This document shows, in pieces, positions 1 to 28,518 of a stretch of DNA of 28,518 nt. The stretch comes from a bacterium BMS3Bbin02. Its GTDB lineage: Bacteria > Actinomycetota > Acidimicrobiia > Spongiisociales > UBA5794. Location of the stretch: NCBI GenBank assembly GCA_002898115.1, contig BDTL01000238.1, positions 1 through 28,518 of the forward strand. Reading direction: 5' to 3'. Position numbers and translations under genes: made by a program. Below the pieces are notes generated by a model. It worked only from the letters and a program-made list of their open reading frames with translations. It was not told where the DNA came from and ran no database searches. Every line of letters starts with the position of its first letter. Position 1 is the first letter of the stretch.

Positions 1-83
1 TGCATGACCAGTCGGATGCGGATCAGAAACGCCAGCGCACCCCCGAACGGTCGTGCCCGGCTATCCACCGTGTACCGATTGGG

Positions 84-1472
84 TCATCCAGCGACGCCGC
101 CCTCGGTCATCGGATAGAGGTCGAGCGCCGCGTCAAGCTCGTCGGCAGGTAGCACCTCGAGCGCCAGGGCCGCGTCGCGGACGCTAGTCCCCTCCGCAAA
201 CGCCTTCTTGGCGACCTTCGCCGACAGGTCATAACCAATGATGGGGACGAGCGCGGTGATGATGATCACGTTCTGTTCGAGCAACCAGGTCGCCCGTTCG
301 GCGTTCGCCTCGATACCCTCGATGCACTTCTCACGCAGCGCGACACATCCGTTGGCAAGCAGGTCGATCGACTGCAGCAGGTTGTGAGCAATCAGAGGCA
401 TCATGACATTGAGTTCGAAGTTGCCGTTCGCACCTCCCCAGGTGATGGCGACATCGTTGCCAATGACCTGTGCAGCGACTTGCATCATCATTTCCGGCAT
501 CACCGGGTTCACCTTGCCCGGCATGATCGACGACCCGGGCTGGAGCGACGGGAGACTGATCTCGGCAAAGCCGGTGCGGGGACCGCTCGACAGCCATCGC
601 AGATCGTTCACGATCTTGAACAGCGAAGTGGCGACGGTCTTGAGCGCGCCGGATGCATTCACGGTGGCATCCTTGGCGGCCTGGGCTTCGAAGTGGTTGC
701 CGGCCTCAAAGAAGTTGAAACCGGATCGCTCGGCCATCAGTGCGATGGTGTCAGCCGCAAACCCTGCTGGAGCGTTGATACCGGTCCCGACTGCGGTCCC
801 GCCAAGGGCGAGCTCTTCGAGTTCCGGGATGACCTTCTCAACTCGTTCGATACCCTTGGAGACTTGCGCCGCATACCCGCCGAACTCCTGTCCGAGACGT
901 ACCGGTGTTGCGTCCATCAGGTGCGTCCGGCCGGACTTCACGATGCCGTCAAACGCCTCCGCCTTGTCCGCAAGCCCCGCCTCAAGGGCACGCAGCGCCG
1001 GCAGTAGATCCTCGCTGATAGCGACCACCGCGGCAACGTGGATCGCGGTGGGAATTGTGTCGTTTGACGACTGGCCGGAGTTCACATGGTCGTTGGGGTG
1101 TACGAGCTTGGAACCCAGTTCCCCGCCGAGAATCTGCGTGGCACGGTTCGCGATGACCTCGTTGGCATTCATGTTGGTCGAGGTGCCGGATCCGGTCTGG
1201 AAGATATCGAGCACGAACTCGGCATCATGATCACCGTTCATGACCTCGTCGGAGGCGGTTCGGATTGCGTCGGCCTTGTTAGCGTCAACAGCCCCGGACC
1301 GCTTGTTGATCTCGGCAGCCGAACCCTTCAGCAAACCGAGCGCCCAGACGAACCGACGCCCAAAGCGGAGGTTCGAAATCGGAAAGTTTTCTACGGCCCG
1401 TTGGGTAGAGGCTCCGTAGAGTGCGTCAGAGGGAACCTCGACGTCACCCATTGAATCACGTTCGATACGCAT
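84..1472 (-). CDS. fumC: Class II fumarate hydratase
   Basis: 462 aa. N-terminus RIERDSMGDVEVP..YGASTQRAVENF, FQTGSGTSTNMNANEV, GKTH-like GRTHLMDA, and the fumarase/aspartase signature GSSIMPGKVNP. SD GAGGAG upstream. Confidence 0.92.
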   Translation of the reverse strand: MRIERDSMGDVEVPSDALYGASTQRAVENFPISNLRFGRRFVWALGLLKGSAAEINKRSGAVDANKADAIRTASDEVMNGDHDAEFVLDIFQTGSGTSTNMNANEVIANRATQILGGELGSKLVHPNDHVNSGQSSNDTIPTAIHVAAVVAISEDLLPALRALEAGLADKAEAFDGIVKSGRTHLMDATPVRLGQEFGGYAAQVSKGIERVEKVIPELEELALGGTAVGTGINAPAGFAADTIALMAERSGFNFFEAGNHFEAQAAKDATVNASGALKTVATSLFKIVNDLRWLSSGPRTGFAEISLPSLQPGSSIMPGKVNPVMPEMMMQVAAQVIGNDVAITWGGANGNFELNVMMPLIAHNLLQSIDLLANGCVALREKCIEGIEANAERATWLLEQNVIIITALVPIIGYDLSAKVAKKAFAEGTSVRDAALALEVLPADELDAALDLYPMTEGGVAG

Positions 1473-1538
1473 GGCAGCTCCTCAAGCAGATAGCGTCCTG
1501 GCATCCAGGTTAGTGACTCTGAAGTAGCCCTCTTCTGG

Positions 1539-1913
1539 TTAACGCGCAACAGGTAGGAGAGCTTCGGAGATGGCTTGCAAGGTCGGTTCGTTGAGGCGGA
1601 ACCACGCCCATTTTCCCCGCTGTTCGCGTTCGAGGATGCGGGCTTCGACGAGCTGCTTGAGATGGTGAGAGATCGTCCCCTGGCTCCGTTCGAGAAGCGC
1701 GGGAAGATCGCACGCACAGATCTCACCCGAATCGGCGGCGGCAACGAGAGACACGATCCGGAGCCGGATCGGATCACCAAGCACCTTCAGCAGACTAGCT
1801 GTCCGAGTCGCCTCCTCCGACGTCATCGCGATCCGCGATGCAACGGCACAACACACGTCCCCCGTTGCGACGTCTTTCGCGGATGCCGCTGCTTCATCAA
1901 GTCTTGTTTCCAT
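1539..1913 (-). CDS. arsR: ArsR/SmtB family metalloregulator, As/Sb-sensing type
   Basis: 124 aa. N-terminal CC pair, LKVLGDPIRLRIV, alpha3 motif EICACDL, SQGTISHHLK helix-turn-helix and REQRGKWAWF wing. Confidence 0.85.
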   Translation of the reverse strand: METRLDEAAASAKDVATGDVCCAVASRIAMTSEEATRTASLLKVLGDPIRLRIVSLVAAADSGEICACDLPALLERSQGTISHHLKQLVEARILEREQRGKWAWFRLNEPTLQAISEALLPVAR

Positions 1914-1917
1914 AGAT

Positions 1918-1941
1918 ACATATTGACATAGGTCGATATGT
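1918..1941. promoter_or_regulatory. Probable ArsR operator overlapping divergent promoters
   Basis: ACATATTGAC-ATAG-GTCGATATGT, a 10-4-10 inverted repeat with one mismatch, 5 bp upstream of the arsR start. It contains a perfect TTGACA at 1923-1928. This arrangement is typical of ArsR/SmtB autoregulation. Confidence 0.65.
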
Positions 1942-1984
1942 TATGCAACATCGCACCACCGCATGTCGACGTCTATCACCATGA

Positions 1985-2279
1985 GTGGATCGTGAGTACG
2001 TCACAGACCCCGTCATCGTCCGCGGACCAGGTCCGATCGGTCTCGCCATCGCGGCACATCTAGCGAACCGGGAACTGCCATTCCTCGTCCTCGAAAAGGG
2101 TGATGGCCGGCTACGAGCAAGTTCGGTCGGTCGTTGCAGCCCTGGCCGGGGACATGGAGGCCGCCGACACGGTCGACCTCATACTCCCCGAGAGCGGCGT
2201 CTATGGTGTGCCGAGCGCCCGCGTCATCGTGACGACCAACGGTGTGAAGCTCGTCGACCAGGTGGGATGCTGTCGTTGA
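1985..2279 (+). pseudogene. Internally deleted ArsR-linked FAD-dependent oxidoreductase (ArsO-like flavoprotein) remnant
   Basis: 1985-2102 encodes an FAD-binding N-terminus (PVIVRGPGPIGLAIAAHL...LVLEKG). From 2103 to 2279, in another frame, is MAGYEQVRSVVAALAGDMEAADTVDLILPESGVYG...GCCR*, which resembles the C-terminus of ars-associated flavoproteins. The middle of the protein is missing. Confidence 0.7.
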
Positions 2280-2473
2280 ACGGCAACCTCGAAGACTCCG
2301 TTGCTTGAGAGACTCCGTTGCTTGAGAGAATCCGCCACCAACACGCAAACCCCACCACCAGATTCTCAACGGCAACCTCGAAGACTCCGTTGCTTGAGAG
2401 AATCCGTTGCTTGAGAGAATCCGTTGCTTGAGAGAATCCGTTGCTTGAGAGAATCCGTTGCTTTCGGATTCTC
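2279..2473. repeat. Tandem 17-bp repeat array with a 56-bp direct duplication and internal palindromes
   Basis: Six full copies of (C/A)TCCGTTGCTTGAGAGA at 2296, 2313, 2385, 2402, 2419 and 2436, plus a partial copy at 2453. The head AACGGCAACCTCGAAGA occurs at 2279 and 2368. Terminal hairpin GAGAATCCG-ttgcttt-CGGATTCTC at 2449-2473. Confidence 0.92.
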
Positions 2474-2491
2474 GGTGCCACTCCGAGAGGC

Positions 2492-3259
2492 TTACGCGAG
2501 CGCGGCGGCGACGGCAGGGGGCACGATCTCAGAAACGTCGCCATCGATCCGCAGAGAAACACACGACTTGAAGTCGTGATCTGTCGCTCCCCTATTGACG
2601 ATCACGTACGGGACGCCGCGTTCCGCGGCGGTGAGCGGGACCGCCGCCGCCGGATACACCGAGAGGGTTGATCCGAGCGCCAGAACGAGGTCGCACGACA
2701 GTGCCGCTGAGCGTGCCCGTTCTACCTCAAAAACATCAAGGTTCTGTCCGAATGAGATAGTTGCCGGCTTCAACAATCCACCACAGTGACATACCGGAGG
2801 TTCACCGGTCTCGCGAAACGCGGCGTAGTGAGGTTCCGGATCGGTTTCCTCACCGCAGGTCTGACACTCAACCAACCGTACGGTGCCGTGAATCTCGACG
2901 AGGCGCTCGTCGCTGGTGCCCGCCGCTGAGTGAAGACCATCGACATTCTGGGTGACCACCATCTCCAGCTTGCCGGCCCTCTCCAGATCAACGAGAGCGC
3001 GGTGAACACCGTTGGGTTGGGCCTTCCCCCAGGCGTCGTCGGCATCGACCTTCTGCTGCCAGTACCGAACCCGCTCGGCGTAGTCAGTCATGAACTCTTG
3101 ATAGAACACCGGGGTCTCCGTCTTCCACACACCCTGGGGACCCCGATAGTCGGGAATCCCGGAGGTCGTTGACACACCCGCTCCCGTGAACACCAGTATC
3201 CGGGATCCCTTCCGCAGATACTCGGCCAACTCAGCAATATGTGTTGCAGTGACGTTCAT
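2492..3259 (-). CDS. cobB: Sir2-family NAD-dependent protein deacylase
   Basis: 255 aa. TGAGVSTTSGIPDYRG, TQNVDGLH, EIHG, Zn-binding CQTC...CHC, LKPATISFG, GSTLSVYPAA and VNRG motifs. Confidence 0.9.
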   Translation of the reverse strand: MNVTATHIAELAEYLRKGSRILVFTGAGVSTTSGIPDYRGPQGVWKTETPVFYQEFMTDYAERVRYWQQKVDADDAWGKAQPNGVHRALVDLERAGKLEMVVTQNVDGLHSAAGTSDERLVEIHGTVRLVECQTCGEETDPEPHYAAFRETGEPPVCHCGGLLKPATISFGQNLDVFEVERARSAALSCDLVLALGSTLSVYPAAAVPLTAAERGVPYVIVNRGATDHDFKSCVSLRIDGDVSEIVPPAVAAALA

Positions 3260-3825
3260 CAGTTGTTGAGAGTGGCACGGAGGTCGATGAGCGACTGCTC
3301 AAGTTCCTGGAGGAAGTCCGCGATAGCGGAATCCGCAATGGCGATAGCGATCGGAACCGTCATCTGGAGCGGGATCTGCGTATCGACCTTGATGATCTCA
3401 CTGACGGGGATTTCAACATCGGTCTGGATCGGCACTGCAATGTCGATCGGCACATCAACGGTGAACGGGATATCGACACCGAAGGGACCCTGAACAGCAA
3501 CGCGCGTCGTGAACTCGTCCTTGATCGGGAACTCGGCGTCGAGACGAATCGTGAACACTTGATCAATCGGGAAGTCCGCCGCGAAATCGACCGCCTCGTC
3601 GATGTCCACGGTTACCTCGATCGAGGATTCTTGTAACTCGCCGATGTTGGTGATCGCTTGTTCAAGAACGGTGTCCACTGCACTCGATACTTCGCCGATG
3701 CGGACAGCGAACAGGACCCAGGCCGCCAGCAATACGACGTTGAGAAGGAGCGATAACACCACGCCAATGGTGAGCAGTTTGATCCGGTTGTTCCCGATGG
3801 GCTCGGAGGCGCCTTGGTCAGTCAT
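3259..3825 (-). CDS. Hypothetical membrane-anchored protein with a long Pro-punctuated beta-rich segment
   Basis: 188 aa. One N-terminal hydrophobic helix. TGATG overlap with the cobB start. TAGCGT -10 (3832-3837) lies 6 nt before the ATG. Confidence 0.75.
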   Translation of the reverse strand: MTDQGASEPIGNNRIKLLTIGVVLSLLLNVVLLAAWVLFAVRIGEVSSAVDTVLEQAITNIGELQESSIEVTVDIDEAVDFAADFPIDQVFTIRLDAEFPIKDEFTTRVAVQGPFGVDIPFTVDVPIDIAVPIQTDVEIPVSEIIKVDTQIPLQMTVPIAIAIADSAIADFLQELEQSLIDLRATLNN

Positions 3826-3927
3826 CCCTTCACGCTACCCGGTCTTGCGTTTGGATGGACTGTCTCGGTCCACGGTCCTGCAACAGAAGTGAACTGACCG
3901 GCGTCCGGCCAACGCCGGGTCGAGAGG

Positions 3928-4344
3928 TTACCCAAAGAGCAGATAGAACGCCGCAGCAACGGTTGCGACGAAGACGAGATGCCGCAGCAATACCCAGCGC
4001 GGGTCCGCACCGGACACCCGCAGGGCGGTCGCCATCGGCCCGGCGCCACCGAGCATGGCCCGCAGCGCCCTATCGCGTCGAGTGCCCCGGCCCAGAAACA
4101 GCGAGGCGCGGTTCTCGTCGAAGCCGTCCTGTGGGACGTCACGATCAACGCGCTGCTGAATGGGAACGATCAGAAACAGCAGCGCCACGAGCAGGACACC
4201 GCCAATTGCCCAATTCCACGGCGAAACGGCGAAAGCGAGGATGGCCAAGAGTGCCAGCCACACCACCCACACCCGGGCGATCTGACCAAGAAACTTCCGT
4301 GCATCCGACGGACTATGAAAGACCGAGGTCTCGTTGTTGCTCAT
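3928..4344 (-). CDS. Hypothetical membrane protein (about 3 TM helices)
   Basis: Hydrophobic segments VWVVWLALLAILAFAV, WAIGGVLLVALLFLIV and LVFVATVAAAFYLLF. Start placed at ATG 4344 because SD GGAGGGG precedes it; the ORF track starts at 4431. Confidence 0.65.
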   Translation of the reverse strand: MSNNETSVFHSPSDARKFLGQIARVWVVWLALLAILAFAVSPWNWAIGGVLLVALLFLIVPIQQRVDRDVPQDGFDENRASLFLGRGTRRDRALRAMLGGAGPMATALRVSGADPRWVLLRHLVFVATVAAAFYLLFG

Positions 4345-4458
4345 GTGCCCCTCCACCACGTCAGGAACATCGCTAAGTTTTCGACTCATCAGCCGCGACG
4401 ACCTGACGAACGCAGATGCAAGGATACCCATCCCTTGCCACCACCGTCACGTACCAGC

Positions 4459-5229
4459 TTACAACCCAGCCAGGAAGTCGTCTTCTTCGGCGACTGGCTC
4501 CGCGCCTAAACTCTTGCGGAGGGCGTCGTACCCACTGGATTCGAGCTCCTCGGCGACCTCAACTCCGCCGCTCTTGACGACACGCCCATCAATCATGACG
4601 TGCACACGATCCGGTTTCATGTAGCGCAGAATCCGGCTGTAGTGAGTGATGAGCAGCACCCCGAGATCAGGAGAGCGTAGCTCTTCGACCAGCTCGGCGA
4701 CCTCACGAACTGCATCTATGTCGAGGCCCGAGTCGATCTCGTCGAGAACAGCGATCTTCGGTTGGACCGCAGCAAGTTGCAGCATCTCGGAACGCTTCTT
4801 CTCGCCACCGGACAGCTCATCGTTGACCGACCGGTTCATGAAGTGTTCCATGTTCAAAGACTCGACGGCCGCGGTGGTGCGCGCACGAAACGCGGCAGGG
4901 TCGGGAGAAGCTTCGGCCATTTCGTCCAACAGCTCCTCAAGCAGCACGCCACCGATCTGTACCGGGTATTGGAAAGCCTGGAAGACGCCGGCGCGCGCCC
5001 GTTCATCAACGGGCATGCCCGATATGTCGATTCCGTCCACAAGGATCGTCCCGGTTGCCTGGTAGTCATCCTTACCGGTCAGGACATGACACAACGTAGA
5101 CTTCCCGGAACCGTTGGGACCCATTAGCACGTGGACCTCCCCGGCGGGTACCTCGAGGTCGACACCCTTCAGGATTAGCAAATCGCCGATCTTGGCTTCA
5201 AGCGACCGAACGGAAAGAGCAAGGCTCAT
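4459..5229 (-). CDS. sufC: Fe-S cluster assembly ATPase SufC
   Basis: 256 aa. Walker A GPNGSGKST, FQAFQYP, LSGGEKKR signature, Walker B VLDEIDSGLDIDA and ITHYSRIL. Adjacent to sufD. Confidence 0.93.
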   Translation of the reverse strand: MSLALSVRSLEAKIGDLLILKGVDLEVPAGEVHVLMGPNGSGKSTLCHVLTGKDDYQATGTILVDGIDISGMPVDERARAGVFQAFQYPVQIGGVLLEELLDEMAEASPDPAAFRARTTAAVESLNMEHFMNRSVNDELSGGEKKRSEMLQLAAVQPKIAVLDEIDSGLDIDAVREVAELVEELRSPDLGVLLITHYSRILRYMKPDRVHVMIDGRVVKSGGVEVAEELESSGYDALRKSLGAEPVAEEDDFLAGL

Positions 5230-5546
5230 GTCTGGTCCTCTCCGATGACGAGCATGACGTCGCCATCCACAACATTGATTTCATACACAGGCACGGGCTG
5301 GGTCGCCGGCAACGCCCCGGGTTTGCCGGTCTCCAGCGAGAACTCTGAACCATGACGAGGACATTCCACGTCACCATCAAAGACCTCCCCCTCCGCGAGC
5401 GAGGCTTCGGCGTGGGAGCATCGGTCGCCGATCGCATAAAACGTGTCCTCGATACGAAAGACTGCGACGCGGTGCTCTCCAACGTCAACGCGTACTCCCT
5501 GGTTCTCAGGAAACGCATCTACATCGCCGATCCGGACGGCTGCCAT
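5226..5546 (-). CDS. Rieske [2Fe-2S] ferredoxin
   Basis: 106 aa. CSH...CPRH Rieske ligands. Overlaps both sufD and sufC, the usual position in actinobacterial suf operons. Confidence 0.9.
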   Translation of the reverse strand: MAAVRIGDVDAFPENQGVRVDVGEHRVAVFRIEDTFYAIGDRCSHAEASLAEGEVFDGDVECPRHGSEFSLETGKPGALPATQPVPVYEINVVDGDVMLVIGEDQT

Positions 5547-6805
5547 CAGACGCGCCCTTCGGACTGAGCGGCAACAAACTTCTTGTTGACGGCAAGCCGA
5601 AGTTCGTCGCGAATGTTTCCGTGGGGTACCTTCACCAGCGCCTCCTCAAAGAAGCCCTTCACCTGGAGACGGTCCGCCTGCGCCTTGTCCAGACCTCGGG
5701 ACATGAGGTAGTACCTTTGGTCTTTGTCGAGAGGCCCCATTGTCGAACCGTGACCACAGCGCACATCGTTGGCGAGAATCTCCAGGTTTGGGACGGACTG
5801 GGCGCTCGCGCCATCCGACAGAATAAGATTGCGGTTCGTTTGGTGAGCGTTGGTCTTTTGGGCGCCCTCTTCGATACGAATCAATCCGGTGAACACGGAT
5901 TCGGCGTCGTCCTCGACGGCTCCCTTCAGAAATATGTTCGACGTGGTGCCAACACCAACATGATCGAGGAAGTAGCGATAGTCGAGCACTTGATCGCGGT
6001 CTCCGAAGTAGGCGCCAATGATCTCCATGTGCGATCCATTGCCGATGAGGTCGGCATCAAAGCGAACTCGCGAGTACACCCCACCAAGACCAATCTCGGT
6101 GAACGTGCCGGTGGCGTTGTCGTCGAGCGTGTAGAACACGTCGGCAATCGCCCTGGTCTTGTCGCCCCATTGCTGCACGACGGTGAGCTTGAAGTGCGAG
6201 TTCTTCCCAATCGACACCTCCAGCTGTGACAGGACAACGGCATCGACCTCCTCGTGTGACGCGAAGTAGACGATCGCCGAAGCCTCAACATTGTCTTCTA
6301 CGACGACAGTGAGATGAGGCAGGCTGACCGTACCGGATCGGGTGGCACTGATCTCGACCGTGAACGGCTCCTCGACCGCCGTCCCGGAACTGATGTGAAG
6401 GAACGCGCCATCGCCGGCGAACGCCCGGTGGATCGCGGCAAAGACATCACGGTCGGCAGGAACACCGCTTCCGAATTTCCCACTGACACAAGGCTCAGTG
6501 GTGTTGCGAGCCGATCCGAATACCACACCGTTCGGCAGGTCGCTCACTAGTTCGCCCATCGCCCCGTCAGTGATGGCAAGTGCCCCACGGGCCGAGCGGA
6601 AGGGTACGTCGAGAGCTGAGGGTACGCCGCTGGTGGCTAGGTCGAAGGATCCAATGTCGAATCTGAGATCGACGTAGCGCCATTCCTCCTGTTTGGCGGA
6701 CGGCATGGACAGGTCTGCAAGAGCTGCAACACCTGACTGCTGGAGGTCAGCGAGCCATGTCGGCAGCGTAGGATCGATTGGGGGGTGCGACTTGAGCGAA
6801 ACCAC
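5546..6805 (-). CDS. sufD: Fe-S cluster assembly protein SufD
   Basis: EEWRYVDL, QTNRNLILS, SVPNLEILANDVRCGHGST and YLMSRGL motifs. Start placed at GTG 6805 because SD GAGGAG lies 4 nt upstream; ATG 6835 is an alternative and the ORF track extends to 6883. Confidence 0.88.
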   Translation of the reverse strand: MVSLKSHPPIDPTLPTWLADLQQSGVAALADLSMPSAKQEEWRYVDLRFDIGSFDLATSGVPSALDVPFRSARGALAITDGAMGELVSDLPNGVVFGSARNTTEPCVSGKFGSGVPADRDVFAAIHRAFAGDGAFLHISSGTAVEEPFTVEISATRSGTVSLPHLTVVVEDNVEASAIVYFASHEEVDAVVLSQLEVSIGKNSHFKLTVVQQWGDKTRAIADVFYTLDDNATGTFTEIGLGGVYSRVRFDADLIGNGSHMEIIGAYFGDRDQVLDYRYFLDHVGVGTTSNIFLKGAVEDDAESVFTGLIRIEEGAQKTNAHQTNRNLILSDGASAQSVPNLEILANDVRCGHGSTMGPLDKDQRYYLMSRGLDKAQADRLQVKGFFEEALVKVPHGNIRDELRLAVNKKFVAAQSEGRV

Positions 6806-6829
6806 GTGTCTCCTCGGGGAATCAGACGC

Positions 6830-6850
6830 CGACATAGTAGTGGCATGTCG
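6830..6850 (-). promoter_or_regulatory. Putative sufD promoter -10 inside a 6-9-6 inverted repeat
   Basis: Minus-strand TACTAT at 6834-6839, within CGACAT-N9-ATGTCG, about 30 nt upstream of the SD-supported GTG. Confidence 0.4.
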
Positions 6851-6879
6851 CGGCGGTCGAGCCGGTACGACAGACCCGA

Positions 6880-7569
6880 TCACGAGCGAAGGTGGCCTCG
6901 AGCTTCGCGGAATACATCATCAAACATGGCCTCGGTGAGACGACCCGTAAACGTGTTTTGCTGACTCGGGTGGTACGACATCACGATGGTGAGGTTACCC
7001 AATCCAATGGCAGCGCTGTGCGTAAATCTCGGCCGAGGTCGTGGAGTCTCGTACCCCTGGTCGGCAAGGAACCGCCACGTCGCCAGATATCCGTATTGAC
7101 CGAGACACACGATGACTTGTTTGTTCGTCAACAGAGCAAGCTCACGCGCCAGAAACGGTGCACAAGCATCACGCTCGACCGGCAGGGGTTTGTTGTCGGG
7201 CGGCGCACACCGAACCGGTGACGTCACCCACGCGTCCGTGAGCACAAGGCCGTCGTCGCGATCTACGCTGGTTGGTTGGTTGGCGAATCCGGCGGTATGC
7301 AGTGCTCGGTACAGCCAGTCGCCCGAACGATCCCCGGTGAACATTCGCCCGGTACGGTTCGCACCGTGCGCCGCGGGAGCAAGACCGACGACCAGGAGGC
7401 GGGCCGCAGGGTCACCGAAACCCGGAACACCCCTCCCCCAGTACTCGTGATCGACGAAAGATGCTCGTTTCACTTCTGCGATGTGCTCGCGCCAATCAAC
7501 GAGCCGCGGACACAACCGACATCGGGCAATCTCGGTAGCCAGACCGGCAAGGTCCGTCACACGGTCCAC
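6880..7569 (-). CDS. udgB: Uracil-DNA glycosylase, family 5 (UdgB type)
   Basis: 229 aa. CRLCPRL Fe-S motif, GLAPAAHGANRTGRMFTGDRSG, VRCAPPDNKP and YHPSQQNT. Confidence 0.88.
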   Translation of the reverse strand: MDRVTDLAGLATEIARCRLCPRLVDWREHIAEVKRASFVDHEYWGRGVPGFGDPAARLLVVGLAPAAHGANRTGRMFTGDRSGDWLYRALHTAGFANQPTSVDRDDGLVLTDAWVTSPVRCAPPDNKPLPVERDACAPFLARELALLTNKQVIVCLGQYGYLATWRFLADQGYETPRPRPRFTHSAAIGLGNLTIVMSYHPSQQNTFTGRLTEAMFDDVFREARGHLRS

Positions 7570-9068
7570 TAGGGAAGCAGGAAGCTATCGTCGTAAATCG
7601 AATTCGCGGACCAGATCATCCAGCCAAGATCGCGTTTCTCCGCCACGTTCTGTACGGCCACGATCTCTCCGGCGTTGAGCTGCCATGTCTGGATCCATGG
7701 TCGATAGATCGAGGTCCCTTCGAGTTTCGGGATACCGGCGTCGAGGGCGGCACTGACGATCTCGACCGGGTAGTTGTTGGGGTTGTCGAAACCCTTCCAA
7801 CCAGGACCGTAGGTGTAGGTGTAGATCATCGGAGACAGAACGTCGATCACATTGGATAGCTCCGCCGGAGACTGCCCGATGCCTTCGTCCCACCCACTTT
7901 CAAGGGTGATCGCAAAGATATCAGCCGCCACCGCACAACCGAGAGGATTCAAAAGGTCGTGTGCCTCCTGGAGAAACGCCGTGATGGTTGCTACCCGAAC
8001 CTCCTCGGTATATGGCTCTTTGAAGCTGAGTGTCTTGATGTTGCCATCGGACGGGAACCGGACGTAATCGAATTGGATCTCATCGAAACCGAGTTCACAT
8101 GCCTCTTCGGCGAGATCAAGCGCCAGCTTCCACGAATCCCGGTTTGTCGGATCGAGCCAACGCAAACCCTTGTTGTTCTTCCACGGTTGACCGGTGGTGT
8201 TGTCAATAACCGCGAGGTCGGGTCTCGCTTTAGCGAGAGGGTTATCTTGGAACGTCACAATCCGCGTGATCTTGTACAACCCGGCCGCATCCATGTCGGC
8301 AAGCGCCCGCTCGACATCGTAGAAGTCTCTCACAGCTCCAATCTCGTTGGCGAGTTCGACGTTGGTCTTGTGGAAAATGATCCCGTCTTCGTTCCGGGTA
8401 TCGAGAACCAGGGCGTTGACCTCTGACCGGGCCGCGAGAGCCAGGATGTTCTTCCACGCCGCGGGAGACGCGGTCTTCTCCGCGTTGACGCGCAGAGCCT
8501 TGATCATGAGTGGTGACATCGTCACATCGATTCTCGGGTCATCCCCGTTCCATCGCGTCGTGATAGATTCCCAGGCCGGCCGATTGATACGCAACTCGCC
8601 TGCGGTCACTCGCTCGAGGCGGTAGCGACCGGTGGAATCGGTCTCGTCGACAACGCTCCCAAGCGAAACAATCGCAGAGGACAGCGGCTTACCGTCAGGC
8701 GTGGTAATAGTGCCCTCCAGAATCACCGGGTTCAGCTCGACCTCGTAAAGGCCATCCTCGGGAAAAGTCGTGATCAGGGTCGAATCGGGATGGAAGCCGG
8801 GAGCATTCACAATGAGTTGTGTCGGAGTCTCGTCCCATTCAAGGCTGACCGCGCCGGTCTCATCGGCCGTTCCAACGTTCTCACCAAAAGAAACCTGAGC
8901 CTCAATCGGTTCGCGTTGCTCGCGATCAACGACCTTGAATGCAATTTGCGGCGGTGCAGGCTCAGGCGACCTCACCGCGTCTCCTGAGACGATGACGCTA
9001 GGACCGGCACACGCCCCTAAACCAAGGGCGGCAAATACCAGTATGAAACCAAGATTTCGGGGGCGCAT
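7569..9068 (-). CDS. Lipoprotein with carboxypeptidase-regulatory-like repeats and a C-terminal putative glycoside hydrolase (DUF4015-like) TIM barrel
   Basis: 499 aa. Lipobox LGAC at residue 20, two small beta-sandwich-like domains (TADETG, TDSTGRY), then GFDEIQFDYVRFP, VAADIF, IGQ and DVLSPMIY motifs. Confidence 0.75.
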   Translation of the reverse strand: MRPRNLGFILVFAALGLGACAGPSVIVSGDAVRSPEPAPPQIAFKVVDREQREPIEAQVSFGENVGTADETGAVSLEWDETPTQLIVNAPGFHPDSTLITTFPEDGLYEVELNPVILEGTITTPDGKPLSSAIVSLGSVVDETDSTGRYRLERVTAGELRINRPAWESITTRWNGDDPRIDVTMSPLMIKALRVNAEKTASPAAWKNILALAARSEVNALVLDTRNEDGIIFHKTNVELANEIGAVRDFYDVERALADMDAAGLYKITRIVTFQDNPLAKARPDLAVIDNTTGQPWKNNKGLRWLDPTNRDSWKLALDLAEEACELGFDEIQFDYVRFPSDGNIKTLSFKEPYTEEVRVATITAFLQEAHDLLNPLGCAVAADIFAITLESGWDEGIGQSPAELSNVIDVLSPMIYTYTYGPGWKGFDNPNNYPVEIVSAALDAGIPKLEGTSIYRPWIQTWQLNAGEIVAVQNVAEKRDLGWMIWSANSIYDDSFLLP

Positions 9069-9212
9069 CAGCGGAAATGATCCTCGCGATGACTCGTTGT
9101 GAGCCTGTGACGGTGCTAAGAGGCTAGCCGCCCATTGCGTTAACCGTCGACGCCTGATAGGTTAAGAGCAACATCCCCCATTTGGAGGACCCCGGGGGAT
9201 GTACGGAAGGGC

Positions 9213-10157
<945 letters not shown>

Positions 10158-10201
10158 GAGCATTGCTCAATGGGTCGTATCCGGACTCCTACACTGGCCG
10201 G

Positions 10202-10471
10202 ATGGACTTCATCTTCTTGCTCATCGTCGCCGCGGTGCTCGGGGGAATCGGGGCACGGCTCGCAGGCCGGGACAACAATGGCTGTTTCATGTCGATCATT
10301 CTTGGTCTCATCGGGGCGATGCTCGGTCGCGCCGCGTCCGACCGGCTCGGGTTCGGCGACATCTGGACAATCACACTCGGAGGCACCCGGGTTCCAGTCC
10401 TCTCGACGATCGTCGGTTCAGCGTTGTTTGTAGGTCTCCTCAATCTCCTGGCTGGGAAGAACCGACGCTAA
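10202..10471 (+). CDS. GlsB/YeaQ/YmgE (transglycosylase-associated) stress-response membrane protein
   Basis: 89 aa, three hydrophobic helices with GxxA/GxxG pattern (IILGLIGAMLG, TIVGSALFV). TACACT -10 lies 6 nt before the ATG. Confidence 0.8.
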   Translation: MDFIFLLIVAAVLGGIGARLAGRDNNGCFMSIILGLIGAMLGRAASDRLGFGDIWTITLGGTRVPVLSTIVGSALFVGLLNLLAGKNRR

Positions 10472-10485
10472 CCCGGCGCCGACAC

Positions 10486-10959
10486 CTACGGTGTACGGCT
10501 GCTGCCGCGGTGGGAGTTCAGCGGAATCACGGCGGTCCCCTCGGCGAGGGCACGGTCGTCTGCGACTATCCGAGCAAGGGTCGCCTTCTTGAGCTCGGCG
10601 GCGAATGCATCTTTCGAGGCTCCCCACACCCAGTGAAGTGCGCAGACTTCCTCCCAGTGACACGGTCCTCCCTTGAGAGCACACTCCGCCGCTTCAAGCG
10701 GACCCTCGGTCGCTTCGACTATGTCCAGAAGAGTGACCTCATCTGCGGGGCGGGCAAGAACGTAACCACCGGTCCGCCCAGGACGAGACGCCACCAAACC
10801 ACTGCGTTGAAGAATTGGGAGAATCTGATGAAGGAATCCCTTCGGAATGGTCATCTCCTCCGCCAGCGTGGATGCCGTCACCATCTCCCCTTCATCCCGG
10901 GCGAGATACACCAGGGCACGTATCGCGTAGTCGGTTCTTCGTGTCGGAACGATCTTCAT
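10486..10959 (-). CDS. Rrf2 family transcriptional regulator, probably Fe-S binding
   Basis: 157 aa. DYAIRALVYLA, GLVASRPGRTGGYVLARPA, ITLLDIV-like VTLLDIVEATEG, and C-x6-C-x5-C-x2-H. Confidence 0.9.
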   Translation of the reverse strand: MKIVPTRRTDYAIRALVYLARDEGEMVTASTLAEEMTIPKGFLHQILPILQRSGLVASRPGRTGGYVLARPADEVTLLDIVEATEGPLEAAECALKGGPCHWEEVCALHWVWGASKDAFAAELKKATLARIVADDRALAEGTAVIPLNSHRGSSRTP

Positions 10960-11050
10960 ATGAGACCAACTCTACAACCCGCGCGAACTAAGAACTCCGA
11001 ATGACTTGTTTGGCGGAGACCTTTCCTTGTATATTGTCACGCTATGTACT

Positions 11051-11080
11051 CAACATACGACGCAATCAGCGTGTATGTTG
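11051..11080. promoter_or_regulatory. Inverted repeat in the rrf2/cox divergent intergenic region
   Basis: CAACATAC-N14-GTATGTTG, a perfect 8-bp pair, with an inner ACGC/GCGT pair. Confidence 0.5.
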
Positions 11081-11174
11081 CCAGATCGAGGGAAGCGTGA
11101 GGGGATAGAGTGCACAACATTGCTCCTGGCCGCGAGGCCATTCATCTGCCGATGTTACGGCTTCGGGCAGTCGG

Positions 11175-11918
11175 ATGAAGAGGGATCTGATCAACACGGG
11201 CCTGCTCTGGCTCGTTCTTACCATCCTCGGTTGGGTCCTGGTTCTCAATTGGAACATCTTTCCTCCCGCGCTTGCACGGGAGGCAGAAATCGTCGATAAC
11301 GCGTTCAACCTCCTCATGGTGCTGGCAGTCCCGGTATTCACATTCATCGTCGCGATCATGATCTACGCAGCGTTCCGCTTCCGAGACCCTGAGCGCACGG
11401 AAGACGGGCCACCGATACGGGAAACCGGACGAATCATGACCGCCTGGCTCGTAGTGACGGTCACACTCGCTGCGGGCATCCTGATCAACCCGGGGTTTGT
11501 GGGTATGGCCGAGATCAGAGCCGGGGGTGAACCCGACATCGTCATCGGCATCACCGGGCAGCGGTGGTCGTGGACGATCAGCTATCCAAACGGCGTGGAC
11601 GTTACGAGCTACACCGGTGAGTTGGTCCTGCCTGTAGACAATCGGATTGAGTTCGAGATCACCAGTCTCGATCCCGATGTCATCCACTCCGTTTGGATCC
11701 CAGCCTTCAGGATCAAGAAGGATGCGGTCCCGGGTCGCATCACCCAAATGTTCATCACACCGACCGAGACAGGATCGTTCGAAGACGACCCGAACGTCCG
11801 GCTCCAGTGCGCGGAGCTCTGTGGACTGGGTCACGCAACCATGGCAATGAAGGTACGCATCGTTGAACAGGCTGAGTTCGACGCGTATCTGGACGAGATT
11901 CTGGCAGAAGGAAGCTGA
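11175..11918 (+). CDS. ctaC: Cytochrome c oxidase subunit II
   Basis: 247 aa. TM helices, GQRWSW, DVIHSVWIP and CuA motif CAELCGLGHATM. No fused cytochrome c domain. Confidence 0.93.
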   Translation: MKRDLINTGLLWLVLTILGWVLVLNWNIFPPALAREAEIVDNAFNLLMVLAVPVFTFIVAIMIYAAFRFRDPERTEDGPPIRETGRIMTAWLVVTVTLAAGILINPGFVGMAEIRAGGEPDIVIGITGQRWSWTISYPNGVDVTSYTGELVLPVDNRIEFEITSLDPDVIHSVWIPAFRIKKDAVPGRITQMFITPTETGSFEDDPNVRLQCAELCGLGHATMAMKVRIVEQAEFDAYLDEILAEGS

Positions 11919-11922
11919 GACT

Positions 11923-13728
11923 ATGTGGCCACTTATTCGCGGGACAGTGTCCGGAATTGTCGGATACCTGATCGGGGCATTGCTCGCAACCGTCACCACA
12001 AGTTCAACGTTTTCGGGGGAGTTTGCACTCGTCCTCGGCTTCGCTTTCGGACTCATGGGTTGGCTCTTTGGCATCGGAATGTGGAACGCTTGGGGTCGCC
12101 AGTGGGTCGGACTCCCCACCAAGAGTGAGGACGCCGACGGGTGGCGTCGCTACTTCCGTTTCAATACCGACCATAAGGTCATCGGGGGCCAGTACCTGGT
12201 CACGATGCTCGTCGTATTTCTCCTAGCAGGCCTTGTCGCTGTAGCGATACGAGCCGAGCTCGCGTCCCCCGGTCAAAGTTTCTTTGCCCCGGACACATAC
12301 AACAAGGTCATGTCGATGCACGGCATCCTGATGATTGCCGTGGCCGTGGCCGGTATTCTTGGAGCCTTCGGGAACTACCTTGTCCCGCTCATGATCGGGG
12401 CAGACGACATGGCGTTCCCCCGCATCAATGCACTCGGCTTTTGGATGATCCCCCCGGTCGCAGTCGCCTTGCTTGCCGCTCCCCTCGTCGGATCATTCAA
12501 CGCCGGGTGGACGTCGTACCCACCGCTCAGCGTGCTCAACGCCGACGGTCAGGTGCTCTTCAACGTTGCGGTGATCACGTTTGGCCTCTCATCTATTCTG
12601 GGAGGCCTCAATATCGTCGCGACTGTAATCACGATGCGAGCGCCCGGCATGACGTGGTGGAAACTTCCGATCTTTGTGTGGGCCGCCTTTGCTGCCTCGA
12701 TCTTGAGCCTCACGGTCACCCAGTTCTTCGCCGCTTCGCTCATCATGATCCTTCTCGACCGTATCGCCGGGACAACCTGGTTCGGCGCACCAGGAGGAGG
12801 CACCGCACTGCTGTACGAGCACGTATTCTGGTTCTACTCACATCCGGCCGTGTACATCATGGTGTTACCGGGGATGGGCGTCATCCTTGAGATCATTGCC
12901 CACTTCTCGCGCAAACCTCTCTTCGCCTACAAGGCCTCAGTCATATCGTTCCTCAGCATCGGCGGAATCGGTTCAATCGTGTGGGCGCATCACATGTTTA
13001 CCAGCGGGATGGCACAAAACCTCGAAGGTCCGTTCATGGCTCTCACTGAGCTTGTGTCCATCCCGACAGGCATCATCTTCCTCGCGGCGATAGGCACGTT
13101 ATGGCGAGGCAAGCTCTGGTTCCAGACCCCGTTACTCCTGGCATTCTTCTGGATATTCCAGTTTCTGATTGGTGGTATCACCGGGATATTCCTGGCCGAC
13201 TTCGTGACAGATCTCTCGCTGCATGACACATACTTCGTGGTCGCGCACTTCCACTACACGATTGTCGGTGGATCCATCTTCGCTTTGATGGCAGGAACCT
13301 TCTATTGGTTCCCGAAGGTAACGGGTCGCATGTACAACGAACGTCTGGGAAAGATCTTTGCTACCTGGTTCTTCGTGTTCTTCCAACTGACATTCATTCC
13401 ACTGTTCTGGGTGGGCCTCAACGGTATGAACCGACGCGTCGGTACCTACCAGGACAACCTCGGTGGCGTGAATCGCTTTGCGAGCGTGATGGCCATGATC
13501 ATGGCGCTCGGGTTCGTCCTCTTTGTCGTCAACCTCTTGTGGTCGGCGAAGCGGGGACCGATCGCGGGAGCAAACCCATGGAACGCCAGGACTCTCGAAT
13601 GGCAGGTGTCCTCTCCTCCACCGAAACACAACTTCGCTACCCCACCCTCGATCGACGGCGGCCCGTACGACTACGGCACCGTCGGAGCGGCCACCCATCT
13701 CAGTGGCGCCACAGAGCCGGTGGGATGA
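11923..13728 (+). CDS. ctaD: Cytochrome c oxidase subunit I, A2 type
   Basis: TDHKVIG, MHG, DMAFPRIN, FWFYSHPAVY, WAHH, HDTYFVVAHFHY and GMNRR. Start at ATG 11923, just after the subunit II stop. Confidence 0.93.
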   Translation: MWPLIRGTVSGIVGYLIGALLATVTTSSTFSGEFALVLGFAFGLMGWLFGIGMWNAWGRQWVGLPTKSEDADGWRRYFRFNTDHKVIGGQYLVTMLVVFLLAGLVAVAIRAELASPGQSFFAPDTYNKVMSMHGILMIAVAVAGILGAFGNYLVPLMIGADDMAFPRINALGFWMIPPVAVALLAAPLVGSFNAGWTSYPPLSVLNADGQVLFNVAVITFGLSSILGGLNIVATVITMRAPGMTWWKLPIFVWAAFAASILSLTVTQFFAASLIMILLDRIAGTTWFGAPGGGTALLYEHVFWFYSHPAVYIMVLPGMGVILEIIAHFSRKPLFAYKASVISFLSIGGIGSIVWAHHMFTSGMAQNLEGPFMALTELVSIPTGIIFLAAIGTLWRGKLWFQTPLLLAFFWIFQFLIGGITGIFLADFVTDLSLHDTYFVVAHFHYTIVGGSIFALMAGTFYWFPKVTGRMYNERLGKIFATWFFVFFQLTFIPLFWVGLNGMNRRVGTYQDNLGGVNRFASVMAMIMALGFVLFVVNLLWSAKRGPIAGANPWNARTLEWQVSSPPPKHNFATPPSIDGGPYDYGTVGAATHLSGATEPVG

Positions 13729-13762
13729 ACCCATGACGAATGAACCCGATGATGGAGGAACG

Positions 13763-13990
13763 ATGACCGCAGCAACATCTACCTACGGTCCCGGAAGCTA
13801 CCGGGACAAGGCGCGATCGGGATGGATCACGGCGGTCCTGCTCGGTGTCCTCACACTGATCGAGTATGCGGTCGCAGTAACGGTGGAAAACCCGCTGCTG
13901 CTCCTGCTCCCGTTTGTTCTCGCCAAGGGTGCATTGATCATGGACTTCTTTATGCACGTGAGGAAACTCCGGACCGGAGGCGATCACTGA
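13763..13990 (+). CDS. ctaF: Cytochrome c oxidase subunit IV (prokaryotic COX4)
   Basis: LGVLTLIEY...AKGALIMDFFMH motif. SD GGAGG at 13754-13758; ATG 13733 is an alternative start. Lies between subunits I and III. Confidence 0.75.
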   Translation: MTAATSTYGPGSYRDKARSGWITAVLLGVLTLIEYAVAVTVENPLLLLLPFVLAKGALIMDFFMHVRKLRTGGDH

Positions 13991-14562
13991 TGACAACCAG
14001 CGCAGAACTCATCGAACACGGTCATGGACCGTCCAAGCAGAGACGGATCAACCAACTCGGGTTGTGGTTGTTTTTTGCCTCCGAAACGTTCCTCTTCGGC
14101 GCCTTTATTTCGTCACGGTTCGCAACGACCCAGACAGAAACGCCAGCCGATCTCAACCAGGCACTTGCTCTAGGGCTCACCATCGTGTTGTTGCTCTCAA
14201 GCATCAGCGCGTACATGGCAGAGACTGCGAACGCCCACGACGATCGCAGAGGGTTCAAGATCTACACGATCGCGACAATTCTCCTGGGTACCCTCTTCCT
14301 CGGAGGCGTCGCTCTGGAGTGGACCGAGGCCCTTGAATACTTCCCCCCCGGGACGATCTACGGTACGGCGTTCTTTAGCCTGGTTGGACTACATGCGTTC
14401 CATGTGCTCACCGGCCTGATTGCACTTCTGGTGATCCTCTTTTTGGGCAAAGAGGGTCGGTTCGGTTCCAAGGACAGTTGGCCGGTCGAGGGTGTCATCA
14501 AGTATTGGCACTTCGTCGACCTTGCGTGGGTCATCATCTACCCGACGCTGTACCTGTTCTGA
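13990..14562 (+). CDS. ctaE: Cytochrome c oxidase subunit III
   Basis: 190 aa. GLWLFFASETFLFG, FFSLVGLHAFHV and YWHFVDLAW. TGATG overlap with subunit IV. Confidence 0.9.
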   Translation: MTTSAELIEHGHGPSKQRRINQLGLWLFFASETFLFGAFISSRFATTQTETPADLNQALALGLTIVLLLSSISAYMAETANAHDDRRGFKIYTIATILLGTLFLGGVALEWTEALEYFPPGTIYGTAFFSLVGLHAFHVLTGLIALLVILFLGKEGRFGSKDSWPVEGVIKYWHFVDLAWVIIYPTLYLF

Positions 14563-14582
14563 CGGGTCGCCCGGGACGTGGC

Positions 14583-15242
14583 CTAGAACAGTCGCAGGTG
14601 GGGTGAGTCGATGCCGCGCAAACGGTCGTAATCGATCTCGACCCAGGTGATGCCGCGGTCTTCGGCCAGCACGCGCGCCTGGGGTTTCACGACCTGCGCG
14701 ACAAAGATACCCCGTACCGGAGCGAGCCTGTCGTCGCGGTTAAGGAAGTCAAGATACCGGGTGAGTTGCTCCACACCATCTATCTCGCCGCGACGTTTGA
14801 CTTCGATCGCCACGGTACCGTCGTCATCGGCGCGACACAGCAGGTCCACGGGCCCGATCGGAGTCGGATATTCGCGCCGGATCAACTCAAGGCCCTCTTC
14901 GATCTCCTCGGGATGGTCGGCCAGCAACCGCTGGAGATCCGCCTCGACGCCGTCTTTCTGAAGCCCCGGGTCGTCGCCGAGTTCCATAGCAGTCTCGAAA
15001 AAGATCTCCCCAAATGTGATCGTCAACGTCTCCCCCTTCGGATTCGTCACAACCCACCGCTGACCGTCGTCGATGAGATGGTTGGGGGCGTTCATCCAGT
15101 TGAGTGGTTTATACGCACCACCATCGGCATGAACCGCTACACAGCCATCTGCCTTCACCATGACCAGACGGGTCGCCAAAGGAAGATGGGCGTTGAGCCG
15201 ACCCTCGTAGTCGACCGTGCATTGGGCAATAACAATCCGCAT
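14583..15242 (-). CDS. nucS: Mismatch-specific endonuclease NucS/EndoMS
   Basis: 219 aa. [55 protein letters not shown] and C-terminal clamp-binding-like LRLF. Confidence 0.93.
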
Positions 15243-15295
15243 CCACCCAGGCTACCCGACCCCGAACTGTGGATAGCTCGCATGGGTGCCGTGAG

Positions 15296-15910
15296 CTAGC
15301 GGGCAACGCCCACTGCAGCCAGCACGGCGGTTGTGCAGCGTTGGCGGTACTCGGCGTGGGAGTCTTCCCAGTCGGCGCGTTGTAACCATTGCAAGAAAAA
15401 GCCCTCAACGATGGCCCGCATCGTTGCTGCGGCTTCCGTCAGATCGGTCGCTGGGATCGAGCCCGCGTACATTGCTTCGCCGAGGATCTCTGCATAGTGC
15501 CCCTCGATGATCTCGGTCGCGGTTGCGCCAAGGCTATCGAAACCATCGACTCGCGTCTGGTGCTCAACGCCATCGAGATAGAACCTGAAGAAATCCCGAT
15601 TCGCTTGTGGGTTGCGCCACACGGCCGCTACCACGGCTCGGATCGCATCCAGCGTGTCCTCACTCGATTCGACCGCAGCCCGCAGCCTTCTCGCGGTACC
15701 GCGCAGCACCCACTCCAGGGCCGCAAGAACAAGAGCATCCTTGGAGCCGTAGTGATACAACACAAGACCCTTGGAGACACCTGCCTCGTCTGCGACCTCG
15801 GTCAACGGAACCCGATGCACGCCACGGCGCGACATCACTCGGTAGGCAGCTTTGACGATCGAGAGGCTGCGCTCCTCAATCGACGCTTCCGCCGCCGTCA
15901 GAGCCGCCAT
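15296..15910 (-). CDS. TetR/AcrR family transcriptional regulator
   Basis: 204 aa. N-terminal HTH VADEAGVSKGLVLYHYGSKDAL. Starts 6 bp after the boxB stop. Confidence 0.9.
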   Translation of the reverse strand: MAALTAAEASIEERSLSIVKAAYRVMSRRGVHRVPLTEVADEAGVSKGLVLYHYGSKDALVLAALEWVLRGTARRLRAAVESSEDTLDAIRAVVAAVWRNPQANRDFFRFYLDGVEHQTRVDGFDSLGATATEIIEGHYAEILGEAMYAGSIPATDLTEAAATMRAIVEGFFLQWLQRADWEDSHAEYRQRCTTAVLAAVGVAR

Positions 15911-15916
15911 GGCGTC

Positions 15917-17362
15917 CTACGGCAGCTTGACATAGAGAAAATCCTCGGGTTTGTTCTGGATACCCTTGGACGGAGGGGCGATCCAGCTCGCATACTCACC
16001 CGCCTCGAACTTGGAGTTCATCAGACTCTCGATGTGTGCCCGATCGGCGACCGTCGGGAGCCACTCATCAACAGCAGCTTCCCATTCATCGTCGGTGAGC
16101 AACTCTCCAGTTGGCGATGTGTTGAGATCGGAGAATTCGCCGATCTCTCGGTTGAACGCAACGTGCGGCAGCCTGATCTCGAAATCGATGCCCGCGCCGG
16201 CGATCACACGATTCCAGCGAGCTACCCCTCCCTGGCAATCGTCGATAAAGTCGTCGCGCAGCCTTGCGTTGAGCGCGATGAGAGCAGGAACGTCGACCGA
16301 GCGGAAACGACCATCCACCAGCTTCATGACCGGGTAGGTATCGTTGATGAGACGATGGTCATCGTCGAGTTGTGACTCGTGGTACCGACCCTTGATCCCG
16401 GCGTTGAAGGCGTTTGCGGCGTTCGTCGACTCCTCCGATCCGAAGAGATCTAGCGTCAGAGAGAAGTGCTGGTTCGTTTTTCGCTGAACTGTCGGCAGAT
16501 CGATCACACCAAGCGGGCGAATCGCCTCGAGGTCGTACGGATCCTCGATCCCCGCCGCTTCCATTGCCTCGACCGTCGCCTGAACGACACGCCGAATACC
16601 GGTGTAGCCGACAAACATGTGATGCGCCTCCTCGGCGAGCATGAAGCGGCAGGTTCTACTTAGCGGATCGAACCCCGACTGTGCCAGTGCCTCAAGCTGC
16701 ATCTTCCCGTCGCGGTCGGTGAAGTAGGTGAACATAAAGAACGACAACCAGTCGGGCGTTTCTTCATTGAACGCGCCGAGCATTCTCGGACGATCGTCGC
16801 TTCCCGACTGGCGCTCCAATAACGCACCGGCCTCCTCGCGACCATCCCGACCAAAATACTTCTGCAACAAATAGACCATCGCCCACAGATGACGCCCCTC
16901 CTCCACATTGACCTGAAACAGGTTGCGCAGGTCATAGAGAGATGGGGCCGTTGCGCCGAGGAACCGCTGTTGCTCGACCGAAGCCGGCTCCGTGTCACCC
17001 TGGATCACAATGAGTCGTCGCAGCAGAGCGCGATATTCGCCCGGCACCTCCTGCCACACCGGCTCACCTGCGTGCTCGCCGCAGGGAATCGTACGCCCCT
17101 CGACCGCGGGCGCGAGCAGAATCCCCCACCGGTAGTCAGGCATCTTCACGTAGTCGAACTGTGCCCAACCTTCGTTCTCGACACTGACGGCGGTCCGCAG
17201 AAACACGTCCGCGGCCTGAAAACCCTCGGGTCCCATCGACATCCACCAGTCGATATAGCCGGGATGCCAAGCCTCAAGTGCGCGTCGCAGCTTCGGGTCG
17301 TCGGCTAGACCGACATTGTTCGGAATCAGGGCGTCGTAGTCAACCTTCTCTGAACTCGTCAC
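15917..17362 (-). CDS. boxB: Benzoyl-CoA 2,3-epoxidase subunit B (di-iron)
   Basis: IPNNVGL, MPDYRWG, and di-iron ligand motifs QGDTEPAS, EEGRH, FTDRDG, EEAHH. Start placed at GTG 17362 with SD GAGGAG, directly after the boxC stop; the ORF track starts at 17431. Confidence 0.92.
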   Translation of the reverse strand: MTSSEKVDYDALIPNNVGLADDPKLRRALEAWHPGYIDWWMSMGPEGFQAADVFLRTAVSVENEGWAQFDYVKMPDYRWGILLAPAVEGRTIPCGEHAGEPVWQEVPGEYRALLRRLIVIQGDTEPASVEQQRFLGATAPSLYDLRNLFQVNVEEGRHLWAMVYLLQKYFGRDGREEAGALLERQSGSDDRPRMLGAFNEETPDWLSFFMFTYFTDRDGKMQLEALAQSGFDPLSRTCRFMLAEEAHHMFVGYTGIRRVVQATVEAMEAAGIEDPYDLEAIRPLGVIDLPTVQRKTNQHFSLTLDLFGSEESTNAANAFNAGIKGRYHESQLDDDHRLINDTYPVMKLVDGRFRSVDVPALIALNARLRDDFIDDCQGGVARWNRVIAGAGIDFEIRLPHVAFNREIGEFSDLNTSPTGELLTDDEWEAAVDEWLPTVADRAHIESLMNSKFEAGEYASWIAPPSKGIQNKPEDFLYVKLP

Positions 17363-17363
17363 G

Positions 17364-19010
17364 TCACACTCTCCTCTTGTCATATTCGGGACGCAATCCT
17401 GTCCCGTATCGGCGCAGCGCTCCGGTTTCACCAGAAGCGCTTGGCCGTTGAAACACCCAGTTCTGCCAGGCCGTCAAGCGACCAAAGATCTTTGTCTCCA
17501 ACGTCTCAGGGCCGGGGAAACGAAGGTTCGCCTCCATTGCGGTGAGACAGTCCGGACTAAACGAGGTGCGCTCCTCAAGGATAATCCGCAGCTCGTCATC
17601 CCAGTCAATGTCGTCATAGATCTCGGTGACCAGCCCCGCCTCCATCGCGGCGTCAGCGTCGAGCCGTACGCCAATTGCATCCTCCGCGGCCCGCAATCCC
17701 TCCTCGTCGCCCCAGAATCGAGTGGCTAGACGGCTCAATCCGTTCGACATCGGGAGCACACCACGGCTCGAATCGGTGAGAGCGAGCACGGCGAGGCGGT
17801 CGTCGTCCTCAGTGGTACCAAGGAACATGTACGTCCGGTCACTCGCGAGTCCGAGCTCCGCGAGCGTTCCCCCGAAACACGACCCCGGTTCGATCAGCAC
17901 AACGATGGTACGCGACGTGACATCGAGCCGTTTGAGGACCCGTCGCCAGAACAACATCACCTCGTTGACGAACCAGTGGCCGGCGTGCTCATGAAGAAAG
18001 CGGTCGTGATCGAGAACCGCATCGAGATCTCCTTCGGTACGAATGATCCAGGTACCGATCTCCAGCTCGTTGACCCGCAGATGGAGGATGGCGTCGTCAA
18101 GTTCACGAGCTAGCCGCAGTACCCACCAGTCGGCGCCGGCCGACACCGCACCCTCGGGATCAGCAGGAGCAGAGTCGGTGGGGCCTTTGATCAGGATCTC
18201 CGCAGTTCGAGCATCACGATCGATGGTGACCGCCACAGAGGAGTAGTCGACACCATTCTCACCAAACATGCGGTTGAGCGGAGTGAGGGTGACGCCCGTG
18301 GCTTCGGCCGGCCGCAGACTGGCGTTGGCGAATTCCGCGGCCCGATCGGCAACTCGCTCGTTAAAGGTCGACCCGGGTACAAGTTCGTCGATGAGTTTCC
18401 ACTCGACCGCCCGCGAGCCCTTGATACCTTCTTCGATCGTGCAAAAGACGTCGGCTCGATCACGGCGAACGAATCGCTTGTCAACAAGGCGTGTCAACCC
18501 GCCGGTGCCAGGCAGGACCGCAAGCAGAGGGACCTCAGGGAGCGCAACGGATGCACTACCGTCATCGATCAGCATGATGTAATCGGTCGCCAGCGCCAAC
18601 TCGTAACCACCACCGGCCGCGGTGCCGTTGATCGCTGCCAGATAACGCTGCCCGGACTCGGCAGTGGCCTCTTCGATCCCGTTGCGCGTCTCGTTGGTGA
18701 ATTTGCAGAAATTGACTTTGAGAGGGTGTGGGGCCCCCGCCAACATCGAGATGTTGGCGCCCGCACAGAACACGCGTTCCTTCATCGAGCCGAGCACAAC
18801 GGCACCAACCTCGGGGTGTTCGAAACGCAGCCGTTGAATCGCGTCAGCTAACTCGATGTCCACACCGAGGTCGTAGGAGTTCAACTTAAGTTTGTAGTCG
18901 CCATGGAGCCCACCGTCGGGATCGACGTCCATGTCGAGCGTGGCGACACGACCGTCGACGGCCAATCGCCAATGTCGGTACCGATCGGGATGGGTTTGAA
19001 AATCAATCAC
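17364..19010 (-). CDS. boxC: 2,3-epoxybenzoyl-CoA dihydrolase
   Basis: IDFQTHPDRYRHW, LKLNSYDLGVDIELADA, KVNFCKFTNETRN, LPEVPLLAVLPGTGG and C-terminal TAWQNWVFQRP. Start placed at GTG 19010 on leaderless-promoter evidence; the ORF track starts at 19058. Confidence 0.92.
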   Translation of the reverse strand: MIDFQTHPDRYRHWRLAVDGRVATLDMDVDPDGGLHGDYKLKLNSYDLGVDIELADAIQRLRFEHPEVGAVVLGSMKERVFCAGANISMLAGAPHPLKVNFCKFTNETRNGIEEATAESGQRYLAAINGTAAGGGYELALATDYIMLIDDGSASVALPEVPLLAVLPGTGGLTRLVDKRFVRRDRADVFCTIEEGIKGSRAVEWKLIDELVPGSTFNERVADRAAEFANASLRPAEATGVTLTPLNRMFGENGVDYSSVAVTIDRDARTAEILIKGPTDSAPADPEGAVSAGADWWVLRLARELDDAILHLRVNELEIGTWIIRTEGDLDAVLDHDRFLHEHAGHWFVNEVMLFWRRVLKRLDVTSRTIVVLIEPGSCFGGTLAELGLASDRTYMFLGTTEDDDRLAVLALTDSSRGVLPMSNGLSRLATRFWGDEEGLRAAEDAIGVRLDADAAMEAGLVTEIYDDIDWDDELRIILEERTSFSPDCLTAMEANLRFPGPETLETKIFGRLTAWQNWVFQRPSASGETGALRRYGTGLRPEYDKRRV

Positions 19011-19045
19011 GACGACAAGATAGACTGACCGGTCGGTCAGGACAA
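19011..19045 (-). promoter_or_regulatory. Leaderless sigma-70 promoter of boxC with a TetR-type operator in the spacer
   Basis: Minus strand TTGTCC-N17-TATCTT-N6-GTG. The 7-2-7 palindrome CTGACCG-GT-CGGTCAG (19025-19040) fills the spacer. Confidence 0.7.
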
Positions 19046-19082
19046 GTGGGTCGCCCAAGCGTGTGCAGTGATCGCGGTCGGA

Positions 19083-20486
19083 TTAGCCGACCGAGCCTTC
19101 CATTTGGAGTTCGATCAGGCGGTTCAACTCGACGGCGTACTCCATCGGGAGTTCCTTCACGATCGGTTCGATGAAACCGGCAACGATCATCGCCATGGCT
19201 TCTTGCTCGGAGAGCCCACGAGCCATTAGATAGAACAACTGCTCGTCACCGACCTTGGAAACCGTCGCCTCGTGACCAATGTTGGTGTTCGACTCCTCGA
19301 TCTCCAGATACGGATAGGTATCGGAACGTGAATGCTCATCGAGAATCAGTGCGTCACAGCGAACAAACGAACGGGCATTTACGGCGCCATCCTCCACCCG
19401 CACCAGGCCGCGATAACCTCCGCGTCCACCATCGAGCGAGATCGACTTGGACGTGATGAGCGATGTCGTGTTTGGCGCGACGTGGACCATCTTCGCTCCC
19501 GCATCGAGCACCTGCCCCTTGCCGGCCATGGCTATTGACAACACCTCGCCGTGGGCGCCCTCTTCCATGAGCCACACAGCCGGATACTTCATGGTCAGCC
19601 GAGATCCGAGGTTGCCGTCGATCCACTCCATGGTGGCGTTCTTATAGGCGGCCGCGCGCTTGGTGACCAGGTTGAAGACGTTGGTAGACCAGTTCTGAAT
19701 GGTCGTGTAGCGACAGCGCCCACCCTCCTTGATGATGATCTCAACGACCGCTGAGTGCAGCGAGTCACTCGAGTACGTCGGCGCCGAGCAACCCTCTACG
19801 TAGTGACAGAACGCGCCCTTGTCGATGATGATCAGCGTGCGCTCGAACTGACCCATGTTCTCCGCATTAATCCGGAAGTACGCCTGCAGCGGCTGGTCCA
19901 CATGCACGCCCGGAGGCACGTAGATGAACGATCCTCCCGACCACACGGATGAATTCAACGCTGCGAACTTGTTGTCGTTCGGAGGAATGATCGTCCCGAA
20001 GTACTCCTTGACGAGCTCCGGGTAGTCACGGACCGCAGTGTCCATATCGCAGAAGATCACACCGAGCTCTTCGAGATCTTCACGGTTGCGGTGATACACG
20101 ACTTCAGACTCGTACTGTGCGGTTACGCCGGCGAGATACTTACGCTCGGCTTCGGGGATCCCGAGCTTTTCGTAGGTCTCCTTGATGGAGTCCGGAACCA
20201 TGTCCCAGTCATTGACCTGGGACTCGGTTGGCTTGATGTAGTAGTAGATGTCGTCGAAGTCGATCTCGTCGAGCAACCCGCCACCACCCCACGTCGGCAT
20301 TGGCTTGGCAAGGAACCGCTTGTACGCCTTGAGGCGGAAATTGAGCATCCACTCAGGTTCCTTCTTCATGCGTGACATCTCGCGGATGAGCGCTTCGTCT
20401 AGACCCTTTTCGGGCTTGAAGACATAGTCCTCCTCATCGGCCCAGCCGAGGGAGTACTTACCAAGATCAACATCTACAACTGACAC
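19083..20486 (-). CDS. sufB: Fe-S cluster assembly protein SufB
   Basis: 467 aa. ISRMK-like [50 protein letters not shown] and YLMARG. SD GGAGAGG upstream of GTG. Confidence 0.94.
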
Positions 20487-20521
20487 AAGAACCTCTCCGT
20501 GTTGGGCGGCGTGTTGCCTAT

Positions 20522-20551
20522 TTACACTATCGCCGTAGTGTCATTATCGCA
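20522..20551 (-). promoter_or_regulatory. Putative sufB extended -10 promoter with a downstream operator palindrome
   Basis: Minus-strand TGCGATAAT at 20543-20551, followed by the 8-6-8 repeat TTACACTA-TCGCCG-TAGTGTCA (7 of 8 pair) at 20522-20543. Confidence 0.55.
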
Positions 20552-20678
20552 CACCTCTACGGCTCTGGGAACCAGTCAATAAGGTACCAGGTCCGCGCCA
20601 TGACACGATCGCGACGTGACAGAGAAACGATCTGACCAAGATCCGTGGAGCGCATCATCCAGGGGGCTCCTCGTGGTA

Positions 20679-20738
20679 GATGGCCCACCGGGGTGGGTGT
20701 GGGAGTGGGGGAAGACCGTTCCAACCCGGTGGGCCATC
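20679..20738 (-). terminator. Long GC-rich hairpin after gltB, probable U-tract-less terminator
   Basis: Perfect 14-bp arms GATGGCCCACCGGG (20679-20692) and CCCGGTGGGCCATC (20725-20738), extendable on both sides, 40 bp after the gltB stop. Confidence 0.6.
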
Positions 20739-20778
20739 ATCACTAATAACAACGTCTACCGGGCCACCGGTGTTCCCT

Positions 20779-25161
<4,383 letters not shown>

Positions 25162-25232
25162 CTCGTCACCTCCATTGCGCGTCGTTGCAAGAGCTGAGTA
25201 GCTGGTCTCCTAACGCATGAAACACATCCCCA

Positions 25233-25248
25233 ACAGTGCCTGCACTGT
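25233..25248. promoter_or_regulatory. 7-2-7 palindrome upstream of gltB
   Basis: ACAGTGC-CT-GCACTGT in the divergent intergenic region, 72-87 bp upstream of the gltB ATG. Confidence 0.4.
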
Positions 25249-25329
25249 ACGGAGTGTGCTGATATCTGCAAAAAGGATGCATGGAGGAAGCGGATTCATA
25301 CAGGTATACGGTGTTCTACCCTGTGCCTC

Positions 25330-25776
25330 ATGCCTGCACTCGTCGTCGGCGCCGATACCCCCCAGGGCGCCAAGATTATTGACGCCCTCACACAGCGCGA
25401 CGGCGACCTACGTGCGTTTGTGAGCACGTCGGATGCCCGGGGACATCTCCTGGCCCGCGGGATCCCGGCAGCGAACGGCGACGTCTCGGACGGGTCCCAC
25501 GTCGGTGGTGCCGCATATGGGGCGTTCTGTGTCATCTGTGTGTCGACCGCAACACACGACGAACGCGAGCGCGCGTTCGCCGGGACGCCGGAGGCAGTCG
25601 TCGCGCAGTGGGCTGACGGGTTCAAGGATGCCGGTGTTGCACGGATAATCTGGGTCTCGTGCGATGACGTGGACGGGTCAGCGCTCGCCGACATTGGCGC
25701 AGAGTTCGTATCGATCGTCTTCGACAAAACGGCGCCCAGCCGAGTGCTCCACCTCGTCGACGCCGATACGGTGTAG
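25330..25776 (+). CDS. Short NAD(P)-binding Rossmann-like protein (atypical SDR/NmrA-like N-terminal domain)
   Basis: 148 aa. LVVGADTPQG, LRAFV, GDVSD, AAYGAFCVI and AGVARIIWVS follow the NmrA pattern. TACCCT -10 lies 7 nt before the ATG. Confidence 0.6.
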   Translation: MPALVVGADTPQGAKIIDALTQRDGDLRAFVSTSDARGHLLARGIPAANGDVSDGSHVGGAAYGAFCVICVSTATHDERERAFAGTPEAVVAQWADGFKDAGVARIIWVSCDDVDGSALADIGAEFVSIVFDKTAPSRVLHLVDADTV

Positions 25777-25794
25777 CGAGATGACGCCCCGGAG

Positions 25795-27012
25795 TCAGAA
25801 TACTTCCTGACACGCCGGGGCGGTGGCAGTGTGGAACCCCTGATGGAGGGCAAGCACAGTTGCGGGTTCGCCCACGACCCGCCCTGCAGCAGCAAGCTGG
25901 ACGGCAGAAGCACCGCCAAGGTACAACGAGCTGAGTTCGACGATCCCAAGCGAGACGTCTGCGGAGTCGTCGGACCGAACACAGCTCCCCACTCCATCTC
26001 GCACTGTGAGCCGAAAAACTCCGCCGAGCGCCGATCGAAAGGAGTCGCGGACGTCCAACACAACATCAATGTCCCGCTCATACGTGCGCGCCGCTAGCGC
26101 CGCTTCAACATCGAGGATTCGGACCCAGAGACCGTCTTCAACCTTCCTGTCGATCACCCGGTGATTGCCCACGAGATGAGGGAGAGGATCGTCTACCGGC
26201 ATTAGATGCCATTCCACTTTTGGGTACAGGTCGATCGAGGTCATAAAGCGCCACATGGTCTCGCGAGCCTGATCGTCATCGGCGTACATTTCGACGATCC
26301 TCACGGGCTCCGCGCCATCCAGAGAGAAGGTATTCGGATGACGGAACGTCGCAAGCCCTGTGAGCCGTCCCCGGCGGTGAGTACGCAGAACACGCAGTGC
26401 GGTACCCCCACCGCGGCGGTATTCGGGATCATCGAGGATCCGAGCGCGCCACCACGCCTCAGACCGGAGGTGGAGACCGGCACGACGGTGCGCTACCCGC
26501 GCACAGATCGCTTTGTAGTCATCCTCGGCATCGCCAACCTCGCTAAGCGAAACATCGTCAAGATCTCCCGATTCCGGCCATCTGAGAGCGTCGGAATCGA
26601 TGCCTGCGTGGTAATGCCAGGTCGCGACGCCATACCCGTAGCGACCGTAGATCAACGCCTCACTTGCCCACAATGCCGACAGGGACTCACCCCGTGCGAC
26701 GGCCTGATCGACAAGCGAACCCATAATCTGGTTGAGGGCGCCGCGGCGGCGGTGGGTAGGGCGAACCGAGACAGCCGACACGGCCGCCATCGGCAGAACT
26801 GCACCGCCGGGAACGGACAGAGAAGAGTCAAGAGACACACCGGTCCCGATGAGAGTCTCGCCATCCCACGCGCAGACGAACCGATCAAACGGAACAAGGG
26901 TGCGCCACGTCTCCCTAGTTTCGGGTACGGGGTTTACGCCGAATACCAAAGCAGTGGTGTCAAGCATTGCCGGGATGTCTTGTTCGGTGAGGGGGCGAAT
27001 GTCAAAAGCCAT
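25795..27012 (-). CDS. eis: Eis-like GNAT acetyltransferase with C-terminal sterol-carrier-like domain
   Basis: VSAVSVRPTHRRRGAL, LWASEALIYGRYGYG, LWVRILDVEAALAARTY, LSSLYLGG and C-terminal F. Start placed at ATG 27012 (MAFDIRPL), with TAGCCT 7 nt upstream. Confidence 0.85.
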   Translation of the reverse strand: MAFDIRPLTEQDIPAMLDTTALVFGVNPVPETRETWRTLVPFDRFVCAWDGETLIGTGVSLDSSLSVPGGAVLPMAAVSAVSVRPTHRRRGALNQIMGSLVDQAVARGESLSALWASEALIYGRYGYGVATWHYHAGIDSDALRWPESGDLDDVSLSEVGDAEDDYKAICARVAHRRAGLHLRSEAWWRARILDDPEYRRGGGTALRVLRTHRRGRLTGLATFRHPNTFSLDGAEPVRIVEMYADDDQARETMWRFMTSIDLYPKVEWHLMPVDDPLPHLVGNHRVIDRKVEDGLWVRILDVEAALAARTYERDIDVVLDVRDSFRSALGGVFRLTVRDGVGSCVRSDDSADVSLGIVELSSLYLGGASAVQLAAAGRVVGEPATVLALHQGFHTATAPACQEVF

Positions 27013-27133
27013 GCGGCGGAGGCTACTGGGTTGTCGATGCGATGGGGACCGAGGCGGTGCATCGATCGGGTTCGTCTCCGAGGCCCTGAAAGCCCGGTAG
27101 TGTCGTCCCGACACCAACAAGGAACTGACTGTT

Positions 27134-27925
27134 ATGCACGACAAGGTCGAACTCGCTGTTCACATCCACCCACAACAGGCTGAGTACGCCGACATCCGCG
27201 ACGCGGTGGTACGCGCCGAAGAACTCGGCTTCGATATTGCCTACAACTGGGATCATTTCTTCCCCCTCTACGCCGATCCCGACGGCAAACATTTCGAGTG
27301 CTGGACGATGCTCGGTGCCTGGGCGGAGCAAACCTCGCGAATCAAGATCGGTGTGCTCGTCGCCTGCAATTCCTACCGCAACCCGGAACTCTTAGCCGAT
27401 ATGGCAAGAACCGTCGATCACATCTCCGGTGGACGTCTCATCTTCGGTATCGGATCCGGTTGGTTCGAACGCGACTATGACGAGTACGGCTACGAGTTCG
27501 GTACTGCCGCTGGACGACTGCGGGCTCTTGACGCAGCGCTCCCCCGGATCAAGGCGCGCTGGGCGAAACTCAATCCCCCGCCCTCTGATATGCCGATCCT
27601 GATCGGTGGCGGCGGCGAGAGGGTCACGCTGCGAATCGTTGCCGAACATGCCCACGTGTGGCACTACTTTGGTGATACCGAGTCCATGAAACGCAAGTCC
27701 GACATCCTCGATGACTGGTGCACCAAGGTCGGTCGTGACCCGAAGGAGATCCGTCGTTCGGTTGGGTTCCAGCCGGGCGAGGAAGCCGAAATGCTCAAGA
27801 TGGCCGATACCTACTATGACCTCGGCTACCGCGAGTTCACGTTCGGCATCGGCGGCCCTGATTACACCATGGACGGGGCAGCCGAGTGGCTTGCATGGCG
27901 AGACGACAAGAACGCCGGCAAGTAG
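27134..27925 (+). CDS. LLM-class, probably F420-dependent oxidoreductase (MSMEG_2906-like)
   Basis: 263 aa. NWDHFFPLY, HFECWTML, CNSYRNPELLADMARTVDHISGGRL and PILIGGGGERVTLRIVAEHAHVWH. SD AAGGA upstream. Confidence 0.88.
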   Translation: MHDKVELAVHIHPQQAEYADIRDAVVRAEELGFDIAYNWDHFFPLYADPDGKHFECWTMLGAWAEQTSRIKIGVLVACNSYRNPELLADMARTVDHISGGRLIFGIGSGWFERDYDEYGYEFGTAAGRLRALDAALPRIKARWAKLNPPPSDMPILIGGGGERVTLRIVAEHAHVWHYFGDTESMKRKSDILDDWCTKVGRDPKEIRRSVGFQPGEEAEMLKMADTYYDLGYREFTFGIGGPDYTMDGAAEWLAWRDDKNAGK

Positions 27926-27934
27926 CTACTAGAC

Positions 27935-27986
27935 CCGTTCTGGCGTCCATTTGGGCCATATATGGCCCAAATGGACGCCAGAACGG
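27935..27986. repeat. Perfect 52-bp palindrome between convergent genes, probable bidirectional terminator
   Basis: CCGTTCTGGCGTCCATTTGGGCCATA followed directly by its exact reverse complement. Confidence 0.9.
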
Positions 27987-28518
27987 CTAGTTGTTGCTGG
28001 CGAGACGACCGAGCACGTCGGCCATCGCCGCGGGGTCGCCGGTGAGCAGGTTGATGGCACCGACCGTGACTCCGGCCTCGCCAAACTCGACAAGTCGATC
28101 ACCGATCGCTGCAACCGGACCCACGAGCGAAATGGCGTCGACAACGTCGTCCGTGAGCGCCGCGGCAACCGCCGCACGGTCGCCCGCCCGGAACCCCTCA
28201 AGCACCTTCTCGGCGACCTCCTCGAACCCGCACCATACCAGGAATCGGTTGTACACCGGTTGGGCGAAATAGGGGCCAAACGCACCCCTGATGATGTCAC
28301 GCCCGGCGTCGAGGTCATCGGTGATGACGGTGTGGAACCGTGCCATGACGCCAAACGATTCAGGAAGCTCGCGGCCAGCCTTCGTAGCGCCTTCACGAGC
28401 GACAGCGATCTGCTTGGCGACAACACTCGCAGGCATCAGGTTGAGGCACACTCCGTCGCCGACTTCGCCGGCGGCCGCCAGCATACCGGGACCCAGTGCG
28501 CCGACATACACATCGCAT
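27987..28518 (-). CDS. LLM-class flavin/F420-dependent oxidoreductase, C-terminal part (5' end outside the window)
   Basis: YVGALGPGMLAAAGEVGDGVCLN and SLVGPVAAIGDRLVEFGEAGV are typical luciferase-like motifs. The frame is open to the window edge. Confidence 0.82.
   Translation of the reverse strand, partial: CDVYVGALGPGMLAAAGEVGDGVCLNLMPASVVAKQIAVAREGATKAGRELPESFGVMARFHTVITDDLDAGRDIIRGAFGPYFAQPVYNRFLVWCGFEEVAEKVLEGFRAGDRAAVAAALTDDVVDAISLVGPVAAIGDRLVEFGEAGVTVGAINLLTGDPAAMADVLGRLASNN

Follow-up and report, generated by a model that had tools for sequence, protein, structure and literature searches.

Can a haem-copper oxidase of the A family work without the lysine of its K proton pathway? For enzymes of this family, the residue is regarded as indispensable. 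The question is raised by an oxidase operon found in the window, i.e. the whole stretch of 28,518 nucleotides analysed here, from the bacterium BMS3Bbin02 (Acidimicrobiia; contig BDTL01000238.1). The best overall explanation, with a probability of about 0.6, is that it encodes a working oxidase of the ‘2TM’ branch of the A family, which has lost its canonical K pathway and would rely mainly on the D pathway for proton supply, together with a Glu353–Ser356 relay on helix VIII (Rhodobacter sphaeroides numbering).

Organisation of the oxidase operon

Positions 11175–14562 hold an operon, coxB-coxA-coxD-coxC, for a complete CuA-containing A2-type haem-copper oxidase. The following genes were delineated:

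10486–10959, reverse strand: Rrf2-family transcription regulator (Pfam PF02082, 127 bits), separated from the divergent oxidase operon by a 215-bp spacer
11175–11918, forward strand: coxB, subunit II, 247 aa (TIGR02866 CoxB, 161.8 bits, above the cut-off; Pfam COX2)
11923–13728, forward strand: coxA, subunit I, 601 aa from the ATG at 11923 (Pfam COX1, 435.8 bits)
13733–13990, forward strand: coxD, subunit IV, 85 aa, two helices (Pfam PF03626 COX4_pro, 32.7 bits, cut-off 28.9)
13990–14562, forward strand: coxC, short subunit III, 190 aa (Pfam COX3, 62 bits)

The reading frames of the operon are intact and their starts are coupled, the coxD stop overlapping the coxC start (TGATG). The coxD gene, absent from a preliminary description of this DNA, was also detected by tblastn between coxA and coxC in eight of nine related loci. 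The start of coxC could be corrected from 13822 to the ATG at 13990, orthologues aligning only from the latter; the nearest NCBIfam models of its product are CtaE and QoxC.

The coxB product comprises two transmembrane helices and a CuA domain with a complete H..C.E.C...H..M pattern, without a fused cytochrome c. Its ligand set (H, C, E, C, H and M, in HSVWIP ... CAELCGLGHATM) is that of CuA-type oxidases. The coxA product scores 596 bits against TIGR02891, under the cut-off of 670.75 of this model, and its homologues of 601–613 aa align from residue 1. Hydropathy and AlphaFold2 analyses predict 14 transmembrane helices, two of which form an N-terminal extension (residues 2–61). In the AlphaFold2 model (pLDDT 81, pTM 0.85), helices 2–26 and 33–61 precede the canonical twelve; the pLDDT of blocks within residues 1–70 ranges from 70 to 93, and hydropathy peaks are found ahead of the TDHK motif.

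In NCBIfam, the divergent regulator can be assigned no further than to the Rrf2 superfamily; its scores against the RirA, IscR and NsrR models remain under the cut-offs. Its orthologue adjoins the same operon in three relatives (G002, G005 and G016) and does not in three others (G008, G009 and G012).

Active site, D pathway and family membership

Both the D pathway and the site of oxygen reduction are intact. The A family has six His ligands, two for the low-spin haem, one for the high-spin haem and three for CuB, one of the latter being cross-linked to a helix VI Tyr. These six His (H133, H307, H356, H357, H442 and H444) and Tyr311, the cross-link Tyr by sequence, are present, as well as the D-pathway residues Y91, N151, D162, N169, S223, S224 and N230. 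Each of these residues is kept in at least 120 of the 121 sequences of the clade; the preliminary description had reported the His ligands, the cross-link Tyr, the D-pathway motifs FGN and DMAFPRIN and the A2 pair. The subtype can be read from helix VI:

12835–12855, forward strand: helix VI motif YSHPAVY, with the A2 Tyr-Ser pair, the CuB ligand His307 and the cross-link Tyr311, in 121/121 clade sequences

The position of the A1 Glu on this helix is an Ala, and the sequence follows the YSHP.VY pattern of the A2 subtype. According to the definitions of Sousa et al. 2011 (Paracoccus denitrificans numbering), the A-family D pathway includes Asp124, Asn113, Asn131, Asn199, Tyr35 and Ser193, and the K pathway Lys354, Thr351, Ser291 and Tyr280. 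Only the Thr and the Tyr of this K pathway are retained here, the Lys being replaced by Ile and the Ser by Leu. Despite this departure from the strict 2011 definition, the coxA product falls inside the A family in the phylogeny. B-family enzymes lack a D pathway, which is complete here, and the ba3 chains match only weakly (E about 1e-5 to 1e-3). NO reductases of the superfamily lack the cross-link Tyr and have FeB site motifs that contain a Glu (PMC11214002; see also PMC3084760), whereas Tyr311 and the three CuB His are all present.

The best match among solved structures is the caa3 oxidase of Thermus thermophilus (PDB 2YEV; E = 1.8e-126 over residues 81–573). Both enzymes share the A2 YSHP.VY motif, the D pathway, the haem and copper ligands and a CuA subunit II. 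However, the Thermus enzyme has the lysine (‘vptgvKlf’), the subunit II Glu, a fused cytochrome c and a fused subunit I+III, and it is devoid of the two-helix N-terminal extension. The ba3 oxidase of T. thermophilus (B family; PDB 1EHK, 1XME) is only a distant relative, with E about 1e-4 to 1e-5. Like the enzyme of the window, it is an oxygen reductase with no Lys at this place in its K-type channel, but its Thr/Ser/Tyr K-analogue is its sole channel, with no D pathway beside it.

Loss of the canonical K pathway

Three positions of the canonical K pathway are replaced, two of them in subunit I:

12886–12888 (CTT), forward strand: Leu322 at the K-pathway Ser position (R. sphaeroides Ser299) according to the alignment columns, Leu in 121/121 clade sequences
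13045–13077, forward strand: helix VIII signature T-E-L-V-S-I-P-T-G-I-I, with Thr375, Glu376, Ser379, Thr382 and Ile385 corresponding to R. sphaeroides 352, 353, 356, 359 and 362

The R. sphaeroides numbering was set by an ungapped local match to 1M56 (query 5–38 to chain 347–380). Ile385 (ATC, 13075–13077) occupies the position of the K-pathway lysine (R. sphaeroides 362); HMMER alignments place it opposite this Lys in T. thermophilus caa3, in plant mitochondrial COX1 and in CtaD of Corynebacterium glutamicum and Mycobacterium tuberculosis. When helix VIII alone was searched against solved structures, only Lys-bearing chains were found among the matches listed (five alignments). Upstream on the same helix, Glu376 is encoded by GAG (13048–13050) and Ser379 by TCC (13057–13059). 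Across the 121 clade sequences, this Glu and this Ser are invariant, and the Lys position is occupied by I, V or L.

In subunit II, the entry Glu (R. sphaeroides Glu101) is replaced by Met (ATG, 11436–11438) within IMTAW (11433–11447). The segment ‘grIMTAW’ aligns with ‘spLEIAW’ of R. sphaeroides (1M56_B) and with ‘drLEVVW’ of T. thermophilus (2YEV_B), and V, L, S or A is found at this position in nine relatives.

With Lys362, Ser299 and subunit II Glu101 all replaced, the canonical K pathway is gone from both subunits. The preliminary description had noticed the loss of the Lys and of the subunit II Glu and had proposed a variant oxidase whose K channel is rewired or absent; all three points are supported by the alignments, and the coordinates it had given for YSHPAVY, IMTAW and the ATC and GAG codons proved exact. 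The Ser299 to Leu replacement is a further K-pathway change, which it had not listed.

Relation to the published ‘2TM’ branch

The enzyme had also been put forward as a candidate for an under-described system, a view that does not hold at the sequence level since it falls in a published subclade with exactly this substitution; one of the outcomes that the preliminary description had itself named as refuting its proposal is thereby partly realised. A ‘2TM’ branch of the A family, with hosts among Acidimicrobiia, Chloroflexi and acidophilic iron oxidisers, has been described by Degli Esposti et al. 2021 (PMC8239418; preprint 10.1101/2020.03.01.968255); it is characterised by two extra N-terminal COX1 helices, replacement of the Lys by Ile, Leu or Val and loss of the subunit II Glu. 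Its members include Acidithrix ferrooxidans, Acidimicrobium ferrooxidans, Ca. Dormibacter and Chloroflexi MAGs, and the Acidiferrobacter/Acidithiobacillus group (PMC8239418). The two extra COX1 helices, the non-canonical K channel and the lost COX2 entry Glu of their ‘2TM Chloroflexi & Actinobacteria’ group are all found here, and the enzyme belongs to this branch, in which the loss of the Lys was already known.

The A2 type, the conserved D pathway, the replaced helix VI Ser and subunit II entry Glu, and the host class Acidimicrobiia are common to both. The same T-E-x-x-S helix VIII is found in CoxA of Acidiferrobacter thiooxydans (representative P0133), a member of the branch. The window member differs by its origin, neutral marine water instead of an acidic iron-oxidising habitat, and by the Met of its subunit II, where the listed Acidimicrobiia have Gln (K354 = I/L and E78 = Q for Acidithrix and Acidimicrobium in Suppl. 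Table S1, PMC8239418). The K-channel table of these authors has no column for the helix VIII Glu and Ser. Caa3_CtaG (PF09678), listed for the ‘2TM’ subclade, had no match in the 73%-complete genome of the window, and no biochemistry on the branch was found in the literature searched.

Another group of A-family enzymes (P0167, P0176, P0190 and others) also lacks the K-pathway Lys within an otherwise complete active site. In this clade, which is separate in the tree, the Lys is replaced by Gln or His, Ser299 is retained and position 353 is a Met; the clade represents a different solution to the loss of the Lys.

A genuine and selected gene

A sequencing or assembly error, or a decaying gene, could be another explanation of the missing Lys. 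All of the 120 best homologues (120/120), whose identity goes down to 63%, however have the pattern T-E-x-x-S-x-P-T-G-x-[IVL]. In a second metagenome sample, a contig spans 12454–13313 with no listed difference at codons 13048–13077, which speaks against the error at 13075–13077 that the preliminary description had considered. Moreover, the dN/dS ratio is 0.048 relative to the same-genus orthologue in G002; the gene is under strong purifying selection. From this clade conservation, second sample and dN/dS value it follows that the substitution is not an error, and the intact frames with coupled starts also speak against decay. No point in favour of this explanation was found and it is refuted.

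At least three relatives (G007, G008 and G012), which are 96, 95 and 99% complete, have the Lys-less type as their only A-family COX1, and G030 likewise has a single match. Genome G018 was included in the COX1 tally, but none of the conclusions depends on it. No match to cytochrome bd was obtained in G007, G008 and G012, where the Lys-less type is the only terminal oxidase detected. Being the only A-family oxidase of near-complete relatives in which no cytochrome bd was found, this type must work, and the enzyme is therefore a respiratory oxygen reductase that functions. The genome of the window also has a haem A synthase. As the completeness of this genome is only 73% and a canonical A1 oxidase is found as well in same-genus relatives, the enzyme may be a second oxidase in this organism.

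An enzyme specialised for NO or peroxide chemistry, and not primarily an O2-respiring proton pump, could also be considered, as the Rrf2 family counts NO and redox sensors among its members and a regulator of this family is divergent from the operon here and in three relatives. This proposal appears highly improbable, given the full O2-reductase site, the role of only terminal oxidase detected in the three genomes just mentioned and the failure of the Rrf2 protein to reach any specific NCBIfam model.

A search of genome contigs for related loci revealed at least four of the Glu type, in Acidimicrobiia, Acidimicrobiaceae, Dehalococcoidia and Elusimicrobia. The matches listed were mostly Lys-bearing A2 oxidases of Solirubrobacterales and cyanobacteria, and none of those listed was a Glu-type locus from a cultured strain.

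The Glu-x-x-Ser pair of helix VIII

Among the representative sequences, Glu353 of the Glu-x-x-Ser pair is found in 17 of the 55 that lack the Lys and in none of the 77 that bear it. In their tree, this Glu is present in one bacterial and one separate archaeal clade, and one sister pair combines a Lys-bearing sequence (P0126) with a Glu-bearing, Lys-less one (P0129). A test on phylogenetically independent pairs (Glu gain versus Lys loss) yielded four pairs, of which one was informative, with no significance. Because this test is underpowered, the anticorrelation between Glu and Lys may partly reflect shared ancestry.

In the AlphaFold2 model, helix VIII (residues 365–393) crosses the membrane in the outer-to-inner direction. 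Glu376 comes 12th in this helix and the CuB ligand His307 13th in helix VI, which places Glu376 at the depth of the Tyr–CuB site and not at the channel entrance. The preliminary description had only located the new Glu upstream along the helix; given the direction of helix VIII, this residue is closer to the active site, and not to the entrance, when compared with the Lys position. Glu353, Ser356, Thr352 and Thr359 share one stripe of the helix, and helix periodicity alone suggests that Glu376 and Ser379 are oriented toward Tyr311 and CuB. No mention of the Glu-x-x-Ser pair was found in the literature searched.

Two other identities of this Glu were considered. A subunit II entry Glu relocated to the channel mouth was rejected, since on a helix running outer to inner, position 353 is closer to the active site than 362 by nine residues. 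Equivalence with Glu280 of cNOR was dropped, as a count from the CuB His pair would put the Glu two residues off and on another face.

Proton supply to the active site

Protons would reach the active site mainly via the D pathway, and the protonatable Glu353–Ser356 pair probably relays protons locally and compensates charge, in the role of the mobile Lys of canonical enzymes. Such a relay would render the Lys, the helix VI Ser and the subunit II Glu dispensable. A point against this reading is that Lys-to-Met mutants of canonical enzymes are nearly inactive, so that a supply through the D pathway only would need compensation.

Alternatively, a continuous K-type input from the cytoplasmic side could have been rebuilt from water, Thr359, Ser356 and Glu353, much as the B family works without a Lys, its enzymes running on Thr, Ser and Tyr only (PMC3084760); two input channels would then be kept. 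Thr382, Ser379, Thr375 and Glu376 are indeed invariant in the clade and lie on one helix stripe, and basic residues near the inner surface (positions q337 and q397) are enriched in the Glu type. The lower half of such a path is nevertheless hydrophobic in every member of the clade, with Ile or Val at 362, Leu at 299 and Met, Val or Leu in subunit II. In addition, Thr359 is replaced by Phe in several archaeal Glu-type sequences, which disfavours a single conserved hydroxyl ladder. A rebuilt input looks rather unlikely on these grounds.

A ‘KC’ channel resembling that of the C family, built from helix VII hydroxyls, is the class to which Degli Esposti et al. attribute COX1 of Acidimicrobium and Acidithrix, and the Acidimicrobiia entries of their supplementary table are labelled ‘KC-channel’. 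Helix VII is Ser-rich here, and Ser350, which is Gly in canonical enzymes, is 95% conserved in the clade. Other serines of this helix are not kept across the Glu type (q339, for example, is V, A or I), and the invariant discriminators are located on helix VIII instead of helix VII, which makes this channel improbable. The preferred reading remains a supply by the D pathway with a helix VIII relay.

Implications

More generally, Glu-x-x-Ser might tentatively be proposed to take over the function of the K-pathway Lys by means of a carboxylate, having arisen or been retained in Lys-less A-family oxidases of both bacteria and archaea, among them the enzymes of iron oxidisers. If true, haem-copper oxidases would have a third means of supplying protons, or compensating them, at the Tyr–CuB site. 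What this analysis adds is the strictly conserved candidate compensating pair Glu353/Ser356, the coxD subunit IV gene and the divergent Rrf2 regulator. The Lys-less variant is not confined to acidophiles. These natural Lys-less enzymes, the sole A-family oxidase found in some marine Acidimicrobiia, provide a test of the role of the Lys and of the need for two channels.

Organization of the oxidase operon

The region 11175-14562 contains four co-directional genes in the order II-I-IV-III, rather than three, and faces a regulator gene:

10486-10959, minus strand: Rrf2-family regulator, divergent from coxB
11175-11918: coxB, subunit II; CuA site intact, fused cytochrome c absent
11923-13728: coxA, subunit I, 601 aa
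13733-13990: two-helix subunit IV, 85 aa; Pfam COX4_pro match above cut-off
13990-14562: coxC, short subunit III

The subunit IV gene lies between coxA and coxC, its stop codon overlapping the coxC ATG, and is conserved in eight of nine related loci. A longer coxC open reading frame starting at 13822 is not supported, since the orthologues align only from 13990. The divergent Rrf2-coxB pairing is also observed in the related genomes G002 (same genus), G005 and G016, and is absent from G008, G009 and G012. No specific NCBIfam model was reached by the Rrf2-family protein, RirA, IscR and NsrR all scoring below cut-off. The neighbours of the operon are housekeeping genes (SUF genes, nucS, a sigma factor and the box operon). 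The SUF genes are split: one SufB/D-type gene lies at 19083-20486 and the other at 4459-6883, the latter together with genes for a Rieske ferredoxin and an ABC ATPase. The interval of about 12 kb contains the oxidase operon with its Rrf2 neighbour, nucS, the box operon, the sigma factor, and genes for a DUF4015 protein and a uracil-DNA glycosylase; G002 shares this split layout.

A conserved oxidase devoid of the K-pathway lysine

All coordinates of the preliminary description proved correct on re-checking. Subunit I has all six His ligands, the cross-link Tyr, the A2 Tyr-Ser pair and the D-pathway residues. The proposed replacement of the K-pathway Lys is confirmed by alignments to solved structures, where Ile385 lies opposite this Lys, and so is that of the subunit II entry Glu, a position at which the Met of IMTAW is aligned. 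Subunit I could be matched without gaps to that of R. sphaeroides, which gives the numbering Thr352, Glu353, Ser356, Thr359 and Ile362 (the last four being Glu376, Ser379, Thr382 and Ile385 in the window protein). A third K-pathway residue, Ser299 in helix VI, is Leu.

The 120 best-matching database sequences, which extend down to 63% identity, all share the motif T-E-x-x-S-[IV]-P-T-G-x-[IVL]. In the 121-sequence clade alignment, Glu353, Ser356, Thr359 and Leu299 are invariant, and the Lys position is occupied by Ile (97), Val (23) or Leu (1). The subunit II Glu position is V, L, S, A or M in nine relatives. In a second marine sample, a contig spanning 12454-13313 shows no listed difference in the Glu, Ser and Ile codons, and comparison with the same-genus orthologue, which is 90% identical at the amino-acid level, gives a dN/dS of 0.048. 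An artefactual origin of the Lys loss is rejected by this homologue conservation, the second-sample contig and the low dN/dS. The window oxidase is a real, conserved and functional Lys-less A2 oxidase.

Relationship to described oxidases

The preliminary description had seen here its best candidate for an under-described system, a view that does not hold at the sequence level, because the branch and its Lys loss are already catalogued. Degli Esposti et al. (preprint 10.1101/2020.03.01.968255) reported that acidophilic iron oxidisers and related organisms have hydrophobic residues, Ile among them, in place of the COX1 Lys; the related organisms include Actinobacteria (e.g., Acidithrix) and environmental Actinobacteria and Chloroflexi. 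These enzymes have lost the COX2 entry Glu and retained the D channel, and were called a rare case of A2-type oxidases without a functional K channel. [quoted passage not shown] Dormibacter) was then defined by Degli Esposti et al. (2021; PMC8239418). Its members have two additional helices at the N-terminus, and their K channel is given as "no: KC, hybrid or modified"; Acidimicrobium and Acidithrix are tabulated there with L/I at Lys354, M/A at Ser291 and Q at COX2 Glu78. The window protein fits this subclade, with two helices preceding the canonical twelve according to hydropathy and an AlphaFold2 model (pLDDT 81), and is a new marine member of the catalogued branch. Glu353 and Ser356 have no column in the published K-channel table (PMC8239418), and no mention of them was found in the literature texts searched.

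Distribution and hosts

The nearest homologues carry the names Acidimicrobiia or Acidimicrobiales and in many cases come from marine surveys, and the window DNA was found in marine metagenome runs. Among Lys-bearing enzymes, the window's subunit I stands closest to A2 oxidases of the Solirubrobacterales and Thermoleophilia type. A canonical A1 oxidase (GHPEVY, PTGIK) is present in most of 25 relatives, and the Lys-less type in 8 of 26 genomes once the window's own is included. It is the only A-family subunit I in G007, G008 and G012 (96, 95 and 99% complete), where cytochrome bd was not found; the Lys-less type must work. Of 150 evenly drawn Acidimicrobiia genomes with a completeness of 90% or higher, about 8 have a copy that is at least 51% identical, which makes this type a minority trait; it is concentrated in the window's own family. 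The window's genome encodes haem A synthase and is only 73% complete, so it may have a canonical oxidase that escaped detection.

Two further genes were noted in this genome. A very divergent 661-aa fusion of CcoN-like and FixO/cytochrome c domains (contig C256:6534-7709; locus L002:811-2796, minus strand) adjoins a cytochrome b gene, its CcoN-like domain matching Pfam COX1 at 82 bits. Its CuB and haem His positions, aligned to cbb3 CcoN, are Arg, Thr-Gln and Glu, which suggests a haem-copper oxidase scaffold that has lost its metal ligands. Most relatives have comparable copies, also with low scores. A COX2/CuA-like domain (contig C150:154-330; locus L004) ends a 697-aa open frame at the contig edge, and may belong to a NosZ-type protein or a second subunit II.

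The Glu-Ser pair and proton supply

When 150 A-family representatives were grouped according to what occupies the Lys position, the best discriminators after Lys itself were positions 353 (Glu) and 356 (Ser), where Lys-bearing sequences have Met/Leu/Ile and Ala/Gly, respectively; loss of Phe364 and Trp366, and of Ser299, ranked next. Of the 55 representatives that lack Lys, 17 have Glu353, against none of the 77 that bear Lys. In a FastTree phylogeny excluding the discriminating columns, the Glu type forms two separate groups, one bacterial, including the window protein and Acidiferrobacter thiooxydans CoxA, the other archaeal (Marsarchaeota, marine Euryarchaeota, Hydrothermarchaeota and Thermoplasmata). 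One well-supported sister pair shows exactly such a switch (P0126, Lys; P0129, Glu). The independent-pairs test of Glu gain against Lys loss is underpowered, and the association suggestive, not proven. A separate, well-supported clade (P0140, P0167, P0176, P0190, P0209 and others) has Gln or His at the Lys position and keeps Ser299 without Glu353. At least two different Lys-less solutions thus exist, the window protein representing the other one.

Helix VIII crosses the membrane from outside to inside. Glu376, its 12th residue, lies at about the depth of the CuB ligand His307 (13th of helix VI), with Ser379 about one turn below, near the depth of Tyr311, and Thr382 and Ile385 deeper toward the cytoplasm. 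From helix periodicity, Thr352, Ser356 and Thr359 share one face, to which Glu353 is adjacent. Depth and face together point to a buried titratable group by the active site, and Glu353 as a new channel entrance was rejected on this depth. In the simplest interpretation, the lower K region, which is hydrophobic, would be closed and protons would enter via the intact D pathway; local proton and charge compensation would come from the Glu-Ser pair, as it does from Lys in canonical enzymes. Less probably, protons would take a rebuilt, water-lined K path or a C-family-like "KC" path along helix VII. This conserved pair is the single lead worth testing.

Follow-up and report, generated by a model that had tools for sequence, protein, structure and literature searches.

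A BoxA-less boxC-boxB-tetR operon in Acidimicrobiia as a probable variant of the aerobic benzoyl-CoA pathway

The window, by which we mean the whole 28,518-nt stretch of contig BDTL01000238.1 from the bacterium BMS3Bbin02, carries on its minus strand the closely packed genes boxC, boxB and tetR, which are separated by 1 and 6 bp and flanked by ORFs for SufB (19083-20486, minus strand) next to boxC and NucS (14583-15242, minus strand) next to tetR. boxC (17364-19010) lies in an open frame from 17364 to 19058 and most likely starts with the GTG at 19010, the same point at which the family model begins, giving a protein of 548 aa. boxB (15917-17362, within an open frame of 15917-17431), coding for the oxygenase component of the di-iron benzoyl-CoA 2,3-epoxidase, starts with the GTG at 17362 and encodes 481 aa; reading the sequence, this GTG is preceded by a GAGGAG ribosome-binding site and the boxC stop codon lies 1 nt earlier. 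Likewise, 6 nt lie between the boxB stop codon and the ATG at 15910 of tetR (15296-15910, 204 aa), the last gene of the operon. The arrangement described in the initial annotation was thus borne out by ORFs and start codons, with the exception of its end coordinate, 19045, at which boxC has no in-frame start codon and which instead belongs to the -35-like hexamer of a putative promoter. The remaining ORFs of the window encode a fumarase, ArsR, Sir2, SufC, a Rieske protein (5226-5546, linked to the suf genes), SufD, UDG, a DUF4015 protein, a sigma factor, Rrf2, CtaC/D/E, GltB, a GNAT protein and a luciferase-like monooxygenase. In agreement with the earlier reading, BoxA, a CoA ligase, an aldehyde dehydrogenase, a thiolase and BoxR were not found among the ORFs of the window.

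Both enzymes are clear members of their families. BoxB scored 843.7 bits against TIGR03225 (model positions 1-471) and BoxC, which has the length of a double crotonase, 883.6 bits against TIGR03222, well above the NCBI equivalog cut-offs of 499.1 and 712.3 bits, respectively. Full-length matches were obtained to the BoxB structure of Azoarcus (PDB 3PER, 647 bits) and to benzoyl-CoA-dihydrodiol lyase (PDB 2W3P, 679.6 bits, BoxC residues 2-548). The di-iron ligands of Azoarcus BoxB are E120, E150, H153, D211, E240 and H243, and its benzoyl group is oriented by Q116, T119, S123, F193, F203/F206 and T210 (PMC5489048). All six ligands align with E148, E178, H181, D239, E268 and H271 of the window BoxB, numbered according to the 504-aa open frame, and the orienting residues correspond to Q144, T147, S151, F221, F231/F234 and T238; ligands and orienting residues alike are invariant in an alignment of 13 Acidimicrobiia BoxB sequences with a mean column identity of 78%. 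Since the ligands and the benzoyl-orienting residues are all kept, benzoyl-CoA is the likely substrate of BoxB.

The genomic neighborhood in relatives bears on the same question. BoxB is encoded in 16 of 61 relatives, and boxC lies directly upstream of boxB in 14 of 15 of their loci, which are all those with a contig reaching far enough (locus L036 starts about 600 bp before boxB). The neighbors of these boxCB pairs often include two ligase genes, one for a benzoate-CoA ligase (TIGR02262, 619 bits) and the other PaaK-like, as well as a Liv-type ABC transporter. A search of the window's own genome for CoA ligases also recovered a benzoate-CoA ligase (TIGR02262, 609.4 bits), which is followed by a Liv-type ABC transporter on a different contig, C75. 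For a BoxD-type aldehyde dehydrogenase, only generic ALDHs were detected, which reached 107-139 bits with the PaaN model, remained under its cut-off and were not located near boxCB. The initial annotation had considered that the module might act on another aroyl-CoA, for instance hydroxy- or amino-benzoyl-CoA, and indeed a 4-hydroxybenzoyl-CoA reductase-like molybdoenzyme and a PaaK-like ligase adjoin boxCB in three relatives, while TIGR02262 is a subfamily model that includes ligases for substituted benzoates. However, the product of an Hcr-type enzyme would be benzoyl-CoA, consistent with benzoyl-CoA as the substrate of BoxB, and together with the equivalog-level scores of BoxB and BoxC, the conservation of the metal ligands and all ring-positioning residues, and the benzoate-CoA ligase genes beside boxCB in relatives, this makes a different substrate highly unlikely.

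The genome from which the window derives is a MAG of 2.2 Mb in 286 contigs with a completeness of 72.8%, so that the absence of a gene from this assembly is by itself weak evidence and the absence of BoxA has to be argued from relatives. In the own genome, the best match to the BoxA model (TIGR03224) had only 21.8 bits, and no match above the cut-off was found in any of the 61 relatives, some of which are 97-100% complete. As a positive control, the identical search detected BoxA with 522-718 bits in genomes of Rhodobacterales and others. Eight additional BoxB-bearing genomes from the phylum and two named Acidimicrobiia/Actinobacteria MAGs likewise gave no BoxA, so that it was missing without exception from the 26 BoxB-bearing Actinomycetota genomes examined, this MAG and 25 others. 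With a proteobacterial BoxR query (HTH_3 plus shikimate-kinase-like domain), no match was obtained in the own genome, and the 61 relatives gave only partial, AroK-like or HTH-only matches. The claim that BoxA and BoxR are missing therefore holds for the window, for the assembled genome, where neither a canonical boxA nor boxR was found elsewhere, and for near-complete relatives. The low completeness and fragmentation of the MAG could be taken to indicate that a canonical BoxA sits in the unassembled 27%, but we regard this as extremely improbable, because BoxA is lacking from the 97% complete congeners G001 and G002, the latter of which is syntenic over the window and had zero BoxA matches of any score, from G010 (100% complete), G013 (99%) and G005 (99%), and from all 26 examined BoxB-bearing genomes of the phylum.

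Lack of BoxA also occurs outside Actinomycetota, and the initial annotation was too narrow in describing it as an actinobacterial variant. Among the 78 nearest non-actinobacterial genomes with BoxB, BoxA was present in 27 and absent genome-wide from 51, including isolates of Bradyrhizobium and Sedimenticola, and whole clades lack it (Bradyrhizobium 20/20, Pseudolabrys-type 11/12). BoxB thus commonly occurs without BoxA, and the absence is no local oddity, given that most of the nearest clusters of other bacteria have no BoxA either. Bradyrhizobium/Nitrobacteraceae, Pseudolabrys-type Hyphomicrobiales and Sedimenticola share with the window the boxC-boxB pair and the lack of BoxA anywhere in the genome, and their BoxB proteins are 66-73% identical to that of the window. 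Most of these clusters retain BoxR and Sedimenticola has a LysR regulator, whereas the window has TetR. Pseudolabrys-type loci moreover have a [2Fe-2S] ferredoxin, a thioredoxin-reductase-like FNR and a CysJ-like diflavin reductase nearby, which were not found near the Acidimicrobiia clusters. For Sedimenticola CUZ, the box cluster was described as consisting of boxB and boxC only, and the proteins were most abundant on benzoate with O2 (PMC4453571).

These observations also bear on the view that the cluster is a remnant, either incomplete, without function or leading to a dead end. Such a view could draw on our failure to find BoxA, a clear BoxD or a dedicated electron donor, and on the interpretation of BoxA absence as an impediment to degradation (PMC10803450), which is likewise how pathway predictors read BoxA-less clusters. 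In contrast, the ORFs are intact, the catalytic residues are invariant across genera at 78% mean column identity of the 13 sequences, and the dedicated repressor, its candidate operator and the neighboring ligase are all conserved. Considering also that entire clades such as Bradyrhizobium and the Pseudolabrys type lack BoxA and that the Sedimenticola boxB/boxC cluster is expressed on benzoate with O2, we assign only a very small probability to a remnant.

The regulation of the operon appears to differ from that of proteobacterial box clusters as well. The TetR protein has an N-terminal HTH domain (PF00440, residues 18-64, 50.9 bits), and a promoter-like element with a candidate operator can be read from the sequence upstream of boxC (19017-19045, minus strand). 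It consists of a -35 hexamer TTGTCC (19045-19040), a 17-nt spacer and a -10 hexamer TATCTT (19022-19017), and a perfect 7-2-7 palindrome, CTGACCG-AC-CGGTCAG (19040-19025), occupies the spacer and overlaps the promoter. Only 6 nt lie between the -10 element and the GTG of boxC, which suggests that the boxC mRNA is leaderless. The perfect palindrome occurs only once in the 2.2-Mb genome; a second copy with one mismatch, flanked on contig C214 by scpB and a gene for a pseudouridine synthase, was taken as a chance occurrence, and the region ahead of the ligase gene on contig C75 showed no operator. Nine of 16 Acidimicrobiia loci have the motif CTGACC-N4-GGTCAG in the 90 nt preceding boxC, and locus L024 matches the window in its -35/-10 layout; the motif is also found in the divergent tetR-boxC spacers of metagenome loci. 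The proposed boxC promoter stayed below the threshold of a consensus promoter scan (8/12 matches), which instead reported a weak terminator-like hairpin at the palindrome. Both hexamers match only weakly, and the palindrome may alternatively serve sufB as a terminator hairpin. TetR orthologs are present in the relatives that have the operator, and relative G013 lacks both TetR and the operator. In a survey of boxBC-tetR synteny, homologs of the window TetR with 40-87% identity adjoined boxB or boxC in 44 of 80 metagenome loci. The previously proposed TetR control is thereby supported by a conserved candidate operator and widespread synteny, and TetR is a candidate repressor of boxCB that may act as a dedicated box regulator.

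The initial annotation further proposed a different electron donor for BoxB, either a free ferredoxin or a Paa-type reductase. Searching the genome for PaaE-like reductases revealed a paaC-paaD-paaE cluster on contig C35, the PaaE of which scored 424 bits on TIGR02160 and contains FAD_binding_6, NAD_binding_1 and Fer2 domains. PaaE, the FAD/[2Fe-2S] reductase of phenylacetyl-CoA epoxidase, might be the reductase that specifically serves BoxB under physiological conditions in this lineage: besides being encoded in the own genome, it was detected in 12 of 16 BoxB-bearing relatives compared to about 21 of 45 without BoxB, and PaaA and BoxB are structural homologs (PMC4498308). Nevertheless, we consider this assignment doubtful, because PaaE never adjoins boxCB, the two systems are strictly separated with respect to their substrates and BoxA has no direct similarity to PaaE (PMC4498308). 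Moreover, PaaE is missing from the four BoxB-bearing relatives G006 (95% complete), G023 (94%), G037 (92%) and G048 (84%) and was rejected as a universal partner of BoxB.

The other candidates fared no better, as none of the donors compared, PaaE, Flavodoxin_1 and Rieske, tracked BoxB. Flavodoxin_1 was present in only one of five BoxB-bearing genomes (G002, not found in G010, G013 and G006), and the Rieske ferredoxin at 5226-5546, suggested earlier as a donor candidate, was dismissed as box-specific donor because 60 of 61 relatives encode it, with or without BoxB. No conserved ferredoxin or reductase was detected beside boxCB in about 100 Acidimicrobiia-type loci by tblastn with BoxA, PaaE, Fer2, TrxR-like FNR and CysJ-like queries combined with scans for Cys motifs, nor by Pfam scans of the immediate neighbors; a motif scan for small ferredoxins in the own genome returned mostly spurious ORFs. 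Open frames of 1060 aa in two other Actinomycetota genomes were considered as BoxC-BoxB or BoxB-reductase fusions and rejected, as boxC and boxB are in different frames there and the long frame is an artifact of high GC content. A broader and quite unlikely proposition is that BoxA is an accessory of some lineages only and that Acidimicrobiia, Bradyrhizobium, Sedimenticola and others reduce BoxB via another partner, which could be a dedicated protein from an unrecognized family or else an Fe-S protein with a housekeeping role, for instance the Rieske ferredoxin linked to suf. If this were true, clusters now rated 'incomplete' would belong to an alternative version of the aerobic benzoyl-CoA pathway that is widespread and has a TetR-type regulator of its own.

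Taken together, the boxC-boxB-tetR operon of this Acidimicrobiia-type actinobacterium probably works and regulates itself, although its activity, effector and electron donor are inferred. Benzoate would be taken up and activated by the Liv-type ABC transporter and the benzoate-CoA ligase encoded on another contig, benzoyl-CoA would be epoxidized with O2 at the di-iron center of BoxB, and BoxC would open the ring hydrolytically to yield 3,4-dehydroadipyl-CoA semialdehyde and formate. TetR may bind the palindrome overlapping the promoter of the probably leaderless boxC transcript and may be released by an aroyl-CoA, most likely benzoyl-CoA. The two electrons per turnover of BoxB would come from a partner other than BoxA whose gene lies elsewhere and which does not serve this pathway alone, possibly a ferredoxin/ferredoxin-reductase pair or PaaE of the paa cluster.

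In Aromatoleum (Azoarcus) evansii and Burkholderiales, the Box pathway comprises boxR, boxABC, boxD and bclA. BoxB and BoxC of the window are orthologous to the proteins of these bacteria, with identical di-iron ligands, substrate pocket and boxC-boxB order and adjacency, and a benzoate-CoA ligase is encoded in both cases. In contrast, the genome of the window lacks the BoxA reductase (2x[4Fe-4S] plus FAD) and a recognizable BoxD, carries ligase and transporter on a separate contig, and has TetR with its own palindromic candidate operator in place of the XRE/shikimate-kinase-type BoxR. From UBA5794 Acidimicrobiia, members of the same class, only boxB and boxC were reported and horizontal acquisition was suggested, in a paper that leaves the lack of BoxA, the TetR protein and the operator undiscussed (PMC12008989). 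The actinobacterial PaaABCDE system with its TetR-type PaaR likewise has a di-iron epoxidase for CoA esters together with a TetR-family repressor, whereas the window BoxB is of the monomeric type without PaaB/C/D partners. The window TetR showed no significant similarity (BLASTP E = 0.12) to the PaaR-like TetR (TetR_C_24) beside paaE in congener G002. The half-sites of the window palindrome resemble the ACCG...CGGT theme of PaaR operators.

The Box pathway is the textbook 'hybrid' route of aerobic benzoate degradation, and KEGG-style pathway calls take BoxA as an obligatory subunit. Comparative work has treated BoxA in the same way (PMC10803450). The locus described here is a variant of this known pathway, a BoxA-less boxCB operon with putative TetR control. 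BoxA is missing from all BoxB-bearing Actinomycetota examined and from two thirds of the nearest proteobacterial genomes, in which the boxCB operons are intact and regulated, and genome-based predictions consequently probably under-count aerobic benzoate degradation, marine and soil Acidimicrobiia being one example. Which electron donor serves BoxB physiologically in BoxA-less organisms is a testable question, and TetR with its candidate operator provides a handle for regulatory studies and possibly a benzoyl-CoA biosensor.

The genes of the box operon are encoded on the minus strand between sufB (19083-20486, minus strand), the upstream neighbour of boxC, and nucS (14583-15242, minus strand), which lies beyond tetR. 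Start codons of the three genes were read from the sequence. For boxC the most probable start codon is GTG 19010, the position at which the family model TIGR03222 (883.6 bits, cut-off 712.3) begins; the end coordinate 19045 of the initial annotation offers no in-frame start and corresponds to the -35-like hexamer in a putative promoter. The GTG start codon of boxB (17362; TIGR03225, 843.7 bits, cut-off 499.1) is preceded by GAGGAG and lies 1 nt past the boxC stop, and the ATG of the tetR-family gene (15910), whose product contains a TetR_N domain, follows the boxB stop after 6 nt. The remaining ORFs of the window do not include BoxA, a CoA ligase, an aldehyde dehydrogenase, a thiolase or BoxR, as had been noticed before. 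The suf genes of the window are split: sufB stands alone beside boxC, and sufD-Rieske-sufC (4459-6883) is encoded on that strand as well, at a distance of 12.2 kb. Ahead of it come DUF4015 and UDG genes whose stops and starts overlap. Genes for a sigma factor and Rrf2, ctaCDE, nucS and the box operon lie between the two suf loci. The layout is identical in the congener G002 over the stretch covered by locus L029, sufB through DUF4015, and the adjacency of sufB and boxC was seen in this genus only.

The alignment of BoxB with its Azoarcus counterpart (PDB 3PER, 647 bits) spans the whole protein, and BoxC aligns with PDB 2W3P (680 bits). For the Azoarcus enzyme, the six residues that bind iron and those of the second shell that keep the benzoyl ring in place have been listed (PMC5489048). 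In the alignment, BoxB from the window is identical at every one of these positions, which are also invariant across 13 Acidimicrobiia BoxB sequences. Conservation of all iron ligands and benzoyl-holding residues points to benzoyl-CoA as the likely substrate, and the alternative that the enzymes act on another aroyl-CoA gained no support. Directly downstream of boxB, three Acidimicrobiia relatives encode a molybdoenzyme of three subunits (L030 11194-15001, L031 5283-8626, L032 7932-11742), with 4-hydroxybenzoyl-CoA reductase subunits as best matches below the equivalog cut-offs (alpha subunit 822 versus 995 bits). Similar genes were seen near BoxA-less Pseudolabrys-type clusters and none near BoxA-containing ones.

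The genome itself is a MAG (286 contigs, 2.22 Mb) with 72.8% completeness, in which no BoxA (TIGR03224) scored above the cut-off (best match 21.8 bits). Likewise, none was found above the cut-off in 60 relatives, a search that took in 15 boxCB-bearing relatives, genomes with 97-100% completeness and the syntenic congener G002. BoxB is rare in the phylum (10 genomes in an even sample of 401), and the eight BoxB genomes new to that sample gave no BoxA match even at E 1e-8; nor was BoxA found in two named Acidimicrobiia/Actinobacteria MAGs. As positive control, Rhodobacterales and other genomes yielded 522-718 bits in the BoxA search. With a proteobacterial BoxR as query, only shikimate-kinase-like or HTH-only fragments were retrieved from 61 relatives. 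The lack of BoxA and BoxR thus holds for the window, for the genome as assembled and for the searched relatives. Four genomes are unpublished: G039 and G050, two relatives without BoxB, contribute to the BoxB, BoxA, PaaE, BoxR and Rieske tallies, G140 is a BoxB-bearing, BoxA-negative member of the phylum, and G460 (locus L047) is an Acidimicrobiia MAG in the nearest-BoxB, BoxA and tree sets; leaving them out did not change the conclusions. Of the remaining pathway, contig C75 of the same genome carries a benzoate-CoA ligase gene (TIGR02262, 609 bits) with a Liv-type ABC transporter after it, and a BoxD-type dehydrogenase could not be picked out in this genome.

The 72 bp spacer between sufB and boxC contains TTGTCC, a 17-nt spacer and TATCTT, followed by 6 nt to the GTG. 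The 17-nt spacer is occupied by the perfect palindrome CTGACCG-AC-CGGTCAG, of which this is the sole perfect copy in the genome. Nine of 16 Acidimicrobiia loci, from several genera, have the motif with up to two mismatches no more than 90 nt ahead of boxC, and at locus L024 the layout of -35, -10 and start is identical to that in the window. The compared genome G013 has neither a TetR orthologue nor the palindrome. Among 80 metagenome loci collected by TetR alignment, the TetR homologue adjoins boxB or boxC in 44 (27 co-directional boxC-boxB-tetR as in the window, 15 divergent, most of whose spacers contain a perfect palindrome, and two other); eight have only the ligase, and 28 have neither, 19 of these flanked by less than 2 kb on either side. 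Both the named TetR homologues and the closest BoxB contigs from actinobacteria carry the label Acidimicrobiia. From the conservation of the palindrome and the linkage of tetR with boxCB, we infer that the TetR protein, through predicted DNA binding and effector recognition, is dedicated to regulating the box genes and takes the place of BoxR, in line with the TetR control suggested initially. In G002, a TetR protein with a TetR_C_24 domain is encoded directly downstream of paaE (L139 527-1276). It is probably the PaaR-type protein that controls the paa genes, and differs from the box TetR, to which no relationship was detectable.

BoxB-bearing genomes number more than 560 in all. The nearest 80 BoxB loci in a species-representative genome collection are for the most part alphaproteobacterial (66-73% identity). 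Among the 78 genomes from outside the Actinomycetota that carry these loci, only 27 contain BoxA anywhere (25 above the cut-off and two matches truncated at contig ends), in a sample that is skewed to relatives of the query and leaves outside the betaproteobacterial clusters on which the definition of BoxA rests. The BoxA-less state is therefore no actinobacterial peculiarity, and the term 'actinobacterial variant' of the initial annotation is too narrow. The BoxB tree groups the Acidimicrobiia sequences almost into a single clade. On it, the lack of BoxA follows the clades and requires at least nine changes of state: BoxA is lacking in 20/20 Bradyrhizobium/Nitrobacteraceae and 11/12 Pseudolabrys-type loci and concentrated in a Rhodobacterales/Rhizobiales clade (19/21). 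Genome-wide searches among the 78 did not find it in Bradyrhizobium and Sedimenticola isolates. The BoxB of L088, a 6-kb contig binned as Kiloniellales, is nested within the Acidimicrobiia clade with 100% support, likely owing to mis-binning or recent transfer. At the head of the BoxA-less box cluster of Bradyrhizobium japonicum, boxR is adjoined by a gene for a bacterial-type (truncated) globin (L073 4136-4609).

No ferredoxin, flavodoxin or reductase gene is conserved beside boxCB in about 100 Acidimicrobiia-type loci, and Flavodoxin_1 was not found in the compared genomes G010, G013 and G006. The suf-linked Rieske protein (5226-5546), initially suggested as candidate donor, is present in 60 of 61 relatives and thus not box-specific. 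A Paa-type reductase had also been considered, and PaaE is a plausible partner of BoxB: paaC-paaD-paaE is present on contig C35 of the same genome, but PaaE is absent from four BoxB-bearing relatives and common in genomes without BoxB. Contig C151 (L142 468-2557) encodes a PyrK-like FAD/[2Fe-2S] subunit and, after it, a GltD-like Fer4_20/Pyr_redox_2 subunit; this NfnAB/SudAB-type pair could connect the NAD(P)H and ferredoxin pools. Some BoxA-less proteobacterial clusters contain local candidates, namely Fer2 with a TrxR-like FNR, and a CysJ-like reductase, which suggests several independent solutions for the replacement of BoxA. In BoxA-less Pseudolabrys-type clusters, the candidate substitutes are a [2Fe-2S] ferredoxin and a thioredoxin-reductase-like FNR adjoining boxR (L048 5765-7128), and a CysJ-like diflavin reductase of 591 aa, 1.5 kb downstream of boxB (L048 12994-14769).

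UBA5794 Acidimicrobiia were reported to carry boxBC, possibly via horizontal acquisition (PMC12008989), and loss of BoxA has been regarded as an impediment to the pathway (PMC10803450). The contact between BoxA and BoxB is only transient and small amounts of BoxA are needed, whereas BoxC co-purifies with BoxB (PMC4498308). With BoxA-less box clusters beyond Actinobacteria the literature agrees only in passing: the box cluster of Sedimenticola CUZ was described as consisting of boxB and boxC, and both proteins were most abundant on benzoate with O2 (PMC4453571). The boxC-boxB-tetR operon represents a variant of a known pathway that lacks BoxA and is under TetR control, and on the most economical reading BoxB of the Acidimicrobiia lineage would receive its electrons from a non-dedicated ferredoxin system.
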